The notes below the pieces were generated by a model. The model did no database searches and was not told the origin of the DNA. It saw nothing but the letters and a program-made list of their open reading frames with translations. Below, one piece after another: positions 1 through 64,000 of a stretch of 64,000 bases of DNA. The position numbers and the translations under genes are program-made. The stretch is from Nitrospinales bacterium. GTDB lineage: Bacteria > Nitrospinota > Nitrospinia > Nitrospinales > VA-1. Every line of letters starts with the position of its first letter. Position 1 is the first letter of the stretch. The DNA lies in NCBI GenBank assembly GCA_965262115.1, contig OZ253496.1:224001-288000 (forward strand). The letters run 5' to 3'.

Positions 1-473
1 TAAGCCGGCCCTTCATACTCAGCCAAAGCGCGGGTGGCTTGAATTGTTTCTTCCCAATCTGCCGGTTGCACAACAACCATGTTGGGGATGGCCCTTGTGT
101 AGGCGATATCGACAATCATTTGAGCGGTGGGGCCGTCTTCACCCACAGCCAGACCGGTATGTGTTCCCACCAGTTTCACATTAGTCCTGGAATAAGCGAT
201 GCTGACGAGGACCTGATCCATGGTTCTACCTAATAGAAAGCAGGCGAAACCAGTCGCGAAGGGGATTTTCCCGGTGGTGGCGAGACCTGCGGCGGTGCAG
301 ACCATATCTGCCTCGGCAATCCCCATATTGAAAAATCGTTCCGGATATTTTTCGCCGAATTTTTTCGAGCGGGTGCTGTCACTGACTCCCGCATCGAGCA
401 CAACAATGCGCGGATCAGCCCCTATATCTACCAGTGCTTGTCCGTAGGCATCGCGGGTGGGTGCGTCTTTCAT
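1..473 (-). CDS. Transketolase, C-terminal (pyrimidine-binding) subunit; runs off the window edge
   Basis: Manual translation from ATG at 473: MKDAPTRDAYGQAL...YPERFFNMGIAEADMV...GEDGPT. Start overlaps the stop of the N-terminal subunit. Not in the ORF track. Confidence 0.9.
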   Translation of the reverse strand, partial: MKDAPTRDAYGQALVDIGADPRIVVLDAGVSDSTRSKKFGEKYPERFFNMGIAEADMVCTAAGLATTGKIPFATGFACFLLGRTMDQVLVSIAYSRTNVKLVGTHTGLAVGEDGPTAQMIVDIAYTRAIPNMVVVQPADWEETIQATRALAEYEGPA

Positions 474-1306
474 ACCAGTTCCTTTAAGGCTTTGTCATAA
501 TCTTCTTGTGATGGAGCCACACCGTGCCAGGCGGTTTTGCCTTCCATAAAACTAACGCCCTTGCCTTTAATCGTGTCGGCGATGATGACGCGGGGTTTTT
601 CCGGGTGAAGCGGAAGCTGAAGCACTTCGGTAATGGCTTTCATATCATGTCCGTCAATTCTATGGACATCCCAGTTAAAGGATTTCCATTTATCTTCGAG
701 AGGCTCCAGGTCTTTCAGGTCTTTGGTAATACTGTCTTGTGCAACCTTGTTGTAATCGACGATCGCAATCAGGTGGTTGGATTTAAATTTGTCGGCGGAC
801 ATGGCGGCTTCCCAGATTTGTCCTTCGTGCAGCTCACCATCTCCCAGAATGACATAAACTTTGGAGTCATAACCATCCAGCCTGGTTCCGATGGCTATTC
901 CATGCGCCACGCTCAATCCCTGCCCCAAACTTCCTGAGGCAATTTCGATTCCGGGAGTTTTAGGGTGAGGATGTCCGGAGAGAAAACGTTCGCTGTTAAT
1001 TTTCCGGTAACTGTCGAGATCGGACTCAGAAATATATCCTGCCTTGGCAAGCACCGAATAATAAATCCCCGTTACATGACCCTTGCTGAGCAGAAACCGG
1101 TCTCTTTTGGTGTCGTTAGGATTTTTTGAGTCGTGATTTAAGATTCCACCAAAAAACAGCGCGGCCATTAAATCTGCCGCGGAGAAACTGCCTCCGGGGT
1201 GCCCCGATCCAGCCTGAAAAATGATTTTCAGGGCAAGCCTTCTTAAGTCGAGAGCTATTTTCTCAAGCTCGGTAATGTCTGGGATGGTCCATTGGCTTTC
1301 ATTCAT
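470..1306 (-). CDS. Transketolase, N-terminal TPP-binding subunit
   Basis: GSGHPGG, LSKGH, SGHP, GSLGQG, GDGE...EG..WEA TPP motif, TIKGKG. Confidence 0.93.
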   Translation of the reverse strand: MNESQWTIPDITELEKIALDLRRLALKIIFQAGSGHPGGSFSAADLMAALFFGGILNHDSKNPNDTKRDRFLLSKGHVTGIYYSVLAKAGYISESDLDSYRKINSERFLSGHPHPKTPGIEIASGSLGQGLSVAHGIAIGTRLDGYDSKVYVILGDGELHEGQIWEAAMSADKFKSNHLIAIVDYNKVAQDSITKDLKDLEPLEDKWKSFNWDVHRIDGHDMKAITEVLQLPLHPEKPRVIIADTIKGKGVSFMEGKTAWHGVAPSQEDYDKALKELV

Positions 1307-1443
1307 AAAAATTTTTTATCCGGGAACAAAATTGTGCTCCTGCTTATATCATAACCCTTTTAGTTTTGCGAATTGAAAAGAATAATTTTTCAGAGGGGAA
1401 ATGGTTTTGACTTGGAAGACTAAAACCGCATGCAGTGGACCTA

Positions 1444-2070
1444 TTAAAGGAGTTTGGGCTCTTCAAGGAACTCACTGCAAAGCGACAGGAGGTTTTCAAA
1501 ATTAACCGGTTTGGCAAAGAATGCATTGGCCCCGGCTCCAAGAACTTCAGTTTCTGTATATCTCAAGTCCCCGGAAATCGCGATAATATTAATATTTTTT
1601 GTTTTTTCATCACCTCGGAGATCCTTGCAGACCTCCAAACCATTGATGCCGGGAAGTGTGATATCAAGAATCATAATCGTAGGCTGAAACTGGGCGGATT
1701 TTTTTCCTGCTTCCCATCCGTCATAGGCGGTTTCAACGACAAAGTCGTTCTTCTGAAATATTTTTTTAAGAAGATCACAAAATTTTCTTTCATCATCCAC
1801 CACGAGGACTTTACGACTGGATTTTTCCTTTTCTTCCTTCTCAAGAATTTCCTTGATCATGGAAATGGTGTATCCCTTTTTTTGCAGGGCATAAACCTGT
1901 TTACACCGTTCCTCGACCCAGGCGGGATAATAACCGACAATACCCTTACCTCCCGGATGCCCTTCTTTCACAGGATCTGGGAAAAACCGATATTTTTTCT
2001 GCCACAACCAAAGTGTTTTACGCGTAATCGGAACCACTTTTAAAATATCAGCCGCTGTAATTCTTGTCAT
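1444..2070 (-). CDS. Response regulator with N-terminal MerR-like HTH and C-terminal receiver domain
   Basis: N-term ...TLWLWQKK...GYTISMIKEIL; REC motifs VLVVDDE, ILDITLPGING, ISG, AKP. Confidence 0.8.
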   Translation of the reverse strand: MTRITAADILKVVPITRKTLWLWQKKYRFFPDPVKEGHPGGKGIVGYYPAWVEERCKQVYALQKKGYTISMIKEILEKEEKEKSSRKVLVVDDERKFCDLLKKIFQKNDFVVETAYDGWEAGKKSAQFQPTIMILDITLPGINGLEVCKDLRGDEKTKNINIIAISGDLRYTETEVLGAGANAFFAKPVNFENLLSLCSEFLEEPKLL

Positions 2071-2525
2071 ATCTTACTTTCTGAAAATGATTTTGATATA
2101 TAGGTTTTACCTGACCCGCTTGACCAGCGTTTGAAACGATAAACCAATTTGCAAAATTATACCACAGTTAATGTAAATTTTGTCCAACCAACCTGCTTCG
2201 AAAATCGGAATTAAAATAAAAATATGAATAAAAAAGTTATTTACTTATGAATTTATGTTACTTTTATTAAAGTAAAGAATTTCTTTATTTTGCTTGAAGT
2301 AATTTGCAGTGATTGCAAGTATCTATCACTTTTTCGCCGGCAGAAACTTATCAAGCCAATCCCCCAAAAATCCGATAAAATATTGATAATCTGACAATTT
2401 ATAAGACTGCCTGATGTTTTCATTCTTGAAAAAATCTGGAAACGGACACTTATTAGGCGTTTCTTTTGGCGAGCCCTTTAAATATAATGATTTTACCCTT
2501 TCATCCTTTTAGAGTCCTGCGGTTC

Positions 2526-4052
2526 ATGAAGAATATTTTGTTTCCCAAACTCCCCGTTTATTTATCCGCCCTCTTTTTTATCTCTGTTTCCTTGGTGCAA
2601 GCCAGTGAGCCTTTGTCTCTAACATTAAAGGAAACGATTGAGAGAGTTTTAAAAAATAATATCAGTATTTCTGTTCAAAGTTATAACTCCAAAATCAACG
2701 AACAATTTATTTTTAATAAGAAAGCGGACTTTGATCCGACCATCGATTTTGAATTCACGCTCAGCGAAGAAACCCGTCAAAGAGCATCAACTCTTGCTTA
2801 CGCGAAATCCAGAAATAAGGATTACGACTGGGATTTATCTATTTCCCAAAAATTTGTCACTGGCGGAGATTATGAATTTTCTATGGATAGTAACAAGAGT
2901 GAGACCAGTTCGTCCTTCACCTTACTCAACCCCGTGTATTCGGCAGATTTGGAACTGACAGTCACCCAGCCCCTGCTCAAGGATTTTGGCATAGATCTCA
3001 ATAAGCGGGAAATCTATATTGCCAAAAACGATCAAAAGATTTCTGACCATCAATTCACCGAAAAAATCATTGATACCCTCACTGAGGCTGAAAATATTTA
3101 TTGGGATCTGGTTTTCCGTATCGAAGACCTGAAGGTCAAGGAGACCTCTCTGCAAAGAGCCCGGGATCTGGAGAAACGGGTCAAAGCCCAGGTCGATGTG
3201 GGAACCCTTGCGGAGTTGGAAATTCTTCAGGCCAAATCGGAGGTGGCCTCAAGAGACGAGCAACTTTTGAACGCGCAAAACCTGATTGAAGATAATGAAG
3301 ACAACCTTAAGAGTATCCTCAACGTATCCTTTGATTCAGAGGAGGGTTTGAAAAAAATAATTCCCGCAGACAGCCCTGTCTTTGAACCGGGCAATAAAAA
3401 ATCTTTAGAAGAAGCATTAAAAGCCGCCCTCACCCACCGGCCCGATATGCTGGCCAAGAAAAAAGAACTGGATAATAGAAATATTGAAGCTAAATATAAT
3501 GAAAACCAAATGCTCCCGACGCTGGATCTGGTTGGGAGTCTGGGCCTGAACGGTTTGAGCGGCGATTCCGGAACAACTGATGGCGCTTACGATACTGCCT
3601 TGTTCGAGGCGTTCTCAACAGAGTTTGGTTTATGGGGGGTTAGCATCAACCTGAGTTATCCACTTGGAAACCGGGCGGCGAAAAGTCAGTTGGCGGCAAA
3701 AAGGCTGGAAGTGGCTCAGTCATTACTGGATATCAAAGATTTGGAAAAAAATATTGTGGTGGAAGTCCGCGAGGCTCATCGCCAAATTGAAACAGACATC
3801 AAAAGGGTTCAAGCCACCCGGGTTGCGCGAAAACTTGCTGAAGAAAAATTGAATGCCGAGGAGAAAAAGTTTGAGGTTGGATTGTCAACCAGTTTCAATG
3901 TGCTGGAGTTCCAGGAAGATCTAGCTGAAGAACAGAGCAATGCGATTAAAGCTGTTATCGATTACAACAAATCTCTTAACCGGTTGAACCAAGTCATTGC
4001 CCGGACTTTGGAGGCGCATGATATAAAACTGGTATCCAGCGAAGACTCATGA
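2526..4052 (+). CDS. TolC-family outer membrane efflux protein
   Basis: Signal peptide; two OEP repeats (LTVTQPLLKDFG; LSYPLGN; EEKKFEVGLST); first gene of an exporter operon. Start at 2526 preferred over 2466. Confidence 0.88.
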   Translation: MKNILFPKLPVYLSALFFISVSLVQASEPLSLTLKETIERVLKNNISISVQSYNSKINEQFIFNKKADFDPTIDFEFTLSEETRQRASTLAYAKSRNKDYDWDLSISQKFVTGGDYEFSMDSNKSETSSSFTLLNPVYSADLELTVTQPLLKDFGIDLNKREIYIAKNDQKISDHQFTEKIIDTLTEAENIYWDLVFRIEDLKVKETSLQRARDLEKRVKAQVDVGTLAELEILQAKSEVASRDEQLLNAQNLIEDNEDNLKSILNVSFDSEEGLKKIIPADSPVFEPGNKKSLEEALKAALTHRPDMLAKKKELDNRNIEAKYNENQMLPTLDLVGSLGLNGLSGDSGTTDGAYDTALFEAFSTEFGLWGVSINLSYPLGNRAAKSQLAAKRLEVAQSLLDIKDLEKNIVVEVREAHRQIETDIKRVQATRVARKLAEEKLNAEEKKFEVGLSTSFNVLEFQEDLAEEQSNAIKAVIDYNKSLNRLNQVIARTLEAHDIKLVSSEDS

Positions 4053-5374
4053 AAAAAGCCCTGGTTTTTGTCGGGGTGGCGTTTCTCCTGACTGGCATAT
4101 ATTTATTTCTCTATGATTCCAACGGTACGAGGGAAGCCGCAAAGCCTGTTTTCAAAACCTCCCAAGTACTGCAAGGTGACCTGGCTGTAAAAATTTCAGC
4201 TACCGGCATTGTTGAACCTAACTTTAAGGTAGAAGTTAAATCAAAAGCCAGTGGTGAGGTTCTATCCTTTCCCTTTGAGGAAGGCGACTGGGTTAAAAAG
4301 GTAGCACTTCTCTTGCAACTGGATAAATCCGATGAACAGCGAAATGTTGCCAAGGCCCACGCAGAATTATCCAGTTCATCGGCGAAATATAAAAAAGCGG
4401 AAACTGGGCTCCTGCTGCAAAAAACCAAATACGATACCGATATAAAATCCTCCCAGTCAGAAATTAAAACCGCCCTTGCCAACCTCAAGGAAGCGGAAGA
4501 CAAACTGAAACGCCAAATTGGATTGTTTGAGAAAAAGTTTGTCTCACAGGAATCTTTGGATGCGGCCGCAACTCTTTTTAAAGTAAACCAGGAAAATCTC
4601 GTTCAAGCGCAAACCCGGCTTCAGACAGCCGAGGATTCCATTCACGATATCACGATGAAGGAAAATGAGATCGAGCTGGCCCAGTCTGAAGTCAAGCGCT
4701 CTGAGATTGCCATGGATGAGGCAGAAGAAAGGTTGGATGAAACGGAGATATTTGCCCCCATTGATGGAGTTATCATTGAAAAACTTGTCGAAGAGGGCCA
4801 GATCATCGCTTCGGGAATTTCAAATGTGAGTGGCGGGACGGCAATCGCAACCATCGCCGACATGTCACGATTATTCATCATTGCAGATATTGATGAAACA
4901 GATATAGGGTCTGTTAAAATAGGCCATAACGTGCGGATTACGGCGGATGCTTTCCCCGATGAAGTTTTTAAGGGCAAGGTCACGCGCATAGCGCCACAAG
5001 GACTTATCGAAAACAGCATCACCATTTTTAAGGCCAAAATTGAAATCGCGGGTTCCGGGAAGACCCTGCTCAAACCTATGATGTCTGCAAATATAGATAT
5101 CGTTACCTATCAGGTTAAGGGCACGGTGTACGCCAGCCGCGCCGGAATTCGCAAGGATGACGAAGGGGAGTTCGCGGTGGTATTAAGAAATGATCAACCG
5201 GAAAAAATAAGAGTGAAGACGGGAATCAGGAATCCGATTCATGTCCGTATTATTAGCGGGTTGAGTGCGGGTGAAGAGTTGATCCTGGGGGATTGGGAAA
5301 AAATTCTCGAGGAATCTAAGAAAAAGAAAAGTTCTTCTCTCAGAAAAATTCTCTGGATGATTCGCTCGAAGTGA
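4049..5374 (+). CDS. Efflux periplasmic adaptor (MacA/HlyD-type membrane fusion protein)
   Basis: N-terminal TM, VEVKSKASG lipoyl half, long coiled coil, IFAPIDG, IDETDIG. Confidence 0.9.
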   Translation: MKKALVFVGVAFLLTGIYLFLYDSNGTREAAKPVFKTSQVLQGDLAVKISATGIVEPNFKVEVKSKASGEVLSFPFEEGDWVKKVALLLQLDKSDEQRNVAKAHAELSSSSAKYKKAETGLLLQKTKYDTDIKSSQSEIKTALANLKEAEDKLKRQIGLFEKKFVSQESLDAAATLFKVNQENLVQAQTRLQTAEDSIHDITMKENEIELAQSEVKRSEIAMDEAEERLDETEIFAPIDGVIIEKLVEEGQIIASGISNVSGGTAIATIADMSRLFIIADIDETDIGSVKIGHNVRITADAFPDEVFKGKVTRIAPQGLIENSITIFKAKIEIAGSGKTLLKPMMSANIDIVTYQVKGTVYASRAGIRKDDEGEFAVVLRNDQPEKIRVKTGIRNPIHVRIISGLSAGEELILGDWEKILEESKKKKSSSLRKILWMIRSK

Positions 5375-5381
5375 GGTTGCT

Positions 5382-6065
5382 TTGATTGAAGTCGAAAAGC
5401 TCTCTAAGATTTATCAAATGGAAAGGCAACAGGTATCGGCCTTGGCCGGGGTCACTTTCAGGATTGAAAAAGGGGAGTTCGTTGCCATCATGGGGCCTTC
5501 GGGCAGTGGTAAATCCACTCTCATGAATCTTATAGGATGCCTGGATATCCCCTCTTCCGGTAGTTATCGTCTGGAAAATCTCGATATCCAGGACATGAAT
5601 CCTAACCAGTTGGCAGAAGTTCGCAACCGCAGGATCGGTTTTGTTTTTCAGAGTTTCAATCTTCTGCCTTGCGCCACAGCATTGGAAAACACCGAACTGC
5701 CCCTGCTCTATGGCCGGGTTCCCAAAGCGACTGAAATCGCCCTACAGGCCCTTGAACGCGTTGGCTTGGCTCACCGCGCCAAGCATAAGCCCACCGAATT
5801 GTCCGGAGGGGAATGTCAGCGAGTCGCCATTGCCAGAGCCCTGGTGAATAGCCCTGCTATCATTCTGGCAGATGAACCAACGGGAAACCTTGATTCCGTA
5901 ACGGGCAAGGAGATCCTTGACCTTTTTCAGGAATTGAATCAGGAAGCGGTGACCCTGATTCTGGTGACCCATGAACAGGAAGTTGCGCGGCAGGCAAAAA
6001 GAATCATGCAGATGAAAGATGGAAAAATCATAGCTGACACGTCTAATGGAGCGGGACTATGCTGA
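5382..6065 (+). CDS. ABC transporter ATP-binding protein (MacB/LolD type)
   Basis: GPSGSGKS, LSGGECQR, ILADEPTGNLD, LVTH. Confidence 0.95.
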   Translation: MIEVEKLSKIYQMERQQVSALAGVTFRIEKGEFVAIMGPSGSGKSTLMNLIGCLDIPSSGSYRLENLDIQDMNPNQLAEVRNRRIGFVFQSFNLLPCATALENTELPLLYGRVPKATEIALQALERVGLAHRAKHKPTELSGGECQRVAIARALVNSPAIILADEPTGNLDSVTGKEILDLFQELNQEAVTLILVTHEQEVARQAKRIMQMKDGKIIADTSNGAGLC

Positions 6066-7267
6066 TATGGGATTTGTTTAAAATGGCTCTTAGAAGCCTG
6101 GTGACCCACAAGCTCAGGACGTTTTTAACCGCTCTGGGAATTATTATTGGCGTGGCATCGGTGATTTCGATGATCGCTATCGGCGAAGGGGCCAAGCGCC
6201 AGGCTCTGAACACGATTTCCAAGTTCGGCACAAACATCATCACTATCAAGCCGGGACAAAAGAAATCCCGACATGTGACATCAGGCAGGGTCGACACCCT
6301 CACTCTGGATGACGCGAATTTCATCGAAGAAAACATTCCTCTTATCACTGGTGTCGCGGCGCAGGTTTACCGATCCGCCCAACTTAAATTTGAGAATAAG
6401 AATACCAACACCACGGTCAGGGGAACGGGAGCCAGTTACGCGCGTTTAGCTAATTTCGAAATGGATCGGGGGCGTTATTTCAACAATGAAGAAATAAGGT
6501 CTGCGAAAAGAATTTGTGTCGTGGGTTCTACAGTAGTGAAGAATCTTTTTGAAGGCCGGAATCCGTTGGGCAAAACTATTAAGGTGGATGGGAAGAACTT
6601 TTTAGTCATCGGCACCACGGTGCCAAAAGGAGCACTGAGTTGGTATGATCCTGACGATCAAATTTTTATTCCGGTCACCACGGCGCAAAAACGGGTTTTC
6701 GGGATGAAGCATGTCCAATCCATTGACGTGCAGGCTGGCCAAATTGATGATCTGGAAATTATTAAAGAGGATATCTCCCGGATTCTCCGGCAGAAACATA
6801 ATATTGCTGAAGGCAAGGAAGACGACTTTTATGTGCAGAATTCTTCCCAGTGGCTGAACAGCTGGGGGGATGCGGCCAAAACGTTCACTTACCTGTTGGG
6901 GGGCATTGCCGCAATTTCTCTCATGGTTGGGGGCATTGGAATTATGAATATTATGCTGGTTTCTGTTACCGAGCGCACCCGGGAAATAGGCATCAGAAAG
7001 GCTATTGGCGCCAAGAAAAAAGAGATTCTGGCGCAATTCCTGATAGAATCCGTTTTGATTAGTTTTCTGGGCGGTGGCATCGGTATTTTGTTGGGGATAG
7101 GAATCTCTCGTGTTGTTTCAGACCTTGGAGATTGGGAGACCATCGTCTCTACCCAGTCCATTATCCTGGCTTTTGGTTTTTCGGTAGCAATTGGTGTTTT
7201 TTTCGGTTTCTACCCCGCCAATAAGGCGGCTAATCTGAACCCTATTGACGCACTTAGATATGAATAA
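6059..7267 (+). CDS. MacB/FtsX-family ABC permease
   Basis: LTALGIIIGVASVI, GGIGIMNIMLVSVTERTREIGIRKAIGA, C-term PIDALRYE. Confidence 0.95.
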   Translation: MLIWDLFKMALRSLVTHKLRTFLTALGIIIGVASVISMIAIGEGAKRQALNTISKFGTNIITIKPGQKKSRHVTSGRVDTLTLDDANFIEENIPLITGVAAQVYRSAQLKFENKNTNTTVRGTGASYARLANFEMDRGRYFNNEEIRSAKRICVVGSTVVKNLFEGRNPLGKTIKVDGKNFLVIGTTVPKGALSWYDPDDQIFIPVTTAQKRVFGMKHVQSIDVQAGQIDDLEIIKEDISRILRQKHNIAEGKEDDFYVQNSSQWLNSWGDAAKTFTYLLGGIAAISLMVGGIGIMNIMLVSVTERTREIGIRKAIGAKKKEILAQFLIESVLISFLGGGIGILLGIGISRVVSDLGDWETIVSTQSIILAFGFSVAIGVFFGFYPANKAANLNPIDALRYE

Positions 7268-7379
7268 CCCCCTAGCGAGGGAGGCAGCACAGCATTCCCA
7301 CATTGCGGACTGAGCACTCAAGCGCAAGACTTTAAGGGTTTCCCCGACCGGCGGGCTTGCTAACAATATTAAAACATTG

Positions 7380-7413
7380 CTCATTGTACCCCTGCGGGGC
7401 ATGAGGGCTAATG
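7380..7413. repeat. Short palindromic repeat unit CTCATT-R-TACC...GGCAYGA..GCTAATG
   Basis: Related copy at 8950-8987; its core TACCCCTGCGGGGCA (7387-7401) recurs exactly at 61095-61109. Confidence 0.55.
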
Positions 7414-8928
7414 AATGACAGCACAACCCCAGCGTCACGCTGGTTAAATATGGATATCCTGCCCGATAAAAATACATTTATGCGATTGGGGGCATCTTCA
7501 TCGCGTATCCCCGTCTGTGGGCAGGAAAAAATTCCCGGTCTGGACCTTTCCACTTTATTTCAGAAGCTTTTTCCTCAAACTGCAAACTCCTTCCTGTTCG
7601 AAAGCGCAAACGGGCCGGAGGAGACAACCCGATACTCCTTAATGGGAGGAGGCTGTTCAAAAATATTAGAGATTGCAGAGCAACGGGCAAAACTATTTCA
7701 GAAAGGTCAGTTGGTTTCAGAATGGGATCAGCCAGGTCCCGCCATTGATCTGTTAAATTTTGAACAAAATGTGCGTCCCATGGATCACCTGCCCCATTTC
7801 TGGGGCGGCTGGGTGGGATTCATCGGTTACGAAGCGGGTGCATGGTTTGAGTCTCTGCCTGTCAAGGAATCGCGCAATTTGACCGACTTGATGTTCATGG
7901 AGGTGGAGCGATTATTTTTATATGACCATATCACTGAAGAATTAAAATTCGTTCTTTCTCCAAAAACAAACGGAACAGAGAATGACTATGATGAACTCTG
8001 TCAGGAAATTCAAAGAGCCTGGAAAGATATTTATCGGGCTTTGGAAAATATCGGCGAAAGATCGGAGTCAGAGATTCTCAACTCCCCATCATCCTCCCGT
8101 TCCTCTAATGGTCTGAGATCCAATTTAAGTGAGACGGATTATACCGAACGGGTAGAAAAGGCTAAAAACTATATCCGCGAAGGAGATATTTATCAGGCCA
8201 ATCTCGCGCAAAAATTCACAACACCGTTTACAGGCAGTCCCTTCGAGCTTTATGGTAAGCTCCGGCAGGTCAACCCTGCCCCTTTTTCAGGGTATTTAAA
8301 TTTTCAGAAGTTTTCACTGGTCAGTTCATCTCCCGAGCGTTTGGTAAAAGTTCATGAACACCGGATTGAGACACGACCCATAGCAGGCACCCGGCCTCGT
8401 GGGTTAAAAGATGAGGAAGATAAGGCTCTCTCTCTGGAATTGTTGTTGAATCCGAAGGAGCGTGCCGAACATTTGATGCTGGTTGATTTGGAGCGCAACG
8501 ATTTGGGACGCATCTGCCAAGCCGGATCGGTTTGTGTGACCGATTTCATGTTTCTGGAAAAATATTCGCATGTGAGCCATATCGTCTCTAATATAACGGG
8601 GAATCTTAAACCTGAGATCGGTGTTTATGATATTTTGAAATCTGTCTTTCCCGGAGGGACCATCACAGGTTGTCCCAAGATTCGTTGCATGGAAATAATT
8701 TCTGAATTGGAGCCGGTTATGAGGGGCCCTTATTCCGGCTCATTTGGATATATCGGTTTCGGCCCTTATATGGACTTAAACATCATCATTCGTTCTATTG
8801 TGATCTGTGATGAGACAGCCAGTTTCCATGTGGGAGCAGGTATTGTGGCAGATTCCAACCCGCAAAAAGAGTACCAAGAAACCTTGGACAAGGCCGCAGC
8901 AATGATAGAAGCCTTATCACACCACTAA
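7411..8928 (+). CDS. pabB: Aminodeoxychorismate/anthranilate synthase component I family (probable PabB)
   Basis: GDIYQANL, SSSPER, TRPIAGTRPRG, EHLMLVDLERNDLG, FPGGTITGCPK, GAGIVADS; followed by a class IV PLP enzyme. True start may be 7450. Confidence 0.8.
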   Translation: MNDSTTPASRWLNMDILPDKNTFMRLGASSSRIPVCGQEKIPGLDLSTLFQKLFPQTANSFLFESANGPEETTRYSLMGGGCSKILEIAEQRAKLFQKGQLVSEWDQPGPAIDLLNFEQNVRPMDHLPHFWGGWVGFIGYEAGAWFESLPVKESRNLTDLMFMEVERLFLYDHITEELKFVLSPKTNGTENDYDELCQEIQRAWKDIYRALENIGERSESEILNSPSSSRSSNGLRSNLSETDYTERVEKAKNYIREGDIYQANLAQKFTTPFTGSPFELYGKLRQVNPAPFSGYLNFQKFSLVSSSPERLVKVHEHRIETRPIAGTRPRGLKDEEDKALSLELLLNPKERAEHLMLVDLERNDLGRICQAGSVCVTDFMFLEKYSHVSHIVSNITGNLKPEIGVYDILKSVFPGGTITGCPKIRCMEIISELEPVMRGPYSGSFGYIGFGPYMDLNIIIRSIVICDETASFHVGAGIVADSNPQKEYQETLDKAAAMIEALSHH

Positions 8929-9067
8929 CCCTGTAGGTGTGAGCAAGAACTCATTATACCTTGGGCTTTTAGGCACGAAAGCTAATGGAGAATATCACTT
9001 GATACTAGCCCCACGCCGAGTGGTTGCAAGTCATTAGCGGAGGTTCTCCGTAGATTGAGAGGGGCGG

Positions 9068-9934
9068 ATGCAAAACTCTATTGTTTACATAAACGGATTG
9101 TTCACCCCGCTTGAAAAGGCAAATGTTTCCATATTGGACCGGGGCTTCTGTTACGGAGATGGCCTGTTTGAAACCATGCGTGCCTGTAAGGGAAACATCT
9201 TCAGGCCCGATCGCCATTTGGAAAGACTGTTCGAATCCCTGCCATTAATTTTTATCGATTTACCCATGACCCGGCAGGAGGTTAAGGCTGTGGTGCAGGA
9301 AACTCTCGACCGGAACAAGTGTAAAAATGCCATCATTCGTTTGACCGTCACCCGTGGTATCAACGAGCCAAATTTTCAGATAGACCCAGAATCCCCACCC
9401 ACTTTAGTAGTGCATGTCAGGCCTCACCAACCTCTGCCGAAAGCCATTTATCGCAAAGGGGTTCAGATCACCCTGCTGACCATGTCGGCACCCGTTTTGC
9501 CGGGCGTGAAAAAGAACCTTAAGACTTGCAACTTCCTTTCTAATATTCTGATCCGGGAAATTTCCCGGCGCCGAGGAAGTATGGAGGGGATTATTGTAGA
9601 TCCTGTTCTGGGCGTGACAGAGGGTGCCACCAGCAACCTGTTTATTGTGAAAGAGGGGGTGCTTAAAACTCCGGCCGTCAATAATAGTGTGCTGGAAGGA
9701 ATCACCCGCCGGGTTGTCCTTGAAATCGCCAGGGATCATAAAATCCCTATTGAAGAAGGCCTGTTGCTTACAGAAGATGTTCTAGCTGCAGATGAGGTGT
9801 TCATCACCAATTCCGGGATTGATATTGTTCCTGTGATTCGGGTGGACGATACATATATTGGCAACAGAAAACCGGGAATCCTGACCTGCTTTTTGCAGGA
9901 TAAATTTTTAAAATGCGTTGAAGAAGCCCGTTAA
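9068..9934 (+). CDS. pabC: Class IV PLP-dependent aminotransferase / probable 4-amino-4-deoxychorismate lyase
   Basis: DRGFCYGDGLFET, EGATSNLF, LEGITR, ADEVFITNS; adjacent to pabB. Confidence 0.7.
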   Translation: MQNSIVYINGLFTPLEKANVSILDRGFCYGDGLFETMRACKGNIFRPDRHLERLFESLPLIFIDLPMTRQEVKAVVQETLDRNKCKNAIIRLTVTRGINEPNFQIDPESPPTLVVHVRPHQPLPKAIYRKGVQITLLTMSAPVLPGVKKNLKTCNFLSNILIREISRRRGSMEGIIVDPVLGVTEGATSNLFIVKEGVLKTPAVNNSVLEGITRRVVLEIARDHKIPIEEGLLLTEDVLAADEVFITNSGIDIVPVIRVDDTYIGNRKPGILTCFLQDKFLKCVEEAR

Positions 9935-9976
9935 ACGTGATAGCTTTCCATTTCTTTTATTCTGGATACTATATTT

Positions 9977-10405
9977 ATGAGCGAACAAAACCGTTTTCAT
10001 GACAACCCGTCAGGGATGATTACCGACACTAAATATAATACGCATTGGCTTCCCAAAGATTCATGGGGAGACTTGGGCCAGTGGAGAACTTTTGACGAGG
10101 CGCTGGCATATGTCCGGTTGATGAATCAGGTTTATGCGGGAGGATTCAGCGATTGGAGGCTTCCAACAAAGCAGGATGCCGAGAATTTTTATGATGCGGA
10201 CTTGAACCAGATAGACTGGGAGGAAGAAGTTATCCACATCGACTCATTATTTGTCACAAAATGCGCCAATTTCATGTGGATCCAAGAAACTAATGATAAT
10301 AAGGAAGTCGGCCGGATCAACTTGAGAGATGGTGAGGTGGACTTCGTTGACCGCAATACCCGGGAACACCAGTCAGCAAGGATGGTGAGGGATATCAGAT
10401 CCTAG
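9977..10405 (+). CDS. DUF1566 (Lcl C-terminal-like) domain protein
   Basis: GMITDTK...W, YAGGFSDWRLPT, terminal ARMVR. Confidence 0.75.
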   Translation: MSEQNRFHDNPSGMITDTKYNTHWLPKDSWGDLGQWRTFDEALAYVRLMNQVYAGGFSDWRLPTKQDAENFYDADLNQIDWEEEVIHIDSLFVTKCANFMWIQETNDNKEVGRINLRDGEVDFVDRNTREHQSARMVRDIRS

Positions 10406-10596
10406 CCCACATATTGCATGAGTAAACAAGTAAAAAAGCAGGCTTGATCTTTATTATCCCCCTCATCCTAACCTTCTCCCTCCAGGGGAGAAGGGATTTT
10501 TTGCTTCCTCTCCCTTGAGGGAAGAGGATTGAGGTGAGGGTGGTTTAATAATACTTCACCCTGCGCACAGCAATACTCATGCAATATGTGGGCTAG
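10402..10596. mobile_element. MITE-like element, 195 bp, with perfect 23-bp terminal inverted repeats
   Basis: CTAGCCCACATATTGCATGAGTA at 10402-10424 and its exact reverse complement at 10574-10596; internal GC-rich REP-like hairpins; no coding capacity. Confidence 0.88.
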
Positions 10597-10608
10597 AATT
10601 CAGGACCG

Positions 10609-11007
10609 CTAGGATTTCTTTAACCCCCAGACTTTGTGCCAGAATTCCCTGGAATTCATATTTTCGTATTGGCCCGTTCTGTAAGTTTCCCCGCAAATTG
10701 TTTTTTCTTCGATCCTTTCATGGTCAGACCTGACAATGAGGACATCTATGTGTTTGGTGAGGGTAAAGCCATTGAATAGAGTTCCAGAAAGCGTAGGTTC
10801 AAGATAAAGAGGAAACTTCCGGGCATATCTGATTTCCCGGCACGGTTCATTTAGATCAACACACAGAAAATTTCTATCTACCCAGCACTCGATGGTTTGA
10901 TCTTCGTCTTTTCCCGTGGCGAATATTTTATCTCCTGTCCGCACGGCATGGGCCGGGCGGGCGAATCCCTTACACCAGACTTTTCCTGAATCCTGAATCT
11001 TTTTCAC
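10609..11007 (-). CDS. Hypothetical protein
   Basis: 132-aa ORF filling the gap; no recognised motif. Confidence 0.6.
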   Translation of the reverse strand: MKKIQDSGKVWCKGFARPAHAVRTGDKIFATGKDEDQTIECWVDRNFLCVDLNEPCREIRYARKFPLYLEPTLSGTLFNGFTLTKHIDVLIVRSDHERIEEKTICGETYRTGQYENMNSREFWHKVWGLKKS

Positions 11008-11071
11008 AGGCTGAGAGTATTATTGTTAGTAGCAAAAAGCTATTGCTTTTGGGTCCAGCGTCACGCTGGTT

Positions 11072-11100
11072 TTGACTTGCGGCCCAATTTATACCATAAT
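11072..11100 (+). promoter_or_regulatory. Sigma70-type promoter for the bioF operon
   Basis: TTGACT (11072-77), 17-bp spacer, CATAAT (11095-100), about 40 bp before bioF. Confidence 0.65.
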
Positions 11101-11139
11101 TTTGGCAATGATGACCCTTCCAACAAGGCATGAAATTCC

Positions 11140-12276
11140 TTGAGCGAACACTTTTTTAATCGTCTTGAAGATGAATTAAATTCCAGCCGGGATAAACATC
11201 TGTTTCGGGAGGTTCGGCTTTACCCTGAATGCCGGATTAACTTATGTTCTAATGATTATTTCCAACTACGGCATGACCCACGCGTTATAGCAGGTGCTAA
11301 AGAAGCCTGTGAAAAATATGGGACGGGGAGTGGCGCCTCTCCCCTCCTATCGGGTTTTCTTCCCTGCCATCAAAGTTTGCTCGACCAGCTTAAAAAATGG
11401 AAGAAAAAATCTTGTGGACTGCTCTTCAATGCTGGCTTTCTGGCCAATCAGGCAGTTCTCAAACATTTGCCCGGCAAGAATGATCTCGTTCTTGCAGACA
11501 AACTGATCCATCACTCCATGGCCCAAGCTCTCACGCAAGGTTTGGCGCGGTTCAAACGTTACCATCATCTGGATTTAGACCATCTACAGGAATTTCTGGA
11601 TGCCCATTGTAAGGACTATGAAACCATTTTTGTGGCTACGGAAAGTGTTTTTAGCATGGATGGGGATTATCCTGATTTAAAAAAACTGGTCGAATTGAAA
11701 AAACACTATCCTTTTATACTGATTTTAGACGAAGCTCACGGAACCGGTGTGTTTGGTGAAACAGGTGCAGGCCTTGCGGAAGAAATGCAGGTGCAGGATC
11801 AGGTGGATATTATTATTGGCACGTTGGGGAAATCATTGGCCAGTATGGGGGCGTATGTTCTTTCAAATTCATTAACCGTCATTGATTTTCTTGTTAATCG
11901 AGCGGGGGAGTTTATTTATTCTACATTTTTGTCTCCACCCCAAGTGGGTTCTGCTGAAATCGCGCTGAAAATTTTACAATCCGCAGAAGCTGACCGCAAA
12001 CACCTTCATGAGATGTCCACAAATTTCAGGAAAATCATGAAATTGAAGGAACAGGAAGAAACGCCCTCACCCATTGTCCCGGTAGCGATTGGCGATCCTG
12101 TCAAGACATTGGAACTGAGGAACACTCTTCTGCAACAGGGTATTATGGTGGGGGCAATCCGACCACCGACCGTTCCACCTCAAACTTCGCGACTGAGGAT
12201 ATCCCTGCACACAGGGGTCACCCGGCAAACCCTGGAGGAATTAGGGGGAATACTGGATCCATGGATAGCACCATAA
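11140..12276 (+). CDS. bioF: 8-amino-7-oxononanoate synthase
   Basis: CSNDY, GTGSGAS, ESVFSMDGD, LDEAHGTG, GTLGK, AIRPPTVP...RLRIS. Confidence 0.93.
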   Translation: MSEHFFNRLEDELNSSRDKHLFREVRLYPECRINLCSNDYFQLRHDPRVIAGAKEACEKYGTGSGASPLLSGFLPCHQSLLDQLKKWKKKSCGLLFNAGFLANQAVLKHLPGKNDLVLADKLIHHSMAQALTQGLARFKRYHHLDLDHLQEFLDAHCKDYETIFVATESVFSMDGDYPDLKKLVELKKHYPFILILDEAHGTGVFGETGAGLAEEMQVQDQVDIIIGTLGKSLASMGAYVLSNSLTVIDFLVNRAGEFIYSTFLSPPQVGSAEIALKILQSAEADRKHLHEMSTNFRKIMKLKEQEETPSPIVPVAIGDPVKTLELRNTLLQQGIMVGAIRPPTVPPQTSRLRISLHTGVTRQTLEELGGILDPWIAP

Positions 12277-12914
12277 CAGCTGTTTCCGGATGGGCACTCC
12301 CACCAAAGTGGTTTGCTGAAGAAGTCGCTGGTGCTTTTCCTGGCTCGCGAATCCAAATAATTTATCCTGAGACCCCGGAAAGTCCTGAAGAAGCGGAAAT
12401 TTTATTATGCCGATATCCTGCCGATCTCTATATAGGTTATTCTCTTGGAAGCCTGTGGTTGCTGAAATATAAGCATTTATTGCCTGATACCTGTATAAAG
12501 GCTCTGCTGGCCCCTATTTTATCATTTCTGGGAAAAGATGGATTGGGTGGCACCACAACGGAAACACAATTGAAATACCTGTCCAGAAGTTTGAAGCAAG
12601 GGTCGGATCAATCTATCGCTATAAAGAATTTTTTTTTATATTGTGATCTGCCATTTCCGGAAAAAATGATTGAAGAGATACCCGGCAGAGAGATATTGCT
12701 GAGGGGGTTGAATTTCCTGCTGACATACCAGGCAAAAGGAGAAGACGCCAAAAATTTTTTGTCCATCGTGGGAGAAAATGATATTTTCATTGATGGAGAC
12801 GTGCTAAAGAAGCATATTCCTGATGTGGATATTATTCAAGGCGTTGGACATGCTCCAGGGAACTTGCTAAGGCATCTGGCAAACCGATTAAATTGGAAAA
12901 CTCATAATTCATGA
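12261..12914 (+). CDS. Alpha/beta hydrolase, probable pimeloyl-ACP methyl ester esterase (BioH/BioG-like)
   Basis: SGWA oxyanion segment, GYSLG nucleophile elbow, GEND, GHAP; located between bioF and bioC. Confidence 0.7.
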   Translation: MDSTITAVSGWALPPKWFAEEVAGAFPGSRIQIIYPETPESPEEAEILLCRYPADLYIGYSLGSLWLLKYKHLLPDTCIKALLAPILSFLGKDGLGGTTTETQLKYLSRSLKQGSDQSIAIKNFFLYCDLPFPEKMIEEIPGREILLRGLNFLLTYQAKGEDAKNFLSIVGENDIFIDGDVLKKHIPDVDIIQGVGHAPGNLLRHLANRLNWKTHNS

Positions 12915-13414
12915 AAATATTTGGCATAAATTTTAATCATTCGCCCAGCCAAAAAAAAACCAATCACTGTCGCGATTTGTGATTTTAAGAAAAGCCAAGG
13001 GTTGTCTGTATCAAAGGTAGAGTCTTTATACAGTTTAAAGGAGTTTGATGCCTTTTTAAAACAAAAGGGCCTCTGGGGTTTGCCGGGGTGAACTTTCCTC
13101 TGGGCCAGCCAAATCTTTTTTTAAAAAAAATGCACCTGCCTGACAAATGGAACGGTTATATAAAAGGTATCAATCGTTGGAAGCTGGAGGGGTTTGAAAA
13201 AAAGGTAAAACAGTTTAAGACCAAATGGCCTTCCGGAACCAAAGAACCTTTGCGCCTGACTGATACCATGGCTGGGGCAGAAAGCCCGTTAAAACTAAAT
13301 CAAAAGCAATTGGCCATGCAGTTTTATGAAGGTGAAGGGTCAACTTTCACCATAGAAATGTCCGTGAAGGTTGCACCCAAAGCCACCCTTCGACGGCGGG
13401 CCAGCGACCGATAA
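12911..13414 (+). pseudogene. DUF429-like nuclease remnant with two frameshifts, fused to a histidine-kinase-like tail
   Basis: MKIFGINF..SPSQKK/PITVA...FDAFL..KGLW/FAGVNFPLGQP; frameshifts at A9 (12951-59) and about 13076; ends in EGEGSTFTIEM (HATPase G2-like). Confidence 0.6.
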
Positions 13415-13488
13415 TATCCTGTTTCTTTCCATTTTGATTCTACCGTATTCCGCATCAGAGTCGAGTCTCAAAAATCAGGAAGTGCTCT

Positions 13489-14250
13489 TTGAATACCCAG
13501 CATTTATTGAATGAAGAAAATTTGATAGATAGTTTTTCCAAGCATGCAAAAACATACGACCGTTATGCGCAACTCCAGAAATCGATGGCGGAAAGGCTCG
13601 CCTCACTTCTTCCCGTCCCATTGCCCGACAATGTTCTTGAGATCGGATGTGGAACAGGACTATTTACGAGACATCTGTTAACACAATCCGTAAAGCAACT
13701 TATTCTCAATGATATTGCGCCAGGAATGCTGGAAATCTTGAGCAACTCTATCACGTTGCCCTCAAGCACAAAAATATTCTCTGGAAATGCAGAGCGGATT
13801 CATTTTGAAAAGGTAGACTTGATTTGCGCGAATGCGGTATTTCAATGGTTTCGAAACCCAAAGGAAACCTTGAAAAAATTAAATCAGGCTTTATCGAGTA
13901 ATGGAAATTTGATCTTTAGTATATTTGGTCCCGAAACACTTGTAGAGTTTAGGCAGGCCGCAAATTTATTGAGTCCTATTAAACTTTACAAAAAAGAAGT
14001 CTGGGCGAGAATGATTCGTGATTCGGGTTTTTCTATCAATTTATGTGATGTGGAAATTCGGAAAACATTTTTCCCCAGTACCATGACACTTTTAAAAAAT
14101 CTGCAACAAATTGGTGCAGCGCCAGTCCAAATGGTAAAAACTGGAGAGCTTAGAAAATTGATGCGTGACTATGATGCCAGATTTTCAACAACACAAGGTG
14201 TTTATGCAACCTGGGAATTGTATTATTTTTCTTTGACCCGGAAAAATTGA
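13489..14250 (+). CDS. bioC: Malonyl-ACP O-methyltransferase
   Basis: FSKHAKTYDRYAQLQ, VLEIGCGTG, ANAVFQW, FGPETL, LQQIGA; bio operon context. Confidence 0.88.
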   Translation: MNTQHLLNEENLIDSFSKHAKTYDRYAQLQKSMAERLASLLPVPLPDNVLEIGCGTGLFTRHLLTQSVKQLILNDIAPGMLEILSNSITLPSSTKIFSGNAERIHFEKVDLICANAVFQWFRNPKETLKKLNQALSSNGNLIFSIFGPETLVEFRQAANLLSPIKLYKKEVWARMIRDSGFSINLCDVEIRKTFFPSTMTLLKNLQQIGAAPVQMVKTGELRKLMRDYDARFSTTQGVYATWELYYFSLTRKN

Positions 14251-14310
14251 CCGGAATTGCCCCTGTTCTCCCAATAGTAAAGACCCATTCCTTTAAATGA
14301 AATGTGTGAA

Positions 14311-14760
14311 ATGAGTAATTCCTTTCTAAATAGAAATCTTGCATCGTTAAAGAAAAAGGATTCTGCCTTATTTGAAAAAATCACCTCTGTCAAGAGTTCA
14401 AATTTTTAGGCAGTGACAAAATCCAAATCCGGCTCCCCTGCCCTCATTCATATTGATAGTGAGGGCCGTAAAAAGCAAATCGATAGTAATTATGATCCCG
14501 TGGGTGAAGCAGCCCGTTACTTGGGAAAATTTAAAATTTGTGAATCGATTAATTTTATTGCTATCGGGTTGGGTTTGGGCTATCAGGTTTCTGAGATCAT
14601 TCAGCAAACTTCGAAGCAGGCAAAAATTTATATATTTGAAAAAGATAAGGATTATTGTCTGTTGGATGAAGAGTTTGCACGGGATCTGAAATTTTTGGAT
14701 GTTTTGTCAGATTCTGTGGAGTATTTGCGTGTTAATTTTGAAAAGTCTCTGTCCCCCTAA
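14311..14760 (+). pseudogene. Remnant of a motility-associated factor (Maf/DUF115-like) gene
   Basis: MSNSFLNRNLASL..., in-frame TAG at 14407-09, then SNYDPVGEA, IGLGLGY, IYIFEKD; far shorter than the family norm. Confidence 0.55.
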
Positions 14761-14766
14761 ATGCAA

Positions 14767-15750
14767 TCAAAATTTTACCGCTTCAATCACACTGCTTCCC
14801 TGCCCCAATTCACAATATTTGAACTTTCCGAAGCCATTCTTCTTCAAGAGTCTCTCGGTTTCCTTAACGGTATAAGTTTTTCCTGTAGCCGTGAATAGCA
14901 ACATGGTTAAAGAGAAAAGAGCGGCATCAAAGGGTTCTGTGCGATTATTCTTCAAAAACAAATCAACCAGAACGAACCGACCACCCTGCTTGAGAGATTG
15001 GTGGATTTTTTTAAACATTTTTGAGTTTTCTGATTCATTATAAATGTGGAGAATGTTTGAATACAAAATGGTATCCACATCCTCTCCAAACCCCACCTTA
15101 AACAGGTCCCCGGCTACGAAATCGAACCTTTTTATGACCGCTGAATTTTTTAAAATTGTTTTTGCGACTTTAAGGCTGGCTTGCCGGTCTATCAATACAG
15201 CTCGTGCGGATTTATCGTTTTTTAGAATTTCAGCCGAATAGGAACCCGGTCCCCCGCCAATATCAACCAGTCTGCCAACAGGTTTGCGCGTTACAAATTG
15301 TGCAAGTGGTTTAGAAAATTTCTTGCTCCTTTCATGCATTGCATGGGTGAAAGGTTCGCGGAAATTTGGGTCGTCATTCTCAAGTTCTGGTAAGTTCCTG
15401 CCATTTTTAATAACATTAATCAAATCGGACCACTCGTCCCGGTTCGCCTTACGTAAAAATACCGTTCCCCTCTTGTAGTGAGGACTTTGTTCACAGAAAT
15501 GCTTGAAGCTCTCGGGGGTATTGGCGAAAGCTTTGCCCGTTTTCTTTATAGCGCCCATAGAAGCCAGTGCATTCAGCAAAGCCTCGGCCCCTCCAGAATG
15601 AAGGTGGGCTTTTTTTGCCAGAGCCTGGTACGTTAAAGCCTTCTTCCCCAAGTGAGTGAATATCCTGAATTCCAACGCGGCAATAAGAATATTGGCTTCT
15701 TCTAATTGGTCAATTTTATCAACAAACTGGTTAAAACTTAAAAAGGCCAT
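14767..15750 (-). CDS. SAM-dependent O-methyltransferase (dimerisation + Methyltransf_2 domains)
   Basis: LLNALASMG HTH, LVDIGGGPG, AGDLF, SNILH. Confidence 0.85.
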   Translation of the reverse strand: MAFLSFNQFVDKIDQLEEANILIAALEFRIFTHLGKKALTYQALAKKAHLHSGGAEALLNALASMGAIKKTGKAFANTPESFKHFCEQSPHYKRGTVFLRKANRDEWSDLINVIKNGRNLPELENDDPNFREPFTHAMHERSKKFSKPLAQFVTRKPVGRLVDIGGGPGSYSAEILKNDKSARAVLIDRQASLKVAKTILKNSAVIKRFDFVAGDLFKVGFGEDVDTILYSNILHIYNESENSKMFKKIHQSLKQGGRFVLVDLFLKNNRTEPFDAALFSLTMLLFTATGKTYTVKETERLLKKNGFGKFKYCELGQGSSVIEAVKF

Positions 15751-15820
15751 AGTGTTCCAAGCGTCTCAACTTTCTTATTCCTCACCTTAATAAATAAGTA
15801 TACAGAAAAAACTGATCTGC

Positions 15821-16504
15821 TTAATAAGACAAAAGCTTTTCCACTTCCTGCTCCAGACCATAGCCGGAACCAAACCACTTTCCTCGCAAAATCCCATTTC
15901 GATCAATCAGCAGAGTTGAGGGGGTTCCTTTGAGTTGATAAGCCTCAAACGTTTTTGCTTCATATTCTTTCTTTTTCAAATAAGACATCACCTGATTCAA
16001 AATGAGCTTCTGGTTTTTTTCCGGAAATGAATCAAATTGAGGAAAATCTTTTTTAATGAAATTGTGTGTGTCCAGTAAATAATCAGTTGAATGATACGGA
16101 ACCACCCTGTCCCAAGCCACCGGAAAAGGTATAGAATACTCCAGGTGATTATTATTAAGCAGACCTCTGGAATTTAAAACCTCATGAGTTTCTCCCACCA
16201 CTTCTCCAGAAACAATCAGTTTTTTTAAATTATCAAAATTATTGAGATGAAAATCTTCGAATGCAGTGGCCAATCCCCAGGTCAATAAGGGGGAGTTTCT
16301 AAATTTTTCCCGGACTTCAAGAACTTCAGGGAATCCATGAGTGAAGCAACCAGGGCAGTTAACCTGAAATACTTTTATAAGAATAGGTTTTCCAAGCTCA
16401 TTACTGATATTATTTGCGGGGCCTCCCATCCATTCCTCAACATCTAAATCAAGGGCGGGAGAATTAACCTGCGGCATATGAGGGTTCATCGTTAACAATG
16501 TCAA
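15821..16504 (-). CDS. Thioredoxin-fold redoxin (TlpA/peroxiredoxin-like)
   Basis: FQVNCPGC, GTPSTLLIDRNG; true start may be a few codons downstream. Confidence 0.78.
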   Translation of the reverse strand: MTLLTMNPHMPQVNSPALDLDVEEWMGGPANNISNELGKPILIKVFQVNCPGCFTHGFPEVLEVREKFRNSPLLTWGLATAFEDFHLNNFDNLKKLIVSGEVVGETHEVLNSRGLLNNNHLEYSIPFPVAWDRVVPYHSTDYLLDTHNFIKKDFPQFDSFPEKNQKLILNQVMSYLKKKEYEAKTFEAYQLKGTPSTLLIDRNGILRGKWFGSGYGLEQEVEKLLSY

Positions 16505-17295
16505 TCAGACGATGGATTATATTTTGCATTTTTTATGGCGGGTTTTTACCAAGGGCTTCTTCAAGTAAAAAAATAGCGCGGCTTTTTTCTCCCTGGAGAT
16601 TATGAATGACCCCCAACATGAAATAAGAAATAAACCTTTTATCACCCTGGGCATAATTATACAGTATTTTCTGGAAATGTTTCGTAGCCCTGGGATAATT
16701 TTTTAAGCGGTAATAGGCAGATCCCAAGCCAAATTGGATATTGTCCTGCAAAAACTTGGGGGGGGGGGTTCTGTTTGTTAAGCTTCAAAAATATTTTGAG
16801 ACTTTTTTTGAATTGACCATCCCGAAAGCTCTTCATCGCTGAGTTGTAGCCAGAGATTGAAAAAATAATAGGTGCTTTCACTTTTGTTAATTTTTTAAAT
16901 CTTGTTTCCGCATCCATAAATCCGGATTTTGACATTTCGAGATCTTTCTGCATTCGTTTTCTCCGCTCCTGTTCACTTTCGATACGCTGGCCAAATTTTG
17001 AATTCATCGCGCTGATTTGAGGATCAAGCTGATTCGTGGATTCAAACAGGGCAAGTTCTCGATTTGAAAAGGTGGCATGGTTCACGAAAAGAATGCTGAT
17101 TTCTTCGGTCAAGGCGTCCATCTGTAATTGTTGGGCCCTCCTTGCAGATAAAGCGCTTTTGTCAGGGGGGTACCAGGAATGCCTCTCCTCCGGATTTATG
17201 GGCCAATGGGTCTTTTCTATCGGCAGATAGCCACCGCAGGCACCCAAGAGGAAGGCCAATAATATTATGAGATAATTTTTCACTGCACTTTTCAT
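16464..17295 (-). pseudogene. Lipoprotein with coiled coil and TPR (CpoB/YbgF-like), interrupted by a G11 tract and a premature TAA
   Basis: Lipobox LLGAC; ORFs 16657-17295 and 16533-16751 join across G11 at 16758-68; the frame continues past TAA (16533) to TAA at 16464. Confidence 0.65.
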
Positions 17296-17373
17296 CTACT
17301 GGCGTATATAATATTTATAAGTCATCCAACAATAGATTATCTAATTACTCCTTATTTATCAATCTATTAGCAT

Positions 17374-18279
17374 ATGAAAAACTACTATTCCGTTTTAGGC
17401 GTTCCCCAAGGCGCTTCTGACGAAGAAATTAAAAAAGCTTATCGTAAATTAGCCAGGCAATACCATCCCGACCGAAACGCAGAAGATAGTAGCGCGGAAG
17501 AGAAATTTAAGGAGGTCAGCGAGGCTTATGCGGTTTTAAGTAACAAAAAGAAGCGAAGCCAGTATGACCAGTTTGGCTCTGAGGGCTTTCACCAGAAGTT
17601 TTCTCAAGAGGATATTTTTCGAGACTTTGATATTAATGAAATCCTTAAAGGCTTCGGATTTGGGAGTGGTGGAGGAAACCCCTTTCAGGGGCAAGGAGGG
17701 GGTTTCGGCGGAGGTGGATTTGGCAATCCATTTTCTCGAGGGCGGCCCCCACAGCGCGAACCCCGGATTCCTCCGCTGAAGAAGGAATTCTCGGTCACTT
17801 TTGAGGAAGCGGCATTGGGTTGCCAGCGTACCATTTCCATTGCCAGAAATGGGGTCCATGAAGAAACCAATGTGAAAATTCCGTCTGGAATTGCACATGG
17901 AAAAGTTCTGCGTTTACAGGGTAAGGGGCATACCTCTCCCGCTGGAAACCGGCGTGGTGATTTGCATCTCCTCATCAATGTTCTTTCACATCCTCTTTTT
18001 CGGAGGGAAGGCCGGGATGTGGTGGTGGAAGCTGAAATAAAATTAACCCAGGCACTTTTGGGGGCTACGATCGAGGTTGAAACTTTGGATGGAATCAAGT
18101 CGGTCAAGATTCCTACTGGGACCCAAAATAATACCAGGCTGAGATTGAAAGAGGTCGGAATCCAGTTCCCATCCAGAGTTCGGGGTGATCAGTTGGTGCG
18201 AATTGTCATTAAGATTCCCAAAGAACTGACCCAGGAGCAAATTCCACATATCCAGTTTTTGCAGGACACAGGAATTTGA
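17374..18279 (+). CDS. DnaJ-class co-chaperone without zinc finger (CbpA-like)
   Basis: J domain with HPD motif, G/F-rich linker, DnaJ_C domain; no CxxCxGxG repeats. Confidence 0.92.
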
Positions 18280-18369
18280 CAGGGTGAAAAATCATTTTTC
18301 CTTCAGATGGGCGAATCCTATAGAGGTTTCCTGGCATCTTTTAAAATATCGCTTTTAATGGAGTCGTTT

Positions 18370-18666
18370 GTGGCGCGCGTTAACTTTAAAACAGACAATA
18401 TAACCCATGAAGTAGAGGATGGGACTCCCCTTATAGATTTTTGTGATGAGGTTGAGGTTTCATTATCCTTCGGTTGTACAGAAGGAACCTGCGGGGTTTG
18501 CGAAGTTACGGTGGTGGAAGGAATGGAGAACGTGTCTCGCGTAACGGAAGAGGAAAAAGATTATTTGTTGCCGGAGGACCTGGAAGAAGGAATGCGTTTG
18601 GGTTGCCAGGTTAAAATTCGTAAAGGAGACGTGACGTTAAGCTGGAAAAAAGTAAAAGCAAAATAA
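18370..18666 (+). CDS. 2Fe-2S ferredoxin
   Basis: GCTEGTCGVC...RLGCQ; GGAG RBS before GTG at 18370. Confidence 0.9.
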   Translation: MARVNFKTDNITHEVEDGTPLIDFCDEVEVSLSFGCTEGTCGVCEVTVVEGMENVSRVTEEEKDYLLPEDLEEGMRLGCQVKIRKGDVTLSWKKVKAK

Positions 18667-19858
18667 CAGGAGGCCTGCAAACCACTGTCTTTAATTTCAC
18701 TCCCAACTCTTTTTACCATCCATTCCTTGATCACCTCATCCAATTTTTTAAGATTCACATCAATTGACCCTGAACAGATTTTACCGGCCATTTCCCCATA
18801 ATTTAAGGCCTCGATGGTGTCTCCTGACTCCTGGCACGTTTTGGACATGTTCCAGACGGCCTTTGCTTCCATATATTGGTCGGCACTCTTTTTCCCAAGT
18901 GAACGTGAATGGCGAAAACAGATCAAGGATTTCTCAAAGCGGCTTATTTCCAAATAGGCGTTCCCAAAATTTTCCAATAAAGAGTACTCAAGAGAAAGGA
19001 CAGCAAACTTTCTAATTTTTGGAAGACCGCGCTCGTACTTTTCAATTGCCTTGTCGTATTCCTTTAAGCTTCGATGATAATCCCCTTTATCTTTATCTTT
19101 ATCTTCCTCTAGTTCAAAATCGCCTTCGGGTTTCAGCAGTGCTTTTTCTTCGCGGAGCCCCCGGGTCATCATTTCCGGGGGCAGATCGGGGTTCTCTTTT
19201 AAATATGAGCCCACAAGAGAAATTGCCAGCGGGGAATATCCGCAAAAATTATTGATCTCAGGCGCTGAATGTTTTGAATTTGGAGCCAGGAAAAAAAGAA
19301 GAAGCTCTGCTTCATCCGGAAAAAAGCTTTAAAGGGCTTGGCATACGATCCTGGGCTCGAAATTTTACTGGCAGAGGTAAAGATAATCAAGCTTGATTTT
19401 CCAGGCAACAGACGTTTGATCTGGCTTGGTTTGGAGACATTTTCAAGTAGCATTAAAAATCTCTTACCTTTTAATGCGGAGGCATAGCGCTGTGTCAGTT
19501 CAGCAGGGTCATGCGGGATAGTTTCTTTCGGAAATAATGCACGCAGTACATGCCCCATTGCCTTGTTGACAGGCAAAGCTTTATCGCCCACTCCCTTCAT
19601 ATCGATATAAAACTGAGCATCCGGATATTTCGGGGCCAACTGGTGGGCAAGCTCAACAGCCAGGGCAGTCTTTCCGGTACCCTTTTCTCCATACAGGCAA
19701 ATCGGGCCACCCCCGTCCCAATTTATTCCCATTACTTCCAGGACAATGTCCTTTCTGCCAAAAAATGCAGAAACTTTCTTGGGAAGCTGGTTTCGAGACA
19801 ATGCTGGAAAACTGCGGACAATGCCAAGATATATCATCAACATTTTGCCATTTTTCAT
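18561..19858 (-). pseudogene. STAND/NB-ARC-like NTPase with C-terminal TPRs, frameshifted
   Basis: GEKGTGKT, LMLLENV; after a +1 correction at A6 (19320-25) the frame reads FCGYSPLAI (GxP motif) into the TPR ORF 18561-19214. Confidence 0.7.
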
Positions 19859-19997
19859 ATTTTACATGAAATTTCAATAATTTGTACCCATTTTTGGCCC
19901 CTCCCCCCATTTGCGGGGGATGTGGAAGAGTGTAAATCAAAAATCTTGCTCATTGTATTTGGTTGAAAAACCGTTAATAACCCTAAAGAAAACTAGC

Positions 19998-20026
19998 TTG
20001 ACTTACAGCTTGGAATTCATTATAGT
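19998..20026 (+). promoter_or_regulatory. Sigma70 promoter of the pyr operon
   Basis: TTGACT, 17-bp spacer, TATAGT. Confidence 0.75.
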
Positions 20027-20040
20027 TTGCTTATTACACT

Positions 20041-20070
20041 CTTTAAGATAGTCCTGTGAGGCTATCAAGG
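20041..20070 (+). promoter_or_regulatory. PyrR-binding RNA stem-loop
   Basis: CTTTAA-GATAGTCCTGTGAGGCTATC-AAGG matches the ARUCCNGNGAGGYU PyrR loop; upstream of pyrR. Confidence 0.88.
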
Positions 20071-20106
20071 GGAAAAGCGATGTTTGTATTAAAAAATATG
20101 TTATTT

Positions 20107-20150
20107 ACCTCCCGCTTCGGCTTTATTTAGCCTTTGGGAGGTTTTTTTTT
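20107..20150 (+). terminator. Attenuator terminator in the pyrR leader
   Basis: ACCTCCC...GGGAGGT stem followed by a T-run to 20150. Confidence 0.8.
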
Positions 20151-20165
20151 GCCTGTTTTCCACTT

Positions 20166-20702
20166 ATGAGTTCAACACTTCTAAATACAAAAGATATTTC
20201 CCGCGCAGTCAGCCGCATATCTCATGAAATTCTGGAACGCAATCATGGTGCCGGAAACATAGCCCTGGTAGGAATTCGAACCCGTGGTGTTGTCCTGTCC
20301 CAGAGGCTGAAGGAGAAAATAAAGGAAATAGAGAATGTGACGGTTGACCACGGGGTTCTGGACATCACGCTTTACAGGGACGATCTGGCAGTAGGAATTC
20401 ATAAACCAGAATTGAAAAAAACTGACATTTCTTTTGCTCTGGAAGACAAGCACATCATTCTCTGTGATGATGTTTTGTTTACCGGAAGAACGATTCGCGC
20501 AGCTATTGATGCCCTCATGGATTTCGGGCGTCCCTCTTCTGTCCAATTAGCGGTGTTGATAGACCGGGGTCATCGAGAATTGCCGATCAGGCCAGATTAT
20601 GTAGGCAAAAATATTCCCACGGCCAAGTCGAAACGCGTTCAGGTTCTATTTAATGAGGAGGATGGTGAAGACAAGGTAATTATTCAGGAGCAGTCCAACT
20701 GA
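20166..20702 (+). CDS. pyrR: Pyrimidine operon regulator / uracil phosphoribosyltransferase
   Basis: GIRTRG, DITLYRDD, DDVLFTGRT, DRGHRELPIRPDYVGKN. Confidence 0.97.
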   Translation: MSSTLLNTKDISRAVSRISHEILERNHGAGNIALVGIRTRGVVLSQRLKEKIKEIENVTVDHGVLDITLYRDDLAVGIHKPELKKTDISFALEDKHIILCDDVLFTGRTIRAAIDALMDFGRPSSVQLAVLIDRGHRELPIRPDYVGKNIPTAKSKRVQVLFNEEDGEDKVIIQEQSN

Positions 20703-21637
20703 TGCTTCTTTCAACTAAAAGCATATTAGACACAAAAGAATTGACGAAGCAGGATATCCAGCAAATTCTGGATACCGCAGAATCTTTTAAAGAAATATCT
20801 ACCCGTGCCATAAAAAAAGTTCCCACCCTTAGAGGCAAAACCATCATCAATCTATTTTTTGAGCCCAGTACTAGAACCAGAACTTCATTCGAGATTGCCG
20901 GAAAGCGTTTGAGTGCTGATGTGATAAATATATCCGGCTCTACGAGCAGTACCGTAAAAGGGGAAAACTTGATTGACACGGCTCGAAACCTGGAAGCGAT
21001 GAATCCGGATATACTGGTGGTTCGGCATCATTGTTCAGGCGCTCCTGCACTGTTGTCACAATTTGTGAACAGCCCGATCATCAACGCCGGCGATGGGTCG
21101 CATGAACATCCCAGTCAAGCATTGCTGGACCTTTTGACAATCCGCTCTCATAAGGGAGATTTGGAAGGCCTCAAAGTTGCGATTGTTGGCGACATCAATC
21201 ATAGCCGGGTGGCTCGTTCCAATATTAAGGCTATGCAAACCATGGGTATGAAAGTCCGCGTTGTTGGCCCTCCACCACTTATTCCTGTTGGTATGGAGCG
21301 TCTAGGTGTGGAGGTGAGCCACAATCTTTCTGAAGCCATTAAGGATGTGGATGTAGTCATGGTTCTTCGTATCCAGTTGGAACGGCAAAACCAGGGACTC
21401 CTGTCAAGCCTGCGGGAATACTCAAACTATTTTTGTCTGACTTCTGAAACTCTGGCTAAAGCGCGTGATGATATTCTCATAATTCATCCTGGGCCGGTCA
21501 ATAGAGGGATAGAAATTGCCCTGGATGTGATGGAGGGGCCCCGCTCTCTAATATTGAATCAGGTTACTAATGGGGTTGCTATCAGAATGGCTCTTTTTTA
21601 TTTATTATTGGGGGAGAATAATGCAAACCCTAATTAA
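20702..21637 (+). CDS. pyrB: Aspartate carbamoyltransferase catalytic subunit
   Basis: FEPSTRT, NAGDG.HEHPSQ, HPGPVNRG. Confidence 0.97.
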   Translation: MLLSTKSILDTKELTKQDIQQILDTAESFKEISTRAIKKVPTLRGKTIINLFFEPSTRTRTSFEIAGKRLSADVINISGSTSSTVKGENLIDTARNLEAMNPDILVVRHHCSGAPALLSQFVNSPIINAGDGSHEHPSQALLDLLTIRSHKGDLEGLKVAIVGDINHSRVARSNIKAMQTMGMKVRVVGPPPLIPVGMERLGVEVSHNLSEAIKDVDVVMVLRIQLERQNQGLLSSLREYSNYFCLTSETLAKARDDILIIHPGPVNRGIEIALDVMEGPRSLILNQVTNGVAIRMALFYLLLGENNANPN

Positions 21638-22916
21638 AAATGGCCAGGTCATTGACCCTGCAAACCAGATCGACGGTTCCTTTGATATTCTGATCAACAA
21701 CAGAAAAATCGAAGCTGTTGCGCCTCGGGGGAAAGTTCCTGCAAGTAAAATAAAAGATGCTCAAGTCATAGACGCAAAAGATTGTGTGGTTGCTCCGGGT
21801 TTCTGTGATATGCACGTGCATTTCAGGGAGCCGGGTCATGAATATAAAGAGACGATCGAAACCGGTAGTGCCTCGGCGGCGGCTGGAGGGTTTTCCACCG
21901 TAGCGGTTATGCCCAATACATCACCCGTCAACGATAGCCGCTCGGTTACAGAATTGATCTTCTCCAAGGCCAAGAAAACAGGCTTGGTCAATGTTCTTCC
22001 CATTGGAGCGATCACCAGGGGTTTAAAAGGTGAAACCTTGTCGGATATGGGCGAGTTAAAAGAATCTGGATGCATTGGTTATTCTGATGATGGAAAACCT
22101 GTCATGGATAGTGAACTGATGCGGAGGGCATTAGAATACAGCCGAATGTTTGACCTCCCATGCATACAGCACAGTGAAATCCTGGATTTGACGCGCGGGG
22201 GGAGCATGAATGAGGGCATTGTCTCTACAGAATTGGGATTAAAAGGAATGCCGGTTGAAGCAGAAGACATCATGGTGTTTCGCGATATTTGCTTGCTCCA
22301 AAAAACAGGTGGGCGACTTCATGTGGCGCATATAAGCAGTGGTGGGGCTGTGGATTTGGTTCGCCAGGCCAAGGCCAAAGGTCTTCCTGTTACTTGCGAA
22401 GTTGCTCCGCATCATTTCACCCTCACGGAAGAAGCCTGCCGCAATTATGATACCAACGCAAAAATGAGCCCTCCGCTGAGAACCGATGAGGATATGGAGC
22501 TGATTAAGGAAGGTTTGAGAGATGGAACCATAGATATGATTGCTACAGATCACGCTCCCCATGATCTTGCCGACAAACAAGTGGAGTTCAGCAATGCTTG
22601 TTTTGGAATCGTTGGTCTGGAGACCGCTCTTTCCCTGACGCTTAAATTAGTCGATGAAAAAGTAATCACATTGCAAAAAGCGGTGGATCTTCTCACCCAA
22701 CAGCCTTGCCGTGTTTTCAATTTAAATAAAGGAACTCTAGGGGTTGGAAAAGATGCGGACATTGTTATTGTTAATCCCGATACCCAGTACACCATAGACC
22801 CTGCAAAGTTTAAGTCTCGCAGTAAAAATTCCCCTTACAAGGGATGGAAGGTAAGAGGCAAAGTCCTTCATACCCTGGTGGCGGGGAAAACCGTATATTC
22901 TGCCCATAGTGAATGA
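21621..22916 (+). CDS. pyrC: Dihydroorotase
   Basis: DMHVHFREPG, MPNT, ATDHAPH; GGAG RBS before ATG at 21621. Confidence 0.95.
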   Translation: MQTLIKNGQVIDPANQIDGSFDILINNRKIEAVAPRGKVPASKIKDAQVIDAKDCVVAPGFCDMHVHFREPGHEYKETIETGSASAAAGGFSTVAVMPNTSPVNDSRSVTELIFSKAKKTGLVNVLPIGAITRGLKGETLSDMGELKESGCIGYSDDGKPVMDSELMRRALEYSRMFDLPCIQHSEILDLTRGGSMNEGIVSTELGLKGMPVEAEDIMVFRDICLLQKTGGRLHVAHISSGGAVDLVRQAKAKGLPVTCEVAPHHFTLTEEACRNYDTNAKMSPPLRTDEDMELIKEGLRDGTIDMIATDHAPHDLADKQVEFSNACFGIVGLETALSLTLKLVDEKVITLQKAVDLLTQQPCRVFNLNKGTLGVGKDADIVIVNPDTQYTIDPAKFKSRSKNSPYKGWKVRGKVLHTLVAGKTVYSAHSE

Positions 22917-22938
22917 ACATAGATCGAATTCCTGAAAA

Positions 22939-24066
22939 ATGAAGAAAGCATATTTAGCTCTGGCCGATGGAAAAGTCTTTGAAGGTGACCATTTTGGAGC
23001 CGAAGGAGAAGCTGACGCAGAAATTGTGTTCAATACCTGCATGTCCGGTTATCAGGAAGTACTCACCGACCCTTCCTATTGTGGTCAAATGGTGCTGATG
23101 ACCTATCCGCTTATTGGCAATTATGGCATCAACCCTCAGGACTTTGAGTCGGACCGCCCTCACCTTTCCGGTTTCATCATTAAAGAATTGAGTGGCATCG
23201 CCAGTAATTGGAGATCAAGAGAAACGCTGGATGAATTATTGAAAAAATTTGGCATCATTGGTATTCAAGGAATCGATACGCGTGCTTTGACCCGGCGTAT
23301 TCGTGAAAAAGGGGCTCAACAGGCAGTGCTGTCCACGGTACCCCAAGACCCAATAGAACTGGTTCGTAAGGCGCAGAATTCGTCAGGGTTAGTGGGCAAG
23401 GACCTGGTGAAAGAAGTGACTTGTCAGGAAGCCTATGACTGGGAGGAAGGAGAATGGGAAATTCTTGACGGCAAAACCTCTCTCAAGCCCGCGGTGGATA
23501 AAAAGAGCTTCGTGGTTGCCTACGATTTCGGAATAAAGAGGAATATATTAAGAAAGCTTGCGGATGCCGGTTGCCGTGTTCGTGTTGTTCCTGCATCTAC
23601 TCCGGCCAAAGAAGTGCTGGCTTTAAATCCGGGCGGCGTATTCTTGTCCAATGGACCGGGCGATCCAGCAGGTGTTCCCTATGCCATTAACAATATTAAA
23701 TTTCTCCTGGGTAAAGTTCCAATTTTTGGTATTTGTCTGGGACACCAAATTCTTAACCTGGCCTTAAACGGAAAAACATTCAAACTTCGGTTTGGGCATC
23801 ATGGAGGAAATCAGCCCGTAATGGATATCCCCTCGGGGAAAGTAGAAATCACTTCCCAGAATCACGGGTTTGCCGTTACCCATGATTCTGTTGAGTCTTC
23901 CATAGATGTGACGTCGGTCAATTTAAATGATCAAACAATTGAAGGCATTCGCCATAAAGAGTGGCCCGTTTTTTCCGTTCAGTATCATCCTGAAGCCTCG
24001 CCGGGGCCACATGATTCCAGCCATCTTTTTCAACAATTCACACAACTCATGAAAGTGGGAGATTGA
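22939..24066 (+). CDS. carA: Carbamoyl-phosphate synthase small subunit
   Basis: [26 protein letters not shown]. Confidence 0.97.
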
Positions 24067-24941
24067 TGCTCAAGGAAAATTTAGAGCAACTTTTCGAATT
24101 TATTGCCCAGCATATTCCCTCTGAACAAATCATGGAGGCAAAAAAAGAATACCAGAAGACCACTGGGAAAATCTACGAGGATGACAAGTCATACAATACG
24201 CGAATGGCCCTGTTTCTGGAATGGTACCTGCTAGATAATTATGTATCGGGGACTCACAACACTATCCTGGAAAATATAATTGAGGGAAACCAATCTGCAT
24301 GGACTCCTGACCGCCTGGAAATTTGCAAAAACATCTCCAATAATATTCAGGCACTTTTTGAGGTTAAAAAAGTTCGCGACAACTCGGTAACGGTTTTAGA
24401 TCTATTCAAAGATGAAAGGCACATGATTGCTGAGGAAGATTCAAAATTGGTATTTAGAAAAAATGATATTTTTCAAGGCCGGATTGTCCCTCATCAAGGC
24501 AAGTGGCATTTTACAGGATACTTCTGCTTTCACCCCAGTAAAACCCACCGATACATAAGAGGTGAAGTAAAAAAATTCTTTTTGCTCCAGAAATCCTGGG
24601 GAAAAGAACTTGCTGGTCTTGAAAAAGAATTATTAAAAAAGCAAAAAGGCTCTTTGAAAAATTCTAAATATATTGAAAAAATTAAAAGTAAAATCGAGCG
24701 CAGGGATTTTGACGCAAAGAAAGAGAGGTTAATAAAGGAACTATTGGCTCTGGAAGAAAATAGCAAAGAAATTGAAACCAGGACTCAGGAAACGGACAGA
24801 AAAATTGACCAGTTAAAAATTGAAACAATAAAGCTTGAAGGAAGAAGGTTGATTTCAGAATTGATCAATCGATTGGCTTATATGAATTTAAAGTGGGAAC
24901 GCTCCCGGCAAATAGAAATTTCTGATATTTATAAAAACTAA
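24063..24941 (+). CDS. Hypothetical protein with C-terminal coiled coil, between carA and carB
   Basis: 292-aa ORF overlapping both the carA stop and the carB start. Confidence 0.8.
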
Positions 24942-27900
24942 TGCCCAAACGAACGGATATAAAAAAAATTCTTCTCATTGGGGCTGGCCCCATTGTTATC
25001 GGCCAGGCTTGCGAATTTGACTATTCAGGGACCCAGGCCTGCAAATCGCTAAAAGAAGAGGGTTATGAAATCATTTTGGTAAATAGCAATCCTGCCACCA
25101 TTATGACTGACCCTGAGTTTGCGGACCGCACTTATATAGAGCCGGTCACTCCCGAGGTGGTTGAAAAAATTATTGCGCGTGACAGACCGGATGCTTTACT
25201 TCCAACAATGGGCGGTCAGACTGCCTTGAATGTGGCTTTGGCTCTTGCTGAAGGTGGAGTTCTGGAAAAATATAGTGTGGAAATGATTGGTGCCGATGTT
25301 GACACCATCAACAAAGCCGAGGATCGAAATCTTTTCAAAGAAGCCATGTTTCGCATCGGGCAGAAAGTTCCACCCAGCGGACATGCCGAATCGTTGGAGG
25401 AGGCTTGGAAGATTGTTGAGGATACGGGCTTTCCTGCCATCATCCGTCCGTCCTTCACATTAGGGGGAACAGGAGGGAGTGTCGCCTATTCCAAGGATGA
25501 TTTTGGGACACTGGTTGAGTTTGCGCTTAAAGCAAGCCCTGCCACTCAGGTGCTGATCGAAAAATCTCTCATTGGCTGGAAAGAGTATGAATTGGAAGTA
25601 ATGCGGGATCTGAAAGACAATGTGGTCATAATCTGCTCAATAGAAAACCTGGACCCCATGGGTATTCATACTGGTGACAGTATAACAGTGGCCCCCGCTC
25701 AGACGCTTACCGACAGAGAATATCAAATAATGCGAAACGCAGCGATCGACATTATCCGTGAAATTGGTGTAGAGACGGGCGGCTCCAATATCCAGTTTGC
25801 CGTCGATCCCGAGACTGGAGAGATGATAGTCATCGAGATGAATCCGAGGGTATCCAGAAGTTCGGCTTTGGCATCCAAGGCTACCGGTTTTCCCATTGCA
25901 AAATTTGCAGCAAAATTAGCGGTGGGCTATTCTTTGGATGAAATTAAGAATGATATTACACGGGTCACTCCGGCTTCTTTTGAACCGACCCTGGATTATT
26001 GTGTGGTTAAAATTCCACGTTTCACGTTTGAGAAATTTTTAAAAACTGAACCTATTTTGTCGACACAAATGAAATCGGTTGGTGAGGTCATGTCCATTGG
26101 TCGTACTTTCAAAGAAGCCCTGCAGAAATCTATCCGATCCATAGAAACCGGGCTTTATGGTTTTGAGGAGAATTTCCGTTTCAGTCTGAACCAGATTGGT
26201 TTGTCCCCGGAACAACAAAAAGAAAAACTTCTGGCTGCTCTGATTCTGCCATTTTCAGATAGGCTTTGGCATGTTGCCGCCGCTTTGCGAAGGGATATCT
26301 CCATCGACCAAATCCACCAGATTACGGGCATTGATCCCTGGTTTCTCGATAATATCGATTGCCTCATCAGTTTTGAGAAAGAAATAATACAATTGGATGA
26401 AGTTTCTAACTTGGATGATGAAACCCTTTTAAGTGCAAAGAAAATGGGTTTTTCTGACATCTATCTGGCAAGGCTTCTAAATTGTAATGAAAAGGATATT
26501 TTTCATCGTCGAACTGAGGCGGAGATCTATCCCGTCTTTAAGAGAGTGGATACCTGTGGAGCCGAGTTCGAGGCTTTTACGCCCTATTTGTACTCCACCT
26601 ATGAGGAGGAGTGCGAAGCAGATGTGACTGCAAGAAAAAAAATCATGATTCTTGGTGGGGGTCCCAACAGAATTGGACAGGGGATCGAGTTTGACTATTG
26701 CTGTGTTCATGCGTCTTTTGCTCTTAAAGAAGATGGTTATGAAACGATTATGGTCAATTGCAATCCGGAAACCGTGAGTACCGATTACGACACCTCCGAC
26801 AGGCTTTATTTTGAGCCTGTGACCTTCGAAGATGTCATGAATATCGTAAGGGTGGAAAAACCGGATGGTGTGATTGTTCAATTTGGAGGTCAAACTCCGC
26901 TGAAACTGGCGCTGGATTTGAAGAATGCTGGAGTGCCTATTATCGGGACAAACCCCGTCGATATTGATCGCGCTGAAAATAGAAAACTATTTAAAGAAGT
27001 TTTGGAAAAACTGGGACTCCGCCAACCTGCGAATGGAACCGCTGTTTCCTATCAGGAAGCCCGTGAAATTGCTGACGAAATTGGCTATCCAGTGGTCGTC
27101 CGCCCTTCTTATGTATTGGGTGGCCGGGCTATGGAAATTGTTTATAGCCAGGATCGCCTGGAATATTATATGCAACATGCGGTCAATGCATCTCCCGAGC
27201 ATCCAGTGCTTGTCGACGACTTCCTGGAAGACGCCATAGAAATAGATGTGGATGCCATTTATGATGGACAGGATGTAGTGATTGGTGGGGTGATGGAGCA
27301 TATCGAAGAGGCTGGAATACATTCTGGTGATAGTGCTTGTTCCCTGCCCACATTTTCCCTTTCATCCACAACGATTAATGAAATAAAAATACAAACCTGC
27401 GCACTGGCACGGGAACTTAAGGTTATCGGATTGATTAATATTCAATTCGCAGTTAAGGATGAAGCTGTTTATATTATTGAAGTGAATCCGCGCGCTTCGC
27501 GTACAATTCCTTTTGTGAGTAAAACTATCGGGGTTCCTTTGGCAAAAATTGCCGCCAGAGTTATGGCCGGAAAAAGCTTGCAGGAATTAGGTTTTACCGA
27601 GGAAATTTCCTTTCCTCATATCGCTGTGAAGGAGTCCGTCTTTCCATTTAATAAATTTCAGGATGTAGATGTCTTGTTAGGTCCTGAAATGAAGTCCACC
27701 GGCGAGGTTATGGGAATTGATACTCTTTTTGGCCGGGCTTTTGCGAAATCTCAATTGGCAACTGGGGTTAAACTCCCCTTGGAGGGCACTGCTTTTATCA
27801 GTGTTAAGGATTCTGACAAACCAAAAACCGTTGCTATTGGCAAAAGACTTCAGAAGTTGAGCTACAAAATAATCGCGACACGCGGCACTGCCGATTATCT

Positions 27901-28183
27901 GGAAAAAAATGGGGTTAAAGTATCACCCATCAATAAAGTTAAGGAAGGCTCCCCGCATATTGTAGAAGCCATTGAGGCAAAACAGGTCGATATTGTTATC
28001 AACACAGTATTTGGCGAACAGTCGATCAAGGATTCATTTTCCCTACGGCGAAGCTCGCTGAACCTGAATTTACCCTATTGCACGACTATAGCGGGAGCAT
28101 CGGCTCTAATGGGTGCTTTGAAATGTATCACGGAGAATGATCTAACGATTACCTCCATACAGGAGTATGGGGCGACATCTTGA
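24941..28183 (+). CDS. carB: Carbamoyl-phosphate synthase large subunit
   Basis: [21 protein letters not shown], two ATP-grasp halves, MGS domain. Confidence 0.98.
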
Positions 28184-28373
28184 ATTTACTTCTGTCAGTT
28201 TACCTTTCTACCGACACCAAGAGTTGCACTTACAACTTGAATTCAAGAATAATTTCAGCCAAATTTTATTTTTCATGGGTTTTATGGATTTTAAAAGGCT
28301 TAAGTTATATTACATATCGACAGATTCCCTTAAATCTATATCCCCATTCCGGAAATTTTTAATCTGAGACGAT

Positions 28374-29168
28374 GTGAACTTCTTATCTCATTACTTGACC
28401 CAACCTTTTTCAACCAGTACAATCCATCGGATGAAAAATGCTACTCCCATAATTATGTTGCTTGCCATGTTTTTCTTTCCTCATGTCCTTTTTGGTGCGG
28501 AGCCACCCTCGGATATGGTCCGAATCCAAGCTGGGTGCTTCATTATGGGTACCAATGACAACTATCTATATGAAGATTATGATGACAACACCAGGGAAAA
28601 ACCAGCCCATAAGGTATGCCTGGATGCATTTTATATGGACCGATTTGAGGTCACGCAACAGAAATGGGATGCAGTGATGAAAATGAATCGTTCTGTTTTC
28701 CACAATCCGGAACAACCTATTACGCATATGGACTGGCAGGAAGCGCAAAAATACTGCCAAAAAGTGGGTCGAAGACTCCCGACAGAGGCGGAGTGGGAGT
28801 ATTCTGCTCGTGCCGGGAGCCAGGCCCGTTTCCCTTGGGGGAACGAGATCGACGATGACTATCTTTGGTATGCAGGAAACTCACCTCGGAAACCTGCAAG
28901 TGTTGGCAAAAAAAAGCCCAATGCATGGGGGCTCTACGACATGGTTGGCGGGGTTTGGGAATGGGTGGAGGACTGGTTTTCCCTCCACTATTACCAAAAT
29001 AGCCCGGCGAAAAATCCCGCAGGTCCCCCTCGTCAAAGTTTTAGGGTTATTCGAGGTAATTCATGGATGAGCGAAGAACAACATTTGCGTATTACGGCCC
29101 GTCATCGGGGCATGTCTGATCCGACTGAATCCTATTGGGTGGGTGTCCGGTGTGCAATGTCTCCCTGA
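28374..29168 (+). CDS. Formylglycine-generating-enzyme (SUMF1/FGE-sulfatase) family secreted protein
   Basis: RLPTEAEWEY, NAWGLYDMVGGVWEW, GVRC; signal peptide; likely start near 28431. Confidence 0.88.
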   Translation: MNFLSHYLTQPFSTSTIHRMKNATPIIMLLAMFFFPHVLFGAEPPSDMVRIQAGCFIMGTNDNYLYEDYDDNTREKPAHKVCLDAFYMDRFEVTQQKWDAVMKMNRSVFHNPEQPITHMDWQEAQKYCQKVGRRLPTEAEWEYSARAGSQARFPWGNEIDDDYLWYAGNSPRKPASVGKKKPNAWGLYDMVGGVWEWVEDWFSLHYYQNSPAKNPAGPPRQSFRVIRGNSWMSEEQHLRITARHRGMSDPTESYWVGVRCAMSP

Positions 29169-29179
29169 AGGGCTAGAAA

Positions 29180-29815
29180 ATTAATAAGTCTAATATAAAC
29201 CGCCTATACCAAAAGCTTGCCAGAAACCTTTCTGAAGCAAAATCGGAGCTCGTATTCAAAAATCATTTTGAGCTTCTGATTGCGGTCATTTTAAGCGCCC
29301 AATCGACAGATCGAACAGTCAATAAAGTTACGCCCACCCTTTTTTCCTCATGCCCCACACCAGTCGAAATGCTGGCTCTGGGGCAGTCCAGGCTTGCAGG
29401 AATCATCAAACCCATAGGATTGGCCCCGGCTAAATCTAAAAATATTATAAACACCTGTAAAATTCTCATGGAGAAACATGATGGGCAGGTTCCTGGGTCC
29501 CGGGAAGAGTTGGAGCATCTGCCAGGCGTAGGCCGCAAAACAGCTAATGTAGTGTTGAATGAAGGATTCGACAAGCCTACAATCGCTGTAGACACTCATG
29601 TTTTTCGGGTCGCAAACCGAACGGGATTAGCCTACGGAAAAACTGTATTGGCGACCGAATTAAAACTTTTAGAGGTCACTCCTGAGAAATGGTTGAAAAA
29701 TGCCCATCGTTATCTAATTCTCCATGGAAGATACACCTGCACGGCCAAGAATTTTGATTGCCAAAAATGTGTTATTGAAAAGGAATGTGGTTTTACTGAA
29801 AAAACGGCCGTTTAA
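29180..29815 (+). CDS. nth: Endonuclease III
   Basis: Frame open from 29177 with FELLIAVILSAQSTD, LPGVGRKTANVV, VDTH and a C-terminal 4-Cys Fe-S motif; apparent ATT start at 29180. Confidence 0.92.
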   Translation: MNKSNINRLYQKLARNLSEAKSELVFKNHFELLIAVILSAQSTDRTVNKVTPTLFSSCPTPVEMLALGQSRLAGIIKPIGLAPAKSKNIINTCKILMEKHDGQVPGSREELEHLPGVGRKTANVVLNEGFDKPTIAVDTHVFRVANRTGLAYGKTVLATELKLLEVTPEKWLKNAHRYLILHGRYTCTAKNFDCQKCVIEKECGFTEKTAV

Positions 29816-29823
29816 AAAAAGTC

Positions 29824-30726
29824 ATGAATTCTCCGCTGAATAATGTTGAAATAATTTTTAACAGAATAGGCAAGCAGTTGTCTGCTGAAAATGGGTTTGC
29901 CGCAAACCATTCTTTAGAAACACCGGATAAGAAATATTCTCTGGTTAAATTTATTCTGGGAGGAGGAAATCGGCTTAAGGCATTGATCTCAGCAGGAATT
30001 CATGGTGATGAGCCCGGGGGTGTGGAGGCCATCTGTGCTTTTCTTGAAAACAACCAGTTTGAAAAATTTGCAGATGAATGGGAGTTAACCTTTTTGCCCT
30101 GCCTGAACCCTTATGGCTATGAATATGGATCCAGGGAGAACCATGAAGGTAAAGACCTGAATCGACTATTCAAACATGATGCCCCGCCTTATGAAGTAGA
30201 GCTTTGCATAACCCGAGATTCTTCATCGCGTACGCTCTTCAGAATGACAAAATAGCTCTTTATTGTCATGCTGAGCTTGTCGAAGCATCTCGCTTTTCAG
30301 GTTTTTCGACTTATGCAAAGGTCTCCTTATGAAGTAGCATTTGCGAAATCTATTTTTGACAAATCTTATGATCTGACAATTGAGCTTCATGAAGACTTCA
30401 TGAGTCCCGGATACTATCTGTATCAAAAGGGTACCCATCCAGAGGATGATCATTTGGGTAAAAAAATCATACAAACCGCAAAGGACATCATGCCGATAAA
30501 TCTAAATAGAGAAATAGATGGTCGCTCTGCGCAAGAAGGAATTATGGTTCAGGAAACCGATTTCAAGTCCATGGATTGGTGGCCCATGGCTTTATATTCG
30601 TTCTTCAAAGGAACTAGAAGGTGCCTGACATTAGAAACCGCTACCAGCTTTTCGATGGATGTGCGGGTAGAGGCCCATTTAGTGGCTATTGATACAGCGT
30701 TGAATTATTTTTCCAGGAAAAAATAA
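29824..30726 (+). pseudogene. M14-type metallopeptidase / succinylglutamate desuccinylase-aspartoacylase family, interrupted by a MITE
   Basis: AGIHGDE, LNPYG, DLNR, LHED, LET; removing the MITE and one TSD copy restores ...DAPPYEVAFAKS... (254 aa). Confidence 0.85.
30198..30324. mobile_element. 127-bp MITE with 14-bp TIRs and an 11-bp target-site duplication
   Basis: AGAGCTTTGCATAA...TTATGCAAAGGTCT (1 mismatch); CCTTATGAAGT duplicated at 30187-97 and 30325-35; second copy at 61048. Confidence 0.92.
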
Positions 30727-30729
30727 AAC

Positions 30730-33081
30730 TCAGGCGTTTTTATCTTTAGGAATAATGACAGGAATGACAATAGGCTCCCCAACGGAAAGCGCCCTAATAT
30801 CTTTATCAGAGTTGTAGCTGCTCAACAGCCAAAGAGGAATGGTGTAATTCTCGTTGCGCATCTCCCATAAGGTCTCACCCTTTTCAACACTCCGAATGGT
30901 CAACTTGCTGATTTCGTAATTATTGAAAAAGTATTCCTGAATCGCCTTATGGTATTCCTGCCTTTTTTCTTCAAATTTGTCGGGGAGAGTCTTGGAAAAA
31001 TTAACGCGAAGCTTATCGTTGACCGATATGTTACCCCGTTTCCCAATACGGTTTATCCTTCTCAATTCCCTTACCGAAAGTAGCGACCACTCGGCGTAAT
31101 GGCTGAGTGTTTCATCAAAGTCAACGGTGATGGTTCCCATCCGCGAATCAGAATTTTCATCAGGAGAAAACGATACCGGTTTGAAAGCAGAACGATTTCG
31201 ATTGATCTTATCAGTAGTGTTTCGGGCTACTCGAAGAGTACCTGATGAAACGGCTCTTCCCGTTTTAACTGTTGTAGGTTTTTTCGCGGTTTTTGAGGAT
31301 TTTGCAACCTGCGAGCGATCTACCGTTAATTTAAAGTTTCGGGATGTTACAGTTTTAGATGTCAACTGAACTTTGTTATCAATAATCTCCTGACCGGGAA
31401 CCTTTATTCTTTGCCCAGGATACAGAGCGTCAGGGTTCCGAAACCGGTTAATGCGGGTAAGATGCCTCACATCGGTATCAAAATGTTTTGCAATCTTGGA
31501 AAGATTGTCGTGTCTTCGAACTTTGTAAAACACAAGTTTTACGCGAACATTACTGGAATCCAGTTTAGCCAGCCGGAATGAAGGCTGACGCCGGGATTTT
31601 CCTTTTGGTAATTGAAGTACTTGGCCGATATAAATGCGATTGCGTCTTCCTATATTGTTGTAGCTCTTCAAGGATCTTACCGTTGTCCCAAAACGCAAAG
31701 CAACTCCCGACAGGGTGTCCCCTCTTCTGACGGTATACCATTTGGATCGCAATTGACTGCCATACTTTACTTTTTGTGGGATCTGGCCATAGCGCGCGAC
31801 CATATTTTTCACCTTCCTGGCAGGAGCCTGGAAAACAAATCCTCTTGGAATCCGTTTTTCCCCATTTAAAACCGGGCGCCTGAGAGCAGGGTTTGCTTCT
31901 GCTATTTCTTCCCGCGACATCTTAAAGTGATTCATCGCAGTTCGAATGTTGATATAGTCAGGCAACCTGAAGGAAACCTTGTTGATCGGTCTTTTTATAA
32001 CCAGATTAGGGAAATATTTATTCTGATTATTGACCACGTGTAGCGCCGCAAGGAACTCTGCATAAAAATTCTGCGAGGCAAAACCAAAGGTTCGGCTTTT
32101 ATAGTTGTTTACTATTTCGACAAAGTTGCTTCCGAACCTTTTTTTTGCACGCTTCATTCCCTGCAAACCATGGTTATAAGCCGTAATTGCCAAAGGCCAT
32201 GAACCCACACTTTCAAAATTCTTTTTTAGCAATTTTGCGGCACCATGAGTCGCCATTATCGGGTCCCGTCTCTCATCCACATCATACCCAACGCGCATGA
32301 ACAAGCGACCTGTGCCACGGGTGAACTGCCAAATTCCCGCCGCTCCCGCGCTTGAATAAGCCCCGATTTGAAAAGAGGATTCAACATGCGGAAGGACACT
32401 CAGTTCCTTTGGGAGCTTGTATTGCTTAAATATTCTTTGAATTTCCCTTAAATACAGGCCTGATCGTTCAATGCCTTCCCGAAATCTATCTTTTTGGCCG
32501 AGCTGGGCGCGTATATTCCTAGATGCTCTGTAAAAGTCATTTCTCACCAACTTAAAAACTCTTTTTTCCTCACCCTTCAAGCCCGCCTTATTTTTAGTTT
32601 TTGCGATCTTGCGCAAAATAGTTTTGTATTTTGCTTTGATCTTCTTCAGCTTGCGCTCCCGCGCTCTTCGGGATAATGGCTTTTCCCCTAGATAGACAAC
32701 TTCATAAATAATATCAAGGTCTCTAATATCATGGACCACTGCATGTTTAGTGCTGTACTCCGAGTAAATCTTCTTCCAAAATGCAACTTTGTTTTGAAGA
32801 CCATGAGGGGTAGTAAAATGATATTTGCTCAGGGTATGAACTTCATGCGGGAGGCTGGCACTTGAATTTCCAGGAAACCAAGAGGCCGACAAGAAGACAA
32901 GGGAGACAATGAGGATTCTAATAGATTTTAGCAATTGCCGACTTTCTATTCTAAAAGAATTGTTTTGTAATATATCTTTTGCGACCAAAAAAAAAGACCG
33001 CCGGATGACAAGTTTATTTACTTTTGCGTTCCCAGTAAAAAAATTCAGTAACGCTTTGAATTCAAAGGATATCAAAGCCAA
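30730..33081 (-). CDS. Lytic murein transglycosylase with LysM domains (MltD-like)
   Basis: VESSF catalytic Glu, AAGIWQF, AITAYNHG, LysM repeats YTVRRGDTLS and YKVRRHDNLS; start uncertain. Confidence 0.88.
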   Translation of the reverse strand: MALISFEFKALLNFFTGNAKVNKLVIRRSFFLVAKDILQNNSFRIESRQLLKSIRILIVSLVFLSASWFPGNSSASLPHEVHTLSKYHFTTPHGLQNKVAFWKKIYSEYSTKHAVVHDIRDLDIIYEVVYLGEKPLSRRARERKLKKIKAKYKTILRKIAKTKNKAGLKGEEKRVFKLVRNDFYRASRNIRAQLGQKDRFREGIERSGLYLREIQRIFKQYKLPKELSVLPHVESSFQIGAYSSAGAAGIWQFTRGTGRLFMRVGYDVDERRDPIMATHGAAKLLKKNFESVGSWPLAITAYNHGLQGMKRAKKRFGSNFVEIVNNYKSRTFGFASQNFYAEFLAALHVVNNQNKYFPNLVIKRPINKVSFRLPDYINIRTAMNHFKMSREEIAEANPALRRPVLNGEKRIPRGFVFQAPARKVKNMVARYGQIPQKVKYGSQLRSKWYTVRRGDTLSGVALRFGTTVRSLKSYNNIGRRNRIYIGQVLQLPKGKSRRQPSFRLAKLDSSNVRVKLVFYKVRRHDNLSKIAKHFDTDVRHLTRINRFRNPDALYPGQRIKVPGQEIIDNKVQLTSKTVTSRNFKLTVDRSQVAKSSKTAKKPTTVKTGRAVSSGTLRVARNTTDKINRNRSAFKPVSFSPDENSDSRMGTITVDFDETLSHYAEWSLLSVRELRRINRIGKRGNISVNDKLRVNFSKTLPDKFEEKRQEYHKAIQEYFFNNYEISKLTIRSVEKGETLWEMRNENYTIPLWLLSSYNSDKDIRALSVGEPIVIPVIIPKDKNA

Positions 33082-33167
33082 AACATCAGGTCAAGACAAA
33101 TCGTGGCTCTGTCGGTATTTCATGGTTTTATTTCTCCCAAAGCATATTGTTGCTATGACACCAGATT

Positions 33168-33458
33168 TTATGAGGCTTGTTGTTTTTTCGGATATTCATC
33201 GTTCAAGTGATAGACCCAGGCGAGAAGTTCCCGATTATTTTATACAAGGATTCCGGAATTTTCTGGCCAACATCTATCTTTTCCAGCAATTCAATCAGGT
33301 CCTTAGTCTTTTTTGATGGGGATATTTTGTTCCTGGGCCATAGCGATGATTTTCTCAGCGACTCAGCCTTGCCCTTTAGCCGTTACTTTGGGTGCGCGGT
33401 CACTGCCCCGAACGTATTGAAGAGATACTGCAAAATGTTTTGTCCTGTTCTGTTTCAT
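33168..33458 (-). pseudogene. FlhB C-terminal-like (EscU/YscU family) small protein, degraded
   Basis: Manual translation: AVSLQY...APKVTAKGQG*VAEKIIAMAQEQNIPI../DLIELLEKIDVGQKIPESLYKII/ELLAWVY; one nonsense codon and two frameshifts. Confidence 0.82.
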
Positions 33459-33692
33459 GTCTTGACATTCACCCGTGAGGTATTTTGACTAACCAGCAAT
33501 TCGATAAGGCTGTCTTTTATGCGGGTGACAGTGGCATTTATCACGCGGTTTGGGGCTTCCGGTGTTTGAGAAAACTCTTGAACCCTAAATTGTCTGGAAA
33601 TTGCTTTCCCTCTGGAGGTTGGGACGCAGAATTATAGGGGAAAATTCTTTATTTGCAAATGGTTGTGTGATAGATGGGGAATGCTGGTGGGG

Positions 33693-34013
33693 TCAGGCAA
33701 CGATATTTATTTTCCCTCGATAAGGGTCTTCGGGAAGGGGTGGTTCATGACTGTCGTCTTCATTGAAAGACTGATTTTTCTTACGGACTCTAACACGTTT
33801 CTTGGCGTGGGCTTGAGGGTCGGTTTCCTCTAGGAAATGGGTAGGATCCATATCCTGCACCTGACTACGCTTCAACTCGTCATCCCGTTGCCGCTCCTTA
33901 TCAGCCTGTTGTGCCGTAACATTGGACAGGGTTTGCAGGGTCTGCTGGAGTTTTTCCGTATGTGTTCCCATCTGCAGAATCTGCTGCGTATTAACGGGAG
34001 GTGTTGAAGGCAT
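33693..34013 (-). CDS. Hypothetical protein in a flagellar remnant region
   Basis: 106-aa Gln-rich ORF ending GKINIVA. Confidence 0.55.
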   Translation of the reverse strand: MPSTPPVNTQQILQMGTHTEKLQQTLQTLSNVTAQQADKERQRDDELKRSQVQDMDPTHFLEETDPQAHAKKRVRVRKKNQSFNEDDSHEPPLPEDPYRGKINIVA

Positions 34014-34091
34014 GATTGAGACCTGAATAATTAATCACAATGTGCACTAAATACAGGCAGCTAACAGGATAAGTCAAGGTCGAAGGAAATT

Positions 34092-34695
34092 TTACTTGAC
34101 CATGAAATGGAAAAAAAAGACATCGGTAATTGTTCCGGTACCGCTTAATAGCAAAGCGTTGGAGGCAGTCAGAATTTCTTTTTTGATTCTCTCTTCGGTT
34201 CGGGATTGTTTAAGGGTAAAGTCGGCAGACCGCTTTCTTCCAAGAATATTATAAATATTTTTTCTCACCAGAGGAAGTACCTTGTTAAGGTCATTGTCCA
34301 ACACAGCATTACTCAATAAAAGGTTTACAGATATGAATCGACCTGTTTCCCTACCCTCATCAAGAATAGGGAGAAAAAAAGGCTCCAACTTATAAATATG
34401 GACCTTTTTAACTTTGAACTCTTCCTCTTTCTTCAGTAATCTCCTCTTCGACGACCTGTTCCTCTAACGAAACCACCTCTTCCTCTTTATCTCCCATGAA
34501 AAAAAATGCCCCTGCCCCGATGACCAGGACTCCACCGCCAGAAATCATCAGGAGCTTTTTGTTCGCGAGAATTTTCTGGAGTTTTCCCTTCAGGCCACCC
34601 GCCTCAGCCTCTCCACCACCAGTATCATCTAAGAGGCGTTCAAGTTCCGCCGCCTCATCGGTAGATAGCTCCTCTTTTTCCTGGTCTTCAGCCAT
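34092..34695 (-). pseudogene. fliL: Flagellar basal body-associated FliL-family protein, frameshifted
   Basis: KKLL + TM + acidic linker ORF and LEPFFL...IKKEI...ITDVFF.HFMV ORF join on removing one base near 34429. Confidence 0.72.
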
Positions 34696-34782
34696 TTCTC
34701 ATTGTCCGATCATATTAGTCTAAAGAATGTAACGGTATTATAGCCCAAGAACTAAATATCTAACTATTGAGTTATCTGCTCT

Positions 34783-35388
34783 TTATGAAATTTCAAGAAG
34801 TTTGGCATAAAGTTCCTGAACCCTTTTCTTAAGATCCTCCGGTTTCGATTCATTGTCCAGAATAAAGTCCGCATATTTGTTTTTTTCTTCAAGGCTCATC
34901 TGATTTTTGATTCGGGCGACAGCCTGGTCGTAGCTCAAGGAACCCCGGCTTAGAATACGTTGAACTTGGCAATTCTCACTGGATTTAACGACAATTACCT
35001 TGTCCACATTCTTATGGTTTCCAGATTCGATCAAGAGAGCCGCATCAATGATGACGATCGCAGAAGGGTCTGCTATCTTGATTTTTAAATATATTTCCCG
35101 CTCTTTCTCAAAAACTTTTGGGTGAAGAATTGCCTCTAAAGCAGATTTTTTTCCAGGATCCTGAAATATGATTTCGGCCAGCTTTTCCCGATCCAGATTC
35201 CCCGTAGAATTCAAAATGAGTTCACCAAAAAAACTGACAATTTCATTTAATGCGGGCTGTCCCGGTCGGACCAAATCCCTGCACAATTTATCAGCATCTA
35301 TGATGCGGGCGCCCAGTTCCTCAAAAATTTTTGCGGCCAAACTTTTTCCTGAGCCGATCCCGCCTGTTAGGCCTACAAGTAAAGACAC
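34783..35388 (-). CDS. coaE: Dephospho-CoA kinase
   Basis: GLTGGIGSGKS, IDAD, LHP, DAALLIE. Confidence 0.95.
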   Translation of the reverse strand: MSLLVGLTGGIGSGKSLAAKIFEELGARIIDADKLCRDLVRPGQPALNEIVSFFGELILNSTGNLDREKLAEIIFQDPGKKSALEAILHPKVFEKEREIYLKIKIADPSAIVIIDAALLIESGNHKNVDKVIVVKSSENCQVQRILSRGSLSYDQAVARIKNQMSLEEKNKYADFILDNESKPEDLKKRVQELYAKLLEIS

Positions 35389-35393
35389 AAGGA

Positions 35394-36251
35394 TTATACT
35401 TTCTTTGTTAATAGGTCGTCATACAGCCGCAGGAGTTTTAGAGTGATTGGCCCGGGTTTTCCCAATCCAACAGGCCGACCATCCAGATGTGAAACCGGCA
35501 TCACCCTTTTAAGGGTTCCCGTCAGGAATATTTCATCGGCTTTAAAAAGTTCCTCGCCGGGCCATTCCCCTTCCTCCATATGAAATCCATTTTCTTTAGC
35601 CAGTTGAATCACCATTTCCCGGGTAATTCCTGAGAGAATTCCACAATCCACAGAAGGAGTGAGGATATGGCCTTCACAAACAAAGAACAGGTTACTAGTG
35701 GTTCCTTCGGTCAAATATCCCCATGGATTGACCATGATGGCATCCTGCGCCCCAAGCTTCTCCGCCTCCATTTTTGCCAAAACATTGTTCAAATAATTCC
35801 CGGTTTTAATGTTTGGATTCAAGGCATCGCGCGGGTTCCTTTTTATAGAAACCAATGCAACCCGAATTCCTTTTTCATAACAGGATTTCGGATACTCTGT
35901 CACATCCATCACCATCAAAATTATATTGGGGTGTTCACAGGATGAGGGATCAATATTAATTTCCCCAACACCACGGGTGACAATAATTCTTATATAAGAT
36001 TCACAATTGCCCACTGCGTCCAGTGTGTATTCTAACTGTTCCTGGAACCATTCCTTATCATGCGGTATCTCTAATGAAATCGCCTCAGCCGAAGCATAAA
36101 GTCGAGTCAGATGCTTGTCTAAAAAGCAGGGCTGGTTGTTTAGGGTGCTAACCACTTCATAAACACTGTCGCCAAATAAAAAACCGTGATCCAAGACTGA
36201 AATATTCAGATGATCTTGGATTTCTCCATTAAAATTAAATTTTGTAGCCAT
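35394..36251 (-). CDS. Class IV aminotransferase (branched-chain/D-amino acid type)
   Basis: DHGFLFGDSVYE, IKTGNYL, EGTTSN, LSGITR. Confidence 0.88.
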   Translation of the reverse strand: MATKFNFNGEIQDHLNISVLDHGFLFGDSVYEVVSTLNNQPCFLDKHLTRLYASAEAISLEIPHDKEWFQEQLEYTLDAVGNCESYIRIIVTRGVGEINIDPSSCEHPNIILMVMDVTEYPKSCYEKGIRVALVSIKRNPRDALNPNIKTGNYLNNVLAKMEAEKLGAQDAIMVNPWGYLTEGTTSNLFFVCEGHILTPSVDCGILSGITREMVIQLAKENGFHMEEGEWPGEELFKADEIFLTGTLKRVMPVSHLDGRPVGLGKPGPITLKLLRLYDDLLTKKV

Positions 36252-36294
36252 CTTTTATCTGTGGAGTTTCAATTCATCCGATCTGTCAAAACGG

Positions 36295-36921
36295 TTACTT
36301 TTTACTAACCGATTTTAGGATCGCATTTAATTTTTCCCGGTCTTCGGGGGAATACTGATCCAGGGGTTTATCGTTATCCGGCAGTTTTTTCTTCAAATCA
36401 TCAAACGTGTCCTTCAGCTTTTTCATTTCTTTTAGCTCGTTGAATTTTTCTTTCAGGGCGCCCGGATCCTGGCTTACAAAATCTAAAACCTTTGCCAAAT
36501 ATGGAGCGGTGTAGGAATCTTTTGTGAACTTTTTAGCCACCTCAGGAAAGAACTGCAACGGAAAAGTAATGGCAACCAGAATGACCACGCCTTTGACTAA
36601 ACCTACAACGCCACCCAAAATCCTGTCGAGCGTCGAAAGATCGGTTCCGGACCAAAGTATTCCTTTGGCAATCTTGCCCATGAGAGAGATGATAATTGCG
36701 GTGACTATATAAATAGCTGCAAACGCTACTAATTTGGCTATTGGTTTGCTGGGAATACTCTCCATCAAAACCACGGCAACACTGCCTTGATATTTGACAG
36801 CCATTAGATATCCTCCAGCATATGCTAAAAGAGAGAATATCTCACGCACAAGCCCTTTCATTAAGGAGAAAATCAGGCAAAAACCCAGCACAACGGCAAC
36901 AAAAATATCAAAAGAGGTCAT
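36295..36921 (-). CDS. cvpA: CvpA family membrane protein
   Basis: KGLVREIFSL, LDRILGGVVGLVKG. Confidence 0.88.
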   Translation of the reverse strand: MTSFDIFVAVVLGFCLIFSLMKGLVREIFSLLAYAGGYLMAVKYQGSVAVVLMESIPSKPIAKLVAFAAIYIVTAIIISLMGKIAKGILWSGTDLSTLDRILGGVVGLVKGVVILVAITFPLQFFPEVAKKFTKDSYTAPYLAKVLDFVSQDPGALKEKFNELKEMKKLKDTFDDLKKKLPDNDKPLDQYSPEDREKLNAILKSVSKK

Positions 36922-37463
36922 TTGAATTTTTCCGAAGATTCATTTTCATTCACTAAGATATTTTCTGTAAGCAAAGTCTGATCAAAAAGTAATTTAAATG
37001 AGGATGTGAATTTGGCAGGGTTTATGGACATCTCTTCCTGAATTTGAACCAGGTCGAAAAACGCCCCTTCGCTGATTTCTTCCGGATTAATTCGAATCGC
37101 ATCATCCGTGACGCAAGTATAAACCTGAACATGCTCCCCATAAGTCTCCTGACAGGCTGATATTTTAATGGAAGGCTTCAAAACAGCCTTTAAGTTAAGC
37201 TCTTCCCACAGTTCGCGATGGGCACAATCATCATAGGATTCCCCGGCATCGACATGCCCGGCCGAGGAGGTGTCCCACAGTCCCGGGTTTTCGTCCTTAC
37301 AGAGAGCCCGCTTTTGCAAAAACAATTCTTTGCTGGAATTAAAAACCATGATATGAACGGAACGGTGCAATAATTTATTTTGATGAATATGCTTCCGGGT
37401 GGCCTGCCCTATTATGCGGTCATTTTCATCGACAATATTATAAATTTCTTGCTCTACGCTCAT
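36918..37463 (-). CDS. NUDIX hydrolase (Idi/YfcD-like)
   Basis: HRSVH, LQKR, AGHVDAGESYDDCAHRELWEEL. Confidence 0.88.
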   Translation of the reverse strand: MSVEQEIYNIVDENDRIIGQATRKHIHQNKLLHRSVHIMVFNSSKELFLQKRALCKDENPGLWDTSSAGHVDAGESYDDCAHRELWEELNLKAVLKPSIKISACQETYGEHVQVYTCVTDDAIRINPEEISEGAFFDLVQIQEEMSINPAKFTSSFKLLFDQTLLTENILVNENESSEKFK

Positions 37464-37481
37464 GGAAAATTAAACTCAATA

Positions 37482-38798
37482 TCAAGTTTGGTCGGGACGC
37501 AGATAGCTTAATTGACGAGGGAATTCACCTTCTTCGCAATAATTATTCTGGGCTAAAAGTTTGGCATCATTAATGGCCTGCCGGGAACCTTCCAGAATTA
37601 CTTTTTGATAACCCTTGTCAGCCAGAAGACCTCCTGCCTGCAAAAGACTCATAACGGACATTGCGTTAAATTTTTGTTCATCAATAAGCATGTGCAATTC
37701 CCCCTCATGATGGCGGGCAATTAAGGAAATATAAGTTGAAGGTCTGGCATGAAAACCCAATGGTTGTGGGATGGGAACTTCGGCTCTCACGATTTCCACA
37801 AATCCCTTCAAAATCTCTTTTACCAGCTTGTCGCCTTCCTGGAGATAATATTTGCTGTAATGGAAACCAAAATTAATAATTTGTCCCAGCAAGGCCTCTT
37901 TATTCACTATCCTTGAAATTTGCTGCTTACACTCTCCATGACGAATGTCATCTTCATGGCGCTCATAAAAATGACAAAGCCAGAGGACCACCTCCAGAAG
38001 ATGAAGGGGCATGGAAATATACCCTCTCAAGTTTTTTAAATCCGCTTGGGATTGCTCCATACGGGTATTCTTGACATAGGTATCGTATTCGGACTGAACA
38101 CTATGGACCAGTTCCTTAAACATACGCACGACCTTTTCATTTAATATTGAGGGGATAACGTGGCGAAACGTCTCAAGTTTGTCACTTTTTTCGAACCCTA
38201 TCTTATTGATCATCTTTGCGACTTTCCGGTATTTTTGGCAGAGGTCTAATATTCTTTCCTGTTCTTCCTTCACTTCGTCTTCAAGAATAGTTCGTGGCAG
38301 GCGCTTATTGCTTTCTATATCATAAAACTCGTTCATTGAAAACAAGTCTTCGGGAATTTTTAAACCGTTTAACTGTCCTGTTTTGACAACTTCGGCCCTC
38401 AAACCCTGAATGGAAGTGTTCAGAAAATCGAGAGCCTTATTTGCCGCTTCATTGAAGGCCCGAAAATTTTCTTCTGATTCCCCGAGGCTATAGTAAGGGT
38501 ACCGGTCCAAAATATGTTTTATATAAAATGCAGCAATAGTAAGATTGCGAATACAAGCGACATATTCCGAAAAAAAGGACCATGTTTTGTTTTCTCGGGC
38601 ACCATGCTCATCTAGAACGCTTTCGAGATACTCCGTTTCCTGGATCAGACGGGAATATAACTTTCGGGAAATTTCTTTCCCACTTTCTGCCTTTTCACAA
38701 AATAAAGCACTGACCTTGAAAAATAGTTGGGAAGGTTCTTGAACAATCTGTAAAAACTCATCTTCAGAAATAATCTGAATAAGGGATTTGGCTTCCAT
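37482..38798 (-). CDS. Large helical protein with C-terminal HPr-like phosphocarrier domain
   Basis: GFHARPS (His15-like) and NAMSVMSLL (Ser46-like) in the last ~100 aa. Confidence 0.75.
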   Translation of the reverse strand: MEAKSLIQIISEDEFLQIVQEPSQLFFKVSALFCEKAESGKEISRKLYSRLIQETEYLESVLDEHGARENKTWSFFSEYVACIRNLTIAAFYIKHILDRYPYYSLGESEENFRAFNEAANKALDFLNTSIQGLRAEVVKTGQLNGLKIPEDLFSMNEFYDIESNKRLPRTILEDEVKEEQERILDLCQKYRKVAKMINKIGFEKSDKLETFRHVIPSILNEKVVRMFKELVHSVQSEYDTYVKNTRMEQSQADLKNLRGYISMPLHLLEVVLWLCHFYERHEDDIRHGECKQQISRIVNKEALLGQIINFGFHYSKYYLQEGDKLVKEILKGFVEIVRAEVPIPQPLGFHARPSTYISLIARHHEGELHMLIDEQKFNAMSVMSLLQAGGLLADKGYQKVILEGSRQAINDAKLLAQNNYCEEGEFPRQLSYLRPDQT

Positions 38799-38878
38799 CT
38801 GCTTTACAACTCACTGGAAAGTTTTGGTTTATTCAAATGTTAAGCGACCACCAATAGTATACCCGCATAGTGCGCGGG

Positions 38879-39421
38879 TTAAAAGGCCACAGATTTGATA
38901 GAAAATTTTTGAGGCAGATATTTTTGCCAGATTTCAACATGGGAATCCGGCCCGGATGGAATCACAAAAGGTATAAACTGGTAATCCGGCTTTCTGGGGA
39001 GGTGGCGTAATCGCATGTCCACTTCCAAAGGGGTTCGATCACCTTTTTTAAGATTACAGGTTTTGCAGGCAACGACTATATTTGTCCAGTTGGTTTTTCC
39101 CCCGCGAGACTTTGGCACCACATGGTCTACTGTAAGAGGATGGCTAGACGCTCCACAATACTGGCAAGTGTAATTGTCTCTTCGTAGAATATTTTTTTTG
39201 CTAAATGCCAAACCCTTTTTGCGATTGCGCCGAACCATTTTTAAAACACGTATCACGGTTGGAAGCTCGAAACTGGTCGAGGGAGTGCGCACAGTATACC
39301 CGGAGCTATCCAATTCTTCAGCCCTGCCACCAAAAACCATAGTTATCGCATGACGAGCACTGCAAAACTGGAGCGGTTCATAGGAATAATTCAAAACCAG
39401 GCTTTTGAACGAATCGAGCAT
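38879..39421 (-). CDS. HNH endonuclease (McrA-like)
   Basis: LVLNYSYEPL, RDNYTCQYCG, TVDHVVPKSRGG, NIVVACKTCN. Confidence 0.92.
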   Translation of the reverse strand: MLDSFKSLVLNYSYEPLQFCSARHAITMVFGGRAEELDSSGYTVRTPSTSFELPTVIRVLKMVRRNRKKGLAFSKKNILRRDNYTCQYCGASSHPLTVDHVVPKSRGGKTNWTNIVVACKTCNLKKGDRTPLEVDMRLRHLPRKPDYQFIPFVIPSGPDSHVEIWQKYLPQKFSIKSVAF

Positions 39422-39538
39422 GTTTCCAAACCTCGAAAGCTGGAATAACTTGATTTGTCTTACCAAACCCACATTAATCCGAAAAATTTTACCCTTACGC
39501 CATCACCCTGTCAATAGCAAGAGATACAAAAACGGATT

Positions 39539-40957
39539 TTACAGGATATTTCCAGTCCCCAGCCGGTTAGCCGGGTCCAGGCAAGCTTTAATTTTTCTTA
39601 GATCATTCAAACCATCTGGCCCGATCATCTTCTCAAAATATTTTTTTTTCAGCTTACCAATACCATGTTCTGCGGAAACCGTCCCCCTCCATTCTAATAT
39701 CTGATCTACCATTTGTTCATAAACCTGTTTTGCCTTATCGATTTGAGATTCCTCCGGCAGAAGATTTATATGTATATGGTTATCCCCCAAATGCCCGAAC
39801 ATTACATAATCTAAGCCATTAACTTTAAGGGTTTTCTGATAAAACTCCATCATTGACATAAAAAATTTATCAGGAACAGCCATATCCGTACCCAGTTTAA
39901 CCCTGCCAGCTCGGCTATTTTCCTCATTTATAATTATCGGGACATCATGTCTGAAATCGTGGAACTTCTTAATATCCTTTGCCCCCTGAGCAAACCAGGA
40001 ATCATCAAGCATAATATTTTCTGCGCTTAAAAATTCATACCAGTTTTCCATTACCAAATCATAGTCCTTCATTTCAAGAACATCCTGCTCAAAAAACAAA
40101 GCCGCCCTTGCATGACTGGGTATGTTTGTATGTTTGCTTTTCAATTTTTCCAGAGCATTATGATCAAAATATTCTAGGGAACAGGGATCGATCTTTTGTC
40201 CTTTAAAGGATTTTATTTGGGGAATCAATTTCCAGCAGGATCGTTCCTCTGTAAAAAACAAAATTCCGCTCACAAAATCTGCCGGACAGGGTAACAAGCG
40301 TAGGACAATGTTTGTGAAGATGCCAAGCGTGCCGTCTGATCCAATAAATAAATCCAGCCAGTCCATGCCTGGGTGCACAAAATATCCTGCAGCGTTTTTG
40401 CATTCAGGGCTTCGGTAAGAAATATCCGGGAACACTATTTGGCTGCCATCCTCAAACTTGAGCGGCTCGGTAATTTTCAACCCTCGATTGAGGACAGTTT
40501 TCCTTCCATCCAGTAAAACCAGCTCAACCTCTTCAACAAACTCACGGGTGACGCCATATTTATAGCTCCGCGATCCAGAAGCATTAGTCGCCAGGGTGCC
40601 CCCCAAAGATGCCCATGTTTCGGTGGGATTGGGCGGGTAAAACCAGCCAGTAGGGATCAAAAAACTTTGTAACTCATTTAATGTTACCGCTGGGCCGACC
40701 TGTATTCTGCCCTCTTTCGCTTCCCCAATTTTGCTCAACAGCTCCAAAGAAACTATGATTCCTCCGGATGGAATACGAGAGGCGGTCAGTCCCGTTCCTG
40801 CCCCGGCAATCGTAACCGGACGGGTTTCATTTTGCAGGAAAATGGCCAGATCATCTGAAGTTTCAGGAATAACAACTTCTTCCGCACTTCCCCCGGAAAA
40901 ATTTGAAGCATCCATTAGATATGGAGCTATGAATGCAGGTTCCGTTTTTCTGATCAT
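39539..40957 (-). CDS. FAD-linked oxidase/2-hydroxyacid dehydrogenase (GlcD/D-lactate dehydrogenase family)
   Basis: GAGTG, LGGTLATNASG, FIGSDGTLG, GHLGDNHIH, SAEHGIG. Confidence 0.88.
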   Translation of the reverse strand: MIRKTEPAFIAPYLMDASNFSGGSAEEVVIPETSDDLAIFLQNETRPVTIAGAGTGLTASRIPSGGIIVSLELLSKIGEAKEGRIQVGPAVTLNELQSFLIPTGWFYPPNPTETWASLGGTLATNASGSRSYKYGVTREFVEEVELVLLDGRKTVLNRGLKITEPLKFEDGSQIVFPDISYRSPECKNAAGYFVHPGMDWLDLFIGSDGTLGIFTNIVLRLLPCPADFVSGILFFTEERSCWKLIPQIKSFKGQKIDPCSLEYFDHNALEKLKSKHTNIPSHARAALFFEQDVLEMKDYDLVMENWYEFLSAENIMLDDSWFAQGAKDIKKFHDFRHDVPIIINEENSRAGRVKLGTDMAVPDKFFMSMMEFYQKTLKVNGLDYVMFGHLGDNHIHINLLPEESQIDKAKQVYEQMVDQILEWRGTVSAEHGIGKLKKKYFEKMIGPDGLNDLRKIKACLDPANRLGTGNIL

Positions 40958-40966
40958 TGGATTCTT

Positions 40967-41569
40967 CTAGAGGCGGGAGGATTCCATCAAACCATCTGCC
41001 TGAGGAGGTAAAAATCCCTGATAGCCGTTATGCCGCTCTATCAATTCCAGAACGGTAAAGGCCTTGCCCTTTTTGATTTCCGGCTGGGTAAAAATCTGCC
41101 GCAGATCTGTTTTTGGGTCACCCGCAATCTTGTCGGCAAACTCTATCCCATGGGTCTTCATTTTGTCGATGGCGTGCTCAATCTCCTCAACCAAAATGGC
41201 GATATGATGAAAAGATTGATCACCATGTGCATGGACCCAATCCGGGATCAGGCTGGACTCACCCCGCTTGCCCTCAAAAGCCTGATCGACAAATAAGCTT
41301 GGGTAACCTGGTTTTCTGTAAACCTTTGCCCACCAGCTATCGAATTCCAGAACGCCCAGGGACTGGTCCTCGGAAAAATCAAGAGGAAAAAGGTCTTCAG
41401 CACGTGTGTCTACATCGAGAGTCCGTAGAGTGCAGTGATCGATTAGGGGCATCAGGCCGACACCACAATTCGAGAGATCATTTGCCATGCAACGCGCAGC
41501 CTTATTTTCAGATAAGAACCGACTGATGTATTCAGCGAAAAAGACATCGGTTTGTTTATCCGATTCCAT
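40967..41569 (-). CDS. VOC-fold metalloprotein resembling DUF1338/HglS
   Basis: DHCTLRT, HHIA, LRQIFT, LELIER...GF...ADGLMES; start placed at 41569 after the upstream small ORF. Confidence 0.6.
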   Translation of the reverse strand: MESDKQTDVFFAEYISRFLSENKAARCMANDLSNCGVGLMPLIDHCTLRTLDVDTRAEDLFPLDFSEDQSLGVLEFDSWWAKVYRKPGYPSLFVDQAFEGKRGESSLIPDWVHAHGDQSFHHIAILVEEIEHAIDKMKTHGIEFADKIAGDPKTDLRQIFTQPEIKKGKAFTVLELIERHNGYQGFLPPQADGLMESSRL

Positions 41570-41570
41570 A

Positions 41571-41729
41571 TTATGAGTTATCGCCAGGTGGAGAGTTTTC
41601 TTCATTTGTATCCTGTCGGCGTTTCTCTTCTATTTTTGGCTGATTGTGGATGAATTTCGCGTATTTGATCATTAAAACCATCATCCCCACAGAAAACAAA
41701 GCTGCCAATGCTAAAAACAGGTTATCCAC
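41571..41729 (-). CDS. Small single-TM protein (52 aa)
   Basis: GAGGAG RBS, GTG start, MDNLFLALAALFSVGMMVLMIKY...; not in the ORF track. Confidence 0.55.
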   Translation of the reverse strand: MDNLFLALAALFSVGMMVLMIKYAKFIHNQPKIEEKRRQDTNEENSPPGDNS

Positions 41730-41974
41730 TCCATCTCCTCTCAATAAATAAGGTTTACACTATTATATCACCACAGCAAAGGCCATGAAAGCGAGAGAGT
41801 AGCCAATTCTGGGAGTCCAGCTTGACAGTTACCTTGAAGTCTAAGTATCCTGCCACTAGCCGTGGAGGTAATGAGCCCGGTCTAGTTGGGCAGAGAAAAT
41901 TTTGCCCGCCAAATAATAATATCGCAATTTACCTGCGGAGGTTCTCCGCTAAATCTGTTGTTAAGGATCATACA

Positions 41975-42922
41975 TTGAACGCGACTACAAAAAAATCAAT
42001 AGAAGTGGATGGAGTCACCCTGCATTTAAGTAAGCCCGATACCACCCGTTCCGAGTGGATTGGGCAGGAAGAAGTCCTCAAGCAAATTCAGGCCTGCTGG
42101 ATGGTGGTTTCTGAAAAGGACTTTCCCCTGTCACCAAGAATCACAGGAATGCCAGGAACCGGAAAAACTACCCTGGCAATGGTAGCTGCGAATCGAATAA
42201 GCCAGCCTCTATATATATTCCAGTGTACCAGCGACACCCGCCCTGAGGATCTTTTGATAACCCCGGTTCTCTCAGAACAAGGCAAAATTTCTTACCACGC
42301 ATCTCCGCTGGTAAGCGCCATGATTGAGGGAGGTATTTGTATTCTTGATGAAGGCAACCGCATGAATGAAAAAAGCTGGGCCTCGCTGGCTCCCCTTCTC
42401 GATCACCGCCGCTACGTAGAATCCATTATTGCGAGAATCCAGATTCACGCCCATAGTGAGTTTCGCGCCTGCGTGACCATGAATAACGACGAGTCCACCT
42501 TCGAGATACCAGATTATATCCTGTCGCGTTTGCAACCCACCTTGCAGATGACGATGCCCAGTTATCAGGATGAACTGGCCATACTGCGATATCACCTTCC
42601 TTTTTCAGAGGAAGAACTTTTAAAAATGACCGTGGATTTCCTGCAAAAATCACATCAATTGGATCTGGACTTTTCTCCCCGCGACGGGATTCATATCCTT
42701 CAATATGCGCTGAAGCGAATCAGTCAGGAAAAAGACAGTCCGCTGGCCAAAGACACAATCTGGCAAGAGGCCATCAGCAAAGTTCTCGGCGAAGAAGCTC
42801 TCGACCTGGATACTCTGGCCGCCCGAAACCGCAAGGCTCTGGGAGAAGAAAGGCTACCTATGGGACTGGGAGATTTCTTTTTCAATGATGACATCCCCTT
42901 ACACCCCGACAGTGACCAATAA
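41975..42922 (+). CDS. MoxR/CbbQ-like AAA+ ATPase
   Basis: [31 protein letters not shown] before TTG at 41975. Confidence 0.85.
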
Positions 42923-42934
42923 AGATTTAAAGCC

Positions 42935-44767
42935 ATGAGTCAGGCCCTCAAACTTAGTGATCGTATTCAATTTTTACCTGTGATCCATGGTAGCGGCAGC
43001 TTTGCGCGGGAAATACGTCATCAACTCTTATCGCTTTCTTGCGATTGTCTGGCGGTTGCGCTTCCTCCTGAATTCAAGCAAACAGTTGAAGAAGGCATCG
43101 AAATTCTTCCGAGCATTTCCCTAAGCTGCCAGGATGAAAAAGATGGCGGAATGAATTATGTGCCTATCGATCCCAGCCAGCCCATAATTATGGGACTGCG
43201 TGTTGCCATGCAGGAAGGAATACCGCGCCATTTTATAGATTGGAGTACGGAAAATTATGAAAAAAGAAGTGTCGATTTTCCCGACAGTTTTGCCTTGAGT
43301 AATGTGCCCTACGAAAAGTTTGTCAGCACCCTGCTTTTAACCCAAAAGCGACCGAGAGATAAAAGCCAGCACTTCTGGCGGGCACGATGGATGGCTTATC
43401 AGCTTCATCAACTGGAGATGGAATATTCTAATATTACCGTCCTATGTTCCATTTTGGACTGGCCTTGGATCAAGGAGGCTTATGATGATCGGTTGGAGGT
43501 CATTCCTCCTCAAAAAGCTGAAGGTCTGCCGGCATTGTCTGGCGTGGACAAAAACACCTTATTCTTTGCGCTCACCGAATTGCCCTACGTGACTTATTTG
43601 TATGAAAAAAAGCGGCTGGAACTCAGGCCTGACAATAACGCACCGGTTGACGGGGTCAAAGAAATCCTTTTGCGTGCTCGTGAACTATTTATTAAAAAAC
43701 ACAAAATTCGTTATCACAACCTGACTTCCCAGACTTTTCAAATCCTCTTGCAATATATTCGCAACCTGACTTTAATGGAGTCTCGACTCCTACCCGATCT
43801 CTATACACTGGTGAATGCTGCCAAACAATTCGGTGGGGACCCCTTTGCAATTGCGGTTTTGGAAGCGGCTAGGGAATATCCCTTCGAACCTGCCGATAAT
43901 TTACCAGAGACCCTTTCGCTGGGCATCGATCAAGCTTTACCGGATGAAGAAGACGCCAAGCCGCTCAGCATGAAAAATCGCCTGTCGGAAACCCATTTTG
44001 AATGGCGGACTCTGAATTTAAAACCCGAGCCGGACATCAGGTCGCAGGAAAAATGGCAACACCGCTGGGATCCTAATGGGCAATGTTCCTGGCCACCGGA
44101 AGATGAAAAAATAGAAAACCTGAACACCCATGTGCGTGAACAAACCAAGCTTTTATTGAGTCACGACCTGGCCCGGACCGAAAAATTCACCTCCTCTGTA
44201 AAAGATGGCATAGATATCAGGGATACTCTGCGCCACTGGTATGAAGGAGATATTTATGTGAAAGAAATTCCCCCTTCCCGAGGGCAGGTTGAAATCATTG
44301 TCTTTCTTTTTGATCCAGAGCCTGAGCCGCACAAGTATAATTGGCGCCAAACCTGGTACGCAGAGCATGACAAAGAGTCCACCCTATGTTTTTTTGCCAC
44401 CCAATACATGGACGATTTAATCGGACCGGGCATTGGCCAATCCACTTATGGAGGATGCATGATGATTTATCCTCCCCGCCCTATTCCGGATATATGGCAG
44501 GACTCCCGCATTCGTTTTTCGGAGACCCTGGAAGAAAAGCTTCTTGAAGCGGCTTTTTTTCACTCCAAGGAAAAGCATGTCACCGTTGTCGCACCCTGTG
44601 CACCGCGGATAACCTGGCGCAGGCTGGCCAGAAGATACGGTAAAAGAATCATTCATATTCCCCTGAAACGATTTTCCAATCAGACGATTGAAAAAGTAAG
44701 GCGGTTCCATGTGCTCAACGGAAAGAATATTCGTTCTTACGCGCAACGTTTCATTCAAGATCTCTAG
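42935..44767 (+). CDS. Conserved-looking hypothetical protein (610 aa), partner of the AAA ATPase
   Basis: Long ORF 12 bp after the ATPase; LPVIHGS N-terminus, DGIDIRDTLR motif. Confidence 0.8.
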   Translation: MSQALKLSDRIQFLPVIHGSGSFAREIRHQLLSLSCDCLAVALPPEFKQTVEEGIEILPSISLSCQDEKDGGMNYVPIDPSQPIIMGLRVAMQEGIPRHFIDWSTENYEKRSVDFPDSFALSNVPYEKFVSTLLLTQKRPRDKSQHFWRARWMAYQLHQLEMEYSNITVLCSILDWPWIKEAYDDRLEVIPPQKAEGLPALSGVDKNTLFFALTELPYVTYLYEKKRLELRPDNNAPVDGVKEILLRARELFIKKHKIRYHNLTSQTFQILLQYIRNLTLMESRLLPDLYTLVNAAKQFGGDPFAIAVLEAAREYPFEPADNLPETLSLGIDQALPDEEDAKPLSMKNRLSETHFEWRTLNLKPEPDIRSQEKWQHRWDPNGQCSWPPEDEKIENLNTHVREQTKLLLSHDLARTEKFTSSVKDGIDIRDTLRHWYEGDIYVKEIPPSRGQVEIIVFLFDPEPEPHKYNWRQTWYAEHDKESTLCFFATQYMDDLIGPGIGQSTYGGCMMIYPPRPIPDIWQDSRIRFSETLEEKLLEAAFFHSKEKHVTVVAPCAPRITWRRLARRYGKRIIHIPLKRFSNQTIEKVRRFHVLNGKNIRSYAQRFIQDL

Positions 44768-44781
44768 CAATACATAATCTA

Positions 44782-45756
44782 TTAATTAATTGGTTTTACA
44801 AGATACGATTGCACCCCATCAATCAGGGTCTTTTTTTCGGTTGTTTCAATTATTTCCCGCAACATCCTCTTACCCCTGCCTATAGAAGACAAGAGAACAA
44901 CTATTTCCCATTTTTTGACGCTCAATTTACTCTCAAAATCACTATGGTTAGGATTTAAATATGGATTCAAATATGCGGAGGGAATCTTTGAAGTATCGCT
45001 ATTTACCATCACCGTGCGGAATAGCGTTCTATGCCTTGGTGCCTTTAAAAATAGATTTAAAAGAAAGCCTTCATTGCCGCCCATATCAATATCAAAAATA
45101 GGAGGAAATACTATAAAAATAGTAGGCGGAGCATCTGAGTTATTAATCAGTAGGGATGTATCACCAACAGCACTTGGATCTTCAATGGCATAAGTTTCTA
45201 TTTCACCCTTGAGGCCAACCACTTGACTTTCATAATCTAAGTTTATATTTCCAGGGGCCATTCTGGACAGCTTCATATCCCATTCAAATACTTGAAAACT
45301 ACCAAAAGATTTAATTAATCTTGTAGACTTTTCAGGAATGATGACCTCAACATCATTAAATACGAGGTGGTTTGTGGAAGACCCAAGGAACGACAGTGGA
45401 AGACCCAAGGAACGACAAGTGTAGTATGCCAGCGGAATAGCCAGAACCCCTGCTATTAGAGAGGGAAGGCGAAAACTCACTTCATGGTCACCAAAAATCA
45501 ACAGACAGAAATTGGATAGAATCGAAAAAAAAGAGTGCTGGTTTGAATCGTAGTAATTTAAAAGAAGTTCTGAAAAATTAAGATGTGCATAATGATTAAA
45601 GGTTATGGCCTCATCACCAGCCAAGGGAGAGCCGATGGTAAAGAGTCTGAGAATTAAAGCTCCCAAAAATAATGCGAGCAGCAAAATTTTTTGATAATTC
45701 TTGTTTTCACCAATTAACATAGTTGTTATCTTTACTTTGGAGCTTAAGTGTTCCAC
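44782..45756 (-). pseudogene. Truncated ArnT/GT39-like membrane glycosyltransferase N-terminus joined to a soluble region
   Basis: LRL...GDE...RLPSLIAG TM start, then the TM pattern stops at a 22-bp tandem duplication. Confidence 0.5.
45374..45417. repeat. Perfect 22-bp tandem duplication
   Basis: GTGGAAGACCCAAGGAACGACA at 45374-95 and 45396-417. Confidence 0.95.
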
Positions 45757-45868
45757 TATTGCTGACAGAGAATTGTACTTTTAAGCATTAAAAACTGTAG
45801 AGACATTAGCATAATTTTTTAAAATATCCATTTCCAAAAATTTCATTATTTAGCGACTCTCTGAAAAT

Positions 45869-46330
45869 ATGGCCCCTGAAATAAATATTCGTGCAGCTCA
45901 CAAGGGTGACCTTGCCATATTGGTGCAAAACAATCAGGCTTTGGCACAAGAAACTGAAGCTTTAGAGCTGAACAAAGAGGTACTGCGAGAAGGCATCGAG
46001 CAGGCATTAAATCGGGAGGAGTGCCATTATTTCGTTGCCGTGATAGCCGGAAAAGTTGTTGGGCAAACCATGATCACTTGTGAATGGAGTGACTGGCGCA
46101 ACGGTATTATTTGGTGGATGCAAAGCGTTTACGTACATCCCGATTACCGCAAACAAGGAGTTTTTAGCACCCTGTTCAAACATATCGAAGACCTTGTCCG
46201 CAGCCATCCTCAAGTAAAAGCATTACGGTTGTATGTCATGCACAATAACAATACAGGGCAACGCACCTACCAAAGTCTGGGGATGAATGATTCGGGCTAT
46301 ATCGTTTTTGAAAAAGAGCACTTCACCTGA
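45869..46330 (+). CDS. GNAT N-acetyltransferase
   Basis: EWSDWRNG, SVYVHPDYRKQGV, YQSLGM. Confidence 0.9.
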   Translation: MAPEINIRAAHKGDLAILVQNNQALAQETEALELNKEVLREGIEQALNREECHYFVAVIAGKVVGQTMITCEWSDWRNGIIWWMQSVYVHPDYRKQGVFSTLFKHIEDLVRSHPQVKALRLYVMHNNNTGQRTYQSLGMNDSGYIVFEKEHFT

Positions 46331-46348
46331 ATGAGTCTTTCAACGGAC

Positions 46349-46936
46349 TCAATTCAGCCGACCTGGGGGAGGCGTTTCCAAGGATAAAAAATTACTATGA
46401 AGCGGGGAGTTACGAGAAAAAGCTTCCTGAACTGGATCAGGGAAAGCCCGGTCGCATTCGCTGAGATATTTCATCACCGCTATCATCCAGTCTGATTCAT
46501 GCGGAGAATGAATAACGGCAATATTTTTGTCCTCATAGTCCCTGCAAATTTGATCCGATGCCTGACTGGTTCCGGGAAGGGTGTCCCTTTTTTTTATAGT
46601 AAGCGGACGAAGCGGATCGACATGGATGATTTTCAGCCCCTTGTATTTTCCAGGAACATCTTCTTCGATAAACTCTTCGATGGGGATGCCATTGACATTG
46701 GTGAGTCCCGGTTGTGCCAAAGATGCAATGTAAATGGGGACCCTTTTTATGGATGCCTGTTCGGCGTAGCCCTCGCGAAGAACCGTCTCATTTTTATCTG
46801 TCTGGCCAAACACTACAAAGTCCCAATGTCCGTAGGTCAACTGCTTCTGTTTTTGAATGGTGACGGTGTTTTCATAAGCCTCAACAAGTTTTTCATAAAC
46901 TTTCTGGTCGCTGGTTCTGACTTTAATTTTTGGCAT
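46349..46936 (-). CDS. Hypothetical protein
   Basis: 195-aa ORF; no recognised motif. Confidence 0.65.
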   Translation of the reverse strand: MPKIKVRTSDQKVYEKLVEAYENTVTIQKQKQLTYGHWDFVVFGQTDKNETVLREGYAEQASIKRVPIYIASLAQPGLTNVNGIPIEEFIEEDVPGKYKGLKIIHVDPLRPLTIKKRDTLPGTSQASDQICRDYEDKNIAVIHSPHESDWMIAVMKYLSECDRAFPDPVQEAFSRNSPLHSNFLSLETPPPGRLN

Positions 46937-47167
46937 TTAATATCCTGATAAAAAAGATTCCAAGCACAATTATAACATGCCCACTTCTTCAGGAGGAAAT
47001 TAGCAATAACTTTATATCCCTCCGGGGCACCATATCCAGGAAGGGGTACCACAACCTCACGCTGAGTGGAAATATTTTGTCTCCATTCACTCCAGCTTTG
47101 CTATACTGCTCAAAGTAAAGCCTCTTATACACGCGTTCAATAATTCCCACCTGAACCGAAACCCTGA

Positions 47168-48733
47168 ATGGAAAGCAATAAAAAAATAAGTAAAGCGGCA
47201 GGCGTTGTAAGCGGGATGACCCTGTTGTCCAGGGTTTTCGGGTTCCTGCGTGACATGGTTATTGCTATGGCATTTGGCTCCTCGGCATCTGCCGACGCTT
47301 TTTTTGTCGCTTTCCGAATCCCCAATATGCAACGCAGAATTTTAGGCGAAGGTGCGGTGACGTCAGCTTTCATTCCTGTTTTCACCGAGACACTGACTCA
47401 AAAAGGTGAATCCGCCGCGTGGAAATTGACCGCTAACTTGTTCAATATTCTTTTTATTATTTTATCCGCAGTATCCCTGTTGATCCTGATATTTTCTCCG
47501 GCCGTGATAACGGTTTTTGCCCCCGGGTTTCTTGACGAACCCGATAAATTTAAAATGACGGTTAATTTGACACGCTGGATGGCCACTTATCTTTTCTTTA
47601 TTGGTCTTGCCGCCTTCTGTATGGGGATTTTAAACACCCTGAAAGTTTTCGCCCTTCCAGCCGCAACCCCCATTTTGCAGAATGTCAGCATGATTATGTC
47701 GGTTCTCATCATTGCTCCATTAATGGATGAGCCGATCATGGGACTGGCCATTGGTGTTGTGGCAGGAGGAGCCCTGCAATTGTTGATTCAGCTTCCCGCC
47801 GTGTTGAAAAAAGGCATGCGATTTGAAAAAACTCTTAACTTCAAGCAGGAAGAAGTCGTCAAAATCGCCCGGCTGATGGGACCTGTTGTATTGGGCCTGG
47901 CTGTTTATGAAGTTAATATCATGATCGATACCCTCATCGCTTCCCTGCTTCCGGGCGGATCGATCTCATACCTTTATTATGGCAACCGACTGGTGCAACT
48001 GCCTCTGGGAATATTTGCGGTAGCCTTAGGGATCGCCCTTCTTCCTATGTTATCGGGTCAGGCCGCAAAGGGTGACCTGAAAGATCTAGTCCAAACCTTG
48101 GGCTTCAGCATTCGCCTCATCCTTTTTGTCACCATACCCGCTACGGTAGGATTGATCATTCTGCGTGAACCCATCATCAATACCTTGTGGGAACGGGGTG
48201 AATTCCTCGCTTCCACCACCGAGGGCACTGCCATTGCCATACTTTATTATTCCATAGGTCTGTGTGCTTATTCAGGAATTAAAATCATCGCGCCGGCTTT
48301 TTATTCCCTTCAAGACACCAAAACTCCGGCTAAAATTGGCATTTATTCCATGATTCTCAATACGGTTTTGAATCTCATTTTAATGGGCCCCTTGCAACAC
48401 GGAGGGCTGGCACTGGCCACTTCCCTGGCGGCTTTATTTAATGTCGCTTTGTTGATCTACTACTTAAGAAAACGCCTGGGCCTGATGGGTGGAAGGAAAA
48501 TACTGCGTTCGACTATTAAAATGTCTGCTGCGGCAATAGTCATGGGTGCCATCACTTTTCTTTGCAGGGAAAGTTTTTTCCATGCCGGGGATCCCCTATC
48601 CATCCGACTGTTTGTCCTGACTGCTTGCATATCTGTCGGAATATTGGTATATGCCTTAATCTCTCACTTGACTAGAAATGAAGAATGGCGTTTTCTTCTG
48701 GATTTGAGAAAGAAAAAACAAATACCCGTTTAA
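47168..48733 (+). CDS. murJ: Lipid II flippase
   Basis: SRVFGFLRD, AFRIPN, GEGA, RLVQLPLG, FYSLQDTKTP. Confidence 0.96.
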   Translation: MESNKKISKAAGVVSGMTLLSRVFGFLRDMVIAMAFGSSASADAFFVAFRIPNMQRRILGEGAVTSAFIPVFTETLTQKGESAAWKLTANLFNILFIILSAVSLLILIFSPAVITVFAPGFLDEPDKFKMTVNLTRWMATYLFFIGLAAFCMGILNTLKVFALPAATPILQNVSMIMSVLIIAPLMDEPIMGLAIGVVAGGALQLLIQLPAVLKKGMRFEKTLNFKQEEVVKIARLMGPVVLGLAVYEVNIMIDTLIASLLPGGSISYLYYGNRLVQLPLGIFAVALGIALLPMLSGQAAKGDLKDLVQTLGFSIRLILFVTIPATVGLIILREPIINTLWERGEFLASTTEGTAIAILYYSIGLCAYSGIKIIAPAFYSLQDTKTPAKIGIYSMILNTVLNLILMGPLQHGGLALATSLAALFNVALLIYYLRKRLGLMGGRKILRSTIKMSAAAIVMGAITFLCRESFFHAGDPLSIRLFVLTACISVGILVYALISHLTRNEEWRFLLDLRKKKQIPV

Positions 48734-48771
48734 CCCGCTTTTGCAAACACAAGATAAAGGATAACCCTCTT

Positions 48772-49386
48772 ATGATCGTCACCTGCCTGGATTTGGAAGG
48801 AGTTCTGGTTCCTGAAATCTGGATCGCCTTCGCTGAGAAAACTGGCATTGAGAAGTTGCGTCTCACCACGCGGGATATCCCCGATTACAATGACCTGATG
48901 CGGGGGCGACTCAAAATTCTTGATGAAAACAATCTTAAACTTTCTGATATCGAATACGTCATCGGAGGTATTGCCCCTCTTCCAGGGGCGAAGGAATTCT
49001 TATCCTGGCTGGAAAGCGAATTCCAGGTCATCATCCTCTCTGACACCTTTAACCAGTTCGCTGGGCCTTTGATGGCACAGCTTGACTACCCCACCCTGTT
49101 TTGCCATGACCTGATTGTTGATGAAGCCGGACGAATTGCCGATTACCGTTTGCGGATTTCCGATGCAAAAACCAAGGCAGTGGTGGCATTGAAAGGGATC
49201 AATCTGAAAGTCATAGCCGCCGGAGATTCTTACAACGATATTGGAATGCTGAAAGAAGCAGATGCTGGGATTTTGTTCAGGGCTCCTGATAACATTGTGG
49301 AAGAATTTCCCCAGTTTCCGGTGACCCAAACTTATGAAGAATTTAAAACAGCGATCCTTGAAGCCAGTAACAAACTGGGCGACTGA
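48772..49386 (+). CDS. thrH: Phosphoserine phosphatase / homoserine phosphotransferase (HAD family)
   Basis: CLDLEGVLVPEIW, LSDTF, AGDSYND. Confidence 0.93.
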   Translation: MIVTCLDLEGVLVPEIWIAFAEKTGIEKLRLTTRDIPDYNDLMRGRLKILDENNLKLSDIEYVIGGIAPLPGAKEFLSWLESEFQVIILSDTFNQFAGPLMAQLDYPTLFCHDLIVDEAGRIADYRLRISDAKTKAVVALKGINLKVIAAGDSYNDIGMLKEADAGILFRAPDNIVEEFPQFPVTQTYEEFKTAILEASNKLGD

Positions 49387-49391
49387 AAAGA

Positions 49392-49910
49392 TTATTTAAT
49401 TTCAGAATCAAGAAGTTTGTTACCCACCCATCCGGTCCGAACCTGTTCTCCATGCCTCGGTTTTGAACGAATTTTTGACCACTTGCCTTTTTTCTCCAGG
49501 ACTTCAACCTGAGTGCCTTGAGTCAGCACAAAAAGAACTTTGCCCTTCTTTGTGCTGGGTTTGTCACGCAAATTGGCAAAGCTCACTTTAACCTTAAAAA
49601 ATAATTCAAAATCTTCGTCTTCAGCAACCTTAAGGGGAACTTCGGCAGTGACCGTTTTCTGAAAAAGGTTTTGCAGATTGATGTCCAGCTTGAATACAGC
49701 GATCACAATGAAAATCAGGGTTAGCAGAGCAATACGCGAAGAAGCTTGGGAAACATTCAAGCCTTTTTCGGGGTCGGGTTCAGGAGGTACAGGAGGATCG
49801 CATTGGACGCAATAAAAGCCCGGAGCAGGCAGAAGGGTTCCGCAAGTATCACAGTATTGATATTTGCGCTTCATATTAGGATAAGTGGTCTTGCTTGTAA
49901 TCGGGTTCAT
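49392..49910 (-). CDS. Zinc-ribbon + TM + SH3b domain protein
   Basis: CDTC...CVQC, TM helix, ANLRDKPS...GTQVEVL...W...TGWV. Confidence 0.75.
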   Translation of the reverse strand: MNPITSKTTYPNMKRKYQYCDTCGTLLPAPGFYCVQCDPPVPPEPDPEKGLNVSQASSRIALLTLIFIVIAVFKLDINLQNLFQKTVTAEVPLKVAEDEDFELFFKVKVSFANLRDKPSTKKGKVLFVLTQGTQVEVLEKKGKWSKIRSKPRHGEQVRTGWVGNKLLDSEIK

Positions 49911-49920
49911 CCCCCGCCTT

Positions 49921-51438
49921 TTAATTGAGCCGATAAATTTGACGGTATTTATTTTTCAAATAATCGAGAAAACTTTCCGGATTCAAATTTTCCCCAGTGA
50001 CCTTCTTAACCAGATCAGGAACCGATAGCAACCTTCCTTGTTGATGAATCTGAATACCCAGCCAATCCCGCACCGAAGCCAGGTTTCCCGCTTCGACATG
50101 TTTTTCAATATCAGGCTGGGCTTGGATCAAAGCTTGATAAAACTGGCTGGCATAAATTGCCCCTAATGTATAGGAAGGGAAATAACCAAAGGCTCCCCCA
50201 CTCCAATGCGTGTCCTGCAAAACTCCAAGTGTGTCCGTTGGCGGTTCCACGCCCAAATATTCTTTCATTTTAACATTCCATATCTCCGGCAAATCCTCAA
50301 CCTGAACCGATCCGTCAAATAAACCTTTTTCCAGTTCATAGCGCAGGATGACATGCAGTGGATAGGTCACCTCGTCGGCTTCCACCCTTATTAGCGAAGG
50401 TTGGCTGACATTAACCCCCTCATAAAATTTTTCGGAAGTCACGTCTTTGAAATTTTGTGGGAATGTTTCGGCAAGCAGTGGCAGGTAGCGAGTGCAAAAG
50501 GGTCTTCCCTGCGCGATCATGCGTTCCCAGAACAGTGACTGCGATTCATGAATAGCCATGGTGAGTGCTTCGGATACAGGCAGATCACGCCCATTCTGCA
50601 TGCGCCCCTGTTCATAAAGTCCGTGACCGGTCTCATGAATGACCGCATATAATGATTCGACAAAATTATCTATTCGGTAGCGAGTAGTAATGCGGACGTC
50701 TGTCGGATGACTGCCCCCGCAAAAAGGATGCACCGAAACATCCATCCGGCCTTTGTCAAACTGGAACCCCATCTCTTCGCTGATCTTGCGGCCTAACGCT
50801 TCCTGTTTTTCAATGGGGAACCGGCCTGATAAAAAACCCGTATCGGGCTGGTAGTCGGACTCTTGAATGGATTTTATCAGTGGAATCAGTTCCGCTTTAA
50901 GCCTGTCGAAAACGGGGGTGATGTCCTTCTGAGTAGTGCCTCTTTCATAAATATCAATATTGGCGTCATAGGCTTCCATATCGGGGAAAACATGGCCAGC
51001 CCACTTTATTTTCAAATCCACCAGGCGTTTTAAAACCGGGGCAAAATCGGAAAACTTGTTTTCAGCACGGGCTTTCACCCAGATCTGATGAGCTCGGGAG
51101 GACAGTTCCGCCAACTCTGTGACCAGTGCTTTGGGAATCCGTGTAGCCATGTCGAAATCCCGGCGGGCCTCGCGGATATTGCACCATTCAAAAGCAGTGA
51201 ATCCATTTTCATCGGCATGGGGGAGACGATCGAGCAACTTTCCCATTTCAGAGTGAATGGTTTTTTCGTGAAGAACCCCGGCCAAAGCTCCGATCTGCTG
51301 GGCTCGGGATTCTGAGGCTCCTGCAGGCATGATAACCTCCTGATCCCAATGCAGGATGCCCATGATCCCGCCTAAGCGGTTGTTCTCCTCCAACAGGTGA
51401 ACCAGTGAAAAATAATCTTCTCTTAGACCTTCGTTCAT
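49921..51438 (-). CDS. Carboxypeptidase M32 (Taq family)
   Basis: HPF, DVRITTR, HETGH, HESQS, IRVEADE, GYFPSY. Confidence 0.95.
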   Translation of the reverse strand: MNEGLREDYFSLVHLLEENNRLGGIMGILHWDQEVIMPAGASESRAQQIGALAGVLHEKTIHSEMGKLLDRLPHADENGFTAFEWCNIREARRDFDMATRIPKALVTELAELSSRAHQIWVKARAENKFSDFAPVLKRLVDLKIKWAGHVFPDMEAYDANIDIYERGTTQKDITPVFDRLKAELIPLIKSIQESDYQPDTGFLSGRFPIEKQEALGRKISEEMGFQFDKGRMDVSVHPFCGGSHPTDVRITTRYRIDNFVESLYAVIHETGHGLYEQGRMQNGRDLPVSEALTMAIHESQSLFWERMIAQGRPFCTRYLPLLAETFPQNFKDVTSEKFYEGVNVSQPSLIRVEADEVTYPLHVILRYELEKGLFDGSVQVEDLPEIWNVKMKEYLGVEPPTDTLGVLQDTHWSGGAFGYFPSYTLGAIYASQFYQALIQAQPDIEKHVEAGNLASVRDWLGIQIHQQGRLLSVPDLVKKVTGENLNPESFLDYLKNKYRQIYRLN

Positions 51439-51505
51439 GCCGTAATACGCCTCCAGGAAAGAACAGATCGGTATATAAAATCAGTTAATAGCATAGAGCT
51501 ACCAG

Positions 51506-51973
51506 TTATTGTTGACTTTGGTCACGGACAATACGGATGTTCCCCGAATCCATGATCAGGACTCGTTCTCCGGCTTTAAGCTCCTCATCATTAACTTGCA
51601 CAACGGCGTACGGTTCTCCCTTATCCGGCTGGATGATAAATTCCGATGCGGTGCCACTGGTAATCAGGTCTTCGGTGGCATGGCCCAATAATCCACCTAC
51701 AACAGCCCCGCCTACCGCGCCCAGCGCACGGGTCGCCGTGCTTCCTCCCAGAGTGGAACCGGCAAGCCCACCCGCGGTGGCCCCTACTACAGCCCCAGCT
51801 CCTGACTCTGTCCCCTTTATCTCAACATCTCTAATGGAAAGAATGACTCCTTGTTTAAAATATTGAGGCGAACCCATTTCACCACGCTCATAGGTAGATC
51901 CGGAATGCATGGAACACCCGGAAATTCCCAGGAGAAGGGTCATCAAAAGAAAAACCGTGAAATTTTTATACAT
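51506..51973 (-). CDS. Glycine-zipper outer membrane lipoprotein (SlyB-like)
   Basis: Lipobox ISGC, GAVVGATAGGLAG...GAVGGAVVGGLLG. Confidence 0.85.
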   Translation of the reverse strand: MYKNFTVFLLMTLLLGISGCSMHSGSTYERGEMGSPQYFKQGVILSIRDVEIKGTESGAGAVVGATAGGLAGSTLGGSTATRALGAVGGAVVGGLLGHATEDLITSGTASEFIIQPDKGEPYAVVQVNDEELKAGERVLIMDSGNIRIVRDQSQQ

Positions 51974-52113
51974 GGCGCACTCCATAAAAGGTTCTCTGAT
52001 ATACTTCATGAAATTCCAACAAGCGTATCATCGACAAAAGACAATAAATGCGTTGACGCTGGTGGGATTTATTAATTTCCTGCTTATTAATAGTATCAAA
52101 TCCTGAGGTATAT

Positions 52114-52358
52114 ATGGAACCCGATAACGAAACTCCCGAAACGGTCCAGGCCCGACTAGATGTTTTACGCAAAGGCATTGTCAGTGAAGAAAACTCCGTC
52201 AATTATTACCAGACCCTTATAGATAAAACCCCTGAAGATTCGGACGCTAATATTGGGATGCGGAGGATGTATCAGGCCTGATGCTGGAAGAAAAAAAGCA
52301 TGTGGAACGTTTCCGCGAGCTTATTCGGGAATGGGAGCAAAAACTTAAAGAGTTCTAG
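52114..52358 (+). pseudogene. Small ferritin/rubrerythrin-like half-domain protein (~81 aa), single-base frameshift
   Basis: GAGG RBS; MEP...LRKGIVSEENSVNYY...MRRMYQ / LMLEEKKHVERF; frameshift at about 52276; absent from the ORF track. Confidence 0.72.
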
Positions 52359-52503
52359 ATATCGCCTCATATTCTAGCTGGATTGGTAAACGCCCCCTCA
52401 AACCGCTTTCAGTTTACTCAATTCAGACCGTAATTGGTATCCTCGCCATTTTCAAGTCCAAATATCCAAACTGGTTTTGTGATTAAAAATCTCTTTCATA
52501 TCC

Positions 52504-52549
52504 TTGACAATATAAAGGGCTTATTTTATTATTGATAACAATTCTCATT
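52504..52549 (+). promoter_or_regulatory. Sigma70 promoter with adjacent Fur box
   Basis: TTGACA (52504), 17-bp spacer, TATTAT (52527); TGATAAC-A-ATTCTCA (52533-47) fits the 7-1-7 Fur consensus TGATAAT-N-ATTATCA. Confidence 0.8.
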
Positions 52550-52563
52550 ATTATTTTAGGGGA

Positions 52564-54774
52564 TTGAATACTCAGCAGCAACTCATAAATATCAACAATT
52601 TTAATGGTTTACCCATCATGCTATCCGCCAAAGTCGAAATGATGCAAAAATCTGACTTTTTTAAAATCATCCTGATATTTGTTTTGTTTTTAAGTCAGAG
52701 TATTTGGATTCCAACCAATGCCCAAGCAACCAATCAGGCGACGATAGATAGAACTAAAAAAATTGTCATGATGCTAAACATCGCTGCAAAGGAATTTGAG
52801 GAAGGTGTGGTGGATGGGAAAATTGTTGTTCCGCCGGAATATGAAGAAAGCCAGGTGTTTTTGCAACAGGCCATGGAACGTTTTGAAAGAATCTCTTCTG
52901 AAATCACAGATCCACAAAAAGCAGAGAACCTTAAAAAACGGCTCATCAACATGATGGCTATGGTCAAGGATAAAGTGGATTCACAAATAATGTGGAAGGA
53001 AGTCAATAGTATAAATTCAGAGTTACTGGCAACTTTCAATATCGAAATCAAAAAAACACCGATCACCCCCGTATCTCTGGGGAACGGTAAAAAAATATTT
53101 GAAAATAACTGCTCGGTTTGTCATGGCCTCAAGGGTCATGGGGATGGCCCGATGGCTAGCCAGTTTGATCCCTCCCCTGCCGTTTTATCCAACCCAAAAC
53201 TGACAGGAGACGAAAACACCACCGCTTACGACAATTTCGAGGTGATTAATGTCGGAATTGCTAACACTGGGATGATGGCTTGGGCTGGAGTGCTTTCGGA
53301 AACCGAAATTTGGAATGTCACTTATTACCTCAGGACTTTTTCCAACAACAATGTGCAACTGCCACCGGTAAATTTGCAAGTGGCTGCAATGGAGTCATCT
53401 GGAGATTCCACAAGTAGCATGGCCGAACAGGTTGTTAACGAGGTTCGTGAGCTTCTCGAAAAGAGTTTAGCAATTTATGGGTCCGGTCAGGTGGACAATG
53501 CGGCAGAAATGGCTTTTGACGCGTATCTTGCGTATGAAAAAATTGAGTCCAACCTTATTACCAAGGACAGGAGTTTGGGTGTGAGACTGGAGTCGGCCTT
53601 CAGTCGCTACCGTGGTGAGATTAAGCGTAGTGCGCCATTTGGGCATGTAGAGTCCCTTAACAAGGAAATCAATCTGGACCTGGCAAAAGGTCTGGAACTG
53701 CTCAAAAGTGAGGTCGGTTTTACGGGAATGTTCTTTCAGTCATTCTCCATCATCGTTCGGGAAGGATTTGAGGCCATTCTCATCATCGCCGCGCTGATCG
53801 CGTTTTTAACGAAATCCCGCAATCAGGGGCGGATAAAAACCATCCATATTGGCGTTGTGATCGGTATTCTTGCCAGTTTTGCAACAGCCTATGTCATCCA
53901 TGAAATCCTTCACCTGAACATGGCCAACCAGGAACTTCTCGAAGGCTGGATCATGTTAGTTGCCGTTGCGGTCTTGTTCTGGGTCAGCTATTGGTTGGTT
54001 TCAAAAATTGAAACCAGGAAGTGGCAGGAATACATCAACAAAAAAATGCGTGGCGCCCTTTCAAAGGGAAACACTTTTACCCTGGGTGCGGTGGCTTTTA
54101 TATCTGTTTACCGGGAAGGATTCGAAACCGTTCTTTTTTACAAGGCGCTTTATTTGTATGCTGAAGGTGCGACCGCAGGAATCATTCCCGGGTTTCTCGC
54201 TGGTTGTGTAGTTTTAGCAGGAGTCTTCTATTTGATCAATACTTTGGGTATGAGAATTCCCATTAAATGGTTTTTTGGTTTTACCAGTGTTCTTTTGTAT
54301 TACATGGCATTCACCTTCATGGGAAAAGGACTTCACGAGTTGCAAATGGGCGAACAGGTTCCCATGACTGCCGCAAATTTTCTGCCCAGCATTTCCTGGC
54401 TCGGCATGTATCCAACTTGGGAAACATTCATAGGGCAGGCAGCGTTATTGGGGGCTTTTGTCTTCGCGCTGATTTACACTTTTATTATTAAAGCTGAATT
54501 GGGTGCTACCCAATTAAAAGAAGAAACCTCTCAACTGCAAAATGACATCACCCAGGTACACGATCTGGTGGAACATATTTCTCATCATGCCAAGCGTTGT
54601 GAAGTATTCCTAAAGGACACTCCGGATCAGGATTTGCAGGAGCTCTCAGGCCATTTGAAGGAGATTGATATCAAAATCCACGAACTGTTCGGGCATGTGA
54701 AATATGTGGAGAACCAGCTTCAGGATGAATATGAGAAGCTGGCTAAGCAGGCCTTCCAATCCAAACAAAATTAG
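52564..54774 (+). CDS. Cytochrome c-FTR1 family iron permease with His-rich C-terminal domain
   Basis: CSVCH heme site; two REGFE motifs; TM helices; His-rich tail. True start may be 52618-52642. Confidence 0.9.
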
Positions 54775-54782
54775 GCGATCTC

Positions 54783-56075
54783 TTGAATATTAGTTTTTTT
54801 AAAAATACGCGCATCATCCACAAATGGGTCGGTCTCCTGATTGCAGTATTCATTCTTATTCTGTCTGTTTCGGGTTTTCTTTTAATGCACCCGGAGGAAT
54901 TTGGCATAGAACAAGCCCAGATCAGCGGCAAGTACCTACCGGAAAAGTATTTTCAGGTTTATAACACCCGGCGCCGTGTCCAGTCACTCGCCACAGTCTC
55001 CGACCAGATTCTATTCGCGGGAACAGACATTGGTGTTTACCGGTCCTTGGATGGAGGAAAAACCTGGCTTCAAATCAATCAGGGTTTGTTTGATCTAAAC
55101 ATCAATTCCTTGATGATTAATCCGGAAGAACCCAATACCGTTTATGCCGCAACCAAGCGTGGCGTCTTTAAGTCAGAGGATGCAGGGGACACTTGGAGTG
55201 ACTGGTTCGATGAGACAACGGGTTTGACCAATACAATAATTAATGATCTTGCCCTGCATCCTGATAACACGGATATTCTGTTTGCCGCAACCGATGGGGG
55301 CATTTTCCAATCTTTGGATGCTGGAGAGAGTTGGGTGCCGGTATACACCGATCAACCTGTCCAGATCATAAAATTTTCAGCATCGAATCTGAACACCCTG
55401 TATGCATCTGGTGAAGGCAGCACCCTTCGCAGCAAAAACAGCGGGCGTGATTGGAGTCTCGTTTGGGGAAATACCCTATCTATCGTGAGTGCGCTGATAT
55501 CCTTAGACACCGACCCAGAGTTTCTCTATTCAGGCTCCGATACCGGCCTGTACAAATCTTTCAATGGCGGCAGGAACTGGGTTGCCGATTCTGCCTTTAA
55601 GAAGGCACCCATAAACGCAATTTTTGTGAGCCCTTCCAACCTGTCACAAATATACGTAGGAAGTGGGGCGAGTTTTTACTCCAGTAAGGATGGTGGCGAC
55701 TCATGGAGGAACATTTTCTCCTTCACCCAAAAAATGAACGGGGATTCTGGAACATCGGTTGATATTACCATTAACGAAATCACCAGTCTGAATGAAAAAT
55801 CACTCTTTGCGGGCACCTCATCGGGACTTTATTTCTCTGAGGATGCCGGTGAAAACTGGGAAAATATAAATTTAAGTGGTGCGGTCAATCAACTGTCTCC
55901 CGATGAAATGAAAATGGATGTTGTGAAACTCGTGACCGAAATTCATACGGGTCGCTTTTTTGGTTCCTATTTTTATATGCTTGTGGATTTAGCGACTCTG
56001 GGAATCGTGTTTCTGACAATATCCGGCTTCCTGATTGCCTATTACCGGGCCAAGGTTAAGAACCGGAAAAAATAG
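54783..56075 (+). CDS. PepSY-TM-type membrane protein with a 7-Asp-box (BNR) beta-propeller
   Basis: HKWVGL TM1; seven SxDxGxxW-like boxes; EIHTGRFFG before the last TM. Confidence 0.82.
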   Translation: MNISFFKNTRIIHKWVGLLIAVFILILSVSGFLLMHPEEFGIEQAQISGKYLPEKYFQVYNTRRRVQSLATVSDQILFAGTDIGVYRSLDGGKTWLQINQGLFDLNINSLMINPEEPNTVYAATKRGVFKSEDAGDTWSDWFDETTGLTNTIINDLALHPDNTDILFAATDGGIFQSLDAGESWVPVYTDQPVQIIKFSASNLNTLYASGEGSTLRSKNSGRDWSLVWGNTLSIVSALISLDTDPEFLYSGSDTGLYKSFNGGRNWVADSAFKKAPINAIFVSPSNLSQIYVGSGASFYSSKDGGDSWRNIFSFTQKMNGDSGTSVDITINEITSLNEKSLFAGTSSGLYFSEDAGENWENINLSGAVNQLSPDEMKMDVVKLVTEIHTGRFFGSYFYMLVDLATLGIVFLTISGFLIAYYRAKVKNRKK

Positions 56076-56317
56076 TGGAAGATCTGACGACTGATCGTGT
56101 GATTGAACTCACAGAAACCACCGATGAGCTTTCAACCGAGAGTCAGGAAATCCATGACATGATAGAACACATCACCGAACACATTGAAAAATGTCGACTG
56201 GTTTATATGGATCAGGAGAAAAATGAAATCGAGGAAATTGGCCGGCACCTCAACACTCTGGACAAAAAAATGCACCGGCTGATGCAACACCTGGGGGAAT
56301 TGGAAAAGACCGATTAA
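56075..56317 (+). CDS. His-rich helical protein/domain homologous to the FTR1 tail (possibly the C-terminus of the preceding gene)
   Basis: Ungapped alignment to the FTR1 tail, 21/68 identities including 6 His and 1 Cys. Confidence 0.8.
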   Translation: MEDLTTDRVIELTETTDELSTESQEIHDMIEHITEHIEKCRLVYMDQEKNEIEEIGRHLNTLDKKMHRLMQHLGELEKTD

Positions 56318-56580
56318 TGAATATATCGCTTTTCCTTGCCTGAAGAGTGTGGAGCGAGGTTCTGATCACGGTTGATCATATTCATCTTTTTATATTCTTC
56401 CCAATTGTCTCGAAACAGGTTGAAACCAACATAATCCAGCGCTTGCATGATTTCGAGTTCAGAAACCTTGCCTTCGCCGCCATCCACTTCACGAATCACA
56501 TCTTCCAACTGTTCGCAAAGACCGGCAAACCGCTCTTCATCTTCAAACATCATAAAGTCTTTCATGAAATCAAAGGTCAT
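56314..56580 (-). CDS. Hypothetical acidic protein
   Basis: GGAG RBS, 88-aa ORF downstream of eda. Confidence 0.6.
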   Translation of the reverse strand: MTFDFMKDFMMFEDEERFAGLCEQLEDVIREVDGGEGKVSELEIMQALDYVGFNLFRDNWEEYKKMNMINRDQNLAPHSSGKEKRYIH

Positions 56581-56618
56581 ACCCTTTTTCTCCCTTTAAT
56601 TGGAGTGACTCGTAATAT

Positions 56619-57269
56619 CTATACACTTATATTAGAATAAATTTTGCTCACTACAAACATAAATTCTTCGATTTCTTTTTGAATTGCAGAAAACTCCCGA
56701 TCTGCCATCCGTCTTACGGAAAATATCGATCCTCCCAGTGCCACGGCTGAGGCTCCTGCAGCAAAATAGTCAGGGATATTTTTGGGGCCAATTCCACCCA
56801 CGGCCATCAGTTTGATATGGTCAAAGGGTCCTTTTATAAGCTTAAAATAATCAGGCCCCATCTGGGAGGCGGGAAAGACCTTTACCATTGTTGCCCCAAA
56901 ACTCCATGCTTTTTCAATTTCTGTAGGGGTTAAAGCACCAGGGAAATAGGCTAGATTGTTCTTAATGCAAAGTTTAGCGACCTGCTCATTCGAGCTTGGT
57001 GCCACAATAAATTGTGCCCCCGCTTCAGCTGCCTGCTGAGCAGACTCATCAGACAAAACCGTTCCTGCCCCGATGCAAAAATCGGGAAATAATTCAACAG
57101 CCTTCTTAATAAGATAAAACGCGTCAGGAGTATTGAGAGTGATTTCCATGAAACGAAGCCCCCCTGAGTATGCTGCTTTCAGTACACCATAAAGGGAATC
57201 TCCGTCAACACCACGTATGATGCCCAATACGGGTTCTTTCTCAAAGAGGGTTAAATCAAATCCTGCCAT
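56619..57269 (-). CDS. eda: KDPG/KHG aldolase
   Basis: EITL, GAGTV, PGALTPTE, VKVFP, VGGI. Confidence 0.9.
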   Translation of the reverse strand: MAGFDLTLFEKEPVLGIIRGVDGDSLYGVLKAAYSGGLRFMEITLNTPDAFYLIKKAVELFPDFCIGAGTVLSDESAQQAAEAGAQFIVAPSSNEQVAKLCIKNNLAYFPGALTPTEIEKAWSFGATMVKVFPASQMGPDYFKLIKGPFDHIKLMAVGGIGPKNIPDYFAAGASAVALGGSIFSVRRMADREFSAIQKEIEEFMFVVSKIYSNISV

Positions 57270-57276
57270 GAATGAA

Positions 57277-58227
57277 TTAGACGTTGGCTTCTGTAGTGAG
57301 CTTTTCGTAGAAATTTAGGTATTCATCCTTTTGCTCTGAATTTCTAACTTTCATTCCCGCGCGGGGATGCAAATCCAGAATGCCGGTAATCATGTAGGGA
57401 ATGGTGTATCCCCATTCAATATTCTTTCGCAAATCTACAAAATCCGATTCCAACACTTTCAGAATAGGTCGGATATCAAATTTCGGATTTTTCAAAAAGC
57501 CCAGTAGTAATTCCAGCGGACAGTTACCTGCGGCTCTTCCGATCCCCAAAATAGTTCCATCAAGATAGTTAATGTTATTGATGATCGATTCAATCGTATT
57601 GGCAAAGGCCAATTGCTGGTTGTTATGTGCGTGAATACCGACCTCTCGGCTTGGGAGTGCAGCTTTATACTTTTTGGCAAGATAAGAAATCTGTTCAGAA
57701 TACAAGGCTCCGAAACTATCAACCAGATAAACGACATCAACAGCACTTTCCTTTTCTACCTGTTCCAGGGCCTCATCCAACTCGCGTTCCCTGGCGTGCG
57801 ACACCGCCATAATGTTGATAGTGGTTTCATAGCCCTTTTCATTAAGCGTATTGACAATATCAATAGCCTTATCAATATCCTTGATGTATGAGGCAACCCG
57901 CATCATATCCACATGACTTTCTGATTTTGGGATCAGTGTCTTGGGATCAAAACGTCCTATATCGGCCATAACAGAAATTTTGCAATTTTTCTCTGTATTT
58001 CCGATAATGTTTTCCAGATCCTTCTCGGAACAAAATTTCATAGGACCATATTCACCCCTCTTAAACTGATTCTCGTCAGCCTTATAACCCAGTTCGATGT
58101 AGTCGACCCCTGATTTATTTACCGCTTGAAAAACTCTGCGAACAAGGTCATCGCTGAACAAGTGATTGTTCATCAATCCACCGTCACGAATGGTACAATC
58201 CAATACTTTTATTTCTTTTCGGTACAT
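57277..58227 (-). CDS. DRE-TIM metallolyase, 4-hydroxy-2-oxovalerate aldolase-like
   Basis: LDCTIRDGG, VDSFG, HAHNN, GIGRAAGN. Confidence 0.8.
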   Translation of the reverse strand: MYRKEIKVLDCTIRDGGLMNNHLFSDDLVRRVFQAVNKSGVDYIELGYKADENQFKRGEYGPMKFCSEKDLENIIGNTEKNCKISVMADIGRFDPKTLIPKSESHVDMMRVASYIKDIDKAIDIVNTLNEKGYETTINIMAVSHARERELDEALEQVEKESAVDVVYLVDSFGALYSEQISYLAKKYKAALPSREVGIHAHNNQQLAFANTIESIINNINYLDGTILGIGRAAGNCPLELLLGFLKNPKFDIRPILKVLESDFVDLRKNIEWGYTIPYMITGILDLHPRAGMKVRNSEQKDEYLNFYEKLTTEANV

Positions 58228-58590
58228 GCTGTAAAATCCCCCAAAGCGGAATCAATAGATTCCACTGAAAAAAATGAGTTTGAGCAAAAGTTTCAATAAA
58301 TTGGAAGGAAACATTATATTTGTAATGTGGGTGAGGGTCAATCAGATAATTTCAATGGATTTTTATAACCTCTAAAGAGCCCAAAATTAACAATTTCAGG
58401 AAGAAGTTATTGAATTAGTGCTAATTCCTCTCTACAGCCGAGATTTTATCACTTCAGGAGAGATTCTTTTCATCGATTCTGCTTTGCAATGGTTCTATAA
58501 TCAAAATCGTTTGTTTTGCAGGAGCCGTACAAATGCTTAGCAGATACTTGGAAGTACCTCAATCAAACTCCAGGAATTTTATACTTAATA

Positions 58591-59016
58591 ATGGCTCATA
58601 AAATATCTTTTTGGCTCGTCAAGCAGGAGCCTTCGAAATACAGTTGGGAAACTTTTGTGAAAGACGGGGAAACCTACTGGGATGGGGTGCGAAACTATCA
58701 GGCCCGCAACAATTTGCAGTCCATGAAAGAAGGGGATCTGGTTTTCTTTTATCACAGTGTCACGGGCAAGGACATCAGAGGCATTGCCAAAGTTACCCGC
58801 GAAGCTTACCCCGACCCCACAATCGATGATCCGCGTTGGGTGGTGGTCAATTTAAAACCTGTTAAAGCTCTCGCGCACCCTGTCAGCCTTGAAGAGATTA
58901 AAAATCATAAGGACCTTTCGGAAATCGCTTTAGTACGACAATCCCGTTTATCTGTTCTGCCCTTAACAAAAAAGGAAAGTCAGACTATATTAAAACTAGG
59001 CAATACTTCTATCTGA
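58591..59016 (+). CDS. EVE domain protein
   Basis: WLVKQEP, WDGVRNYQARN, FFYHS, SRLSV. Confidence 0.92.
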   Translation: MAHKISFWLVKQEPSKYSWETFVKDGETYWDGVRNYQARNNLQSMKEGDLVFFYHSVTGKDIRGIAKVTREAYPDPTIDDPRWVVVNLKPVKALAHPVSLEEIKNHKDLSEIALVRQSRLSVLPLTKKESQTILKLGNTSI

Positions 59017-59074
59017 CTTCAAAAATATTGAAGTATAAATTCAGGCAACTGAAACTATATAGGGAAATAAATCT

Positions 59075-59221
59075 ATGAAAACAGGACTCGCCCTTATCTT
59101 TGTTGTGATTTTATTGATTGGATGTTCAGGGGAGAGCAACGATCCGAGTGCTCCACAACCTACGCAAAAATCATCTTTATCCTTGCAATTTAAAGTAAAT
59201 TTTATGGGGATCGGTCTATGA
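59075..59221 (+). CDS. Small lipoprotein (48 aa) or remnant
   Basis: MKTGLALIFVVILLIGCSG...; stop overlaps the next ATG; not in the ORF track. Confidence 0.5.
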   Translation: MKTGLALIFVVILLIGCSGESNDPSAPQPTQKSSLSLQFKVNFMGIGL

Positions 59222-59454
59222 CATCCAGAATCATCCTGATTTTACTGATCGCTTTCTTATGGAGTTGCTCCGGTGATAAAACTGCTGAACAACCTCAAAA
59301 ACCCAAGGCAACGCAATCAGTGCCAGAGAAGGTTCAAAGCCAACCCAATTTCCCCAACGCTCAGGATTTACAACCAGACTTGCATATCAGTGGCAGCCCC
59401 AGCACCCATATTTCAGGATCCCTTTCAACCTCCGAGCACATGAGCGGTCAGTAA
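59218..59454 (+). CDS. Small lipoprotein with HxSG repeats
   Basis: Lipobox LWSC; tail HISGSPSTHISGSLSTSEHMSGQ. Confidence 0.65.
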   Translation: MTSRIILILLIAFLWSCSGDKTAEQPQKPKATQSVPEKVQSQPNFPNAQDLQPDLHISGSPSTHISGSLSTSEHMSGQ

Positions 59455-59458
59455 AACT

Positions 59459-60124
59459 ATGAAACCAGCCTTGCTCTTAACTGCATTTGCTTTTTTCGTT
59501 TTGGTTTCATCTTCATGGGCGGGTCCAGCAGAAATATCATCCTGCCTGAAACAAGTGACTCCGCTGAAAGCCCAGAGGGACCAGGTGGCAGATTTAGATG
59601 GGATTTGGGGACTGTTCCAAAAAAAAGCAACACTTCAACACAGTTCTGTCGAAGGCATTAGCCTGGATAACAGAGTCAACTCAATCCTTTTTCATTTAGA
59701 GTATCTATGCAACACCATCGATGGGATTCCTTTTGATGAATTGGCGGACTATGTTTCAACAAACCTGACAGAAAAGGGGGAGGAAAAATTCAGGAAGGAA
59801 TTGATCATTCTTGGCAAAAATGAGAGCCAAATCAAAGTCTGGTTTGAGTTTTCCAGATTTGCTATCGCGAATCGATATCGGGCTTTGGACCCTCAAAAAA
59901 TTTCTCACACCATTCAGGCGGCATACCCACTGGTCAAGGGGTATTTACAGCTTGCAGAAAAAATAAACGGCAAAAAGGACATAGGTTCAGTGATTCAGGA
60001 AACACAAGCCCTGACAGTCCAAATCGAGACTTATTTCAAAACCGATCCATATATATCGCAGGCTTTTCATGAAAATTCCCAAATCCCTTATGCGGATTGG
60101 GATGAAAACTACGGTGGCTCCTAA
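59459..60124 (+). CDS. Secreted hypothetical helical protein
   Basis: Signal peptide ending SWA; 221 aa. Confidence 0.75.
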   Translation: MKPALLLTAFAFFVLVSSSWAGPAEISSCLKQVTPLKAQRDQVADLDGIWGLFQKKATLQHSSVEGISLDNRVNSILFHLEYLCNTIDGIPFDELADYVSTNLTEKGEEKFRKELIILGKNESQIKVWFEFSRFAIANRYRALDPQKISHTIQAAYPLVKGYLQLAEKINGKKDIGSVIQETQALTVQIETYFKTDPYISQAFHENSQIPYADWDENYGGS

Positions 60125-60176
60125 ACGGGCAAACCTGCAATCCAGAAATATTTTTTAACAACCTGAAGAGGAAACG

Positions 60177-60980
60177 ATGAGTAATTTTCTAGTCATAGGT
60201 GGAACAGGTGTAATGGGGACCGCAGCGATTAAAGCTATTCGCGAAAGGTTTGGCGACACAGCCAATATCCTGGCGAACTGGTATGGTAAGGAAGTGCCCG
60301 GTTTCACCATTGAAGGCGTTGAAGAAACCCTGTTTGGTGACATCAATGACCCACAGGTTCTGGATAAAATCAAAGCTTACGATAATGGACAATTCGATGC
60401 TTTATTCTACGCCACCGCCCTGGGTGAGGTTGGGGTGTCTATTGCAGAGGCGACCCCCGAGTCGATCACGCAGTCCAACAAACTTTCATTTGATCCTATC
60501 CTGAAATTGGAAGCACAACTGAATGTTAAAACCATTGTTGCCTATTCCACCTTTTATGTTATCAGGCATCAGCTCTCCACTTACGGAGCAATGGGCCATT
60601 CAAAAGAAGCTATTGAGAAATGGGCGGTTGAGAAAGGCAAGGCCCAGCATATTTGTATTCGAGCCGGACTGTTTGAGTCGCAATCGTCCCGGGGAATTAA
60701 ACTGCTATTGAGAAAAACCGCAAAAAATCCAGAAAACCTGAGAGATCCCCTGCTCCGGTCCTATTTTGAGGGGAAAAGCTCCAAGGAAGGCATCAAGAAA
60801 TTTGAAGAAGGCATCTTCAAAGAAGAAAAAGAAGCTTATGGCGATTGCAGAACAACTGCTGACGACTTATATCAATCCCATTTGAAGCTATTCGATTCCA
60901 AGGAACCTGTCTTTGTCAATGTTTGTGGCAAACGAATCTGGCTTTCTGACACACCTCTGCTCCTCAAGAATTATCTGTAA
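60177..60980 (+). CDS. Atypical SDR-family oxidoreductase (enoyl-reductase-like)
   Basis: GGTGVMG Rossmann motif; YGAMGHSK resembles the FabI YxxMxxxK motif. Confidence 0.6.
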   Translation: MSNFLVIGGTGVMGTAAIKAIRERFGDTANILANWYGKEVPGFTIEGVEETLFGDINDPQVLDKIKAYDNGQFDALFYATALGEVGVSIAEATPESITQSNKLSFDPILKLEAQLNVKTIVAYSTFYVIRHQLSTYGAMGHSKEAIEKWAVEKGKAQHICIRAGLFESQSSRGIKLLLRKTAKNPENLRDPLLRSYFEGKSSKEGIKKFEEGIFKEEKEAYGDCRTTADDLYQSHLKLFDSKEPVFVNVCGKRIWLSDTPLLLKNYL

Positions 60981-60992
60981 CTCTCATTTTCT

Positions 60993-64000: not shown

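What the first reader, a model, noticed from the sequence alone, without database searches (positions are those of the whole stretch)
52114..56317. Fur-controlled iron-uptake system whose two membrane subunits appear to carry a shared, unrecognised 6-His/Cys helical domain
Seen: the FTR1 tail (54508-54711, [31 protein letters not shown]...[20 protein letters not shown]) aligns without gaps to the 80-aa ORF at 56075 (IELTETTDELSTESQEIHDMIEHITEHIEKC...HLNTLDKKMHRLMQHLGELE). There are 21/68 identities, including all six His of the small ORF, the Cys and several acidic residues (pattern HD..EH...H...C and H....D.K.H....H). The locus also has a Fur box, a heme-c/FTR1 fusion, a PepSY-TM propeller protein and an upstream half-ferritin. 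Established: FTR1/EfeU proteins import iron through RExxE motifs, and some PepSY-TM proteins such as FoxB bind heme through TM histidines and act in iron reduction. Inference: two helical hairpins, one on each partner after its last TM, could heterodimerise into a metal-bridged four-helix bundle that assembles or gates the importer according to cytoplasmic iron. I do not know a described FTR1 system with this domain pair.
Basis: partly seen in the sequence, partly recalled or inferred. Interest (0 to 1): 0.9.

Follow-up and report, generated by a model that had tools for sequence, protein, structure and literature searches.

The report
Histidine hairpin shared by iron importers
Two neighbouring iron-uptake membrane proteins of a marine nitrite-oxidising bacterium end in the same unnamed histidine-rich two-helix domain, which likely binds metal inside the cell and is predicted to pair into a four-helix bundle, but each protein also survives without the other, so an obligatory pairing of the two is unlikely.

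Summary
In detail: 21/68 ungapped identities, 0 of 3000 shuffles reach it. The 80-aa ORF is the C-terminal tail of the PepSY-TM propeller, cut off here by a one-base deletion; it is fused in 24 of 24 relatives.

The hairpin is an unnamed family with no Pfam, NCBIfam or PDB assignment. Two His are invariant in 108 of 108 non-redundant copies. It occurs in 80 of 120 Nitrospinota genomes. It also occurs on other FTR1 permeases, on a small PepSY-TM beside an FMN-binding protein, alone behind dtxR-feoA-feoB, and as a tandem pair on transglutaminase-like proteins, which models as a four-helix bundle.

Topology by homology puts both tails in the cytoplasm. The heterodimer prediction is only weak (0.36, best control 0.02). 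Five near-complete genomes keep the FTR1 tail with no partner, and five others carry a PepSY tail with no FTR1 found.

Best reading: a metal-binding, self-pairing module, with optional cross-pairing, that ties the importer to cytoplasmic iron. Metal binding and regulation are inferred, not shown. The scan noted this domain before on two other genomes (e1-2422631, e1-6945370).

The parts
52114..52358 (+). Half-ferritin/rubrerythrin-like gene (81 aa in relatives), broken here by a one-base deletion near 52276; upstream of the iron operon's promoter and not a constant part of the locus
   Evidence: weak Rubrerythrin match E 0.00097, under cut-off, for the intact orthologue; found in 24 of 43 loci
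52504..52532 (+). Sigma-70-like promoter (TTGACA, 17 nt, TATTAT)
   Evidence: read directly from the sequence; function not tested
52534..52552 (+). Fur-box-like site directly behind the -10 hexamer
   Evidence: 20 of 24 orthologous regions at <=4 mismatches; shuffles 5 of 480; two Fur-family genes in the genome
52618..54774 (+). Cytochrome c-FTR1 iron permease, 718 aa (longest ORF from TTG 52564): signal/TM, helical domain, CxxCH at 53110-53124, helical domain, FTR1 with RExxE motifs at 53758-53772 and 54112-54126
   Evidence: 718-aa protein on record (P0036)
54508..54711 (+). His/Cys helical hairpin, copy 1: C-terminal tail of FTR1
54783..56075 (+). PepSY-TM protein: TM1, periplasmic BNR/Vps10 beta-propeller, TM2; three invariant His (codons at 54819, 54888, 55944); ends early here
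   Evidence: each His 26 of 26 orthologues
56067..56075 (+). One-base deletion at the end of an A6 run; it creates a stop that overlaps the GTG of the next frame and separates the tail from the PepSY-TM body
   Evidence: contigs of 3 runs match the window with no gap (these may be its source)
56075..56317 (+). His/Cys helical hairpin, copy 2 (aligned part 56102-56305): in relatives the C-terminal tail of the PepSY-TM protein

Best explanation
The shared tail is an unnamed two-helix domain with conserved His/Asp/Glu/Cys that likely lies in the cytoplasm, likely binds a divalent metal (most plausibly Fe2+), and is predicted to pair with a second hairpin into a four-helix bundle, normally with a copy of its own kind and optionally with the neighbour's tail, and so would tune assembly or activity of this likely Fur-controlled importer to internal iron. 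Shown: homology, conservation, fusion in relatives, and recurrence beside three iron-uptake systems (FTR1, PepSY-TM/FMN-bind, FeoAB). Predicted: hairpin fold, and a four-helix bundle for natural tandem copies. Inferred from heptad positions: ligand clusters on two opposite faces (H23/H27/C31 with E45/H49; H18/E22 with D54/H58; in outer members also H9/D13 with E59/H63), so that in a bundle one set would be bridged between hairpins. Also inferred: the two-TM PepSY protein needs a second copy for bis-His heme, which would bring two identical tails together; PepSY-TM (electron supply), the propeller (chelate capture) and cytochrome c prepare periplasmic iron for FTR1.
For: H27 and H49 in 108 of 108 non-redundant domains; H18 102, H23 102, D54 100, H58 99, E22 97, C31 96. 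The FTR1 tail is as conserved as the permease core (62-98% vs 65-98% identity across 35 orthologues) and far more than the N-terminal helical domain (31-98%); the PepSY tail is better conserved than its propeller in 21 of 21 'partnered' orthologues. AlphaFold gives a hairpin, H2-41/H47-93, pLDDT 81. The tandem form gives four helices (mean pLDDT 57.5) and aligns to four-helix bundles (Maquette-3 Z 17.5, rmsd 2.8, 164 residues; single-chain ROP Z 14.1, rmsd 1.8, 120 residues). A stand-alone copy lies 330 bp behind dtxR-feoA-feoB. An FTR1 tail occurs in a P19/Fur cluster without PepSY (L112), and a PepSY tail behind an FMN-binding gene. Each tail persists without the other. Yeast Ftr1 has 7 TM with its C-terminus inside (PMC11817551, passages); PepSY TM2 is followed by 6 K/R in 12 residues. 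The hetero-pair reached the tool's mark, weakly: 0.36 vs 0.02, runs agree in at least 21% of contacts, partner pLDDT at least 67.
Against: No metal binding, oligomer state or regulation was measured. The homodimer could not be modelled (one job). The family was collected with His-rich queries, which favours His conservation. Cytochrome c-FTR1 relatives without the tail exist in the same order (G029, G038: FTR1 found, no hairpin match), so the tail is not needed by every such permease. The transglutaminase-like fusions have no known link to iron. The feoB neighbour is one locus, with a 330-bp gap and a possible promoter of its own. Cys31 is lost in the small PepSY proteins, G002/G016 and 2 of 3 stand-alone copies. 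PepSY tails have decayed in one genus (30% identity) and are cut off in this strain.
Confidence: 0.45

Rival explanations
1. Obligate heterodimer clamp: the FTR1 tail and the PepSY tail bind only each other through metal bridges and so assemble or gate a permease-reductase complex.
For: The genes are adjacent in 33 of 43 loci. The tails form separate FTR1 and PepSY clades, as expected of old specialised paralogues (SH-aLRT 88 and 90). Weak predicted interface, 0.36 vs 0.02. Yeast Ftr1 and Fet3 interact through their cytoplasmic C-termini (PMC11817551, passages). Tandem fusions join two different hairpins.
Against: Clean loss of the partner in 7 of 43 loci with the FTR1 tail kept, confirmed genome-wide in 5 of 5. 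The tail/TM dN ratio is similar with and without a partner (medians 0.83, n=23, and 0.94, n=8). The FTR1 tail stays 67-68% identical where the PepSY tail has fallen to 30%. PepSY tail without FTR1 in 5 of 5 (incomplete genomes). The tool notes that close cousins of a true partner also pass.
Confidence: 0.15
2. The tail is an iron acceptor or buffer: it takes Fe2+ leaving the permease and holds it or hands it to cytoplasmic clients, without gating transport.
For: Up to three ligand clusters per hairpin, by inference. A stand-alone soluble copy lies by feoAB. A half-ferritin gene lies upstream in 24 of 43 loci.
Against: It does not explain the copy on the PepSY-TM protein, which is not a transporter, or those on transglutaminase-like proteins.
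Confidence: 0.2
3. A metal-independent coiled-coil oligomerisation domain; the His residues form structural hydrogen-bond networks or a pH switch.
For: Regular heptads. All weak Pfam and PDB sequence matches are generic coiled coils such as GCN4.
Against: The polar residues are better conserved than the hydrophobic core across all five host classes and come as i/i+4 His-carboxylate pairs; the domain recurs beside iron systems.
Confidence: 0.12
4. The paired hairpins bind heme between His residues, like a maquette, and serve as a cytoplasmic electron entry point for the PepSY-TM reductase.
For: The best fold match of the tandem model is an artificial maquette. Some PepSY-like proteins carry a cytosolic NAD-binding domain (PMC8238504, passages).
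Against: The conserved His sit at flanking b/c/e/g heptad positions, not in the core. Identity to the maquette is 6%, and Z of this size is common for helical bundles.
Confidence: 0.08

Closest known systems
FTR1/EfeU iron permeases (Pfam PF03239), including cytochrome c-FTR1 fusions (called PbrT-type in an earlier scan note; name not checked here)
   Same: Two RExxE motifs, FTR1 Pfam above cut-off, periplasmic CxxCH domain, Fur box
   Different: Below the EfeU equivalog cut-off (108 vs 255 bits); no EfeO/EfeB or Fet3 partner in the locus; carries a 70-aa His/Cys hairpin not covered by any family model
PepSY-TM ferric reductases (FoxB, HiuB, VciB; PF03929/PF16357)
   Same: PepSY_TM above cut-off, invariant membrane-boundary His, iron-regulated context, FMN-binding neighbours in some relatives (PMC8238504, PMC11334425, PMC13001220; passages read)
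   Different: Only two TMs around a BNR/Vps10 beta-propeller, three conserved His per chain against two bis-His heme sites in FoxB, plus the C-terminal hairpin
Yeast Fet3-Ftr1 pair
   Same: A redox partner and a permease whose cytoplasmic C-termini are needed for their interaction (PMC11817551, passages)
   Different: Short trafficking motifs of unrelated sequence; the partner is a multicopper oxidase; no shared homologous domain
Hemerythrin-like (YtfE/ScdA) and CsoR/RcnR metal-binding helical bundles
   Same: Up-down helices with His/carboxylate or His-x3-Cys ligands; YtfE aligns to the tandem model at Z 13.3, rmsd 2.9, 143 residues
   Different: No detectable homology: hhalign 0.2-0.3% to hemerythrin-like and 0.8% to CsoR-like alignments; different ligand spacing

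Membership tests
FTR1/EfeU permease | Two RExxE motifs in TM1 and TM4 | tested here: met
   REGFE at residues 399 and 517
FTR1/EfeU permease | Pfam PF03239 above curated cut-off | tested here: met
   94.4 vs 25.3 bits
FTR1/EfeU permease | Seven TMs, N out and C in | tested here: inconclusive
   A hydropathy scan found 5 TMs above threshold behind the signal segment; 7-TM, C-in taken from yeast Ftr1 (PMC11817551)
EfeU (equivalog NF041756) | NCBIfam cut-off | tested here: not met
   108.3 vs 255 bits
PepSY-TM / FoxB-like reductase | PF03929 above cut-off and conserved membrane His | tested here: met
   37.5 vs 28.8 bits; H13, H36, H388 each 26 of 26
PepSY-TM / FoxB-like reductase | Two bis-His heme sites (four His) within one chain | tested here: not met
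   Two TMs and three conserved His per chain; FoxB description from PMC11334425
PepSY-TM / FoxB-like reductase | Heme b binding and ferric reductase activity | not testable with these tools
   needs purified protein
Hemerythrin-like domain (PF01814) | Sequence/profile homology with the H..HxxxE repeat | tested here: not met
   hhalign 0.28% (single hairpin) and 0.20% (tandem) against an 11-sequence alignment
Hemerythrin-like domain (PF01814) | Up-down four-helix fold | tested here: inconclusive
   YtfE Z 13.3 among many unrelated bundles of like Z
CsoR/RcnR (PF02583) | Profile homology and Cys...His-x3-Cys fingerprint on a three-helix chain | tested here: not met
   hhalign 0.81%, only the His-x3-Cys aligned; two helices
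Ferritin-like / encapsulated ferritin half-bundle (for the tail) | Conserved ExxH ferroxidase motif | tested here: not met
   Conserved pairs are i/i+4 (E45/H49, D54/H58, E59/H63); no conserved ExxH in the column table; no profile comparison made
Metal-binding domain (any) | Stoichiometric metal binding | not testable with these tools
   inferred from conservation only

The most novel reading that the evidence does not exclude
A new family of plug-in cytoplasmic iron-sensing hairpins. Metal bridges switch them between self-pairs and mixed pairs, giving a bacterial FTR1 permease and its PepSY-TM reductase direct post-translational feedback from the labile iron pool; the same module is reused free beside FeoAB and pre-paired on transglutaminase-like enzymes.
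Probability: 0.25. Interest if true: 0.85.

Novelty: new variant of a known kind. Interest (0 to 1): 0.58.

Why it matters
Bacterial FTR1-type importers are thought of as transcriptionally (Fur) controlled; a conserved cytoplasmic metal-binding module would offer fast control at protein level. It sits in most genomes of Nitrospinota, which are major marine nitrite oxidisers with a heavy iron demand (own knowledge). The domain is small, soluble and cheap to test, occurs in natural single, tandem and free forms, and has a cultured carrier (Nitrospina gracilis, P0187). It also gives an unnamed family a definition.

Tried and rejected
The 80-aa ORF as a separate conserved gene: rejected. The frameshift as a consensus error: not supported, since contigs of 3 runs match the window without gaps, though they may be its source. 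Family assignment: no Pfam or NCBIfam hit above cut-off for either tail; the 27-member scan gave only generic coiled-coil families among the 25 of 128 shown. PDB by sequence: only GCN4-type matches, best E 0.0012. Foldseek: none at E<=0.001 for either model. ESM Atlas: best 0.81 for the single tail, and no usable hit for the tandem; a blank there shows neither novelty nor absence. No match in plasmids or viral contigs. Relaxed selection on the FTR1 tail after partner loss: no clear signal. Expression: no RNA holder listed. Eight paper searches listed no paper on this domain; the library lacks most subscription papers, and no supplements were opened. The tree is the quick version on 71 columns, and its deep branches are unresolved.
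Full report
Observation. The window carries, on the + strand, a cytochrome c-FTR1 permease (52618-54774), a PepSY-TM/beta-propeller gene (54783-56075) and an 80-aa ORF (56075-56317). The FTR1 tail and the small ORF align without gaps with 21/68 identities; none of 3000 shuffles came near the score, and family profiles of the two match at 97.5%. The genome holds exactly these two copies. Close relatives are titled Nitrospina/Nitrospinales. A TTGACA-17-TATTAT promoter is followed by a Fur-like box (read; the consensus is recalled). The box is conserved at <=4 mismatches in 20 of 24 orthologous regions, against 5 of 480 shuffles; the 24 are those of 37 loci where my anchor motif was found with enough upstream sequence. 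Two Fur-family genes exist in the genome.

The small ORF is a piece. In 24 of 24 relatives that have it, the segment is in frame with the last TM of the PepSY-TM protein. Twenty-two of these have open frames of 514-568 aa, one is cut by a contig end and one is a 240-aa frame. The window lacks one base at 56072 against three close relatives, and one base near 52276 in the half-ferritin gene. Contigs from three runs (depth 262, 16, 15) match the window with no gaps. They may be its source, but they argue that the strain really carries both breaks. So here the PepSY protein would mostly lack its tail, or the tail would be made separately from the overlapping GTG.

The family. A search of 1.84 billion representatives gave 26 hits, of which P0014 and P0027 are compositional noise and P0019 is a chimera-like fragment. 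The rest, with later searches, define a roughly 70-aa domain in these settings:
(a) Nitrospinota FTR1 tails and (b) PepSY-propeller tails; 80 of 120 genomes of the phylum match, 43 of 57 good ones.
(c) Tails of more distant FTR1 proteins, one with a P19 domain (P0030) and one in a P19/FTR1/Fur cluster without PepSY (L112).
(d) A 205-210 aa two-TM PepSY protein behind an FMN-binding gene in six genomes.
(e) A free protein of about 84 aa, 330 bp behind dtxR-feoA-feoB (L075).
(f) Two tandem copies at the N-terminus of transglutaminase-like proteins.
Among 108 copies non-redundant at 90% (from 216 distinct near-full-length matches), H27 and H49 are invariant, and H18, H23, D54, H58, E22 and C31 are found in 102, 102, 100, 99, 97 and 96. 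H63 is found in only 54 and is rare in PepSY tails. Collecting with His-rich queries inflates these figures, but FTR1 orthologues chosen on RExxE and CxxCH also have tails as conserved as the permease core. No library names the domain, and hemerythrin-like and CsoR-like profiles do not match it.

Structure and topology. AlphaFold gives a two-helix hairpin (pLDDT 81). The natural tandem gives four long helices (mean pLDDT 57.5) that superpose on up-down four-helix bundles; this shows a fold class, not kinship. On a heptad map hydrophobic residues and C31 take a/d, while the conserved polar residues form i/i+4 pairs at matching heights: H23/H27 with E45/H49 on the c/g face, H18/E22 with D54/H58 on the e/b face, and H9/D13 with E59/H63 in outer members. 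In a bundle of two hairpins one face would look at the other hairpin, so one set of sites would be bridging; this is inference, as no coordinates were available to me. Yeast Ftr1 has its C-terminus inside (PMC11817551, passages). The PepSY protein has two TMs with basic residues before TM1 and after TM2. Both tails are therefore likely cytoplasmic.

Do the two tails pair? The prediction with two Fe gave 'weak support': 0.36, 0.27 and 0.36 against a best control of 0.02, with runs agreeing in at least 21% of contacts and partner pLDDT at least 67. In the tool's calibration the mark was reached by 116 of 157 solved and 2 of 215 mismatched pairs. At 0.60 or below it was reached by only 18 of the solved pairs and by both passing mismatches, and close cousins of true partners also pass. 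These counts hold only roughly here (own alignments, metal included). Genomics argues against an obligate pair. Of 43 loci, 33 have the partner next door, 7 have lost it cleanly, 1 keeps a remnant, 1 has none within 1.7 kb and 1 ends too soon. Five of five partnerless genomes at 94-97% completeness have no partner elsewhere. Their FTR1 tails stay 71-91% identical to the window's, though two have lost the Cys. Where the PepSY tail has decayed to 30%, the FTR1 tail is unchanged. Five genomes (78-89% complete) with the small PepSY-tail protein show no FTR1. The PepSY body has three invariant His in two TMs (26 of 26), whereas FoxB has two bis-His heme sites (PMC11334425 and PMC13001220, passages). 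A homodimer is the simplest way to complete such sites and would itself bring two tails together (inference). For the pair: conserved adjacency, separate clades, and the yeast precedent of C-terminal Fet3-Ftr1 contact.

Mechanism. Most likely (0.45) the hairpin is a cytoplasmic metal-binding module that pairs into a four-helix bundle, by default with its own kind and optionally with the neighbour's, and so links assembly or activity of the importer to internal Fe2+. PepSY-like proteins are tied to iron reduction and FMN-binding partners (PMC8238504, passages), which fits settings (b) and (d). Rivals: an iron buffer or hand-off site (0.20), an obligate hetero-clamp (0.15), a metal-free coiled coil (0.12), heme binding (0.08). 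Against any essential role: two genomes of the same order have FTR1 without a hairpin match, and the transglutaminase fusions have no known iron link.

Novelty. FTR1 permeases, cytochrome c fusions and PepSY-TM reductases are known; the hairpin family and its reuse are not named in the libraries tested. Eight paper searches (listings only, plus passages of five papers) showed no description. The library is incomplete and supplements were not opened. Two earlier notes of this scan describe the same tail on other Nitrospinota genomes; they are unchecked AI notes and are not counted as support. Verdict: real, a new variant of a known kind with a new domain family; interest 0.58.

Noticed in passing
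L075:2811-6588: DtxR-family regulator, feoA, feoB, then a free ~84-aa copy of the hairpin where feoC would sit; an ArsR regulator and an ArsP-type permease follow
   Followed up: partly
P0011, P0012, P0190, P0191, P0192: Transglutaminase-like proteins (PF01841) with two tandem His hairpins at the N-terminus: possibly a metal-regulated enzyme; taxonomy and context unknown
   Followed up: partly
L106-L111 (e.g. L108:3566-6219): Unassigned ~440-aa gene (porin-like by eye), FMN-binding protein and a 205-210 aa two-TM PepSY protein with a Cys-less hairpin; no FTR1 found in 5 of these genomes
   Followed up: partly
window 52114-52358: Half-ferritin-like 81-aa gene with an ExxxxxxY...EExxH pattern, frameshifted in this strain, present in 24 of 43 loci
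   Followed up: partly
window 56314-56580 (-): Conserved 88-aa acidic protein with no Pfam family, convergent on the iron operon in most Nitrospinales loci, whether or not the PepSY gene is present
   Followed up: no
window 61185-62807: An HD-GYP-like gene and an MgtE-like gene appear as short fragments here, against 469 aa (L046) and 451 aa (L114) at the like places in relatives: more signs of gene decay in this lineage (families judged by eye)
   Followed up: no
L057:8665-8882 (G034): The PepSY tail is frameshifted at an A-run inside the hairpin in the genome that matches P0187 (Nitrospina gracilis); an independent break or an assembly error
   Followed up: no
L116-L119: One genus keeps the PepSY body but its tail has decayed (H18/H58 region lost) while the FTR1 tail is intact
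   Followed up: partly
P0022, P0030: Very long FTR1 proteins (919 and 1246 aa) with repeated extracellular helical domains, in P0030 also P19-like domains, ending in the same hairpin
   Followed up: no
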